Source: Escherichia coli (GTDB lineage Bacteria; Pseudomonadota; Gammaproteobacteria; Enterobacterales; Enterobacteriaceae). From it: a stretch of 2,395 bases of DNA. The stretch lies in the NCBI RefSeq assembly GCF_003334335.1, contig NZ_QOWQ01000088.1. One strand, written 5' to 3'. The position numbers and the translations under genes are program-made. This document shows positions 1-2,395 of this stretch, piece after piece. The notes beneath the pieces were generated by a model, which saw nothing but the letters and a program-made list of their open reading frames with translations, was not told where the DNA came from and searched no databases. Numbering within the stretch: position 1 is the stretch's first letter; every line of letters starts with the position of its first letter.

Positions 1-51
1 GAACGCCCACCGCGTCCGTCCCGCACATTCCAGCAACGCATCTGGAGGTAA
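1..51 (+). CDS. 3' end of an upstream gene (partial, product unknown)
   Basis: Frame 1 is open from the window edge to TAA at 49-51 (tail ...ERPPRPSRTFQQRIWR*). The stop lies 1 nt before the GTG at 53, a typical translationally coupled junction. Only 17 codons are visible, so the product cannot be identified. Confidence 0.3.
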   Translation, partial: ERPPRPSRTFQQRIWR

Positions 52-52
52 C

Positions 53-1117
53 GTGCGGGTATTACTTCGACCTGTTCCGGTACCGGAACTTGGGCTGGTG
101 GTCCTTAAACCAGGCCGTGAATCCATGCAGGTATTCCATAACCCTCGAGTACTGGTGGAGCCGGAACCGAAAAGCATGCGTAATCTGCCGTCCGGAGTCG
201 TCCCTGCTGTTCGCCAGCCGCTGGCGGAGGATAAATCATTACTGCCATTTTTCAGCGATGATCGGGTGATTCGTGCTGCTGGTGGCGCTGGGGCACTGTC
301 TGACTGGCTGTTGCGTCATGTCAAATCCTGCCAGTGGCCTCATGGTGACTATCATCACAGTGAAATCGTCATACATCGTTACGGTACCGGCGCGATGGTG
401 TTGTGCTGGCACTGCGACAACCAGCTGCGTGACCAGACATCCGAATCACTCGGGCAACTTGCTCATCAAAACCTGTCAGCATGGATGATTGACGTCATCC
501 GTCACGCAATCAGCGGTACGCAGGAGAGGGAGTTATCGCTGGCCGAATTATCCTGGTGGGCGGTCTGCAATCAGGTGGCTGATGCGCTTCCGGAGTCTGT
601 ATTGCGTCGTTCACTGGGATTACCGGTGGAAAAAATCCGCTCCGTATACAGTGAGAGCGACATCGTACCGGGAGAACAGACAGCCACTAGCATACTGAAG
701 CAGCGCACAAAAAATATTGCGCTACCGCCTCACGTCCACCAGCACCAGCAACAGAACCCACCACAGGAAAAGACGGTGGTCAGCATTGCCGTTGATCCGG
801 AATCTCCGGCTCAGTATCTCCAGCGCCAGAAACCACAACGGGAAGAGATGCCTGTATACACGCGCTGGGTAAAAACGCAGAAATGCATGACGTGTGGCAA
901 TCAGGCAGATGATCCGCATCACATCATTGGTCATGGACTGGGAGGTATGGGAACAAAGGCTGACGATTTGTTTGTTATTCCGTTGTGCCGTAAATGCCAT
1001 AACGAACTACACGCCGGAGTAAAAGATTTTGAAGAGAAACACGGCAGTCAGCTGTTGTTGCTGATTCGTTTTTTAATGCACGCGAGAAATTCGGGTGTTC
1101 TGAAGTGGAAAGCATAA
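53..1117 (+). CDS. DUF968-like prophage protein with C-terminal HNH/His-Me-finger-like zinc-binding motif (putative nuclease)
   Basis: 1065-nt ORF (354 aa) with GTG start at 53, GGAGG at 45-49 and stop TAA at 1115-1117 directly abutting the rusA ATG. C-terminal residues 278-320 (nt 884-1012) read CMTCG...DDPHH...LCRKCHNELH, i.e. CxxC...HH...CxxCH-N-x2-H, the HNH/His-Me finger signature. Proteins of this architecture commonly sit just upstream of rusA in lambdoid prophages (family assignment is from memory, not a search). The start is uncertain: the SD-to-GTG spacing is short and in-frame ATGs occur at 125 and 176. Confidence 0.75.
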   Translation: MRVLLRPVPVPELGLVVLKPGRESMQVFHNPRVLVEPEPKSMRNLPSGVVPAVRQPLAEDKSLLPFFSDDRVIRAAGGAGALSDWLLRHVKSCQWPHGDYHHSEIVIHRYGTGAMVLCWHCDNQLRDQTSESLGQLAHQNLSAWMIDVIRHAISGTQERELSLAELSWWAVCNQVADALPESVLRRSLGLPVEKIRSVYSESDIVPGEQTATSILKQRTKNIALPPHVHQHQQQNPPQEKTVVSIAVDPESPAQYLQRQKPQREEMPVYTRWVKTQKCMTCGNQADDPHHIIGHGLGGMGTKADDLFVIPLCRKCHNELHAGVKDFEEKHGSQLLLLIRFLMHARNSGVLKWKA

Positions 1118-1486
1118 ATGACCGAGCGCATAGAATTTGTTTTGCCTTACCCGCCGACGGTGAACACTTACTGGCGACGCCGTGGCAGCACATATTTTGT
1201 ATCAAAAGCCGGGGAGCGTTATCGCCGGGCAGTGGCGCTTATTGTTCGCCAGCAGCGACTGAAATTAAGCCTGTCCGGAAGGCTGGTAATCAGGATTATT
1301 GCAGAGCCACCGGATAAGCGTCGTCGTGACCTGGACAATATTCTGAAAGCACCGCTGGATGCGCTGACGCACGCGGGGTTGTTAATGGACGATGAGCAGT
1401 TTGATGAAATCAATATTGTACGTGGCCAGCCAGTATCTGGTGGACGGCTGGAGATAAGAATTACAGAGGTGGGTGTGCATGAATAA
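1118..1486 (+). CDS. rusA: Crossover junction endodeoxyribonuclease RusA (Holliday junction resolvase)
   Basis: 122-aa ORF whose ATG immediately follows the upstream stop (TAAATG at 1115-1120). The translation carries recognisable RusA blocks: LPYPPTVN.YW near the N-terminus, PDKRRRDLDN (catalytic aspartate cluster), DALT.AGLL.DDEQ, and GGRLEIRITE near the C-terminus. The size matches the ~120-aa RusA family. Confidence 0.9.
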   Translation: MTERIEFVLPYPPTVNTYWRRRGSTYFVSKAGERYRRAVALIVRQQRLKLSLSGRLVIRIIAEPPDKRRRDLDNILKAPLDALTHAGLLMDDEQFDEINIVRGQPVSGGRLEIRITEVGVHE

Positions 1487-2168
1487 CCAGTATTTACAGT
1501 TTGTTCGTGAGCAACTCATGATTGCCACTGCAGATCTCAGTGGGTCGACAAAATGCCAGCTGGAAGCCTGGCAGGAAAATGCCCTGTTCGATACAGGGCG
1601 TTACAGACGCAAAAAAATTCGTTACCGCGATGAGGTAACCGGAAAAATGATCACGCGGGATAATCCCCCGATCCAGGGTAAACAATCACTGGCGAAAGGC
1701 TCATCAATTGCGCTGGTCAGTCCTGTTGAGTTTGCAACATCATCGTGGCGGCGTGCCGTTCTGGAACTGGAAGAACATCAGAAGGCGTGGTTGTTGTGGT
1801 GTTATGGCGGAAACATTTGCTGGGAGCATCAGATCGCGATAACGCAGTGGGTGTGGAGTGAATTTAAAACTCAGTCCGGCTCCAGAAAAATTGCAGTGAA
1901 AACGCTGGAGCGTGTGAAGAAGTTGATCTGGCTGGCGGCACAGGATGTCAGAGGATGGGTTACCGGGTGTGAGGTCTACCAGAGACAGGAGCTTGCCAGA
2001 CTGTGTGGAGTTAAGCCTGATAACTGGAGCCATAATTATGCGAACTACTGGCGTGAGATGTGCGATATTTTTAAGCGCCTCGATAGAGAATCCTTGATTT
2101 GCTCCGTGAAAATAAGAGCGCAACAAAAAGCGACCTTTTCACGACGAGATATTGCAAAAGTCAATTAA
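1479..2168 (+). CDS. Putative late-gene antitermination protein Q-like (assignment by synteny, not by recognised motif)
   Basis: Open frame with stop TAA at 2166-2168. I prefer the ATG at 1479 (MNNQYLQ..., 229 aa) over the GTG at 1473 because GAGGT at 1466-1470 gives an 8-nt spacer; this start overlaps the rusA stop by 8 nt. The gene sits immediately downstream of rusA and about 70 nt upstream of a strong intrinsic terminator, the canonical position of Q in lambdoid phages. I do not recognise a diagnostic Q motif and see no CxxC zinc-finger pairs, so the function is inferred from gene order. Confidence 0.5.
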   Translation: MNNQYLQFVREQLMIATADLSGSTKCQLEAWQENALFDTGRYRRKKIRYRDEVTGKMITRDNPPIQGKQSLAKGSSIALVSPVEFATSSWRRAVLELEEHQKAWLLWCYGGNICWEHQIAITQWVWSEFKTQSGSRKIAVKTLERVKKLIWLAAQDVRGWVTGCEVYQRQELARLCGVKPDNWSHNYANYWREMCDIFKRLDRESLICSVKIRAQQKATFSRRDIAKVN

Positions 2169-2190
2169 ATCGCGTATGTTTCGTATAAAT
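2152..2190 (+). promoter_or_regulatory. Candidate sigma70 late promoter (pR'-like), location approximate
   Basis: TTGCAA (2152-2157), a 17-nt spacer, then TATGTT (2175-2180), predicting a start near 2187. An alternative -10 TATAAA at 2184-2189 has no good -35 and could instead be a -10-like pause element in the initial transcribed region, as Q-dependent promoters use. Hexamer matches are moderate (4/6 each) and the call is inferential. Confidence 0.3.
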
Positions 2191-2233
2191 CTGATATTTT
2201 GCCGATTTTGTACGTGATGGCAAAGTAAGAAAA

Positions 2234-2257
2234 AACCACCGCCAGGTGGTTTTTTTT
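2234..2257 (+). terminator. Rho-independent terminator (tR'-like, possibly bidirectional)
   Basis: Stem AACCACC (2234-2240) pairs with GGTGGTT (2245-2251) around loop GCCA, followed by a run of eight T (2250-2257). An A-tract (2230-2235) precedes it, so the structure is symmetric and could terminate in both directions. Confidence 0.75.
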
Positions 2258-2380
2258 ATGTCCGAAAATCGCGTCAGTACAGTAAACGCGCTGGTGGCGG
2301 TGAATACCTGTCTTTCAGCTTGCTGGCTTTTTCGACAAGAGTTATTGGTGTGTCACGTTAACCGGAAAAGGGAAAAAGAC

Positions 2381-2395
2381 ATGCTAAAACAGCAG
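2381..2395 (+). CDS. Possible 5' end of the downstream gene (partial, product unknown)
   Basis: ATG at 2381 (MLKQQ...) preceded by the purine-rich AAAAGGGAAAAAG (2365-2377), with GGG about 8 nt upstream. The frame is open to the window end, but only 5 codons are visible. An in-frame ATG at 2258 could extend it, but that stretch is rich in rare codons. Confidence 0.3.

Follow-up and report, generated by a model that had tools for sequence, protein, structure and literature searches.

Tight gene junctions at the promoter-distal end of a Qin-like prophage operon and the probable dependence of rusA on termination-reinitiation

Results and Discussion

The window, i.e., the whole stretch of 2,395 nucleotides of Escherichia coli DNA analyzed here, very probably belongs to a Qin-like lambdoid prophage, where it would form the promoter-distal end of the early-right (ninR-equivalent) operon. 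This reading includes the proposal, inferred from the sequence, that ribosomes finishing one gene would help to start the next. Four reading frames are real genes, arranged on a single strand in the order phrog_1212 ORF, ydfU (DUF968), rusA and Q. A first-pass annotation had located their three junctions, and direct reading of the sequence shows these positions to be correct to the base, with distances of +1, 0 and -8 nt. All three thus fall within the range of -8 to +6 nt that we took from PMC10666635 as distance criterion for termination-reinitiation pairs, and E. coli shows effective termination-reinitiation over a range that includes these distances (PMC10666635, PMC6728339). Such tight packing is the norm in lambdoid nin-type operons; it is ordinary and already known.

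Gene Content and Operon Setting

The upstream gene enters the window from its left edge in frame 1, and only its 3' end is present (positions 1-51, + strand, stop codon TAA at 49-51). It belongs to the PHROG family phrog_1212 (E 1e-36, aligned through the profile end). In relatives its product has 90-92 aa, for example the PGAP CDS at 3779-4051 in the closest relative, locus L001. Over the last 72 nt of the gene, 20/31 variable sites occupy the third codon position (p 4e-4).

The other three frames of the ORF list (53-1117, 1118-1486 and 1473/1479-2168) had been called as genes in the first-pass annotation, and profile as well as structure-sequence matches now identify them as DUF968/YdfU, RusA and a phage-82-type Q. 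The ydfU-type gene (53-1117, + strand, GTG start, TAA stop) encodes a nuclease-like protein of 354 aa, with a conserved N-terminal domain, a DUF968 domain and a C-terminal HNH/His-Me finger motif. Residues 1-351 align with phrog_96 over its full length (1-334/334), PF06147 (DUF968) was found at residues 160-346 (E 3e-63) and HNHc_6 at residues 269-330. The CxxC...HH...CxxCH motif, which we used as criterion for the DUF968/YdfU family, is seen in the translation.

The rusA gene (1118-1486, + strand) encodes a Holliday junction resolvase of 122 aa matching phrog_34 and NF007305, the latter with residues 6-119 against profile positions 5-118/120. The NF007305 score was 92 bits, under the 200-bit cut-off of this exception model, and the protein is therefore a member of the RusA family and not the K-12 protein itself. 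It is co-linear with the E. coli RusA structure 1Q8R (residues 7-119 vs. 6-118, 113 residues, E 6e-25) and retains the RRRDLDN and DD motifs with the acidic catalytic residues. Finally, the Q gene (1479-2168, + strand) encodes an antiterminator of the phage-82 type of 229 aa, annotated by PGAP as 'bacteriophage antitermination protein Q'. Its residues 1-221 match phrog_304 (profile 1-223/224, E 5e-103), and its DNA is 77% identical to that of phage 82 Q (X92588) over positions 1477-1948. NCBIfam contains no model for YdfU or for the Q of the window, and searches by sequence found no relatives of YdfU or Q with a solved structure.

According to the ORF list and the PHROG matches over the whole window, every ORF with homology lies on the + strand. 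As the last gene, Q is followed by a strong hairpin with a T-run at 2230-2258. Before position 2230 no convincing terminator was found on the + strand, and the number of promoter-like sites within the operon is close to expectation (3 observed vs. 2.3 expected). All genes would be carried by one polycistronic mRNA, which in a lambdoid ninR-type operon is antiterminated and starts at the early rightward promoter. Searches of Rfam gave no match above the gathering score, with weak matches to isrK and the Phe leader over the terminator region. In the relatives L001 and L004-L012, the genes stand in lambdoid prophages with the order hokD/rem ... ydfU-rusA-Q-lysis genes.

Conservation of Tight Packing

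Tight packing had been put forward as what a nin-region operon should show, and phage 82 and the related prophage loci agree with this. Comparison of the same junctions in related prophages, also proposed in the first-pass annotation, revealed the same or similarly tight geometry in 91 relatives. The alternative alleles found at junctions 2 and 3 always remain tight, and exchange of the flanking gene modules has not loosened the junctions of relatives. In the E. coli genome, distances of -8 to +6 nt are found for 24% of same-direction gene pairs (PMC10666635), and by this genome-wide base rate three tight junctions out of three would have a chance of about 1%. Within such operons the situation is common: upstream in L001, 7 of the approximately 10 other same-strand pairs are within -8 to +2 nt, and a "chain of interlinked genes" has been described in lambda (Kroger and Hobom, 1982).

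Junction 1 and the Start of ydfU

At junction 1, GGAGG (44-48) is followed by the TAA of the upstream gene (49-51), C52 and the GTG of ydfU (53-55), a distance of +1 nt. The Shine-Dalgarno (SD) sequence of ydfU, GGAGGT (44-49, + strand), is thus contained in the last codons of the upstream gene, TGG AGG TAA, 3-4 nt before GTG 53. Its duplex with the 16S 3' end (-10.7 kcal/mol) ranks in the top 3.7% of window positions. The stop-N-start arrangement was found in 91/91 relatives, i.e., in 11/11 E. coli loci and in 80/80 IMG/VR loci, the latter being close relatives only and coming from a single-protein scan. In all but one of the 91 the SD reads GGAGG, the exception being L076 with GGAGA; in one relative an ATG replaces GTG 53.

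The GTG start at 53, as called in the first-pass annotation, is well founded, given its SD, the switch of periodicity, an isoleucine at codon 25 in K-12 and the conserved N-terminus. Codon periodicity changes frame exactly at junction 1, and coding periodicity was detected both in 53-124 and in 125-175. Homologues down to 30% identity share an MRxLL N-terminus, residue 1 aligning to residue 1, and in distant loci SDs precede this same N-terminus. It would be a true start at one of the internal ATGs (125 or 176), with 53-124 as an untranslated leader, that these data make very improbable. Compared with GTG, ATG is the stronger start codon, and a few database entries begin at equivalents of residue 25 or 42 (P0157, P0160, P0191, P0173). 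However, neither ATG has a usable SD, with -7.2 kcal/mol at zero spacing for ATG 125 and -5.6 kcal/mol at 14 nt for ATG 176, and ATG 125 (codon 25) is replaced by Ile in E. coli K-12 YdfU. Also, variable sites in 53-124 favor third codon positions (15/26, p 0.009), and conservation down to 30% identity extends over residues 1-24 (MRxLLxP..G.V..KPG), most full-length homologues aligning from their first residue and the distant SDs standing before the equivalent of this N-terminus. Thus both internal starts were rejected on the basis of SD, K-12 codon, periodicity and homologue alignments.

A start further upstream, within the preceding gene, is less credible still. It would give a protein of 375-376 aa carrying the extra residues MSGSLIPNAHRAHPAHTSNGSGGN, a form produced by some gene callers. 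In the ydfU frame, the first stop upstream of GTG 53 is at -78, and an ATG is present at -69 in some alleles (P0005, P0014, P0048, P0094); as the window begins at -52 relative to the ydfU start, its own -69 position lies outside. Against such an extension, no in-frame start is present back to the stop at -78 in 10/11 E. coli loci, and the variable sites from -76 to -5 fit the frame of the upstream gene (20/31) and not that of ydfU (7/31). The extension is also absent from distant homologues. The 375-aa form was consequently ruled out by the missing starts and the upstream-frame variable sites. For annotation, the value of these data is that they establish GTG as the start codon of a DUF968/YdfU protein widespread among prophages, for which some callers give 375-aa or internally started forms.

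A Predicted Hairpin Over Junction 1

A hairpin was predicted in the mRNA at 20-59 (+ strand), where 20-26 pair with 53-59, including the GTG at 53-55, and 28-33 pair with 42-47, including the GGAG of the SD. Its folding energy is -17.8 kcal/mol (z -3.4; 0/200 dinucleotide shuffles fold as well), and it is kept in all close relatives at -13.5 to -19.3 kcal/mol. Among these close relatives no two-sided compensatory change was found, and the hairpin is missing from distant homologues. When the null was synonymous recoding, 6.3% of recodings folded as well (p 0.063, not significant), and 27% also mask the ydfU SD and start. As a selected structure the hairpin was therefore retained only as a possibility: strong against shuffles, it fails the codon-preserving null, lacks compensatory pairs and is not shared by distant homologues. 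As a structural basis for coupling, this folding model is suggestive only.

A stricter proposal builds on the same model. The hairpin would bury the SD and GTG within the final ten codons of the phrog_1212 ORF, and ydfU would be translated only by or behind ribosomes coming from this ORF; the same would apply to rusA by way of the TAA-ATG junction, which has no SD. Such a strictly serial translational relay seems to us unlikely; if true, it would set decreasing doses of nuclease and then resolvase.

Junction 2 and the Translation of rusA

At junction 2 (1115-1120, + strand), the TAA of ydfU (1115-1117) directly abuts the ATG of rusA (1118-1120), in the same frame, at 0 nt and with no SD. The SD duplex at the rusA start amounts to -3.7 kcal/mol, about the median of window positions. 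The start itself sits in an unpaired A-rich stretch, and the junction carries no structure signal (z -0.7). A distance of 0 nt, as TGA-ATG or TAA-ATG, occurs in 74/76 IMG/VR relatives. In an alternative allele the two genes are separated by a 12-nt spacer, aagaggtgactg, that includes the SD AAGAGGTG, and the gap is +1 in one relative; the abutment is thus not obligatory.

It is at this junction that termination-reinitiation would matter most. The distance and the missing SD suggest that rusA most likely relies on ribosomes coming directly from termination at the ydfU stop, in which case RusA output would be tied to that of YdfU and held below it. Since only rusA is without SD, and ydfU and Q have strong ones, rusA is probably the sole gene that needs reinitiation. 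The other two junctions have strong SDs within the gene before, which could recruit ribosomes de novo; the upstream ribosome would there mainly keep the local mRNA open, as SD and/or start are covered by the hairpins predicted at 20-59 and 1464-1522. Studies in E. coli found strict coupling in 5/5 tested overlapping pairs (PMC6728339) and a steep fall of coupling with distance; already at a gap of +2 nt, reinitiation was 5-70% lower, according to the pair (PMC10666635). Given this variation, the efficiency of reinitiation is not predictable here.

The shared frame of ydfU and rusA, with one stop between them, raises another possibility, partial readthrough of this stop (TAA/TGA) giving a YdfU-RusA fusion protein. 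The leakier TGA is used by 56/76 relatives, and DUF968-RusA fusion architectures have been described (PMC4118853). Nevertheless, the prior for an in-frame placement is one in three, the frame is broken by the +1 gap in one relative, and a second in-frame TGA is present in the allele with the 12-nt spacer. Also, no fusion of about 477 aa was present among the 120 closest database clusters. We thus hold readthrough to be highly improbable, and termination-reinitiation remains the preferred reading of junction 2.

Junction 3 and the Start of Q

Junction 3 (1479-1486, + strand) is an 8-nt overlap, ATGAATAA, between the ATG of Q (1479-1481) and the TAA of rusA (1484-1486). The SD of Q, GAGGTGG (1466-1472, + strand), lies within the 3' end of rusA, with a duplex energy from -10.5 to -11.4 kcal/mol that places it among the top 2-4% of positions in the window. 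The first-pass annotation did not mention that a GTG at 1473, immediately 3' of this SD, is in frame with Q. ATG 1479 is the better start for Q because the GTG follows the SD directly; it also matches the PGAP call and the PHROG profile. The 8-nt overlap was also found in L001 and L003, most relatives having a 4-nt ATGA overlap instead, and in all 69 evaluable loci the junction lies between -14 and +18 nt, mostly between -8 and +18 nt. The predicted hairpin at 1464-1522 reached a z of only -1.8.

These observations bear on the main rival to translational coupling, in which size pressure and module recombination at gene boundaries would have compacted the genes without functional coupling, each gene initiating de novo at its own site and upstream translation mattering little. 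Junction 3 fits this explanation, being a mosaic joint with geometries from -14 to +18 nt, unrelated downstream genes and homology breakpoints at approximately 1451-1477. So do the strong SDs before ydfU and Q, the proper SD in the 12-nt spacer of the alternative junction-2 allele, and junction hairpins that are not convincing statistically. On the other hand, the rusA allele of the window is without any SD, so that de novo initiation would be weak, coupling was observed in 5/5 E. coli pairs that overlap or abut (PMC6728339), and the geometry of junction 1 is unchanged in 91/91 relatives. Compaction alone is accordingly a serious contender, though it appears to us rather less likely than not to be the whole explanation. 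We retain coupling, with rusA as the gene that is probably reinitiation-dependent judging from its sequence. For biology, the junctions add one more case of interlinked lambdoid nin packing; the junction packing makes no open question newly testable.

Antisense Reading Frames

The first-pass annotation had also argued against an independent antisense gene within the operon. Its conclusion stands, and the reason given for it, the tight packing, does not: packed operons can contain antisense genes and RNAs, and packing therefore provides no argument. On the minus strand, a 128-aa ORF (1740-2126) and a 92-aa ORF (722-1000) are open in the window and also in L001. Neither has a PHROG match, however, and 1-7 stops interrupt both ORFs in other relatives. 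The variable sites, counted by sense codon position (54/41/86 and 4/7/18), follow the sense frame. An antisense protein gene is thus extremely improbable, and both ORFs were ruled out as genes by the stops in relatives and the sense-frame substitutions, which is of use for annotation.

Three minus-strand terminator-like hairpins in Q (1554-1639) were considered as the end of a lambda paQ-like antisense RNA and rejected, as they are unconserved in other Q alleles. A search for the cII box TTGC-N6-TTGC gave no exact match, and matches with one mismatch occurred no more often than by chance.

Comparison With Known Systems

Like the window, lambda ninR and the nin region of phage 82 (X92588) lie between the replication genes and Q and consist of a one-strand run of small recombination or accessory genes ending in Q. 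Their stops and starts overlap or abut at every junction, and rusA stands just upstream of Q. For example, the phage 82 genes orf33-orf151-orf56-orf96-rus-orf45-Q overlap by 4, 1, 8, 4, 4, and 4 nt at 6/6 junctions. The window differs from both phages by having ydfU/DUF968 and the phrog_1212 ORF in place of ninB-ninH/orf151-orf96. It also differs from phage 82 in lacking ylcG/orf45 between rusA and Q, and in its distances of +1, 0 and -8 nt as against mostly -4 nt.

The ATGA/TGATG pairs of E. coli, such as hyfH-hyfI and menD-menH (Huber et al., 2019, 2023), resemble the window in being same-direction pairs at -8 to +6 nt, with any SD inside the upstream coding sequence. Unlike in these reinitiation pairs, no junction of the window shows the canonical -4 or -1 nt, and the comparison is one of distance and sequence with pairs whose dependence was measured. 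Such overlaps are enriched among subunits of one complex, and the genes of the window are not known as such.

In the cryptic Qin prophage of E. coli K-12, (hypothetical ORF)-ydfU-ydfT/quuQ, the C-terminal half of YdfU is different, rusA is absent, Q belongs to a different family, and a 13-nt SD-bearing spacer separates ydfU from Q. The likeness is found on the upstream side: Qin is 86.5% identical over the first 809 nt of the window, upstream ORF included, and its junction 1, ctggaggtaacGTGCGG, is identical to that of the window.

Gene Content and Packing of the Operon

Four reading frames with homology were found in the 2395-base window, all on the + strand. The first is the 3′ end (1-51, last 16 codons) of a phrog_1212 gene of unknown function, which has 90-92 aa in relatives. 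It is followed by a DUF968/YdfU protein of 354 aa (53-1117), matching phrog_96 over its full length and carrying Pfam DUF968 at residues 160-346, with an HNH-type motif, by RusA (1118-1486, phrog_34), which aligns co-linearly with E. coli RusA in structure 1Q8R and keeps RRRDLDN and DD, and by a phage-82-type Q antiterminator (1479-2168, phrog_304, 77% DNA identity to phage 82 Q). A strong bidirectional hairpin with a T-run lies 3′ of Q (2230-2258). The nearest complete E. coli genome showed 95.5% identity overall to the window, and an IMG/VR contig 97.8% across bases 1-1451. In relatives, the surrounding genes are those of a Qin-like lambdoid prophage: hokD, rem and the small ORF lie on the upstream side, and lysis genes follow downstream.

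All junction coordinates of the first-pass annotation were right when read from the sequence. At junction 1 (upstream ORF/ydfU), the stop TAA 49-51 is separated from the start GTG 53-55 by C 52. At junction 2 (ydfU/rusA), TAA 1115-1117 abuts ATG 1118-1120, both genes being in one frame. At junction 3 (rusA/Q), the Q ATG 1479-1481 and the rusA TAA 1484-1486 give an overlap of 8 nt, ATGAATAA. The Q start at ATG 1479 agrees with PGAP annotation in relatives and with the PHROG profile; an additional in-frame GTG at 1473 lies right behind the Shine-Dalgarno (SD) sequence, with no spacer.

Such packing had been considered as expected of a nin-region operon, and our comparisons bear this out. In the phage 82 nin region (X92588), genes overlap by 1, 4 or 8 nt at 6/6 junctions, most other upstream same-strand pairs in the closest relative prophage (L001) are within -8 to +2 nt, and the lambda ninR region has been called a "chain of interlinked genes" (Kroger and Hobom, 1982, as cited in PMC7166090). 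Across the E. coli genome, 24% of gene pairs in the same direction fall between -8 and +6 nt (PMC10666635); three tight junctions out of three are thus uncommon against this rate, yet the rule for this kind of operon. The window belongs to the class of lambdoid ninR-type interlinked operons, its genes being those of Qin-like prophages, and its junctions match what is known of gene pairs that are closely spaced and potentially coupled. This architecture is already known and does not depart from established knowledge.

The ydfU Start at GTG 53

The proposed GTG start at 53 is backed by seven independent lines of evidence. An SD, GGAGGT, lies 3-4 nt 5′ of the GTG (duplex -10.7 kcal/mol, top 4% of window positions), and duplex energies gave no usable SD for the internal ATG 125 and ATG 176. 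K-12 YdfU has Ile at codon 25 (ATG 125), and in one relative ATG replaces GTG at the start position. Upstream, the ydfU frame ends at a stop at -78, and 10/11 loci lack an in-frame start codon in this interval. In 63 distinct sequences, the codon phase of variable sites switches exactly at junction 1: within the final 72 nt ahead of the upstream stop, 20/31 variable sites are upstream-frame third positions (p = 4e-4) and 7/31 ydfU-frame ones, and ydfU third positions then account for 15/26 sites in 53-124 (p = 0.009) and 15/25 in 125-175 (p = 0.006). Among 1.84 billion representative proteins searched, most full-length homologues, down to 30% identity, aligned with residue 1 on residue 1, the N-terminus MRxLLxP..G.V..KPG being common to them. 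In distant loci, SDs precede this N-terminus, and one of these also starts with GTG. Database YdfU forms of 375 aa were rejected as the upstream gene read out of frame, where an ATG chances at -69. Two other database YdfU proteins (P0001 and P0002, 411 and 449 aa) contain internal tandem duplications of 60-100 residues, which may be assembly artefacts or true repeat expansions in the linker region.

Initiation Signals and Possible Coupling

Judging from their initiation signals, the three junctions differ. The SDs of ydfU and Q are strong and lie inside the preceding gene, and these two genes could initiate on their own; rusA is probably the one gene here that depends on termination-reinitiation, because it has no SD (-3.7 kcal/mol, the median for the window) and its ATG, right behind the ydfU stop, falls within unpaired A-rich sequence. 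The genes would be carried on one polycistronic mRNA, with ribosomes handed over from gene to gene. Coupling at +1, 0 and -8 nt, of a size not quantifiable from sequence, is plausible since strict coupling was reported for 5/5 E. coli pairs that overlap, the part played by the SD being variable (PMC6728339), and since coupling drops steeply with distance (PMC10666635).

A two-part hairpin with GGAG:UUCC and GUG:CAC pairing is predicted at bases 20-59 (-17.8 kcal/mol, z -3.4). None of 200 dinucleotide shuffles was as stable, and the hairpin is kept in all close relatives. When upstream codons were recoded synonymously, 6.3% of variants folded equally well and 27% also masked the SD and start. 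Two-sided compensatory changes were not found in relatives, and the hairpin is absent from distant homologues; the predicted fold is no more than suggestive of a structural contribution at junction 1. The junction 3 hairpin is weaker still (z -1.8), and fold prediction gave none at junction 2.

ydfU and rusA are separated by a single in-frame stop (TAA in the window, TGA in most relatives), and readthrough, if true, would give a YdfU-RusA fusion protein. Fusions of DUF968 with RusA reportedly occur elsewhere (PMC4118853). No YdfU-RusA fusion was found among the 120 closest protein clusters, and the shared frame is broken in one relative.

Junctions in Related Prophages

Comparison of the same junctions in related prophages, suggested as a check by the first-pass annotation, recovered the stop-N-start arrangement of junction 1 in 11/11 annotated E. 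coli and 80/80 IMG/VR loci (TAAC-GTG 76, TAAT-GTG 3, TAAC-ATG 1). Junction 2 occurs as two alleles. In the window-type allele, TAA or TGA abuts ATG in 74/76 IMG/VR loci, with a +1 gap in one locus; the second has a 12-nt spacer, aagaggtgactg, with its own SD, a different YdfU C-terminus and a different RusA allele. Junction 3 is a mosaic joint: its spacing varies between -14 and +18 nt and several unrelated genes occur downstream, the 4-nt ATGA overlap being commonest and the 8-nt overlap of the window rare. Distant DUF968 genes (30-51% identity) have unrelated upstream neighbours, and in 4/5 the start lies at -10, -4, -1 or +3 nt relative to the stop before it.

Database matches end sharply at ~809, ~1451-1477 and ~2232, positions which mark mosaic module boundaries. 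The match to K-12 ydfU is limited to 1-809, and the C-terminal half of YdfU is therefore another allele. In many prophages the match covers 1-1451/1464 and an unrelated Q follows, the phage 82 match is confined to 1477-1948, and the window from 2232 on matches other Stx phages. In strain FORC_081, a deletion joins base 81 to a truncated Q.

Antisense Strand

The conclusion that no independent antisense gene exists here stands, on other grounds than the tight packing first given as its reason. The two longest antisense ORFs (1740-2126 and 722-1000, minus strand) have no PHROG match and contain 1-7 stops in relatives, and substitutions across both regions track the sense frame. On the minus strand at 1554-1639, antisense to the 5′ part of Q, three terminator-like hairpins with T-runs follow one another and contribute to an excess of terminator-like matches in the window (9 found vs. 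2.0 expected). They are probably by-products of coding sequence, because they are disrupted in other Q alleles and in phage 82. An antisense RNA like lambda paQ was rejected, as there is no cII box and the minus-strand terminator-like hairpins in Q are not conserved. Outside the window, on its upstream side, PGAP annotation of several relatives (L001, L004) includes an antisense "hypothetical protein" of 59 aa that overlaps the phrog_1212 ORF at its 5′ end (L001 3653-3832, minus strand); adjoining hokD, it may be a Sok-like antisense region or an over-call.

Region Downstream of Q

A candidate promoter, TTGCAA(2152)-17 nt-TATGTT(2175), was read by eye and is not in the promoter scan output. 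The segment 2152-2258 has the appearance of a late promoter with a short leader behind it, resembling the lambda 6S-type PR′-tR′ unit where Q acts. The Salmonella Gifsy-1 isrK RNA (RF01394) matched weakly, over the whole model (19 bits, below the gathering score). The first ORF past the terminator (window 2258-2395, L001 6252-6572) probably starts at ATG 2258, directly behind the terminator T-run, and not at ATG 2381 as called by PGAP in relatives. The 41 extra codons match phrog_331 profile positions 1-39 (E 1e-6) and raise the score from 124 to 155 bits; the SD for ATG 2258 (AGGTGG, 2244-2249) also forms the 3′ arm of the terminator stem.

What the first reader, a model, noticed from the sequence alone, without database searches (positions are those of the whole stretch)
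329..1012. Internally duplicated HNH-like motif in the DUF968-like protein: degenerate N-terminal copy, intact C-terminal copy
Residues 93-125 (nt 329-427, CQWPHGDYHHSEIVIHRYGTGAMVLCWHCDNQL) and residues 278-320 (nt 884-1012, CMTCGNQADDPHHIIGHGLGGMGTKADDLFVIPLCRKCHNELH) share the pattern HH..I..H..G.G....LC..C.N.L. The N-terminal copy lacks the leading CxxC pair. This suggests an intragenic duplication of a His-Me-finger nuclease fold, with one copy possibly inactive or adapted for binding. The function of this prophage protein family is, to my knowledge, unresolved.
Basis: partly seen in the sequence, partly recalled or inferred. Interest (0 to 1): 0.45.

Follow-up and report, generated by a model that had tools for sequence, protein, structure and literature searches.

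The report
Prophage nuclease with a dead HNH-like twin
This common E. coli prophage gene (YdfU/DUF968 family) has a known, intact HNH nuclease domain at its C-terminal end, and predicted structure suggests a second, zinc-binding, HNH-shaped module near its N-terminal end that lacks the catalytic histidine; this refines the annotation and is not a new kind of system.

Summary
The ORF at 53-1117 (354 aa) is a YdfU-type DUF968 protein in the nin region of a lambdoid prophage. It is followed by rusA and the Q antiterminator. The window is 95.5% identical to many E. coli chromosomes.

The N-terminal motif is real but only partly as described:
Only LC..C.N.L is exact in both.
- Pairwise similarity is at chance level (BLASTP E 0.30).
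- Profile-profile similarity is weak and not robust (P 0.016 to 0.15), although it always falls in the proposed register.

Other evidence supports an HNH-like module:
- In 34 homologues the family conserves C93, C/H101, C118 and C/H121. Positions 101 and 121 switch between Cys and His in a coupled way.
- AlphaFold places these residues on a confident beta-beta-alpha unit.
- The would-be catalytic His is not conserved.

I read the N-terminal module as a non-catalytic, Zn-binding, HNH-like domain. Origin by intragenic duplication is unproven. Interest is modest.

The parts
53..1117 (+). YdfU-type DUF968 gene, 354 aa. GTG start 4 nt after GGAGG (44-48); the stop of the upstream ORF (TAA 49-51) abuts the start.
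   Evidence: ORF list. PGAP annotates the same frame and start in 95.5%-identical E. coli genomes. Pfam DUF968 covers residues 160-346, E 3e-63. PHROG 96 covers the full length, E 1e-164. The N-terminal 20 residues are conserved in other genera.
284..430 (+). N-terminal HNH-like module (residues 78-126): helix 78-89, C93, C/H101, strands 105-110 and 113-118, helix 119-125 carrying the C118-W-x-[C/H]121-D122-N123 motif. Predicted non-catalytic.
329..331 (+). C93 codon, proposed Zn ligand 1 of the N module (invariant)
   Evidence: 34/34 in A1. Invariant also in P1 PdcB and the Vibrio phage H20 homologue.
353..355 (+). H101 codon, proposed Zn ligand 2 (C or H in the family)
   Evidence: C 20, H 12 of 34. 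Coupled with position 121: C101 always occurs with H121.
404..415 (+). C118-W-H-C121 knuckle at the strand-helix junction, proposed Zn ligands 3 and 4
   Evidence: C118 34/34, W119 33/34, position 121 H 26 / C 8. Same position in the fold as C312-x-x-[C/H]315 of the C-terminal HNH.
443..718 (+). Helical middle region (residues 131-222). Pfam DUF968 starts at residue 160.
   Evidence: AF2 helices 131-154, 163-172, 181-188, 211-222; Pfam.
719..772 (+). Low-confidence His/Gln/Pro-rich linker (residues 223-240), variable in length across the family
   Evidence: pLDDT below 50 for residues 226-239. Length variation in alignment A1.
779..832 (+). Conserved VDPExPA..M.RPK motif (residues 243-260) leading into the nuclease domain
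   Evidence: K260 invariant; D248 and P259 conserved in at least 90% of sequences.
836..1090 (+). C-terminal HNH / His-Me finger nuclease domain (residues 262-346). Zn ligands C278, C281, C312, C315. H289-H290 dyad at the end of strand 1, D305, H316 and H320 on the helix.
1118..1486 (+). RusA-family Holliday junction resolvase gene. Its start abuts the DUF968 stop (TAAATG).
   Evidence: PHROG 34 E 5.5e-57; NCBIfam RusA E 2.9e-26, below the curated cut-off. PGAP annotation.
1473..2168 (+). Antitermination protein Q-like gene, overlapping the end of rusA by 14 nt
   Evidence: PHROG 304 E 4.8e-103; PGAP annotation.

Best explanation
The gene encodes a YdfU-type DUF968 protein of a lambdoid prophage, carrying two modules of HNH (beta-beta-alpha-metal) shape.

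The C-terminal module (residues ~262-346) is a complete nuclease domain stabilised by zinc. C278/C281/C312/C315 hold a structural Zn. H290, at the end of strand 1, is the general base. H316/H320 on the helix, helped by D305, hold the catalytic metal. It most resembles P1 Ref and YbcO.

The N-terminal module (residues ~78-126) has the same helix / Cys / hairpin / Cys-x-x-[Cys/His]-helix layout. It very probably binds a second structural Zn through C93, C/H101, C118 and C/H121. It has no conserved general-base His, so it is a pseudo-nuclease.

Inferred working model, not shown: the dead module acts as a DNA- or partner-binding platform. It gives the single active site an asymmetric, pseudo-dimeric grip on branched or single-stranded recombination intermediates. 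The protein would then nick or cut one strand in the phage's early recombination/repair module, next to RusA.

Whether the two modules arose by duplication within the gene or by fusion of two different HNH-fold domains is undecided.
For: Shown by tools:
- Family membership and C-terminal HNH: Pfam and PHROG hits.
- The catalytic H/H/H/H set is conserved in 30/34 homologues.
- N module: AF2 models at pLDDT 90-91 give strands 105-110 and 113-118 followed by helix 119-125, both in the full-length model and in the N-domain-only model.
- Four Cys/His positions are conserved.
- Coupled C/H switching of positions 101 and 121: C101 goes with H121 in 20/20 and 24/24 cases, and C121 never occurs with C101 (Fisher p 0.001 and 2e-7, not corrected for phylogeny).
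- hhalign of N against C profiles always aligns in the same register (helix W85~W272, first Cys, LC118~LC312, 121~315), with best P 0.016 and 2/200 in a column-shuffle null.
- The N module persists in every homologue examined, including P1 PdcB and a Vibrio phage protein at 26-31% identity.

Context: nin-region position between replication genes and Q, abutting rusA. The same neighbourhood was reported in PMC5714182.
Against: - Everything about the N module's fold rests on predicted structures. I could not superimpose the two halves or measure ligand distances.
- Foldseek against PDB gives no hit better than E 2.
- No Pfam family matches any of 33 N-domains.
- A profile of the N-domain finds no HNH among PDB sequences.
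- The N-versus-C profile signal is not robust: P 0.08-0.15 with other slices or alignments, and 10/150 in the null.
- The first ligand pair is C-x7-9-[C/H] rather than a CxxC knuckle.
- The DNA-binding, pseudo-dimer role is pure inference.
- Conserved D122/N123 have no assigned role.
Confidence: 0.6

Rival explanations
1. The N-terminal motif is an independent Zn-binding module (a generic treble-clef or zinc-ribbon-like finger) with no common origin with HNH nucleases. Its resemblance to the C-terminal motif would be convergence among small Cys/His-rich beta-beta-alpha units, possibly amplified by AlphaFold's tendency to build familiar folds.
For: - No significant sequence link: BLASTP E 0.30, hhalign P up to 0.15, no Pfam or PDB sequence hit.
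- Foldseek is not significant.
- The first ligand pair is spaced differently from CxxC.
- The hairpin is tight, whereas the C-copy has a 17-residue loop.
Against: - The C-x-x-[C/H] knuckle sits at the strand-2/helix junction exactly as in HNH, and shows the same C/H alternation as position 315.
- The matching extends to the preceding aromatic helix and the following helix.
Confidence: 0.25
2. The N-terminal module is a second, non-canonical active site. The nearly invariant D122 with N123/H120 on the helix would bind a catalytic metal, making the protein a two-site nuclease.
For: - D122 is conserved in 32/34, N123 in 22/34 and H120 in 23/34, and W119 is nearly invariant.
- The N module is retained even in PdcB-type proteins whose C-terminal catalytic histidines are lost. 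This shows that the module carries a selected function of its own.
Against: - No conserved residue sits at the general-base position. Positions 102 and 108 are variable.
- D122 aligns with H316, not with the base.
- No known HNH works without a His, Asn or equivalent at the end of strand 1 (established knowledge of the His-Me finger superfamily; PMC5714182).
Confidence: 0.08
3. The resemblance is a chance pattern in one sequence with no structural or functional meaning.
For: The pairwise statistics are at chance level.
Confidence: 0.05

Closest known systems
E. coli K-12 YdfU (Qin prophage) / Pfam DUF968 (PF06147); His-Me finger group 7 of Jablonska et al. 2017 (PMC5714182)
   Same: Same family and architecture. 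Pfam DUF968 E 3e-63. Same neighbours, RusA and antiterminator Q. The C-terminal His-Me finger was already assigned in that paper.
   Different: The published classification and the Pfam model cover only residues ~160-346. The N-terminal module (residues 1-160) is not in Pfam and is not mentioned in the five papers found that cite DUF968.
Bacteriophage P1 Ref, RecA-dependent HNH endonuclease (PDB 3PLW; Pfam RecA_dep_nuc PF16786)
   Different: Ref is a single-domain protein without the N module or the middle helical region. The Pfam RecA_dep_nuc match is not significant (E 0.2 on a close relative). RecA dependence was not tested.
YbcO of prophage DLP12 (PDB 3G27; DUF1364)
   Different: YbcO is a 96-aa stand-alone domain. 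It lacks the HH dyad in the aligned position (AH in the alignment).
Bacteriophage P1 PdcB
   Same: Full-length homologue: 26% identity over 90% of the query. It has the same N module, CQ..C..LCWHHDN, and both CxxC pairs. It lies directly upstream of the late-gene activator lpa, as this gene lies upstream of Q.
   Different: PdcB has lost H289/H290/H316/H320, so its C-terminal HNH is predicted dead. Its function is unknown and it is non-essential for P1 (PMC10695390, PMC10067587).
McrA-type HNH domains (ScoMcrA 5ZMM, EcoKMcrA 6GHC) and CBASS Cap5 HNH
   Different: These are active nucleases with the catalytic His. The N module lacks it and shows no detectable sequence similarity to them.
Lambda NinG/Rap (PF05766), branch-specific endonuclease of the nin region
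   Same: Equivalent genomic position (nin region, upstream of Q) and the same superfamily (PMC5714182, PMC4118853).
   Different: There is no Pfam NinG hit even at E<=10, so this protein is an analogue by position, not a member.

Membership tests
DUF968 / YdfU family (PF06147) | Significant match to the Pfam DUF968 profile | tested here: met
   E 3.1e-63, residues 160-346, model positions 1-169 of 171. PHROG 96 covers the full length, E 1e-164.
HNH / His-Me finger (C-terminal domain) | Beta-beta-alpha core with a His general base at the end of strand 1 | tested here: met
HNH / His-Me finger (C-terminal domain) | Metal-binding His/Asn on the helix and structural Zn ligands CxxC...CxxC | tested here: met
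   H316 30/34 and H320 30/34. The C278/C281/C312/[C/H]315 set is intact in 26/34.
HNH / His-Me finger (C-terminal domain) | Metal-dependent nuclease activity | not testable with these tools
   Requires biochemistry. No experimental paper on YdfU/DUF968 activity was found.
HNH / His-Me finger (N-terminal module) | Beta-beta-alpha fold similar to solved HNH domains | tested here: met
HNH / His-Me finger (N-terminal module) | Conserved general-base His at the end of strand 1 | tested here: not met
   Position 102 is H in only 16/34 and position 108 is H in only 4/32. The module is therefore HNH-shaped but not an HNH nuclease.
HNH / His-Me finger (N-terminal module) | Significant sequence or profile similarity to an HNH family | tested here: inconclusive
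   No Pfam hit for 33 N-domains. No PDB sequence hit. hhalign against its own C-domain gives P 0.016 to 0.15 depending on the alignment.
HNH / His-Me finger (N-terminal module) | Structural Zn site formed by four Cys/His around the hairpin-helix junction | tested here: inconclusive
   C93 34/34, position 101 C/H 32/34, C118 34/34, position 121 H/C 34/34, with coupled switching. Geometry and metal content could not be measured.
Intragenic duplication (the two modules as paralogues) | The two halves are more similar to each other than to other HNH families, at significant level | tested here: inconclusive
RecA-dependent nuclease (Ref, PF16786) | Match to the RecA_dep_nuc profile, and RecA-stimulated cleavage | tested here: not met
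   Not listed for the query at E<=10. E 0.2 on a relative. There is structural similarity only. RecA dependence is not testable here.
Anti-phage defence systems (PADLOC) | Match to any PADLOC model | tested here: not met
   0 families at E<=0.1.

The most novel reading that the evidence does not exclude
The CQ...LCWHHDN module, not the nuclease, may be the core of this family. It would be a previously undescribed, HNH-derived, Zn-binding pseudo-nuclease domain that recognises a DNA structure or a host or phage partner.

In YdfU-type proteins it would steer an attached HNH nuclease. In PdcB-type proteins (P1, Cronobacter, Pantoea), where the C-terminal catalytic histidines are lost, it would act with no nuclease activity at all. 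One possible role is as a regulator or recombination mediator, encoded just ahead of the late-gene activators Q and Lpa.
Probability: 0.3. Interest if true: 0.5.

Novelty: new member of a known kind. Interest (0 to 1): 0.3.

Why it matters
DUF968/YdfU genes are widespread. A match to this window occurs in 4600 of 5426 complete E. coli genomes. Homologues occur in Stx-converting phages, SfII, Klebsiella, Yersinia and Vibrio phages, and in P1 as PdcB. Yet no function is known.

Recognising that the unannotated N-terminal 160 residues contain a conserved, probably Zn-binding, HNH-shaped but catalytically dead module gives three things:
- a concrete domain map;
- a set of point mutants to make (C93, C118, D122 versus H290);
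- an explanation for why the family survives in P1-type members that have lost the nuclease residues.

This is an incremental annotation gain, not a new mechanism.

Tried and rejected
1. Pairwise tests of the two segments (BLASTP and Smith-Waterman with shuffles) gave chance-level results. The finding cannot rest on the single sequence.
2. A search of the 5.8-billion-protein index with the N-domain, and again with its profile, was saturated by near-identical E. coli fragments and gave no distant relatives.
3. 'Fusions' of the N-domain to other domains might have shown modularity. They turned out to be chimeras with portal, capsid and tail proteins, most likely prophage decay or assembly artefacts. 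An N-domain-only ORF (L002) is followed by an unrelated gene, not by a split C half.
4. An N-domain profile against PDB sequences gave only a spurious MBP-fusion hit.
5. Foldseek of the N-domain against PDB gave nothing below E 2.
6. Pfam on each of 33 N-domains gave no family.
7. A defence-system role was rejected: no PADLOC hit.
9. The Rfam scan of the window gave only sub-threshold hits.

Full report
**What the window is.** The 2395-nt window is 95.5% identical over its full length to many E. coli chromosomes. A match occurs in 4600 of 5426 complete genomes, and 1237 of them cover at least 80% of the window. In a representative genome it lies in a lambdoid prophage, downstream of the replication genes, hokD and rem, and upstream of the lysis genes. 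The gene order is hypothetical protein, DUF968 protein, RusA-family resolvase, antiterminator Q. In window coordinates the three genes are 53-1117, 1118-1486 and 1473-2168, all on the + strand. PHROG and NCBIfam assignments agree with this.

**Checking the observation.**
- The written pattern is not. As a regular expression it matches nowhere in the protein. 'HH..I' occurs only in the N copy, and only 'LC..C.N.L' is shared literally.
- BLASTP of the two halves finds just that 9-mer (E 0.30).
- Smith-Waterman scores are reached by 217/2000 shuffles at standard gap costs and 55/2000 at soft gap costs.
- On the single sequence, therefore, the resemblance is not more than chance.

**The C-terminal copy.** This part is ordinary and already known.
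- Pfam gives DUF968 (residues 160-346, E 3e-63) and HNHc_6 (269-330, E 3e-7).
- PHROG 96 is labelled HNH endonuclease.
- Jablonska et al. 2017 placed DUF968 and YdfU, together with DUF1364/YbcO, in His-Me finger group 7. They noted the RusA/Q neighbourhood (PMC5714182).
- An AlphaFold2 model built from 113 homologues has mean pLDDT 90. It shows strands 287-290 and 308-311 and helix 313-321.
- In 34 full-length homologues the H289/H290/H316/H320 set is intact in 30, and the four Zn ligands are intact in 26.

**The N-terminal copy at family level.** I collected full-length homologues at 25-95% identity from the 1.84-billion representative library. They come from Escherichia, Klebsiella/Raoultella, Cronobacter, Pantoea, Plesiomonas, Gilliamella, Shewanella and Motilimonas.
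- Their alignment (A1) shows a sharp motif: C93-Q ... [C/H]101 ... L-C118-W-x-[H/C]121-D122-N123.
- C93 and C118 are invariant. Position 101 is C or H in 32/34, and position 121 is H or C in 34/34. W119 is conserved in 33/34 and D122 in 32/34.
- This block is the most conserved part of the N half: 35% mean pairwise identity against 18-26% for its flanks.
- Positions 101 and 121 switch together. C101 is always paired with H121 (20/20 in A1, 24/24 in A2), and C121 never occurs with C101 (Fisher p 0.001 and 2e-7, uncorrected for phylogeny). This is what one expects of two ligands of one metal site.
No candidate general-base histidine is retained.

**Fold of the N-terminal copy.**
- In both the full-length model and a separate model of residues 1-160, the motif sits on helix 78-89, a loop carrying C93 and H101, a tight hairpin (105-110, 113-118) and helix 119-125. 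The separate model was built from an alignment with no C-domain sequence and has pLDDT 91.4. Local confidence is about 97.
- This is the same order of elements as in the C-terminal HNH, and the C-x-x-[C/H] knuckle is at the strand-2/helix junction in both.
- Against this, Foldseek finds nothing better than E 2, although Cap5 and ScoMcrA recur among its noise. No Pfam family hits any of 33 N-domains. A profile of the N-domain finds no HNH among PDB sequences.

**Is it a duplication?**
- hhalign of N against C profiles always aligns the same register: the aromatic helix, the first Cys, LC118 with LC312, position 121 with 315, and D122 with H316.
- The significance depends on the alignment. It is P 0.016 with A4 against A5, where 2 of 200 column-shuffled controls reach the score. 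It is P 0.08-0.15 with other slices, and 10/150 in the null with the larger alignment.
- The N module's best structural neighbours are McrA-type domains, not Ref/YbcO.
- Common fold is therefore reasonably supported. Origin by intragenic duplication remains possible but unproven.
- I could not superimpose the two halves directly, because model coordinates are not exposed.

**Wider family.**
- tblastn against sequenced phages finds the protein in 175 phage records. These include Stx-converting phages, SfII, mEp390 and Klebsiella, Yersinia and Vibrio phages. P1 PdcB matches at 26% identity over 90% of the length.
- PdcB and its relatives (P0205, P0193, P0223) keep the N module and both CxxC pairs. 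They have replaced H289/H290/H316/H320, so their C-terminal HNH is predicted dead.
- Another branch (Vibrio phage H20, P0174, P0182, P0214) keeps the histidines but has lost the C-domain Zn cysteines.
- The N module is the one constant. pdcB is annotated as of unknown function and is non-essential in P1 (PMC10695390, PMC10067587).
- pdcB lies directly upstream of the late activator lpa, much as this gene lies upstream of Q.

**Mechanism (inferred).** The C-terminal domain should act as a metal-dependent ββα-Me nuclease, with H290 as base, H316/H320 as metal ligands and a structural Zn. The N module should be a Zn-stabilised, non-catalytic HNH-shaped domain. Many HNH enzymes work as dimers or tetramers; Cap5 acts as a tetramer of HNH domains (PMC12141522), and T4 endonuclease VII, PacI and Hpy99I as dimers from my own knowledge. 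A dead copy in cis would therefore give an asymmetric enzyme suited to nicking or to structure-specific cleavage of recombination intermediates. This would be consistent with the adjacent RusA and with the similarity to Ref. None of it has been tested. A divergent second active site built on D122/N123 cannot be excluded, but it lacks a general base.

**Verdict.** The protein and its C-terminal HNH are already known. The N-terminal pseudo-HNH module appears undescribed in Pfam and in the literature searched. It is best regarded as a new, divergent, inactive member of a known fold superfamily. Interest is modest.

Noticed in passing
L004 2905-3948 (phage P1 pdcB); also P0205, P0193, P0223: P1 PdcB is a full-length homologue of this protein. 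It keeps the N-terminal CQ..C..LCWHHDN module and both CxxC pairs but has lost all four catalytic histidines of the C-terminal HNH. In this subfamily both HNH-shaped modules are therefore predicted inactive. pdcB sits just upstream of the late activator lpa and is reported non-essential.
   Followed up: partly
L005 2426-3433 (Vibrio phage H20); P0174, P0182, P0214 in alignment A1: A second subfamily shows the opposite loss. The C-domain Zn cysteines (281, 312, 315) are replaced by T/S/A/E, while HH...H...H is kept. The N module is intact in these proteins.
   Followed up: partly
Proteins P0124, P0141, P0175, P0177, P0228 and others (alignment A3); L002 1470-2066: The first 150-220 residues of a Klebsiella-like branch of the family are found joined to portal, capsid, tail-tip J and tail-fibre domains in several independent 50%-identity clusters. 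One 198-aa N-domain-only ORF is followed by an unrelated gene. These probably reflect prophage deletions or assembly chimeras rather than real architectures.
   Followed up: partly
window 2175-2292: Downstream of Q there is a strong hairpin (ACCACCGCCAGGTGGT) flanked by an A-run and a T-run, so it can terminate in both directions. Sub-threshold Rfam hits (isrK, STnc370, Phe_leader) overlap it. The position suggests the short late-promoter leader transcript and terminator on which Q acts.
   Followed up: no
window 44-55, 1115-1120, 1473-1486: The genes are tightly coupled. The upstream ORF's stop TAA (49-51) lies 1 nt before the GTG start (53), with GGAGG at 44-48. The DUF968 stop and the rusA start form TAAATG. 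The Q start overlaps the end of rusA by 14 nt.
   Followed up: no
window 719-772 (residues 223-240): A His/Gln/Pro-rich linker (PPHVHQHQQQNPPQEK) is predicted disordered (pLDDT below 50) and varies in length. The 95%-identical E. coli homologue is 2 residues shorter here.
   Followed up: no
L001 5176-5541 (same prophage, about 2.5 kb upstream of the window): The representative prophage also carries a separate small gene annotated 'HNH endonuclease' (WP_001229301.1). The element therefore encodes at least two HNH-type proteins besides RusA.
   Followed up: no
window 779-832 (residues 243-260): The conserved motif VDPExPA..M.RPK lies just before the nuclease domain (K260 invariant; D248 and P259 conserved in at least 90% of sequences). 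It has no assigned role. It is also present in short C-domain-only DUF968 proteins such as P0163 (L003).
   Followed up: no

Follow-up and report, generated by a model that had tools for sequence, protein, structure and literature searches.

Gene order and prophage context

The analyzed DNA of Escherichia coli (2,395 nt, referred to as the window) comes from a lambdoid prophage of Escherichia and corresponds to the late part of its nin region. Its genes relevant here are as follows:

53..1117, plus strand: coding sequence of a DUF968/YdfU-family protein of 354 aa, with a GTG start and a TAA stop (open reading frame list)
1118..1486, plus strand: rusA, encoding a Holliday-junction resolvase (open reading frame list, NCBIfam RusA and RefSeq annotation of the homologous locus)
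1479..2168, plus strand: gene for antitermination protein Q (annotation of the homologous locus H1 in RefSeq, projected onto the window)

The 354-aa protein matched phrog_96, 'HNH endonuclease', over its full length (E = 1.1e-164) and the Pfam family DUF968 (PF06147; E = 3.1e-63) over residues 160-346, which cover model positions 1-169 of 171; no family was found for it in NCBIfam or PADLOC. A Shine-Dalgarno sequence (GGAGG) is located 5 nt 5' of the GTG start, and RefSeq gives the same start for the DUF968 homologues in two related loci, 352 aa in H1, the best full-window match in E. coli, and 354 aa in H16. The rusA product was assigned by NCBIfam RusA (E = 2.9e-26, under the curated cut-off). 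The stop codon of the upstream open reading frame (TAA, nt 49-51) adjoins the GTG of the DUF968 gene (TAAcGTG, 49-55), the rusA start adjoins the DUF968 stop without a gap (TAAATG, 1115-1120), and the Q start overlaps the rusA stop (ATGAATAA, 1479-1486). Junctions of this abutting or overlapping kind suggest that translation is coupled along the operon.

The best full-length matches in complete E. coli genomes, at 95.5% identity, are annotated as DUF968 domain-containing protein, RusA family crossover junction endodeoxyribonuclease, and bacteriophage antitermination protein Q, and in the prophage that carries them hokD precedes these genes and lysis and terminase genes follow. Approximately 4,400 of 5,426 complete E. 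coli genomes contained the 5' two-thirds of the DUF968 gene.

A strong terminator hairpin that looks bidirectional (AAAAAACCACCGCCAGGTGGTTTTTTTT, ~2230-2260) lies downstream of Q, about 60-90 nt past its stop. The region after Q that contains it (2170-2262) resembles the short PR'-tR' transcript region acted on by Q, and gave sub-threshold Rfam scores only (isrK, 19.4 bits against a gathering score of 50; Phe_leader, 28.3; STnc370 on the minus strand, 29.4).

Two modules of the DUF968 protein

The DUF968 protein was divided into two modules on either side of a variable junction, with the following features:

53..712, plus strand: N-terminal module, residues 1-220, comprising a beta-hairpin plus helix at 105-125 and then a helical region at 131-220
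770..1114, plus strand: C-terminal module, residues 240-354, comprising an extended segment (VDPE-P..M.RPK..RW) and a His-Me/HNH zinc-finger core
884-1012, plus strand: the His-Me/HNH zinc-finger core, residues 278-320, within the C-terminal module

The earlier note on this DNA had placed one HNH-like segment in each half of the protein. For the C-terminal module, this was borne out. The module shows the beta-beta-alpha-metal fold of the His-Me finger/HNH nuclease superfamily and matched Pfam HNHc_6 with E = 2.9e-7. Among its homologues, H289 and H290 were conserved in 49 of 55 and 51 of 56 sequences, respectively, D305 in all 53, H316 in 46 of 56, and H320 in 46 of 54, together with the putative zinc ligands C278, C281, C312, and a Cys or His at position 315. 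Judged from sequence, the module therefore appears to carry a catalytic His, a His/Asn metal ligand in the helix, and Cys4-type zinc ligands, and the DUF968 protein is predicted to be a zinc-dependent nuclease. The only relative of the C-terminal module among PDB sequences was YbcO (3g27), and its best structural match was the Ref protein of phage P1.

The N-terminal copy is plausible at the level of the fold only, with no match at the sequence level. The N-terminal module conserves a Cys/His tetrad (C93, C/H101, C118, H/C121) followed by D122-N123, and this pattern mirrors the C...C...C-x-x-H/C-H-N arrangement of the C-terminal module. At the position corresponding to the general base, H102, only 21 of 48 sequences have a His. 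Residues 1-159 matched no Pfam family, including the Pfam HNH models, in any of 30 members. Positions 1-60 of the Pfam DUF968 model were matched by 23 of 30 homologous N-terminal halves. A profile of the N-terminal module searched against PDB sequences returned only noise (E ~ 1) and no relative. We also considered an internal duplication of the two modules detectable in sequence, which was rejected because the hhalign comparison of the N- and C-terminal profiles was not significant (P = 0.026, probability 1.9%). If the N-terminal segment is derived from an HNH domain, it is probably degenerate.

The low-complexity stretch at the junction

Between the two modules lies a compositionally biased stretch containing a short tandem duplication:

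725..766, plus strand: P/H/Q/N-rich low-complexity stretch PPHVHQHQQQNPPQ, residues 225-238 (translation; entropy, hydropathy, and TOP-IDP; shuffles)
737..748, plus strand: tandem duplication CACCAG-CACCAG, encoding His-Gln-His-Gln (nucleotide alignment of five alleles; Tandem Repeats Finder; close homologues)

Nucleotides 728-766 read CCT CAC GTC CAC CAG CAC CAG CAA CAG AAC CCA CCA CAG and encode PHVHQHQQQNPPQ, residues 226-238. The stretch that the earlier note quoted is thus real, although its 14 residues begin at residue 225 (nt 725), one codon before the start assigned to them, a trivial difference. Its description as Gln/His-rich low complexity also held, in that, of all 14-mers of the protein, the one beginning exactly at residue 225 has the lowest entropy. 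Gln, His, Pro, and Asn account for 13 of the 14 residues of PPHVHQHQQQNPPQ. When the residues of the protein were shuffled 20,000 times, this number was never reached (maximum 12, twice), but the test is post hoc because the residue set was picked after the sequence had been seen. The entropy of the 14-mer (2.07 bits) was equally low in 111 of 5,000 shuffles (2.2%), and the unbiased low-complexity signal is only moderately significant. The stretch is also the 15-residue window with the lowest hydropathy and the highest TOP-IDP value of the protein. Tandem Repeats Finder reported CACCAG at 737-758 with 3.7 copies and a period of 6, only at the minimum score of 30.

At 728-766, neither Rfam nor the promoter and terminator scans gave a credible hit. 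The minus strand has a terminator-like hairpin at 779-758, which was set aside given its location within coding sequence and its sufficiently poor match to chance expectation.

Variation in length and sequence

We compared the protein with its 120 closest database clusters (>92% identity), referred to as close homologues. Most of these proteins were 352 aa long, with some of 351, 350, or 354 aa, and the only recurrent internal indels among them fell inside the low-complexity stretch: His-Gln at residues 229-230 was missing in 118 of the 120, and residue 235 in 18. In a nucleotide alignment of five alleles, CACCAG-CACCAG was carried by the window and by E. coli SW070917, whereas the other alleles had one copy; the 351-aa allele had one CACCAG copy and also lacked one CAA/CAG (CAR) codon. 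At least 8 complete E. coli genomes carried copies identical to a 65-nt query of the duplicated allele. Length variation between homologues, as anticipated by the earlier note, was therefore found among close relatives as a 6-nt CACCAG indel and a 3-nt CAR indel. Sequence conservation, which would have spoken against the linker reading, was not found: when 112 close homologues were compared in bins of 20 residues, residues 221-240 were the most polymorphic, with 15 of 20 columns variable.

Variation was also found across the wider family, represented by 37 diverse full-length homologues taken from 50%-identity clusters. With D203 (of 'ESDI') and K240 as anchors, the spacer ranged from 13 to 51 aa with a median of 18, and that of the window, at 36 aa, was the second longest. 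Most of these homologues had no Q/H/P stretch at all. In the alignment to the Pfam DUF968 model, 187 query residues were placed on 169 model positions, and model position 60 corresponded to residue 220. The excess over the median spacer and the Pfam alignment together indicate that about 18 residues are a lineage-specific insertion:

713..769, plus strand: lineage-specific insertion of ~18-19 residues, residues ~221-239 (spacer compared with the family median; Pfam DUF968 alignment)

Roles other than that of a spacer were also considered. The repeat might be a contingency locus for on-off switching of the gene by phase variation, given that a short tandem repeat is present and polymorphic in length. 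However, it has only two perfect copies, a full open reading frame was kept in all 120 homologues, and the 6-nt and 3-nt indels are all in frame, which excludes phase variation; we give this explanation practically no weight. The His-rich run (H-V-H-Q-H, an HxHxH pattern) might alternatively be a functional metal-binding or short linear interaction motif. HxHxH patterns are able to bind Ni or Zn, and the host protein is itself a predicted zinc-dependent nuclease, but the third His is restricted to the rare allele with the duplication, found in 3 of 121 sequences. The common alleles have HV--HQQQ or HA--HQQN at this place, and most of the distant homologues are without the segment as a whole. 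Because the third His is rare and the segment is unconserved, no motif is indicated, and a role of this kind is very improbable. A further explanation is that the segment is a preferred junction at which lambdoid prophages exchange gene halves. Compared with H1, the window was ~12% divergent over nt ~100-742 and differed by <=1% from nt 743 on, and this sharp step at 742/743 coincides with the segment, the last difference between the two being the 6-nt indel itself. A second genome, H16, was identical to the window over nt 149-945, diverged in rusA, and carried a DUF1133 gene instead of Q downstream. Taken together, the H1 and H16 comparisons indicate that the gene is a mosaic with one junction inside the linker. 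Nevertheless, maximum chi-square analysis of 1,088 pairs from 112 close homologues yielded 142 significant breakpoints scattered along the protein (residues ~44, 103, 134, 210, and 242-250), with 15 at 242-251, 8 at 210-222, and no concentration at 225-240. This scatter speaks against a recombination hotspot at the linker, and a preferred junction is an unlikely explanation of the segment.

Modularity around the segment

Database searches separated the protein near this segment. In a phmmer search of 1.8 billion representatives, many matches were split into query residues ~1-222 and ~239-350. BLAST high-scoring pairs into proteins with unrelated N-termini started at residues 237-242 in 8 of 24 cases, and PHROG sub-families end or start nearby (phrog_11007, residues 2-134; phrog_1588, residues 239-353). 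Some of the partners with unrelated N-termini are fragments of methyltransferase or tail-fibre genes, and this line of evidence is only suggestive because such partners may be products of prophage deletion.

We also examined two candidates for natural gene fission, and neither was retained. The N-terminal candidate (P0192) was cut off by contig ends in all three contigs that carry it, and the C-terminal candidate (P0234) came from a rearranged metagenome contig in which residues 168-227 lie on the opposite strand. The three independent contigs of P0192 (L003, L004, L005) all end at the same point, after residue 246, which suggests a repeat-induced assembly break in the conserved HNH part. A homologue in a metagenome scaffold (L006 1631-2824, SIRA22-1...scaffold_4580) is disrupted: residues 1-183 and 269-350 are encoded on the plus strand and are separated by a piece that encodes residues 168-227 in the opposite direction. 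The piece amounts to a partial duplication in inverted orientation that ends close to the linker, and it could be genuine or a product of misassembly. In addition, three long open reading frames (P0145, P0179, P0181) fuse the N-terminal 150-260 residues of a DUF968 protein to tail-fibre sequence. Probably these fusions either were left behind by deletions in decaying prophages or are chimeras of assembly.

Predicted disorder and the relation of the two halves

The structure predicted by AlphaFold2 from a 62-sequence alignment had a mean pLDDT of 89.8 and a single segment below 50:

731..775, plus strand: segment predicted to be disordered, residues 227-241, pLDDT <50 (AlphaFold2, 62-sequence alignment)

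The 10-residue blocks beside it scored 81-93 and 87-98. In the model, a helix at residues 211-220 precedes the low-confidence segment, and coil follows up to residue 251. The view of the segment as a flexible linker is thus supported by disorder prediction, since low pLDDT is confined to 227-241 and the flanks are predicted to be confidently folded. Shallow alignment depth in the insertion columns lowers pLDDT by itself, however, and may account for part of the low score in place of true disorder. The pTM of the full protein was 0.60 (mean pLDDT 89.8) and that of the N-terminal module alone was 0.73; the former is consistent with an uncertain placement of the two halves relative to each other in the model. 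On neither side does the linker directly adjoin a beta-beta-alpha core: on the N-terminal side ~95 residues of helical domain (131-220) intervene, and on the C-terminal side a conserved extended segment (242-266).

In an alternative reading, the segment is not a tether but an expandable, disordered surface loop at the tight junction of one compact, two-lobed protein, with residues 242-266 packed against the rest. The median spacer of 18 aa includes ~10 residues in helix 211-220, and most homologues would therefore have essentially no linker; as the helix meets the K240 segment almost directly in most of them, the two halves may be tightly apposed. Residues 251-270 are mostly coil in the model yet have pLDDT values of 87-92, which would imply that they pack on something, and a single Pfam family, DUF968 (residues 160-346), covers both sides of the segment. 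Against this, the contrast between the pTM of the full protein and both its mean pLDDT and the pTM of the N-terminal module alone suggests that the orientation of the halves is poorly defined, and the C-terminal module is found with unrelated N-termini and as a PHROG family of its own. We regard the surface loop as possible, though less than likely.

Interpretation and comparison with known systems

The segment is best explained, with good confidence, as a lineage-specific, intrinsically disordered, weakly constrained spacer that is passive and slippage-prone, located at the junction of the N-terminal (1-220) and C-terminal (240-354) modules. Such a spacer would act solely as a passive connector of the two modules, in which case its exact sequence and length would not be under selection. 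The run of CAC/CAG/CAA codons that encodes it would cause whole codons to be gained or lost by replication slippage; the allele of the window would have arisen with a duplicated CACCAG, adding His-Gln, and other alleles would have come to lack one CAR codon. The analysis directly showed the biased composition, the variable length and sequence, the in-frame indels, the low predicted order, and what the flanking modules are. From these we infer slippage as the origin of the indels, and presume that the segment is flexible in the real protein and lacks a specific function. The reading of the earlier note, an interdomain linker between the two halves, is supported, as the segment proved to be conserved in neither length nor sequence and was not predicted to be ordered.

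The gene corresponds to the known DUF968/YdfU family (Pfam PF06147; YdfU of the Qin prophage), and 'DUF968 domain-containing protein' is the name that RefSeq gives to homologues at 95-96% identity. DUF968/YdfU has been placed with YbcO in group 7 of the His-Me finger proteins, with RusA and Q noted as neighbours (Jablonska et al. 2017, PMC5714182), and the same neighbourhood is found here, with RusA and antiterminator Q immediately downstream. Nothing essential distinguishes the protein of the window from this family, except that its allele encodes 354 aa, with the rarer duplicated His-Gln, instead of the usual 352. Curtis et al. (PMC4118853) discussed the DUF968 proteins of Gram-positive phages, treating them as fusions of Orf-like domains with HNH. 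The N-terminal 159 residues and the linker are described neither by Pfam nor in the literature.

YbcO (DUF1364; DLP12/phage-82 prophage; PDB 3g27) is a stand-alone protein of ~96 aa without the N-terminal module and hence without a linker. The P1 Ref protein, a RecA-dependent HNH nuclease (PDB 3plw), resembles the C-terminal module in fold only; it has no 220-residue N-terminal module, and a profile search of PDB sequences found no sequence similarity to it at E <= 1. PdcB of phage P1 was observed to be a distant full-length homologue, with 26-27% identity over 90% of the query (H49, M95666.1 3032-3952; H50, AF234173.1 88636-89556). Like generic low-complexity, Gln/Pro/His-rich disordered linkers whose length varies through slippage, the segment is biased in composition, is predicted to have little order, carries in-frame codon-repeat indels, and is poorly conserved between well-conserved flanks. 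It differs from them in being very short (~14-19 residues) and in having only two perfect repeat units, and its flexibility is a prediction from the model.

A more ambitious interpretation is that DUF968/YdfU proteins are tandem His-Me-finger proteins, in which a degenerate, zinc-binding HNH-like N-terminal module and a helical domain would recognize DNA structure, and a variable-length junction would connect them to an active Ref/YbcO-like HNH module. On the recombination intermediates that the protein would process jointly with the neighbouring RusA, the distance bridged between recognition and cleavage would be adjusted by the length of the linker. We consider this doubtful at present.

The stretch itself is an ordinary feature, which can be handled in annotation and alignment as a variable region and not as a signal. 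What is modestly new is a domain map for YdfU/DUF968, consisting of the N-terminal module (1-220), the junction (221-239), and the Ref/YbcO-like HNH module (240-354), as well as a hint that the unannotated N-terminus contains another HNH-like zinc module, probably a degenerate one. Both the map and the hint of an N-terminal zinc module could guide construct design.

Follow-up and report, generated by a model that had tools for sequence, protein, structure and literature searches.

Chi octamers in the DUF968 gene and right arm of an Escherichia coli lambdoid prophage

Chi, the octamer GCTGGTGG in Escherichia coli, takes the form GCTGGCGC in Pseudomonas and GNTGGTGG in Haemophilus. There are 1008 Chi sites in 4.6 Mb of E. 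coli DNA (PMC12315714). Phage Chi is concentrated in the interval from the origin of replication to the packaging site, with over-representation where a recombinase or inhibitor is absent (Bobay 2013, PMC3784561); lambdoid phages without a Rec module have top-strand Chi clustered at their right end (Zheng 2025, PMC12315714). Genomes of this Chi-rich lambdoid class typically carry at least eight top-strand and at most six bottom-strand Chi, and RecBCD enhances the growth of phage LLS (PMC12315714). In red gam phage lambda, chi+ mutations have been described (Lam 1974; Henderson and Weil 1975; both as cited in PMC12315714). Enrichment of top-strand Chi from ori to cos in lambdoids that lack an inhibitor has thus been published before (PMC3784561, PMC12315714).

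We analyzed a window of 2395 bp from an E. coli contig (NZ_QOWQ01000088.1). It covers the nin/Q region in the right arm of a lambdoid prophage, roughly 6–8 kb left of cos. Matching prophages were found in 4600 of 5426 complete E. coli genomes. The best match among these genomes (95.5% identity), denoted L001, is the closest full-length relative and stands in here for the window's own prophage. L001 is located at ∼1.27 Mb on the + strand of its record, beside potC, and its gene order is lambdoid, running from int-xis through cI/cro-like genes, replication genes, the nin region, Q, lysis, and terminase to lambda-type head and tail genes. The closest IMG/VR loci matched only the DUF968-rusA part of the window (97%–99%) and had a different Q allele. 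Homologous loci came from Enterobacterales without exception.

The features of the window are summarized in Table 1. Within the DUF968 ORF, Pfam family PF06147 matched amino acids 160–346 (E = 3.1e-63), and the HNH endonuclease family phrog_96 covered the ORF from residue 1 (E = 1e-164). Seven Cys and His residues of the metal finger were invariant in the DUF968 alignment A1 (C278, C281, H289, H290, C312, H316, and H320). The Holliday-junction resolvase that the initial annotation placed in the region was identified as RusA, whose functional link to Chi is an association by adjacency only. The window's Q was 77% identical in nucleotide sequence to the Q of phage 82. An Rfam scan of the window returned nothing near threshold.

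Table 1. Genes, terminator-like hairpin, Chi sites, and near-Chi sites in the window
Feature	Position	Strand	Remarks
DUF968/YdfU-type His-Me (HNH) nuclease gene	53..1117	+	PF06147, phrog_96, RefSeq annotation of L001
rusA, Holliday-junction resolvase	1118..1486	+	phrog_34, E=5.5e-57, residues 1-119; annotation
Q, late-gene antiterminator	1473..2168	+	phrog_304, E=4.8e-103; without Chi
GC-rich hairpin between A and T runs, downstream of Q	2230..2258	.	terminator-like on both strands
Chi 1, GCTGGTGG	94..101	+	GG[G CTG GTG G]TC = Gly-Leu-Val-Val, aa 14-17 of DUF968 ORF
Chi 2, GCTGGTGG	278..285	+	GCT GGT GG = Ala-Gly-Gly, aa 76-78; family-wide conserved Chi position
Chi 3, CCACCAGC on + strand	736..743	-	GT[C CAC CAG C]AC = Val-His-Gln-His, aa 228-231
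Chi 4, GCTGGTGG	2290..2297	+	intergenic; 32 nt past post-Q terminator hairpin, ahead of next small ORF (L001 annotation)
Near-Chi, ACTGGTGG	151..158	+	GTA CTG GTG G, Val-Leu-Val-Glu; full Chi in 14/65 diverged homologues
Near-Chi, CCTGGTGG	552..559	+	TCC TGG TGG, Ser-Trp-Trp in window
Near-Chi, GCTAGTGG	684..691	-	GCC ACT AGC, Ala-Thr-Ser in window

The locus resembles the LLS class (Zheng, Casjens, Davidson, Amundsen, and Smith, Genome Res 2025, PMC12315714) in its lambdoid organization and in the top-strand orientation and right-hand location of its Chi, and it may resemble it in lacking a RecBCD inhibitor or strand-annealing protein, none being recognizable in L001. Sites in that class are proposed to appear and vanish with module shuffling, and the same would hold here. 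LLS itself has 20 top-strand Chi, whereas the window's close relatives have 3–9, mostly in one gene, and PMC12315714 makes no mention of DUF968/YdfU, of position-specific codon conservation, or of a conserved bottom-strand site. The window also falls in the stretch from the replication genes to cos singled out by Bobay, Touchon, and Rocha (PLoS Genet 2013, PMC3784561), with the same combination of a prophage-wide density close to that of the host and a high local density; theirs is a genome-level statistic, without gene-level or codon-level analysis. The lambda chi+ sites, as cited above, share the octamer, the orientation rule relative to cos, and the expected benefit (RecBCD-dependent recombination leading to packageable concatemers), but they are laboratory mutations in a naturally Chi-free phage, whereas the sites of the window are natural and appear evolutionarily maintained. 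Motif, enzyme, and strong strand polarity are likewise shared with the E. coli chromosome; DUF968 genes differ from it in a density ∼8–11 times its mean and in pairing opposed orientations inside one gene. Conservation of Chi at the level of a gene, and in both orientations, seems not to have been described before.

An exact search of the window confirmed the four initially annotated Chi sites, three top-strand and one bottom-strand, and yielded no others. Three of the sites are inside the DUF968 gene and one is shortly past the late terminator. The octamers, putative hotspots, are exact and occur in DNA that matches E. coli prophages. Their density, 1.67 per kb, is ∼7–8 times the E. coli mean, bearing out the several-fold enrichment claimed at the outset. 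Dinucleotide-preserving shuffles of the window contained 0.06 Chi on average, and 0 of 200 reached four. Host density is a fairer null than such shuffles: it gives 0.52 expected Chi in the window (Poisson P(≥4) = 0.002), and a 4.6-Mb genome should by chance contain ∼3.9 windows of 2.4 kb with four or more Chi. The count alone is therefore not decisive for a genome scan; by itself it is suggestive and modestly unusual. Synonymous-codon shuffling of the window's DUF968 ORF gave 0.39 top-strand and 0.13 bottom-strand Chi, compared with two and one observed (P = 0.006), and the rusA and Q ORFs had practically no Chi capacity. The initial annotation had further suggested that the strand bias would act on RecBCD entering from the right. 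Top-strand Chi is indeed recognized in that direction (PMC12315714), but the 3:1 bias within the window is not significant on its own.

We proceeded to compare the sites among DUF968 genes from many Enterobacterales genera. The diverged set comprised 64 genes (64.9 kb in total), and 42 representatives were taken from clusters below 80% nucleotide identity. The 64 genes carried 113 top-strand and 46 bottom-strand Chi (∼1.8 and 0.7 per kb), with at least one top-strand Chi in each, as opposed to ∼0.5 top-strand and ∼0.1 bottom-strand Chi per kb in their flanks. Bottom-strand Chi reached 0.72 per kb within DUF968 and did not exceed 0.16 per kb elsewhere in the surrounding ±10 kb. Flanking Chi was polar on both sides (262 top vs. 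46 bottom upstream and 214 vs. 36 downstream), and there was no switch of polarity across DUF968, the top strand being dominant in both flanks. Synonymous shuffling of the 42 representatives, which had 75 top-strand and 28 bottom-strand Chi, gave 33.4 ± 3.4 and 3.5 ± 1.7, respectively. Chi was the most widely shared octamer (42 of 42 representatives), followed by its complement once octamers overlapping the Cys-Trp-Trp Chi were set aside.

Chi recurs in these genes at particular codons. The Ala-Gly-Gly column is Chi in 34 of 65 diverged genes and in 23 of the 42 representatives. Codon statistics, which are not corrected for phylogeny, showed GCT at 70% in this column (19% gene-wide) and GGT at 72% (28% gene-wide), with the combination GCT GGT in 59% of motif-bearing representatives where ∼5.5% was expected. 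The third base that is free after the Ala-Gly-Gly Chi was T, C, A, or G in 11, 10, 7, and 6 genes, respectively. At the bottom-strand site in the linker, serine was encoded by AGC in 34 of 35 genes, compared with 25% gene-wide. The footprints stop precisely at the edges of the octamer: the fraction of identical codons was 0.60 at A76 and 0.52 at G77, both Chi codons, and 0.25 at the neighboring free G78. Elsewhere in DUF968 this fraction was 0.325 (0.271 for random codons), synonymous sites being nearly saturated, and the stretches between the Chi sites showed no further conserved nucleotide element. Direct observation covers the Chi sites with their coding context, the enrichment at gene level, and these codon footprints. 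As judged from codon usage, Chi octamers are held at fixed DUF968 positions by synonymous codon choice.

The window itself has one of the four family-wide Chi positions (Ala-Gly-Gly) and is one base off at the other three. It contains 10 matches to seven of the eight Chi bases, compared with 2.1 expected, and three of them, listed in Table 1, coincide with full-Chi positions of diverged homologues. In 58 of 65 diverged homologues, the Ser-Trp-Trp site is a full Chi that encodes Cys-Trp-Trp (TGC TGG TGG); the Ala-Thr-Ser site is a full bottom-strand Chi (GCC ACC AGC) in 26 of 65 and in most close relatives. On sequence comparison, Chi 1 and Chi 3 are both clade-specific. The GLVV motif of Chi 1 was found in just three of 65 diverged DUF968 genes, and the N-terminal extension that holds it shows protein-level conservation; Chi 3 is in an indel-prone linker rich in His, Gln, and Pro.

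Among close homologues, conservation was unremarkable. We aligned 81 loci to the window (L001 and 80 IMG/VR loci). Chi 1 was kept in 64 and Chi 2 in 39 of the 81, Chi 3 was kept at its exact position in 18 of 81 in an indel-rich region, and Chi 4 was kept in 26 of the 39 loci that aligned there. Across 66 close haplotypes the four sites were conserved no better than other octamers of the same genes (percentiles of 0.57, 0.36, 0.23, and 0.57), and a signal of putative selection on Chi is visible in the diverged homologues only. The sites are thus polymorphic yet mostly present in close homologues, and Chi is sparser in the prophage as a whole (0.09–0.38 per kb overall in close relatives), so that the interpretation given in the initial annotation is supported on both points.

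At the scale of whole prophages, the density profiles of L001 and its relatives agree in a concentration of Chi at the right end, from ori to cos. L001, as a partial prophage, has eight top-strand and two bottom-strand Chi. Six of the eight are in an 8.2-kb stretch that runs from the start of DUF968 to the terminase gene; the head and tail genes of the next 16 kb have no top-strand Chi. Counts in close relatives were host-like or below and not "abundant": five top and two bottom in 45 kb of HannyBb, and three and one in 44 kb of PPompW_132418. vB_EcoS-689R5 had nine and five. A mosaic junction was noted in HannyBb directly to the right of its bottom-strand Chi sites. The SfV DUF968 protein matched only loci 98%–100% identical in IMG/VR, and these were used just for the density profile. 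Searched against PHROGs, the early-left operon of L001 had an 818-aa RecE-like exonuclease and no recognizable Gam, Abc2, RecT, Beta, or Erf. WGPS2, a Stx2a phage, likewise lacks exo, bet, and gam.

With moderate confidence, we interpret the window's Chi as part of a polar, top-strand array, extending from ori to cos, that is kept by inhibitor-less lambdoids. This agrees with the published view that such phages enlist host RecBCD rather than block it. How RecBCD acts on such an array, and how the phage gains, we infer from the literature. RecBCD would enter phage DNA at the right end, or at a broken rightward replication arm, and travel leftward; each top-strand Chi would be recognized with a probability of ∼1/3, turning the enzyme from degradation to RecA loading, and the ensuing recombination would give the concatemers required for packaging. 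Three top-strand Chi in 2.4 kb would convert ∼2/3 to 3/4 of incoming RecBCD. The DUF968 gene would be the densest and most conserved carrier, with selection keeping Chi by synonymous codons where Ala-Gly-Gly, Cys-Trp-Trp, and Val-Leu-Val-Glu permit it. Sites would turn over between clades, the window having the Ala-Gly-Gly site, three remnants, and clade-specific replacements. Entry of RecBCD at the right end gives no account of the conserved bottom-strand Chi.

Part of the same evidence could come from other causes. The sites might accumulate as in the host, through repair of collapsed forks in resident and often defective prophages, with top-strand bias reflecting replichore orientation. Consistent with this, the whole-prophage density of close relatives is about that of the host, 0.2 per kb (PMC3784561), Zheng et al. 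state the same caveat for prophage data sets (PMC12315714), and the top strand of L001 would be the leading strand if its record is oriented as in K-12. We nevertheless consider it unlikely, as the DUF968 peak is ∼8–11 times host density and 3–6 times its own flanks, the same DUF968 sites occur in isolated phages that form plaques or are inducible (HannyBb, SfV, mEp390, and Chris1), the Chi-rich P1 and T5 do not integrate, so that selection is possible in the lytic cycle (PMC3784561), and replichore polarity does not predict a conserved bottom-strand site. In another reading, the DUF968 gene would itself serve as a bipolar, cis-acting hotspot dedicated to recombination. Its 5′ half has top-strand Chi and its linker bottom-strand Chi, and the two sets therefore face outward from inside the gene; if DUF968 suffered a double-strand break, to which its own HNH nuclease product might give rise, each side would have Chi in the correct orientation no more than a few hundred bases away. 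We hold this to be quite unlikely; if true, such a hotspot would seed RecBCD/RecA-dependent replication or the exchange of flanking modules between lambdoid phages.

Very unlikely, in our estimate, is that chance and protein composition suffice, the DUF968 motifs (Trp-Trp, Ala-Gly-Gly, Leu-Val) being Chi-compatible without any selection on Chi. About four windows of 2.4 kb with at least four Chi do arise per 4.6 Mb at host density, the DUF968 protein sequence by itself doubles the expected Chi density, the Cys-Trp-Trp site requires TGC alone, which makes up 69% of Cys codons in DUF968 genes, and per-site conservation in close homologues equals background. Yet the 42 diverged genes exceed synonymous shuffling on both strands (75 and 28 Chi vs. 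33 and 3.5), and the excess of GCT GGT (59% vs. ∼5.5%) and of AGC (34 of 35 vs. 25%) stands beside random flanking synonymous positions; taken together, the shuffling and codon-identity data leave this explanation strongly disfavoured. A reason other than RecBCD, such as an orientation-independent site for the DUF968 nuclease or another phage protein, could account for an octamer conserved on both strands of one gene and for bottom-strand enrichment limited to DUF968 (0.72 vs. at most 0.16 per kb within ±10 kb). However, the conserved word is identical to host Chi, the flanks too are enriched and polar in top-strand Chi as in the published genome-wide pattern, and the sequence between the sites has no additional conserved nucleotide element that could be seen; we judge it highly improbable.

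Whether phages select Chi in order to use RecBCD or merely fall victim to it is currently disputed (Zheng et al. 2025). The codon footprints offer direct, site-resolved evidence of selection on single Chi octamers across enterobacterial families, and they supply exact targets for synonymous knock-outs. The conserved bottom-strand Chi could indicate that RecBCD also enters by another route or that Chi drives the exchange of modules.

An exact search for the Chi octamer GCTGGTGG, the site recognized by RecBCD, bore out the four sites of the initial annotation, three on the + strand and one on the − strand, and found no others in the window. Composition-preserving shuffles of the window gave 0.06 expected sites, and the E. 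coli density quoted in PMC12315714 (1008 sites per 4.6 Mb) gave 0.52 (Poisson P(≥4) = 0.002), in line with the enrichment claimed there. At host density ∼4 windows with such a Chi count are expected per genome, so by itself the count would be of limited interest. Ten matches to seven of the eight bases were present (2.1 expected). The DUF968 ORF has three Chi sites versus 0.52 expected (synonymous shuffle, P = 0.006); the rusA and Q ORFs of the window have practically zero capacity to encode Chi.

Features of the window discussed in the text
Feature	Position	Strand	Details
DUF968/YdfU-type His-Me (HNH) nuclease gene	53–1117	+	354 aa; Pfam PF06147, E = 3e-63; phrog_96
rusA	1118–1486	+	phrog_34
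Q antiterminator gene	1473–2168	+	phrog_304; phage 82 Q, 77% nucleotide identity
Terminator-like hairpin	2230–2258		downstream of Q
Chi 1	94–101	+	GG[G CTG GTG G]TC, Gly-Leu-Val-Val, aa 14–17
Chi 2	278–285	+	GCT GGT GG, Ala-Gly-Gly, aa 76–78
Chi 3	736–743	−	antisense of GT[C CAC CAG C]AC, Val-His-Gln-His, aa 228–231; indel-prone His/Gln/Pro-rich linker
Chi 4	2290–2297	+	intergenic, terminator to next small ORF
Near-Chi ACTGGTGG	151–158		family position
Near-Chi CCTGGTGG	552–559		family position; Ser TCC in place of Cys TGC
Near-Chi GCTAGTGG	684–691	−	family position

The DUF968, rusA and Q genes share one orientation, and rusA is the Holliday-junction resolvase initially placed in this region. 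DUF968 proteins are classed as His-Me finger nucleases with RusA and Q among their genomic neighbors (PMC5714182), and in Gram-positive members the N-terminal domain is Orf-like (PMC4118853). Related DNA was found in 4600 of 5426 complete E. coli genomes, with a top identity of only 95.5%. The closest full-length relative (L001, strain 7/2) is a lambdoid prophage adjoining potC with the order int-xis, early-left operon, cI/cro-like genes, replication, nin region, Q, lysis, terminase and lambda-type head/tail genes; this gene order makes the + strand of the window correspond to the lambda top strand. The window lies ∼6–8 kb left of cos. Among Gam, Abc2, RecT, Beta and Erf none was recognizable in L001, which has only a RecE-like exonuclease. 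In diverged lambdoid phages (WGPS2, L248; SfV, L085; and L086, L088 and L090), DUF968 adjoins or lies near rusA, directly upstream of Q, and the Stx2a phage WGPS2 has no exo, bet or gam genes. The DUF968–RusA pair may tend toward phages lacking a lambda-type Red/Gam module.

The N-terminal 24 residues carrying Chi 1 (window 53–124, MRVLLRPVPVPELGLVVLKPGRES) are kept in the diverged homologs Chris1, Kp4865-4 and 716R3, and the phrog_96 profile spans this extension from residue 1, which makes the GTG start at 53 credible. Some phage records annotate a later ATG at 125, in which case Chi 1 would fall outside the gene. From its annotated GTG start, Q shares its first 14 nt with the 3' end of rusA (1473–1486); an in-frame ATG lies at 1480. 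The segment from Q to the terminator (2175–2259), in which no promoter was confidently located, gave only a sub-threshold Rfam match (Phe_leader, 28 bits; gathering score, 55). The match presumably reflects a short leader that runs into a terminator, as would be expected of a late-promoter (PR'-tR'-like) transcript.

We then compared 81 close loci, L001 and 80 IMG/VR loci at 92%–99% amino acid identity, in which the DUF968–rusA block, Q and the segment past the terminator behave as separate mosaic modules. Chi 1–4 are polymorphic here: They do occur in close homologs (64/81, 39/81, 18/81 and 26/39, respectively), and across 66 haplotypes they are conserved to no greater degree than other octamers in these genes (percentiles 0.57, 0.36, 0.23 and 0.57). 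The density within the close-homolog DUF968 gene is always ∼1.8 top-strand plus ∼1.9 bottom-strand sites per kb; the 20 kb around it mostly holds 0.1–0.6 Chi per kb, rising to ∼1 per kb just after Q, and upstream sites are almost entirely top-strand. Relatives have eight top and two bottom sites in 42 kb (L001, where the last 8.2 kb ahead of the terminase gene carry six of the top-strand sites and 16 kb of head/tail genes carry none), nine and five in 36.7 kb (vB_EcoS-689R5), five and two in 45 kb (HannyBb, five of the seven within or just before DUF968), and three and one in 44 kb (PPompW_132418). These prophages as wholes are not Chi-dense and the peak is local, so the equal density in the surroundings that the initial annotation had named as a ground against its claim is absent.

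Conservation emerged at greater distances. Six phage DUF968 genes with 44%–53% amino acid identity (SfV, Chris1, Kp4865-4, mEp390, Phi06_2987 and 716R3) have Chi at recurring positions. A scan of one genome per species yielded 77 loci and 64 intact DUF968 genes, from Escherichia, Citrobacter, Klebsiella, Enterobacter, Kluyvera, Pantoea, Serratia, Rahnella, Hafnia, Yersinia and other genera. These genes (64.9 kb) hold 113 top- and 46 bottom-strand sites, at least one top-strand site in each, and their 5-kb flanks hold ∼0.5 and ∼0.1 per kb. Among 65 aligned genes, top-strand Chi occupies the Cys-Trp-Trp column (TGC TGG TGG) in 58, the Ala-Gly-Gly column of Chi 2 (GCT GGT GGN) in 34 and the Val-Leu-Val-Glu column in 14; bottom-strand Chi occupies the Ala-Thr-Ser column (GCC ACC AGC) in 26. 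The next gene downstream (usually Q or rusA, 1–2 kb past the DUF968 start) has two top-strand sites in 63 kb, and bins around it in the 64 genome loci (from L171–L247) have 0.3–0.9 per kb. Some contigs in assemblies assigned to unrelated phyla, namely Collinsella (L171 and L222, MAG), Actinomycetes (L209, MAG) and Chryseobacterium sp. (L211), also have DUF968 genes of the enterobacterial lambdoid type, with as much as 92% identity to the window, most likely through mis-binning or contamination.

Codon choice at these columns follows the octamer: Ala GCT 70% (19% gene-wide), Gly GGT 72% (28%), Cys TGC 95% (71% at other conserved Cys columns), Ser AGC 34/35 (25% gene-wide) and Thr ACC 84% (37%). 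Synonymous positions bordering the octamer vary at random; the second Gly codon, for instance, ends in T, C, A or G in 11, 10, 7 and 6 genes, respectively. Diverged homologs keep the Chi codons while free third bases are random, the kind of synonymous-codon conservation that the initial annotation had proposed to check. Could shared descent produce this pattern? Taking one representative from each of 42 gene clusters (<80% nucleotide identity), the identical-codon fraction at synonymous sites was 0.325 versus 0.271 at random; it was 0.60 and 0.52 at Chi codons A76 and G77 and 0.25 at the free G78. The representatives hold 75 top- and 28 bottom-strand sites versus 33.4 ± 3.4 and 3.5 ± 1.7 under synonymous shuffling; GCTGGTGG is present in 42/42, and, octamers that overlap the Cys-Trp-Trp Chi apart, no octamer is more widespread than its complement. 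Although these tests carry no correction for phylogeny, shared descent is an unlikely explanation because neighboring synonymous sites are near saturation. A strong synonymous constraint of another kind, with no relation to Chi, affects the Arg of a Pro-Leu-Cys-Arg motif (alignment column 340; window aa 313, 989–991, CGT): AGA is used in 37/63 diverged genes and makes up only 9% of their Arg codons, and the octamer TGTGCAGA at this site is common to 20/42 representatives.

Within the window, Chi 2 is the sole site at a family-wide position; the other three family positions are one base off, and Chi 1, Chi 3 and Chi 4 are clade-specific. By sequence comparison this looks like site turnover with the total number kept, exactly the behavior expected by Zheng et al. 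(2025), in which Chi sites "come and go" (PMC12315714). The linker at ∼715–775 (PPHVHQHQQQNPPQ), which joins the N-terminal region to the DUF968/HNH domain, is rich in His, Gln and Pro, differs by indels from one close homolog to another and is the source of clade-specific bottom-strand Chi.

The DUF968 gene carries a conserved, selected Chi island inside a polar top-strand array of the right arm. The initial observation holds, and the analysis supports its interpretation. From established RecBCD biology, Bobay et al. (2013) and Zheng et al. (2025), RecBCD would enter either through the right cos end or through a rightward replication arm that had broken, travel leftward and recognize each top-strand Chi about one time in three. 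Between them, the three top-strand sites of the window would catch some two thirds to three quarters of the enzymes. At Chi, RecBCD would cease degrading the 3'-ended strand and RecA would be loaded, and the ensuing recombination would yield packageable concatemers. A functional link to the adjacent RusA is plausible by adjacency only, since RusA could resolve the junctions produced.

Entry from the right end leaves the conserved bottom-strand Chi unaccounted for. Its density is at most 0.16 per kb across ±10 kb versus 0.72 per kb inside the DUF968 gene, where it lies in the linker, right of the top-strand sites, with a footprint of exactly eight bases. Such opposed geometry would protect both ends of an intragenic break or promote two-sided exchange. 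The HannyBb gene (L084, 35280–36329) is a mosaic of a window-like first ∼730 nt (∼88% identity) and an SfV-like last 318 nt (87%), joined in the variable linker (window ∼809) 50–100 nt right of two bottom-strand Chi sites. This single case is an anecdote, and the junction is explained equally well by sequence homology running out at the variable linker.

The general phenomenon of Chi in lambdoid phages is already published. Bobay et al. (2013) reported Chi to be over-represented in lambdoids without recombinases or RecBCD inhibitors and concentrated from the replication origin to the packaging site (PMC3784561). Zheng et al. (2025) found that lambdoids without a Rec module have many, mostly top-strand sites clustered at the right end, that RecBCD improves the growth of one of them (LLS), and argued that codon usage fails to explain the pattern (PMC12315714). 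Neither paper mentions DUF968/YdfU or position-specific Chi conservation. Codon-level conservation of Chi on both strands of one gene family appears to be undescribed; it is directly testable and is what our analysis adds.

Follow-up and report, generated by a model that had tools for sequence, protein, structure and literature searches.

The window analysed here, a 2,395-nucleotide stretch of Escherichia coli DNA (contig NZ_QOWQ01000088.1), contains an open reading frame (ORF) on the + strand at positions 1479 to 2168, which raises the question whether a protein without paired CxxC motifs can be the Q antiterminator of a lambdoid phage, and if so, of which kind. The original prediction had been made from the position of the gene, behind rusA and in front of a terminator, and wavered between a divergent member of one of the Q families and another protein of the nin region, in which case Q would be elsewhere. 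When the 229 amino acid product was compared with protein families, it was matched over essentially its full length by PF06323, which Pfam names 'Phage antitermination protein Q' (E 5.3e-82, residues 4-220 versus model positions 1-217 of 220), and by PHROG 304, 'anti-termination protein Q-like' (E 4.7e-103). The type member of PF06323, the Q protein of phage 82 (82Q or Q82; CAA63332), annotated as 'phage 82 Q antiterminator' in X92588.1, has the same length, and could be aligned with the window Q over 229 of 229 residues without a gap, with 66% identity and 79% positives (E 2e-114). A search among 5.8 billion proteins gave 2557 relatives, the best 120 of which all contain PF06323, and many carry the name antitermination protein Q. 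Proteins that are 100% identical to the window Q are present in IMG/VR. The closest complete E. coli genomes show 95.5% DNA identity over the whole window, and in the best of these relatives examined, the gene has been labelled 'bacteriophage antitermination protein Q' by PGAP. An NCBIfam search with the ORF was uninformative, with no matches at E <= 0.01.

Three Q families without obvious mutual sequence similarity have been distinguished, Q21 (PF06530), Q-lambda (PF03589) and Q82 (PF06323) (Yin et al. 2022, PMC9388147). Neither PF03589 nor PF06530 matched the window Q, even at E <= 10. The full-length homology to PF06323, PHROG 304 and 82 Q, together with this division into families, therefore identifies the window Q as a canonical Q82-family protein of full length, rather than as a divergent Q or as another nin-region protein. 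Thus, of what had been suspected, a Q antiterminator outside the lambda-Q family was found, and the other two suggestions can be abandoned. We are highly confident that the product of the ORF is a phage 82-type Q, which would be the late-gene transcription switch of a lambdoid phage or prophage, with a mechanism inferred from homology. This kind of gene is already known and already so annotated in public databases; it is an ordinary, catalogued gene, and it settles no open questions. For annotation we advise the label Q82-family (PF06323) late-gene antiterminator, with the PR'-type promoter, the pause element and the terminator marked as well.

Genomic setting and state of the prophage

The window contains three co-directional ORFs on the + strand, encoding a DUF968/YdfU-type protein, RusA, and Q. 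The first of these (53-1117, 354 aa) matches PHROG 96, 'HNH endonuclease' (E 1e-164), and is likely a zinc/HNH-type protein. The CxxC motifs of the window are situated in this ORF (C118WHC, C278MTC and C312RKC). It is followed by rusA (1118-1486, + strand), the gene for the Holliday-junction resolvase (PHROG 34, E 5.5e-57; NCBIfam RusA, E 2.9e-26). The Q gene runs from an ATG at 1479 to a TAA at 2166-2168, and its first 8 nt are shared with the end of rusA (1479-1486, ATGAATAA), an overlap that is compatible with translational coupling. A Shine-Dalgarno-like GAGGTG, read from the sequence, lies 7 nt 5' of the ATG, inside the end of rusA (1466-1471, + strand). The frame can be extended to a GTG at 1473, but all homologues begin with MN.QYLQ at the ATG. 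The small ORF ylcG/orf45 is missing between rusA and Q in the window, whereas it is present at this place in phage 82, PhiR47_2 and CobraSix. Phage 434 likewise has ylcG in front of Q, but there rusA is not a neighbour.

The position that had been reported for the gene, behind rusA and before the terminator, was found as described, with promoter-like elements as well as the terminator downstream. In the 95.5% identical E. coli relative, genes for holin, lysozyme, a lysis protein and terminase follow downstream of Q. Phage 82 has the same arrangement, with Q located after rus, the -35 hexamer inside the end of the gene, and a terminator close by.

One alternative reading is about the condition of the prophage, and leaves the identity of the gene unchanged. 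According to this reading, a genuine and intact Q82 gene resides in a cryptic or defective prophage without a productive late operon, either as a remnant or with a role at the level of the host. We consider this unlikely. The ORF has its full length of 229 aa, as in 82 Q, and contains no frameshift, the promoter, pause element and terminator described below are intact and conserved, and the closest relative has retained the genes for holin, lysozyme and terminase behind Q, although its prophage contains several pseudogenes, with truncated DUF551, DUF1737 and YdfR among them, and although at least 80% of the window is found in approximately 1237 E. coli genomes, as is typical of resident prophage remnants. 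To judge from the pseudogenes of that relative, the gene may in some hosts be part of a defective element.

Absence of a zinc finger

The window Q contains 7 Cys residues (26, 108, 114, 164, 176, 195 and 208), compared to none in 82 Q, and their only close pair is C108-x5-C114. The reported absence of paired CxxC motifs was thus correct, as there is not a single CxxC in the protein. In an alignment of 81 members of the Q82 family, extending down to ~20% identity, two CxxC motifs were found in none of the 81 proteins, and position 108 was the only Cys column with an occupancy of more than 30%. The near-invariant residues in this alignment are R10, W104, Y109, W183, W191, D202 and L206. In an alignment of the lambda-Q family, C118, C121, C144 and C147 are invariant. 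The zinc ribbon has been described as a trait of the lambda-Q family (PF03589) only (PMC9388147); it is the 'arm' of lambda Q, which is missing in the window Q. The same view of Q82 as a family without a zinc finger was reached by Wen et al. 2022 with AlphaFold models (PMC9371919). The window Q thus lacks a zinc finger because the Q82 family never had one, and the absence of CxxC is an expected family trait. A possible metal site, C108-x5-C114-x2-H117, was considered as well and rejected, since 82 Q has S, R and H at these positions and only C108 is moderately conserved.

The same comparison bears on the idea, which we regard as very improbable, that the ORF encodes a degenerate lambda-Q protein whose zinc ribbon has disappeared. 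The Cys ligands are missing across the whole Q82 family and not in the window Q alone, and the lambda-Q and Q21 profiles left the protein unmatched, as mentioned above. When the alignments of the Q82 and lambda-Q families were compared by hhalign, the probability was 9%, leaving homology at the profile level unsupported, and a Foldseek search gave no match at E <= 0.001. Any kinship between the two families would be ancient and at the level of the families, and not a recent loss in the window gene. The Q of phage 21 (PF06530) and AlpA of Pseudomonas showed no sequence similarity to the window Q either. That the ORF encodes an ordinary DNA-binding regulator, or a nin-region protein of some other kind, with the true Q elsewhere, is scarcely credible despite the lack of a recognisable zinc finger, of an NCBIfam match at E <= 0.01 and of a sequence relative in the PDB, in view of the highly significant full-length matches to the Q82 family as well as to 82 Q, a protein studied by experiment, the 82PR'-type promoter and pause element directly downstream, and the relative, which has no second Q between Q and the lysis genes.

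Late promoter, pause element and terminator

A PR'-type late promoter on the + strand overlaps with the last part of Q. Its -35 hexamer, TTGCAA (2152-2157), is located within the last Q codons and is invariant in an alignment of 7 loci. All of the 86 Q82-family loci that were recovered contain TTGCAA, either where it was expected or elsewhere in the sequence as printed. The -10 hexamer, TATGTT (2175-2180), lies 17 bp 3' of the -35 and aligns with TATATT, TACATT or TATACT in relatives. The 17 bp spacer in between (2158-2174, AAGTCAATTAAATCGCG), of which the first 11 nt are formed by the last Q codons and the stop codon, is a candidate Q-binding element (QBE), as suggested by its co-variation with the helix-turn-helix (HTH) type of Q in 86 loci (see below). 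The late promoter was not called in a generic promoter scan, since its hexamers agree with the consensus at 8 of 12 positions and the threshold was 9 of 12, hence the assignment rests on homology.

For phage 82, the 82PR' promoter has been described as having a transcript that begins with AAA, a GCC at +15-17 behind an extended -10-like pause element, an A/T-rich stretch, and a U at +25, which is the pause site (Bird et al. 2016, PMC5001585). A G at +24 can be deduced, because insertion of one nucleotide at +18 puts a G at the pause site (PMC5001585). The window fits all of these, the AAA, the GCC, the G and the U, when position 2187 (+ strand) is taken as +1, which we infer to be the transcription start, and which places the -10 hexamer at -12 to -7. 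The sequence from 2187 to 2212, AAATCTGATATTTTGCCGATTTTGTA, contains TG (2192-2193), TATTTT (2195-2200), GCC (2201-2203), G (2210) and T (2211). This comparison was based on the published verbal description and on PhiR47_2 as a proxy phage, rather than on the 82PR' sequence itself; the Q of PhiR47_2 is 97% identical to 82 Q, and from +1 to +26 the window and PhiR47_2 are identical at 24 of 26 positions.

Following this description (PMC5001585), we assign a sigma70-dependent pause element to positions 2192-2203 of the + strand, consisting of TG-A-TATTTT (+6 to +14) and the GCC discriminator (+15 to +17). The promoter and pause architecture is that of phage 82, and TTGCAA, the -10 and AAAT.TG.TAT, which includes TGATAT, are conserved across the 86 loci. 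As the pause at 82PR' is at +25/+26, with a U at +25 (PMC5001585), the polymerase is predicted by analogy to pause at +25 (T) and +26 (A), positions 2211-2212 of the + strand, where Q would be loaded onto it. For lambda Q, the pause is at +16/17, versus the predicted +25 in the window. The -10 region and the -10-like region of the pause element are copies of each other, as expected from the sigma70-rebinding model. A direct repeat, TAAATC-N3-TAT.TT, with a spacing of 20 nt, can be seen at 2166-2180 and 2186-2200. A search of the window for a CII site of the lambda/434 style, belonging to an antisense paQ promoter (TTGYN6TTGY), gave no matches.

A strong intrinsic terminator, A6CCACC-GCCA-GGTGGT8, is located at 2230-2257 of the + strand. 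This agrees with the terminator that had been predicted at 2234-2257, and is supported by RNA folding. It contains a perfect 11 nt inverted repeat (2230-2240 and 2245-2255) with the G+C core CCACC-GCCA-GGTGG and a T8 stretch (2250-2257), and is symmetrical enough to look bidirectional. As read from its sequence and position, it would limit the transcript to ~70 nt without Q, and would be the first target of Q-dependent readthrough. A terminator-like hairpin is found at a similar distance in most, not clearly all, of the related loci that were compared, and in phage 434 the counterpart has been annotated as a terminator. A second inverted repeat further upstream, I2, forms a predicted leader RNA hairpin, UAUUUUGCC ... 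GGCAAAGUA (2195-2227, + strand), and the RNA from +1 to +76, comprising both the leader and terminator hairpins, folds with -27 kcal/mol (z -5.5). The leader hairpin is absent from phage 434 and is thus not universal, and when it was tested as a conserved structure with RNAalifold, the terminator hairpin alone was kept. Rfam gave sub-threshold matches only, with Phe_leader (28.3 bits versus a gathering score of 55) and with isrK, a Salmonella Hfq-binding sRNA (19.4 bits versus 50). The isrK match, at 2178-2256, extends over the predicted ~70 nt terminated leader transcript. Both matches were treated as chance or terminator-driven.

Predicted structure, possible mechanism and signs of gene exchange

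An AF2 model of the window Q, computed from our alignment of 81 sequences, has a mean pLDDT of 85.8 and a pTM of 0.74. The model shows a confident helical core from ~82 to 222 and a low-confidence segment from ~21 to 80, whose counterpart in lambda Q, Q21 and AlpA makes up the ring in the RNA-exit channel. The core includes a predicted HTH, encoded by positions 1983-2063 of the + strand (residues 169-195), in which a helix (169-176) is followed by a turn and the start of a long helix (180-222), with pLDDT values above 90. The near-invariant W183 and W191 are part of it. Based on this model and on the conservation in the family, the HTH is a putative DNA-binding motif, and a C-terminal HTH has also been reported in an AlphaFold model of 82Q (PMC9371919). 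The top match of the model in Foldseek was AlpA, with a probability of 0.91 and an E of 0.2, and nothing was found at E <= 0.001. Among known structures, lambda Q and AlpA are the closest to the modelled fold, a resemblance that is suggestive, and in line with PMC9371919. No structure of the Q82 family was returned by sequence or profile searches of a 2026 copy of the PDB, neither of which gave anything significant; of the Q families, the other two do have experimental structures (PMC9388147).

A possible mechanism can be taken from the phage 82 literature (PMC4914094, PMC5001585, PMC9388147, PMC12360218), and is applied here to the window by homology. Host sigma70 RNA polymerase would start at the late promoter that overlaps the end of Q (+1 at 2187). 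Region 2 of sigma70 would then rebind the -10-like element at +6 to +14, upon which the complex would scrunch and pause at approximately +25 (T2211). Q, which is thought to be dimeric, would bind the QBE in the promoter region, probably by means of its C-terminal HTH, and from there contact the beta-flap tip helix. With the help of NusA, it would be transferred to the paused complex and travel along with the polymerase, making the complex resistant to pausing and termination, so that the modified polymerase may pass the terminator at 2230-2257 and later ones into the lysis and morphogenesis genes. When Q is absent, transcription would end at the first terminator, leaving the RNA of ~70 nt. The sequences show the family membership, the conserved cis elements and the genomic position, whereas antitermination activity, the pause, the location of the QBE and NusA dependence are attributed to the window Q by analogy with 82Q, for which readthrough that depends on the QBE and the sigma70 pause and is stimulated by NusA, and binding to the beta-flap tip helix, have been reported (PMC4914094). 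Q21 works without NusA (PMC12360218). 82Q can be loaded on complexes that carry long RNA, and may for that reason not form a closed nozzle (PMC9388147).

When the Q gene was compared piecewise with its relatives, it proved to be a mosaic. From 1479 to ~1950, it is closest to the type of E. coli phage 689R5, with identities that are mainly 80-88% and drop to 73% at the junction. The part from 1960 to 2168, which comprises the HTH module, the -35 and the beginning of the spacer, is closest to the Q genes of Klebsiella and Enterobacter phages (63-80% across comparison windows), and for 1989-2138 the identity is 73-80% with Klebsiella/Enterobacter types versus 48-60% with E. coli types. From 2169 to 2253, the 689R5 type is again the closest. 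The C-terminal third of the protein (~160-229), including the predicted HTH, therefore belongs to another sub-lineage than that of 82 Q, its nearest relatives being Klebsiella/Enterobacter phage Qs, and the QBE specificity of the window Q may for this reason differ from that of 82 Q. The spacers also differ (GTCAATTAAATCGCG in the window versus CTGGATTAAAAATCA in an 82-like phage). Tentatively, the window Q may be seen as a hybrid that arose in nature by a domain swap between members of the Q82 family, with the N-terminal two-thirds and the initial transcribed region of the 689R5 type, and the HTH and spacer of the Klebsiella/Enterobacter type.

Across the 86 Q82-family loci, HTH type and spacer type go together without exception. 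The HTH type VKPDNWSHNYA is paired with the spacer TCAATTAAAT, with minor variants in motif and spacer, and the type VT(T/S)KNWS(K/E)TFT with TAGATTGAAA or CTGGATTAAAA. One identical initial transcribed sequence was found with both HTH types. As a sequence pattern, the association fits a C-terminal HTH that reads a QBE in the spacer, though simple linkage may also account for it, as the association is confounded by the distance of less than 170 nt between the two elements and by the overlap of the spacer with the last Q codons. If it reflects recognition and not linkage, the Q82 family would have at least two QBE specificity classes, and its DNA-recognition code would be localised to residues ~177-195 and to approximately -29 to -13 of the promoter. 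Natural mosaics in which the HTH module and the spacer move together could be of use in designing experiments on DNA-site recognition by Q82 proteins.

Another boundary is found at the terminator. The region from 2232 to 2395 (+ strand) is a downstream module that is shared with phages carrying a Q of a different family, and shows 83-93% identity to several phages, Stx2-converting ones among them. Two of these were examined, Stx2_EH2201 and PhiR5_1, in which the module comes after a 126 aa Q that belongs to another family (PHROG 79), and the promoter region is unrelated to that of the window. The homology begins with a sharp boundary at ~2232, at the terminator. Because homology to phages with another Q breaks off at this point, the Q gene, promoter and pause site behave, as far as can be read from these alignments, as an exchangeable cassette with its downstream boundary at the terminator, as would be expected of a Q and its cognate loading site. 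Within the downstream module, an ATG at 2381 opens a small ORF (MLKQQ...), which has been annotated in the E. coli relative as a hypothetical protein of 65 aa, and which is also conserved behind Q genes of other types.

Follow-up and report, generated by a model that had tools for sequence, protein, structure and literature searches.

An unannotated stretch of about 100 bp directly downstream of a phage-type Q gene in Escherichia coli (contig NZ_QOWQ01000088.1 of assembly GCF_003334335.1) raises the question of what this DNA is for. The window, that is, the whole stretch of 2,395 nucleotides analysed here, had been the subject of a preliminary description made from its letters, in which a candidate promoter, a -10-like TATAAA, an imperfect dyad and a strong terminator were read as a Q-utilisation region with a short terminated transcript. 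All of these motifs lie where they had been placed, as direct reading of the window confirms. Segment 2152-2257 very probably controls the late genes of a phage-82-type lambdoid prophage, as its pR', qut and tR' module. The evidence consists of the family identity of Q, the geometry and sequence of the elements, a predicted fold and the genomic context. The features on which the argument turns are as follows.

1479-2168, plus strand: Q antiterminator gene, 229 aa, Q82 family (Pfam PF06323).
2152-2157, plus strand: -35 hexamer TTGCAA of pR' (124 of 128 loci have this sequence, and the distance to the -10 is 17 bp in every case).
2156-2194, strand not given: predicted interval for the Q-binding element (QBE), -31 to +8, from published 82 templates.
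2175-2180, plus strand: -10 hexamer TATGTT of pR' (same position in 128 loci).
2187, plus strand: probable start +1, an A, 7 nt after the -10 (numbering as published for 82 pR').
2187-2257, plus strand: predicted terminated late-leader RNA of about 70-71 nt (from the fold and homologous modules).
2192-2203, plus strand: putative sigma70-dependent pause element, an extended -10-like TGaTATTTT (+6 to +14) and then GCC (+15 to +17), from conserved geometry and the description of 82 pR'.
2195-2227, plus strand: leader hairpin 1, with 12 predicted pairs, one bulged G and an 8-nt loop (MFE fold).
2211-2212, plus strand: predicted pause positions +25/+26 (U, A), preceded by the AT-rich AUUUUG (homology with 82 pR').
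2224-2235, plus strand: A-rich linker AAGUAAGAAAAAA between the hairpins, with repeated A-R-N triplets (sequence and fold).
2230-2257, plus strand: intrinsic terminator tR', a CCACC-GCCA-GGUGG stem-loop followed by U8 (motif scan, both strands).
2258-2395, plus strand: start of the predicted Q-dependent late operon, a conserved 123-nt UTR and the first codons of a 65-aa ORF (from 2381; RefSeq CDS in the identical E. coli locus).

The upstream gene, previously described only as Q-like, encodes a Q82-family antiterminator. A Pfam profile search matches residues 4-220 of the 229-aa ORF product to PF06323 (E 5.3e-82), and the protein is 66% identical to phage 82 Q and 63% identical to phage 434 Q. 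RefSeq names an identical gene 'bacteriophage antitermination protein Q', while NCBIfam has no model for the 229-aa protein and the PDB holds no relative of this Q82-family protein. To our knowledge, Q82 is the sole Q family without a solved structure, and the loading mode of the family is under debate. In the window, Q is preceded by a DUF968/YdfU gene and by rusA (1118-1486). An E. coli chromosome with an identical 123-bp segment carries, in order, hokD, rem, DUF968, rusA, Q, the module and the 65-aa ORF, after which RefSeq annotates iraM and the holin, lysozyme and Rz genes, the last three 1.7-4 kb farther downstream. Genes arranged in this way mark the late-operon junction of a lambdoid prophage.

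At least 136 complete E. coli genomes carry segment 2140-2262 with 99% identity or more, and it can be recognised, in related form, in 1840 of 5426. Among the matches listed, the annotation on this segment is the end of the Q gene and nothing else. The host element resembles a Qin-like prophage that is possibly defective, so that the switch may be out of use today; in the Qin prophage of E. coli K-12, Q is ydfT (250 aa), with no annotated RNA nearby. Matches elsewhere are split. From the terminator through the start of the ORF (about 2232-2395), the window is 90% identical to Stx2a-phage sequence, which in those phages comes after a 126-aa Q of another type, and from Q to the pause region the matches are to Q82-type phages alone, at about 76%. 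Q and the segment with promoter, pause element and hairpin thus appear to move as one unit, and the terminator and downstream genes as a separate one.

The promoter is best judged from related loci. The comparison covered 131 Q82-type loci, namely 80 viral contigs (Q 66-100% identical), 45 genome loci from many Enterobacterales genera (Q 33-67% identical) and six phage records, with E. coli, Salmonella, Klebsiella, Citrobacter, Enterobacter, Serratia, Pantoea and others represented. A -35 element, 17 bp, a -10 element and then a second -10-like element occur in fixed geometry in 128 of them; of the remaining three, one is a truncated contig, one has a divergent Q 3' end and one a frameshifted Q. 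The second -10-like element, TATnnT, lies 14 nt past the -10 in 127 of the 128 and is preceded by TGn in 124. The -10 itself occurs as TATATT, TACATT, TATGTT, TACGTT, CATATT or TATACT, that is, in the form TAnnnT (CAnnnT in 11 loci), positions 2 (A) and 6 (T) being invariant. The -35 element is held by the last codons of Q. The block AAATCTGATATTTTGCC is identical in the window, the PPompW phages and PhiR47_2, as are positions +1 to +17, and the Q 3' end of PhiR47_2, an 82-like phage, is 96.7% identical to that of phage 82.

The same promoter would attract little notice in isolation. TTGCAA and TATGTT, which are 17 nt apart, agree with 8 of 12 consensus positions, and a consensus motif scan of the window missed them. 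Sites with 8 of 12 matches number 12 in the window against 8.65 +/- 3.1 in shuffles, which is chance level, so that the promoter is credible solely by comparison across loci. By that comparison, however, the pair proposed in the preliminary description is the conserved one.

By homology with 82 pR', we infer that transcription starts at A2187, which falls within the range of 2187-2196 suggested earlier. In 82 pR', sigma70 re-engages a -10-like element at an RNA length of 21 nt (Bird et al. 2016, PMC5001585). This element is nearer to TATAAT than that of lambda and has in addition an extended -10; it is followed by a GC-rich GCC at +15 to +17 and an AT-rich stretch, and the pause falls at +25/+26, with U at +25 (PMC5001585). 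With +1 at A2187, the window has TG at +6/+7 and TATTTT at +9 to +14 (TGaTATTTT, 2192-2200), GCC at +15 to +17 (2201-2203), then AUUUUG, and at +25 a U (2211); an alignment of 22 sequences has T at +25 throughout. Since this numbering reproduces each published feature of 82 pR', the pause element is placed at 2192-2203 and the pause site at 2211/2212. The mapped 5' end of IsrJ, an RNA of the Salmonella prophage Gifsy-1, lies at most 3 nt from the base equivalent to A2187. The pause signal TGaTATTTT-GCC at 2192-2203 had not been mentioned in the preliminary description.

The Q-binding element can be bounded in a similar manner. A repeat of 82 pR' from -31 to +30 contains a functional QBE and pause element (PMC4914094), and the QBE would therefore lie within about 2156-2194 of the window. 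The geometry of promoter and pause element thus bears out the proposed Q-utilisation region as one of the 82 type, and pausing, Q loading and readthrough are all expected by homology. The comparison with 82 is made through the 96.7%-identical relative PhiR47_2 and the verbal description of 82 pR' (PMC5001585), because the phage 82 record X92588 goes no further than the Q stop codon. The text of one paper, searched for a phage 82 pR' sequence as a string, gave no match, and a full-text literature search with TGATATTTTGCC returned unrelated matches only.

Three further candidate elements in this region were rejected. A leader peptide from the ATG at 2176 (a 13-codon ORF, considered on account of a Phe-leader match) would begin upstream of the probable start and is not conserved, and one from the ATG at 2217 (M-A-K-stop) lacks a ribosome-binding site and does not occur in 82-like leaders. 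A CII site/paQ as annotated in 434 (TTGC-N6-TTGC across the -35) would need a second TTGC, which is absent from the window.

The terminator, previously put at 2234-2257 and called strong, was called on both strands. It consists of A6 (2230-2235), CCACC (2236-2240), the loop GCCA, GGTGG (2245-2249) and T8 (2250-2257), and the upstream A6 makes it bidirectional. Relatives have other GC-rich stems with a U-tract in the same place. The 3' A-run of the linker is able to pair with the terminator U-tract in the fold. A-R-N repeats are described in a passage of PMC4104026 as an Hfq-binding motif, and it could be speculated that the linker binds Hfq. Folding of the 72-nt RNA 2187-2258 predicts two hairpins with -27 kcal/mol (z = -5.7), a value that none of 200 shuffles reached. 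Short pR' RNAs have been described in lambda (6S), 21, phi80, 82 and P22 (PMC7547250), and a short terminated leader RNA, as the preliminary description had proposed, is predicted here at about 70 nt; the homologous module of Gifsy-1 gives the 74-nt IsrJ.

Rfam scans of the whole window and of 2140-2300 returned sub-threshold matches only, including OrzO-P. The candidates IsrK (RF01394; 19.4 against a gathering threshold of 50 bits), Phe leader (RF01859; 28.3 against 55 bits), STnc370 (RF02064; 29.4 against 54 bits) and RNAI (RF00106; 20.1 against 47 bits) were accordingly rejected, and the sub-threshold alignments rest on the terminator and AU-rich stretches. The small RNAs PasA, PasC, PasD1 and PasD2 of pathogenic E. 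coli are likewise unrelated to the module, since, in the passages that describe them, PasD1 and PasD2 lie near a lambda-type Q (PF03589) and PasA and PasC near an unrelated gene set.

The dyad, TTGCCGAT at 2199-2206, 10 nt and ATGGCAA at 2217-2223, is imperfect and forms the core of hairpin 1, which spans +9 to +41 in the MFE fold. The left arm of this hairpin is made of pause-element RNA, and the pause site lies within the loop. In position, hairpin 1 corresponds to stem-loop 1 of the Rfam IsrJ consensus. For +9 to +46, the window has z = -3.1; across lineages, the range is -4.1 to about +0.8 and the median -1.5. A stem occurs here in most lineages but with a sequence other than that of the window. 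The pairings include UUGCCG/UGGCAA (window type), UGCCA/UGGCA (82 type), UGCUGCC/GGCGGCA (Klebsiella type) and GUGCC/GGCAC (Serratia), and also UGCCAA/UUGGCA, UGUC.AAAC/GUUU.GACA and GUCG(CC)/(GG)CGAC. About ten leaders, that of phage 434 among them, have no hairpin 1, and their terminator stem begins at about +28 to +31. In an ungapped 22-sequence alignment in the register of the window, 89% of cells pair and double changes are rare, shuffles reaching the observed number in 59 of 500. A wider alignment, fitted with a covariance model, has 88.6% paired cells and a covariation score of 0.130, while shuffles give 0.081 and never reach it (0 of 500); U-A versus G-C at pair 13-37 accounts for most of the signal. 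Because covariance-model alignment favours structure, this is suggestive at most of RNA-level selection on hairpin 1. A motif scan also returns a promoter-like site on the minus strand, TTGCCA-16-CAAAAT, from 2223 to 2196. It is the reverse complement of the right arm and the pause element, and, as the right arm changes among lineages, it is treated as coincidental.

Gifsy-1 offers a case in which the module stands apart from Q. In this prophage isrK, a C4-like RNA and the antirepressor gene anrP come after a Q82-type gene (STM2617, AntQ), and TTGCAAAACTGGATTAAAACGGCTATATTTTATGTAAATCTGATATCG lies directly past the anrP stop codon. The sequence after anrP is an 82-type pR' with a relic of the C-terminal codons of an ancestral Q, and it keeps the TTGCAA -35 though this lies outside the Q ORF there. 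The Rfam isrJ model (RF01393, gathering threshold 37 bits) matches Gifsy-1 with 100 bits, from 3 nt before the predicted +1 to the terminator. It also scores above threshold, at 38-94 bits, in 12 of 20 loci scanned from other genera, and in 11 of those 12 the match begins 16 nt past the Q stop codon. To judge from these positions, the Rfam IsrJ family seems to be the same kind of late leader. The model, which does find true members (the 12 related loci and Gifsy-1), gives no match to the window at E <= 10, either in the whole window or in 2140-2300. The window leader, which has +1 to +11 alone in common with IsrJ and fails the model, is thus a positional and architectural homologue rather than a member of the family.

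IsrJ has so far been treated as an island-encoded virulence sRNA. Passages of PMC2330248 describe it as a 74-nt RNA with an invasion phenotype in Salmonella and, for Salmonella only, as an Hfq-binding RNA in cells. The isrJ passages of that paper and of Hershko-Shalev 2016 make no mention of isrJ as a late leader, nor do the relevant passages of two further papers that deal with both IsrJ and antitermination. The present comparison ties this Rfam family to a class of late leaders, and a related implication is that the Gifsy-1 Q (AntQ) system may have Salmonella IsrJ as its terminated late leader. In that case AntQ would have the isrJ terminator as its natural target, and isrJ deletions may take out the late promoter too. 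A more tentative idea, which is rather doubtful, starts from three traits of the 70-nt leader of the window: a 5' hairpin retained in most 82-type lineages with different stem sequences, a linker rich in A-R-N triplets and a terminator with a U-tail. On this idea the leader could be a trans-acting small RNA of the IsrJ kind, dependent on Hfq and made constitutively in the many E. coli strains with this prophage. Its 5' end would in that event be kept constant by the DNA-level signals for pausing and Q loading.

Other readings of the same letters concern the start, the transcript and the dyad. If the working -10 were TATAAA, transcription would start near 2196 and give a leader of about 60 nt without an internal sigma-dependent pause element. 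The hexamer at 2184-2189 is indeed present, and it agrees with 5 of 6 positions of the -10 consensus, which is above TATGTT, but the positions 16-18 bp upstream hold TCAATT or GTCAAT and nothing -35-like. It is TATAAA in 30 of 128 loci and TGTAAA or TGCAAA in the others, whereas TTGCAA-17-TAnnnT is kept, and if 2196 were the start, TATTTT-GCC would fall on the start site itself, against +9 to +17 in 82 (PMC5001585). With +1 at A2187, TATAAA spans -3 to +3; unconserved and straddling the start site, it is incidental and not the element that the preliminary description had taken it for, and a working -10 at this position is hardly credible. It is also very improbable that the terminator merely closes an early operon ending in Q, or a convergent minus-strand transcript, with the promoter a by-product of conserved Q codons and no separate leader. 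The position of the -35 inside coding sequence, the bidirectional terminator and the chance-level promoter score would all fit such an arrangement. Against it, the non-coding -10, start region and pause element are conserved as well as the coding part, with fixed spacing, and the Gifsy-1 block, including TTGCAAAACTGGATTAA, follows another gene away from Q and still yields IsrJ. A motif scan found no minus-strand promoter downstream of the terminator.

The dyad had been offered either as a protein-binding site or as an RNA hairpin, and it is the second of these that the comparison favours. A DNA operator for a dimeric protein, Q or a repressor, at 2199-2223 is conceivable in that dimeric DNA binding is proposed for 82 Q (PMC4914094) and that the dyad adjoins the pause site. 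The arms differ by lineage despite related Qs, however (UUGCCG/UGGCAA, UGCUGCC/GGCGGCA, GUGCC/GGCAC, GUCG/CGAC), the register and loop length vary, and 434-type and other short leaders lack the dyad entirely. Moreover, an 82 pR' fragment that ends at +30, and so is missing the right arm, still loads Q (PMC4914094). For these reasons the dyad is unlikely to be a Q-binding site, an operator in general is distinctly unlikely, and the active +30 fragment and the hairpin-less phage 434 make the dyad dispensable for the switch. Most likely, its role is structural, as the stem of the predicted 5' hairpin of the leader RNA.

Taken as an 82-type late-gene control module, the segment would work as follows. 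RNA polymerase with sigma70 would initiate at A2187 from TTGCAA-17-TATGTT. When the RNA is about 21 nt long, the retained sigma70 would recognise the promoter-like TGaTATTTT (+6 to +14) on the non-template strand, and the polymerase would scrunch a few more bases and pause at +25/+26 (2211/2212), with GCC at +15 to +17 and U at +25 aiding the pause. The Q protein encoded upstream would bind its DNA site within about -31 to +8 and load onto the paused complex with the help of NusA, giving a terminator-resistant polymerase that could pass 2230-2257 into the 65-aa ORF, the lysis genes and other late genes. Without Q, as in a lysogen, every transcript would stop at the terminator, and an RNA of 70-71 nt would be made constitutively, with a hairpin at its 5' end, then the A-rich linker, then the terminator hairpin and its U-tail.

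This assignment would place an unannotated 100-bp stretch within a well-understood mechanism, and the promoter, pause site, hairpin and terminator receive exact coordinates. The wider comparison provides a family-wide picture of Q82-type late promoters, in which the geometry is invariant across Enterobacterales and the leaders have two architectures. The resulting catalogue of natural qut variants should be useful for work on the structure and loading mode of the Q82 family.

The closest known systems include phage 82, the system of the Roberts and Hochschild laboratories. It has a Q of the same family, a promoter that overlaps the 3' end of the Q gene, a pause element of the same position and type and, as seen via the 82-like phage, a hairpin at +13 to +37 followed by a terminator. 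The Q of the window is nevertheless just 66% identical to that of 82. The -10 of the 82 type is TATATT instead of TATGTT, bases -18 to -1 differ, and the hairpin loop, closing pairs, linker and terminator are all unlike those of the window. Phage 434 likewise has a Q82-family Q, with TTGCAA-17-TATACT and TGgTATGTT at +6 to +14, but its leader of about 54 nt lacks hairpin 1, the terminator stem beginning near +28.

The likeness to lambda 6S and StxS is more general, and includes a constitutive late promoter, a terminator close downstream and a short RNA as by-product. StxS binds Hfq and acts in trans (PMC7547250). These RNAs belong to other Q families and have no sequence similarity to the window leader, and both are much longer (194 nt for 6S; 258 nt, processed to 74 nt, for StxS); in lambda, moreover, the pause falls at +16. 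IsrJ has a promoter TTGCAA-17-TATATT in the same position, shares the first 11 bases AAAUCUGAUAU with the window leader and has the same arrangement of two hairpins, linker and U-tail, in about 74 nt against about 70 nt. It differs in that its sequence from +12 on is unrelated, in that an antirepressor cassette (isrK/C4, anrP) stands between Q and the promoter in Gifsy-1, and in the invasion phenotype reported for it in the passages of PMC2330248 that deal with it. Set beside these systems, the module of the window is a fresh sequence variant of a textbook control module.

The Rfam family isrJ (RF01393), which describes the Salmonella small RNA IsrJ, occupies the same place as the terminated leader RNA belonging to late promoters of the Q82 type, and its start lies 16 nt 3' of the stop codons of Q82-family genes across many genera. 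The isrJ matches among the comparison loci are as follows:

4014-4121 of L134 (Gifsy-1, NC_010392.1 reverse complement): region with the isrJ match
approximately 1306-1385 of L088, L123, L113, L071, L105, L112, L095, L121, L131, L091 and L100: isrJ match

In Gifsy-1, isrJ is located 3' of the inserted isrK/C4-anrP antirepressor cassette, and relic Q codons (TTGCAAAACTGGATTAA) have been kept with it despite this insertion. In those parts of the literature on IsrJ that were searched, no statement that this RNA is a Q82-type late leader was found.

A second architecture, in which the 5' hairpin is absent, also occurs among the Q82-type leaders:

2212-2266 of L001 (phage 434): short leader
L042, L052, L065, L090, L092, L096, L106, L108, L110 and L130: short leaders

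The terminator stem of these RNAs, which are approximately 51-55 nt long, begins at about +28 to +31, just a few bases beyond the +25 pause site.

The top promoter-like match near the late-control module, TTGCCA-16-CAAAAT (9/12), runs from 2223 to 2196 of the window on the minus strand, and is composed of the reverse complements of the dyad right arm and the pause element. If active, this site would drive antisense transcription through the late promoter into the 3' end of Q. It is probably coincidental, because the dyad right arm differs in other lineages. In the phage 434 record, a CII-binding site (TTGC-N6-TTGC) and the paQ -35 element are annotated on the minus strand (L001 2169-2182), exactly over the late-promoter -35 TTGCAA; the second TTGC of this CII site is absent in the window (TTGCAATATCTCG). 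At the other end of the gene, Q begins (ATG, 1479) before rusA has reached its stop codon (1484-1486), and the two share positions 1479-1486 (ATGAATAA). This overlap suggests translational coupling, whereas in phage 82, phage 434 and Gifsy-1 a small ylcG-like ORF lies between rusA/ninG and Q.

Window positions 2232-2395 are 90% identical to 2501-2662 of a Stx2a phage (L135, LC567829.1), a comparison that places a mosaic joint immediately 5' of the terminator in the window. The shared segment runs from the terminator through 123 nt of strongly conserved untranslated sequence into the first codons of a 65-aa ORF (ATG 2381). In Stx2a phages, it is located 3' of a different type of Q (126 aa), and is followed by a DNA methylase gene, tRNA genes and stx2A. 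In many Q82-type loci, one to three tRNA genes are found directly 3' of the late terminator:

100-400 nt past the terminator in L004, L005, L006, L071, L088, L121 and L134 (Gifsy-1): tRNA genes

Stx phages likewise have tRNA genes downstream of the late terminator, but in the window's lineage the 65-aa ORF is present in their place.

Follow-up and report, generated by a model that had tools for sequence, protein, structure and literature searches.

Genes and control elements at the locus

The stretch of Escherichia coli DNA considered here, hereafter the window, is 2,395 nucleotides long and breaks off within the first codons of a small gene. One of the three genes in the window is a DUF968 gene, another encodes a RusA resolvase (an NCBIfam match), and a Q antiterminator gene of the phage-82 type occupies positions 1479 to 2168 of the plus strand. 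The Q product matches phrog_304, described as 'anti-termination protein Q-like', with E = 4.7e-103, and is 66% identical to the Q protein of phage 82, 63% identical to that of phage 434 and 61% identical to that of Gifsy-1; its counterpart in RefSeq is the CDS at 3580-4269 of the locus designated L001. The RusA stop codon (1484-1486) overlaps the start of Q within the region 1473-1486, with GTG 1473 and ATG 1479 as the two possible start codons, and RefSeq chooses ATG 1479.

Downstream of Q, all on the plus strand, lie a predicted late promoter, an intrinsic terminator, a leader of 123 nucleotides and the start codon, at 2381, of a gene for a 65-aa winged-helix protein. In L001 a holin gene and other late-region genes follow the 65-aa gene on the same strand. 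At least 80% of the length of the last 496 bases of the window is matched in 269 complete E. coli genomes. From its gene content and order, the 3' part of the window appears to be the junction at which a lambda-like E. coli prophage controls its late genes. Shortly after the 65-aa gene, approximately 350 to 700 nt past the end of the window, Rfam recognizes the small RNA STnc100 on the plus strand (L001 4834-5042, 130.6 bits) and an AsxR/AgvB-type anti-sRNA on the minus strand (L001 5046-5098), the AsxR match of 63.0 bits falling exactly on the threshold.

The predicted late promoter and its short transcript

A candidate late promoter pR' spans positions 2152 to 2180 on the plus strand, with a -35 element TTGCAA (2152-2157), a spacer of 17 nt and a -10 element TATGTT (2175-2180), from which transcription would start near 2187. 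This candidate agrees with the consensus at only 8 of 12 positions and is absent from the list returned by the consensus scan; it aligns with TTGCAA-17-TATACT, found at the same place after the Q82-like Q gene of phage 434. Within the region that would be transcribed initially, the -10-like element TGATATTTT (2192-2200, plus strand) is conserved relative to TGGTATGTT of phage 434 and is a candidate site for a sigma70-dependent pause and for the loading of Q, a role suggested by what is established for the pR' promoters of lambdoid phages.

Transcription from this promoter to the terminator described below would yield a short terminated RNA of about 70 nt (2187-2257), and its probable expression in lysogens can be proposed from the arrangement of the elements. 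In the minimum-free-energy fold of positions 2196 to 2395, the 5' part of this RNA forms a hairpin of its own (UUUUGCC...GGCAAAG, 2196-2226, plus strand). Comparable short RNAs arise from the late promoters of lambda (6S RNA) and of phages 21, phi80, 82 and P22. The predicted RNA of the window carries a 5' hairpin in addition to its terminator, and small RNAs of the StxS and IsrK types arise at the same position in other phages. We infer that the promoter is used, that its transcripts are terminated and that read-through depends on Q.

The terminator between Q and the late genes

The terminator occupies positions 2228 to 2257 of the plus strand, with a core stem of CCACC (2236-2240) and GGTGG (2245-2249) closing a GCCA loop, and a run of eight T residues (2250-2257); the extended stem pairs 2228-2240 with 2245-2257. 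The predicted folding energy of the hairpin is -16.7 kcal/mol (z = -5.7), and none of 200 shuffled sequences was equally stable. The consensus scan lists the terminator on both strands, and the element is symmetric by virtue of an upstream A-tract (AAAAAA-stem-TTTTTTTT), so that it could also halt antisense transcription coming from the late region. Among the relatives 45 distinct stem sequences occupy this position, each followed by a run of five to nine T residues, and in the record of phage 434 the equivalent hairpin, followed by TTTTTTTTATGCCCTGA, is annotated as a terminator. An unusually stable GC-rich stem-loop, an adjoining T-run and a hairpin that is kept while its stem changes are what characterize an intrinsic terminator, and its position just downstream of the Q gene, which ends at 2168, with late genes following, is that of a tR'. 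The reading offered here is that 2228-2257 is the tR'-type terminator of a late operon of the Q82 type, at which transcription would end in the absence of Q. Weak Rfam matches over the same positions (Phe_leader, 28 bits; STnc370, 29 bits; RNAI, 20 bits) fall well short of the threshold and are put down to the hairpin.

An ATG on the terminator T-tract

The question that gave rise to this analysis concerns an ATG at 2258-2260 (plus strand), directly 3' of the T-tract. The preliminary description had pointed out that the frame open to the window end begins after the TGA at 2192-2194, that its first ATG, at 2258, is in frame with the ATG at 2381, and that AGGTGG (2244-2249), the 3' arm of the terminator hairpin, lies 8 nt upstream of it in the position of a ribosome-binding site. 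A script check of the window confirmed these coordinates: the two ATG codons are 123 nt apart, or 41 codons, with no stop codon between them, and the T8 run (2250-2257) adjoins the upstream ATG. Further in-frame GTG or TTG codons are present at 2246, 2294, 2300, 2345 and 2348.

AGGTGG would form a duplex of -6.6 kcal/mol with the anti-Shine-Dalgarno sequence, but its likeness to a ribosome-binding site comes solely from its being the G-rich arm of a hairpin, and any terminator whose 5' arm is C-rich should have such a 3' arm. The earlier suggestion that the hairpin would occlude the site is upheld by the prediction, according to which AGGTGG is 10% unpaired and would cost about 18 kcal/mol to open.

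Taken in one sequence alone, the arrangement is a rare coincidence: an ATG immediately after a T-run has a chance of a few percent, its being in frame one of 1/3, and 41 open codons one of about 0.14, that is (61/64)^41. The relatives place it in a different light. Of the 45 distinct terminator stems, 29 have an ATG or GTG immediately behind the T-run, some of them with non-homologous sequence downstream, and the reading frames opened by these codons (at the equivalents of 2250-2260, in loci L004 to L163) run for 2 to 106 codons in varying frames. The frequency exceeds naive chance and is attributed to shared descent of the terminator unit; selection is possible. Together, a T-tract junction that is inherited and a frame that is flipped by indels of a single nucleotide explain the in-frame ATG without function. 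The ATG at 2258 is therefore best regarded as incidental, carried along with the T-tract and placed in frame by a one-nucleotide difference; it is not a conserved start codon.

Is the stretch from 2258 to 2380 coding?

The family used to examine the frame comprised 160 related loci from viral contigs, which yielded 87 distinct sequences with a T-run 80 to 140 nt before the gene. In 28 of these variants 123 nt separate the T-run from the gene's ATG, in 31 the interval is 122 nt, and in the others it lies between 80 and 135 nt. An ATG or GTG after the T-run that is both in frame and open to the gene occurs in only 25 of the 87, and in the remaining 62 a frameshift or a stop codon interrupts the frame that corresponds to the one opened at 2258. 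The in-frame state of the window is due to one extra A, GAAAAT in place of the commoner GAAAT, which opens instead a reading frame of eight codons (MTEIASVQ*). In phage 434 the sequence after the terminator reads ATG CCC TGA, and in PhiR5_1 the ATG after the terminator likewise opens an eight-codon frame. Even in L071, a near-identical locus in which terminator and ATG are the same as in the window, the CGA lying 48 nt ahead of the gene has become TGA (...ACWLF*QELL...), yet the 65-aa reading frame is intact.

The substitution pattern leads to the same conclusion. Among the 25 variants that share the register of the window, leader substitutions are distributed over the three codon positions as 1332:1379:1356, with pN/pS of 0.77, against 297:393:1872 and 0.14 for the gene downstream of 2381. 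Longer gene calls in other genera add residues that are unrelated, or translate the same DNA in another frame (...ELSVCHS..., ...RVICMSRH... and ...QSYLYVT...), three frames in all. Of what would mark an N-terminal coding extension from 2258, namely a kept frame, a third-position bias, similarity of amino acids at a distance and an accessible ribosome-binding site, none was found in these comparisons, the last of them by prediction. On the other side, 33 of the 87 variants, in a set whose members are not independent, have no stop in the frame of 2381 from the T-tract onward, against 6 of the 87 for each of the other frames, and some Klebsiella-type loci (L088, L089) also have a 41-codon in-frame extension. 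PHROG 331 gives the extended protein a higher score than the short form (153 against 126 bits), which says no more than that the long reading frame is often the one called in phage annotation.

The preliminary description had set against a start at 2258 the case of homologues that align from 2381 and show no conservation across 2258-2380. The first part was found, in that the N-termini of the homologues match a start at 2381; the second was not, the DNA of the leader being well conserved. What is conserved from 2258 to 2380 on the plus strand is nucleotides only; neither the reading frame nor the amino acids are kept, and the stretch is an untranslated leader to the gene that comes first behind the terminator, not a protein extension. 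The same description had argued for 2381 from the rare codons between the two ATGs. The codons it named are present (CGA, AGG, CGG, two CTT, TTA and ACA, 7 of 41) and its conclusion is right, but the argument does not carry it, because the same codons make up 7 of 65 in the gene itself (three CTT, two TTA and two ACA), or 11 of 65 when two AGA, a CTA and an ATA are added.

The gene that starts at 2381

The start codon and first five codons (MLKQQ...) of the 65-aa winged-helix protein occupy positions 2381 to 2395 of the plus strand, where the reading frame runs off the window. That this is the real start is agreed by RefSeq, by the broken frames from 2258, by the substitution pattern and by the N-termini of the homologues. 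The RefSeq CDS starts at the position equivalent to 2381 in both L001 and L002, under the names 'hypothetical protein' or 'TrmB family transcriptional regulator'. The protein matches phrog_331, and against Pfam it has only weak winged-helix matches (TrmB, MarR and others), the best being TrmB with E = 0.005. Homologues in Salmonella, Klebsiella, Citrobacter and Buttiauxella are mostly 63 to 65 aa long, and similarity among them begins exactly at MLK/NQQDMTE.

A Shine-Dalgarno sequence, AAGGGA (2368-2373, plus strand), stands 7 nt before this ATG; its duplex with the anti-Shine-Dalgarno sequence is calculated at -5.3 kcal/mol and it is predicted to be 69% unpaired. Among 24 diverse leaders there is hardly any variation in the AAGG core or in the AAAGAC that precedes the ATG. 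The ATG itself is predicted to be paired (probability of being unpaired 0.00), and predicted accessibility alone would not favour 2381. In two viral contigs (L232 and L251) the leader is kept as far as the Shine-Dalgarno site, after which the 65-aa gene is replaced by GGAAAGTTTGAGAAACGCGATCTGG..., apparently at a joint left by recombination or deletion on the ribosome-binding site itself.

Conserved blocks in the leader and their predicted fold

Two blocks of the leader stand out. The box CTTGCTG (2319-2325, plus strand) is invariant and would supply the 5' arm of an outer helix by pairing with CAGCAG(G) at 2390-2396, and the nearly invariant block AGAGTTATTGGTGTGTCA (2338-2355, plus strand) always lies 12 nt after the box, its positions 2345-2354 being predicted to pair with GACATGCTAA (2378-2387). 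Across the 24 diverse leaders the pattern CTTGCTG-N12-AGAGTTAT(C/T)(T/G)GT(A/G)TGTCA is invariant or nearly so, and its spacing is fixed. Blocks of the form CTTGCTG-N12-AGAGTTATNNGTNTGTCA are seen in phages of E. coli, Salmonella and Klebsiella, at 2319-2395 of the window and to about 2396 in L001 (4420-4497).

In the leader alignment, which was confined to homologues of at least 75% protein identity, RNAalifold pairs CUUGCUG with codons 4 to 6 of the gene (CAGCARG) and GURUGUC with GACAUGC, so that the start codon is enclosed and the Shine-Dalgarno sequence lies in the loop. Single-sequence folds of 24 representatives show the same architecture, with a mean z of -2.6 and a probability of the AUG being unpaired that is mostly near 0. 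The predicted pairs are 97.8% compatible across the relatives; a search of the predicted helices for compensatory changes found 0 pairs changed on both sides, and shuffles do as well. In L096 and L109 the box reads CUUGAUG and its partner is shifted to AUCAAG or AUCAAA, a change of register that is suggestive for the fold but probably represents a single event. The AGAGTTAT block is not accounted for by the predicted fold. A stronger proposal, based on this modelling, is that the 62 nt at 2319-2380 and the first codons constitute a conserved cis-regulatory RNA that would hide AUG 2381 while presenting its Shine-Dalgarno sequence in a loop, and that a start codon is kept after the U-tract so that only antiterminated transcripts would load ribosomes able to assist in opening the leader; it is considered unlikely. 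If it were true, the leader would act as a translational check layered on Q antitermination.

Other roles for the conserved blocks were considered. Coding on the minus strand beneath the leader was rejected, as there is no open reading frame with a start codon and the sole open frame lacks ATG, GTG and TTG. A sigma70 promoter within the leader was likewise set aside: TTGCTG-17-TATTGG lacks the essential last T of the -10 element, and the consensus scan lists nothing on the plus strand there. Comparison by eye of the leader blocks with the motifs of sigma54, sigmaE, sigma32, CRP, LexA, DnaA, IHF and CII gave no fit. The sequence GTACRGTAAACRYGCTGG, just after the terminator, was tried as an independent element, and in a scan of viral contigs it occurs almost only with this leader, the exceptions being the phage 434 type, two loci with other sequence in place of the gene from the Shine-Dalgarno site on, and three chance matches.

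Weighing the explanations

It is very probable that the locus is a pR'/tR' junction of the Q82 type followed by an untranslated leader of 123 nt, with translation starting at 2381 and the ATG at 2258 incidental. The predicted pR' directly after Q would make an RNA of about 70 nt that ends at tR' (2228-2257); RNA polymerase modified by Q would read through tR' into the 123-nt untranslated leader; and the read-through transcript would reach the first gene of the late region, from which the 65-aa winged-helix protein would be translated from ATG 2381 behind AAGGGA. The ATG at 2258 would have been inherited with the T-tract, the difference of 1 nt in the A-run (GAAAAT or GAAAT) setting its frame in this lineage. 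The most substantial competing idea grants the leader frame a regulatory role, in which ribosomes entering at 2258 on read-through transcripts would melt the structure at 2319-2396 that hides AUG 2381. It has a precedent in the IsrK-orf45-anrP system, where translation of orf45 switches on anrP (PMC4825925), and it would make sense both of the start codon that follows the T-tract in 29 of the 45 terminator versions and of an AUG 2381 that is predicted to be fully paired. It is nonetheless quite improbable: in most relatives the reading frame stops after 2 to 8 codons, about 100 nt before the structure, and so cannot unfold it; the ribosome-binding site is locked in the hairpin of -16.7 kcal/mol; and the overlap of stop and start that characterizes orf45 and anrP is absent. 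Nor do the short RNA and the leader show a consistent complementarity from one module to the next (z from -3.5 to +1.6); the window reaches 19.4 of the 50 bits required by the isrK model, and the leader of Gifsy-1 is an unrelated RNA of the C4 type.

The two remaining explanations are alternative start sites. Were 2258 the true start in this lineage, the product would be a 106-aa protein whose N-terminal 41 residues preceded the winged-helix domain as a signal or lipoprotein peptide, with LSAC (residues 19-22 of the 106-aa form) as a candidate lipobox, and peptides from MSENRVSTVNALVAVNTCLSACWLFRQELLVCHVNRKREKD would be expected. Such a protein is very improbable, despite a frame that is open and in register, AGGTGG 8 nt upstream, callers of GenBank and metagenome records that give 106-aa versions (P0017 and P0021, one of them named 'lipoprotein'), and a PHROG 331 that includes the extension. 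Selection on the additional codons is near neutral even within the frame-keeping subset (the pN/pS of 0.77 given above), and the near-identical L071 carries a nonsense codon; LSAC derives from the invariant DNA box CTTGCTG and is replaced by FSCW in other in-frame lineages; export of a DNA-binding winged-helix domain as a lipoprotein is implausible; and the ribosome-binding site is buried, while RefSeq places the start at 2381. A start at GTG 2348, giving a 76-aa protein, is scarcely credible. It is annotated in this way in phage PhiR5_1 (PV340545.1) and the GTG is in frame, but the codon is ATG or out of frame in other variants, no Shine-Dalgarno sequence precedes it (the best duplex being -2.4 kcal/mol), the extra residues show no conservation in other genera, and it sits within a conserved nucleotide block that is read in three frames.

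Relation to known late-control systems

The arrangement closely follows lambdoid late control of the phage 82/434 type, sharing with it a gene of the Q82 family (63-66% identity) and a strong intrinsic terminator 60 to 90 nt after Q. The predicted promoter and the candidate -10-like pause element occupy the same place as in phage 434, and late genes follow. The window differs from phage 434 in the sequence of the terminator stem and in the gene behind the terminator, and for the window promoter use, pausing and Q-dependent read-through are predictions.

The Shiga-toxin phages produce StxS, an Hfq-binding small RNA that is a pR' transcript terminated at tR' (PMC7547250). The two RNAs would resemble each other in how they arise in principle, since in each case a late promoter that is active constitutively, with a terminator close behind it, would yield a short RNA in lysogens. 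Whereas StxS is a 258-nt RNA processed to 74 nt, the RNA of the window is predicted to be about 70 nt long and belongs to a different Q/pR' module.

In Gifsy-1 the IsrK-orf45-anrP region has a leader reading frame behind a Q-linked terminator, conserved in nucleotides and not in amino acids, and coupled to the next gene (PMC4825925). The window shares with it a Q82-like Q (61%), a short RNA running to the terminator, a nucleotide-conserved leader containing an open reading frame, and a regulator gene, but it has no stop/start coupling, and the leader of Gifsy-1 is non-homologous, a C4-type antisense RNA (69 bits). Membership of the IsrK family (Rfam RF01394) was rejected for the window, positions 2178-2256 of which score 19.4 bits against the gathering threshold of 50, compared with 79.3 for Gifsy-1. 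Predicted pairing of the short RNA with the leader, whether in trans or in cis, was likewise inconsistent over ten modules (duplex z from -3.5 to +1.6, with -1.2 for the type found in the window). The IsrK/orf45 region of Gifsy-1 (L165 2198-2396) matches the P1/P7-type C4 antisense RNA of Rfam at 69 bits and the a1b1 targets at 48 bits, and on these matches the published IsrK-orf45 system looks like an immunity module of the C4 type.

The long versions of the gene belong with a more familiar kind of error, the over-extended calling of the longest reading frame. The gene is 63 to 65 aa long in RefSeq and 72 to 110 aa long according to other callers; within the protein clusters P0001 to P0120 many GenBank and metagenome records are of the longer kind, one of them named 'lipoprotein' through its LSAC motif. 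The PHROG 331 profile itself has 34 positions (1-34) ahead of the true methionine, a false extension. In the window the false start happens to fall on a terminator T-tract, and for that reason it looks designed.

Meaning for the annotation and control of late genes

The feature is best read as a late terminator of the ordinary sort with an untranslated leader behind it. Its main value is for annotation, in that the frame upstream of 2381, which is not conserved, settles the start of the gene at 2381 against records of up to 110 aa. The analysis also places a pR'/tR' unit of the Q82 type at 2187-2257, and RNAs made by such units are regulators in the Shiga-toxin phages and in Gifsy-1. The conserved blocks of the leader hint modestly that the first gene of the late region may be controlled in translation.

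Follow-up and report, generated by a model that had tools for sequence, protein, structure and literature searches.

A perfect 8-bp inverted repeat joining the late terminator and the leader Chi site of an Escherichia coli lambdoid prophage is probably a coincidence of recombination

Results

The late-gene switch and its downstream leader

The stretch of Escherichia coli DNA analysed here (2,395 bp in total, referred to throughout as the window) carries the late-gene switch of a lambdoid prophage, consisting of a Q82-family antiterminator gene, a putative late promoter PR', a short leader and the terminator tR'. The features of the switch, and of the leader and open reading frame (ORF) which follow it, are:

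1479-2168, + strand: Q antiterminator gene of the Q82 family (Pfam PF06323, Phage_antiter_Q, E=5.3e-82)
2152-2190, + strand: putative PR' late promoter region, from a reading of the sequence
2195-2227, + strand: leader hairpin of the short PR'-tR' transcript (inverted repeat I5; present in the MFE and centroid structures)
2230-2258, + strand: tR' intrinsic terminator (stem 2230-2240/2245-2255, loop GCCA at 2241-2244, U-tract reaching 2257)
2311-2380, + strand: nearly invariant leader common to all Q/PR' types, from alignment and fold
2381-2395, + strand: start of a 65-amino acid ORF which continues past the end of the window (RefSeq CDS in the related loci L001, at 6282-6479, and L205)

The encoded Q protein is a full-length member of PF06323, covering positions 1-217 of the 220 in the model, and its gene has 77% nucleotide identity to Q of phage 82. 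PF06323 (Q82) is one of three recognised families of lambdoid Q antiterminator (PMC9388147). Positions 2100-2395 were found to be 99.7% identical to a prophage in E. coli EC931, where RefSeq names the Q product 'bacteriophage antitermination protein Q' and gives the order as DUF968, RusA resolvase, Q, a 65-amino acid hypothetical protein, a DUF3927 mini-protein, DUF6645 (annotated as a large protein), DUF1378, DUF826 and holin. The locus resembles the lambda-type late switch in its order, with a RusA and Q module (the Q being of a recognised family) followed by a putative promoter region, then by a structured leader of short length and by a strong intrinsic terminator ahead of the late/lysis genes, and also in that the PR'/leader/terminator cassette changes with the type of Q and the downstream leader is shared.

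As Q belongs to the PF06323/Q82 family, the 210 nt located 3' of the gene would correspond to PR', a short leader and tR'. Two candidates for PR' were read from the sequence, the first comprising TTGCAA (2152-2157) and TATGTT (2175-2180) separated by 17 nt, with a start near 2187, and the second having TATAAA(T) at 2184-2190 as its -10 element, with a start near 2196. In a multiple alignment TATAAAT lines up with the TAAATT -10 element of lambda/933W-like PR' leaders. Neither candidate reached the 9-of-12 threshold of a consensus promoter scan, and transcription from PR' would begin near 2187 or 2196. The terminator lies where such a switch would place it. Phage 82 PR' was considered as a reference for the transcription start and set aside, as the phage 82 sequence record extends no further than the stop codon of Q and no PR' sequence turned up in the literature searched.

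In the known lambdoid scheme, Q-modified RNA polymerase reads through tR' when Q is made. In the case of Q21 and Q-lambda, the protein builds a nozzle onto the RNA exit channel and thereby keeps the terminator hairpin from forming (PMC9388147), so that readthrough by this mechanism, which was shown for Q21 and Q-lambda only, would need no competing RNA helix.

The 65-amino acid protein is named either 'hypothetical protein' or 'TrmB family transcriptional regulator' in RefSeq and has 586 relatives in IMG/VR. The leader between 2258 and 2381 is non-coding, since homologs carry indels of 1-2 nt and a 7-nt deletion ahead of the AUG at 2381. An ATG at 2258, which adjoins the U-tract of the terminator, was considered as an in-frame extension to the ATG at 2381 (41 additional codons) and rejected because the 1-2 nt indels of the homologs fall within 2259-2300. 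Phage PhiR5_1 is annotated with a longer CDS from the equivalent of ~2346, against which the 7-nt deletion argues. A predicted hairpin (2341-2354/2378-2390) buries the AUG of the ORF.

The terminator and a predicted short RNA

The tR' hairpin, AAAAAACCACC-GCCA-GGTGGTTTTTT (2230-2255), has a loop of 4 nt and 11 perfect stem pairs, which the fold extends to 13, and is followed by T8, thereby showing the features of an intrinsic terminator, with a folding energy of -16.4 kcal/mol (z=-7.0). Compensatory change was evident in this helix among 69 homologs, with 28 cells changed on both sides compared to 9.3 in shuffles and a covariation score of 0.152 compared to 0.103; neither the score nor the cell count was reached by any of 500 shuffles. 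The stem is preceded by A6 and followed by T8, and the terminator pattern was matched on both strands, a layout which makes tR' potentially bidirectional.

The RNA from 2195 to 2258 was found to fold into two hairpins (2195-2227 and 2230-2255) with a combined energy of -27 kcal/mol (z=-5.6). The predicted constitutive PR'-tR' RNA (from ~2187 or 2196 to 2258) would be ~62-72 nt in length and would comprise two stable hairpins together with an A-rich linker and a tail of U8. The PR'-tR' RNA of lambda (6S RNA) is 194 nt. StxS, an Hfq-binding small RNA which derives from PR' transcripts terminated at tR' in Stx phages, is 258 nt in length (PMC7547250), considerably longer than the RNA predicted here; the likeness between the two lies in a constitutive PR' transcript that would end at tR' during lysogeny, with two stable hairpins and the U8 tail in the predicted RNA. 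On the basis of these predictions the RNA may be a prophage small RNA of the StxS or 6S kind.

When the window and positions 2150-2395 were screened against Rfam 15 at E<=10, there was no match at the gathering score, the best reaching 29.4 bits against a threshold of 54. The sub-threshold matches (STnc370 at 29.4 bits, isrK at 19.4 and isrD at 17.8, in addition to Phe_leader and RNAI) rest mainly on the terminator hairpin. The STnc370 match hints at an antisense small RNA, transcribed from the - strand and terminated by the same, potentially bidirectional hairpin; this was considered and rejected, as no promoter-like site was called upstream on the - strand.

The inverted repeat and its expectation by chance

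An earlier note on this DNA had described a perfect inverted repeat of 8 bp linking the terminator to a site further downstream. The features which bear on it are:

2237-2244, + strand: left repeat arm, CACCGCCA, comprising 4 nt of the tR' 5' stem and the 4-nt loop
2290-2297, + strand: Chi site, GCTGGTGG, an exact match co-oriented with late transcription
2295-2302, + strand: right repeat arm, TGGCGGTG, comprising the last 3 nt of Chi and a variable pentamer
2298-2302, + strand: hypervariable pentamer, directly 3' of Chi, with the allele CGGTG in the window

The left arm on the + strand is the exact reverse complement of the right arm, with a spacer of 50 nt, and the repeat was confirmed by the sequence itself, by pattern search and by a repeat finder; the pattern search of the window gave just two occurrences of the 8-mer, one on each strand. 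The placing of the left arm in the stem and loop of the terminator was also borne out, the arm being composed of CACC, with which the 5' stem ends, and the loop GCCA of the hairpin at 2230-2255.

In dinucleotide shuffles of 2100-2395, perfect inverted repeats of 8 bp or longer numbered 0.85 per 296 nt on average, and 57% of shuffles had one or more. When the terminator was kept fixed and the 137 nt downstream were shuffled, 8 nt perfectly complementary to the hairpin, at whichever place along it, arose in 5.6% of cases, a frequency which is unremarkable for a post-hoc observation. Nine further inverted pairs of 7-11 nt lie within the same 296 nt. The 8-bp repeat is a real coincidence of strings and no functional feature. 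Two readings had been given equal standing in the earlier note, namely coincidence arising from Chi-like, GGTGG-rich sequence and a functional refolding of the leader; the former held and can be put more sharply, in that an exact Chi octamer at 2290-2297 overlaps the right arm by 3 nt, and the latter was not supported, for the reasons given in the following two sections.

Folding of the readthrough RNA

In the functional reading, TGGCGGTG would pair with the 5' arm and loop of tR' after readthrough by Q, dissolving the hairpin, refolding the leader and altering the mRNA stability or translation of the next gene. When the RNA of 2187-2395 or 2196-2395 was folded, the pairs of the terminator had probabilities of 0.89-1.00 and the eight proposed pairs a probability of ~3e-6. 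With the proposed helix forced as a constraint the energy was -55.3 compared to -63.2 kcal/mol without it, a structure less stable by 7.8-7.9 kcal/mol, such that the comparison of folds suggested in the earlier note favoured the terminator hairpin and went against pairing of the downstream copy with the terminator arm at a cost of ~8 kcal/mol.

The 8-bp duplex taken alone has an energy of -14.2 kcal/mol. The A-tract at 2228-2235 extends the terminator stem, and when it was omitted (fold of 2236-2303) the long-range helix became the MFE structure, at -23.9 kcal/mol. In 22 of 73 homologs, most of which have a CCCGCC-type terminator together with CGGTG as the pentamer allele, the readthrough leader is predicted at equilibrium to exchange the terminator hairpin for pairing between its 5' arm and the Chi block, while the probability of long-range pairing is <0.05 in 43 of the 73. 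As the outcome flips when the A-tract is left out and in other alleles, thermodynamics alone is insufficient and was rejected as the decisive test; the verdict rests mainly on comparison between relatives.

The position of the right arm also bears on its possible roles. It is transcribed ~45 nt after the termination decision and therefore has no role as an antiterminator or regulator of termination, and 78 nt separate its end from the AUG at 2381, so that it makes no contact with the ribosome-binding region.

Covariation and assortment of the two arms among relatives

Homologs were gathered from IMG/VR contigs and E. coli genomes by two routes which took no account of the arms, one via the downstream 65-amino acid protein and the other via a 16-nt anchor in the conserved leader, giving a collection of 106 distinct leaders. 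Covariation was tested on 69 distinct homologous sequences, all phylogenetically related, using 500 column shuffles of the partners. In the proposed helix 78.8% of cells pair compared to 78.2% in the shuffles, 77 of the 500 shuffles reaching 78.8%, and when the partner was slid by -3 columns the proportion of pairing cells was 82.6%. The central pair of the helix is broken in 48 of the 69 sequences, and all eight Watson-Crick pairs are kept in only two, namely the window and EC931. The terminator helix served as a positive control, the observed value being reached by 0 of 500 shuffles. The proposed terminator/anti-structure pair fails in both of the properties which define such pairs, competitiveness and covariation.

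It was also observed that the two arms part company among the closest relatives. A Q82-type leader and terminator identical to those of the window are followed by TGGTTGCG in L020, L065 and S1-CHI-01-A and by TGGTGGTG in L070, relatives with the same Q module, and conversely TGGCGGTG is found behind at least eight other terminators. One arm is thus missing where the region is otherwise conserved, an outcome which the earlier note had named as refuting the pairing. Permutation of the downstream blocks among terminators changed the mean duplex energy from -12.48 to -12.18 +/- 0.20 kcal/mol (P=0.07). This is not far from significance; the association between terminator type and downstream allele is nevertheless weak and non-significant, and is confounded by linkage over 50 nt. 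In pairing with terminator arms, the natural downstream block gave -12.5 kcal/mol compared to -8.7 kcal/mol for its mononucleotide shuffles, none of 300 shuffles reaching the natural value.

The haplotype of the window is rare. Of 5,426 complete E. coli genomes, 212 carry at least 80% of 2196-2312, and only one, EC931, carries it at an identity of at least 99%.

A conserved Chi site with a hypervariable 3' flank

The last 3 nt of the Chi site at 2290-2297 are shared with the right arm of the repeat. This leader Chi is exact in 89 of the 106 distinct homologous leaders, across unrelated Q/PR'/terminator cassettes, and at the level of loci it is present in 124 of 125 cluster members of the aligned leaders, which belong to unrelated PR'/leader clusters. 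In the alignment of 69 sequences the eight Chi columns are invariant or at least 90% conserved and most of the surrounding 60 nt is variable, the Chi block being the best conserved part of this otherwise variable leader.

The pentamer at 2298-2302, which lies between Chi and a conserved AATAC (2303-2307), comprises the least conserved bases of the region. At least 10 alleles were found among the 106 distinct leaders, the commonest being CGGTG (26), TCGTG (24), TTATT (18), TTGCG (18) and TTGTG (5). RecBCD nicks at the position of the pentamer, 3' of Chi. The pentamer overlaps positions 4-7 of the Chi 3' flank, which have been reported to modulate Chi activity (PMC5041463).

Three additional Chi sites were found in the window:

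94-101, + strand: Chi, same orientation as the leader Chi
278-285, + strand: Chi, same orientation as the leader Chi
736-743, - strand: Chi, opposite orientation

The window thus contains four exact Chi octamers in 2,395 bp, compared to 0.06 expected, three of the four being on the + strand. Across 197 related loci the density of Chi is 0.57 per kb in the co-oriented direction and 0.27 per kb on the opposite strand. A second co-oriented Chi lies ~215 nt downstream of 2290, past the end of the window (L001 6507-6514), inside the tiny DUF3927 ORF in most related loci, such that two Chi sites flank the 65-amino acid ORF; in related loci a second co-oriented Chi occurs at 0.83 per locus within the first 500 nt after the anchor.

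The leader Chi is on the same strand as Q and the late genes, which by the lambda convention, judged from gene order, is the top strand towards cos. Following the orientation rule for RecBCD entering from the right (cos-proximal) end (PMC12315714), it would be recognised by RecBCD from the cos-proximal end. Lambdoid phages are known to carry many Chi sites of this orientation in the interval from ori to cos (PMC12315714, PMC3784561). The locus shares with the Chi-rich lambdoid phages (the LLS class; Zheng et al. 2025, PMC12315714; Bobay et al. 2013, PMC3784561) a strong over-representation of exact Chi, mostly co-oriented with late transcription and situated between the replication genes and cos. 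An individual Chi that is conserved within a non-coding leader and marks a mosaic boundary was not found to be mentioned in PMC12315714 or PMC3784561.

A mosaic boundary and a recombinant joint beside Chi

In searches against phages and genomes, the matches to the window divided near 2232-2237, with positions 1-2237 (DUF968-RusA-Q-PR') matched by one set of phages and 2232-2395 by a different, much larger set. Part of 2100-2395 was matched by 2,350 of the 5,426 complete E. coli genomes, mostly from the terminator to the ORF, and only 300 of these also have this Q module. The same downstream leader is joined to many unrelated PR'/leader cassettes, each with a terminator hairpin of its own, examples being CCACC-GGAA-GGTGG, CCCGCC-GCCT-GGCGGG and CCCGC-TTTTT-GCGGG.

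Two relatives allowed the joint of the window haplotype to be located:

2266-2297: interval containing the recombination joint, from identity to two parent types

Over 2170-2297 the window is identical to S1-CHI-01-A, a relative with the same Q82 cassette, from which it then differs at 2298, 2299, 2301, 2308, 2309, 2324 and 2350. Over 2266-2395 there is no difference between the window and L037, a relative with a lambda/933W-like PR', and to the right of Chi the window is of the L037/L084 type. Identity to S1-CHI-01-A up to 2297 and to L037 from 2266 indicates a recombinant haplotype with its joint within 2266-2297, a stretch of 32 bp common to both parents of which the last eight bases are Chi. 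Exchange stimulated by Chi would be expected to leave its joint at such a place, 5' of a Chi oriented for RecBCD arriving from the cos side, but as a single case this is only suggestive.

Discussion

The repeat is best explained as the coincidence of two unrelated, individually functional elements brought together by recombination, a reading to which a probability of about 0.86 is assigned. The left arm is part of tR', which would stop constitutive PR' transcription just downstream of the Q82-family gene by means of its own hairpin of 11-13 bp and U-tract. The right arm consists of the last 3 nt of the conserved leader Chi together with the CGGTG allele of the pentamer. C-rich terminator arms (CCACC, CCGCC) are by their nature complementary to the GGTGG of the Chi block, where G-U pairs also count, so that some complementarity is seen in numerous relatives, in more than one register. 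The perfect 8-mer would have arisen when a PR'/tR' cassette of the Q82 type, with its CCACC-GCCA terminator, was joined to a leader of the CGGTG type, the joint probably falling within the 32 bp that end at Chi. There is no indication that the pairing is selected or used.

A functional helix formed after readthrough is considered highly improbable. In its favour, the 8-bp duplex is strong when taken alone and can be extended to ~16 pairs, it is the MFE structure without the A-tract, and analogous long-range pairing is favoured at equilibrium in 22 of 73 homologs. Its probability in the full-length RNA of the window is however negligible, it shows no covariation and has its central pair broken in 70% of homologs, the closest relatives with the same terminator have no right arm, and the haplotype occurs in a single genome; moreover, the downstream arm is made too late to affect termination and ends well ahead of the AUG, the ribosome-binding region being predicted to lie in a conserved hairpin of its own (2341-2390). 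The likeness to attenuators and riboswitch platforms is that a complement of one terminator arm lies nearby on the same transcript. In those systems, however, the competitor is upstream of or overlaps the terminator and forms first, whereas here it is located 50 nt downstream, covariation is absent and no Rfam cis-regulatory family scored above threshold. A broader version, in which complementarity between a C-rich tR' arm and Chi is selected across the family in any register and Chi is conserved at least partly as an RNA element, is also judged very unlikely. It would account for the conservation of the Chi block in a variable leader across unrelated PR'/terminator types, for the better pairing of the natural block than of its shuffles, and for the long-range fold predicted in about 30% of variants. 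Against it, pairing probability is <0.05 in the majority of the 73 variants, and terminators similar to GCCCGC-TTTTT-GCGGG, with a duplex energy of only -7 to -8.5 kcal/mol, retain an exact Chi, so that conservation of Chi does not track pairing. All eight bases of Chi are kept exact even outside any helix, which fits recognition by RecBCD better, as do the excess of co-oriented Chi and the second Chi downstream, and enrichment of Chi in this region and orientation is documented for lambdoid phages (PMC12315714, PMC3784561). The complementarity between terminators and Chi across relatives is accordingly read as a by-product of Chi composition. The remaining proposal, that the arms act at the level of DNA as half-sites for a protein, as a cruciform or as a recombination site, has the perfect symmetry of the two 8-mers as its sole support and is effectively refuted by the absence of the right arm from relatives which otherwise share the module; one arm is missing in nearly all relatives, a spacer of 50 bp is atypical for a dimeric operator, and the terminator and Chi fully account for the sequences of the arms.

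Beyond the preferred reading of the repeat as a coincidence, it is tentatively proposed that the leader Chi may be a recombination hotspot driving the exchange of Q/PR'/tR' cassettes between lambdoid phages which share the late leader. The window would then be a direct product of such exchange, the pentamer its footprint or a tuner of Chi, and the repeat an accidental by-product; this is a possibility to which less than an even chance is given.

As a regulatory element the repeat is of no importance, and it ought to be dropped from consideration as an RNA switch. Such pairs are a recurrent source of false positives, as a G-rich Chi near C-rich terminator stems yields long 'perfect' complementarities, which in some alleles even win MFE folds. 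The real elements at the locus are all of known kinds, namely an intrinsic terminator, a Q82-family late switch with a putative promoter, and a Chi site. Of greater interest are three by-products of the analysis, namely the Chi that is conserved at the boundary of the cassette, the hypervariable sequence on its 3' side and the recombinant joint beside it. With Chi placed exactly at the mosaic boundary between a Q-specific cassette and a shared late leader, and with an identifiable recombinant joint abutting it, the locus provides a testable case. If it is true that exchange at Chi shapes the pairing of antiterminators with late (or toxin) genes, this would bear on the reshuffling of modules of the kind found in Stx phages.
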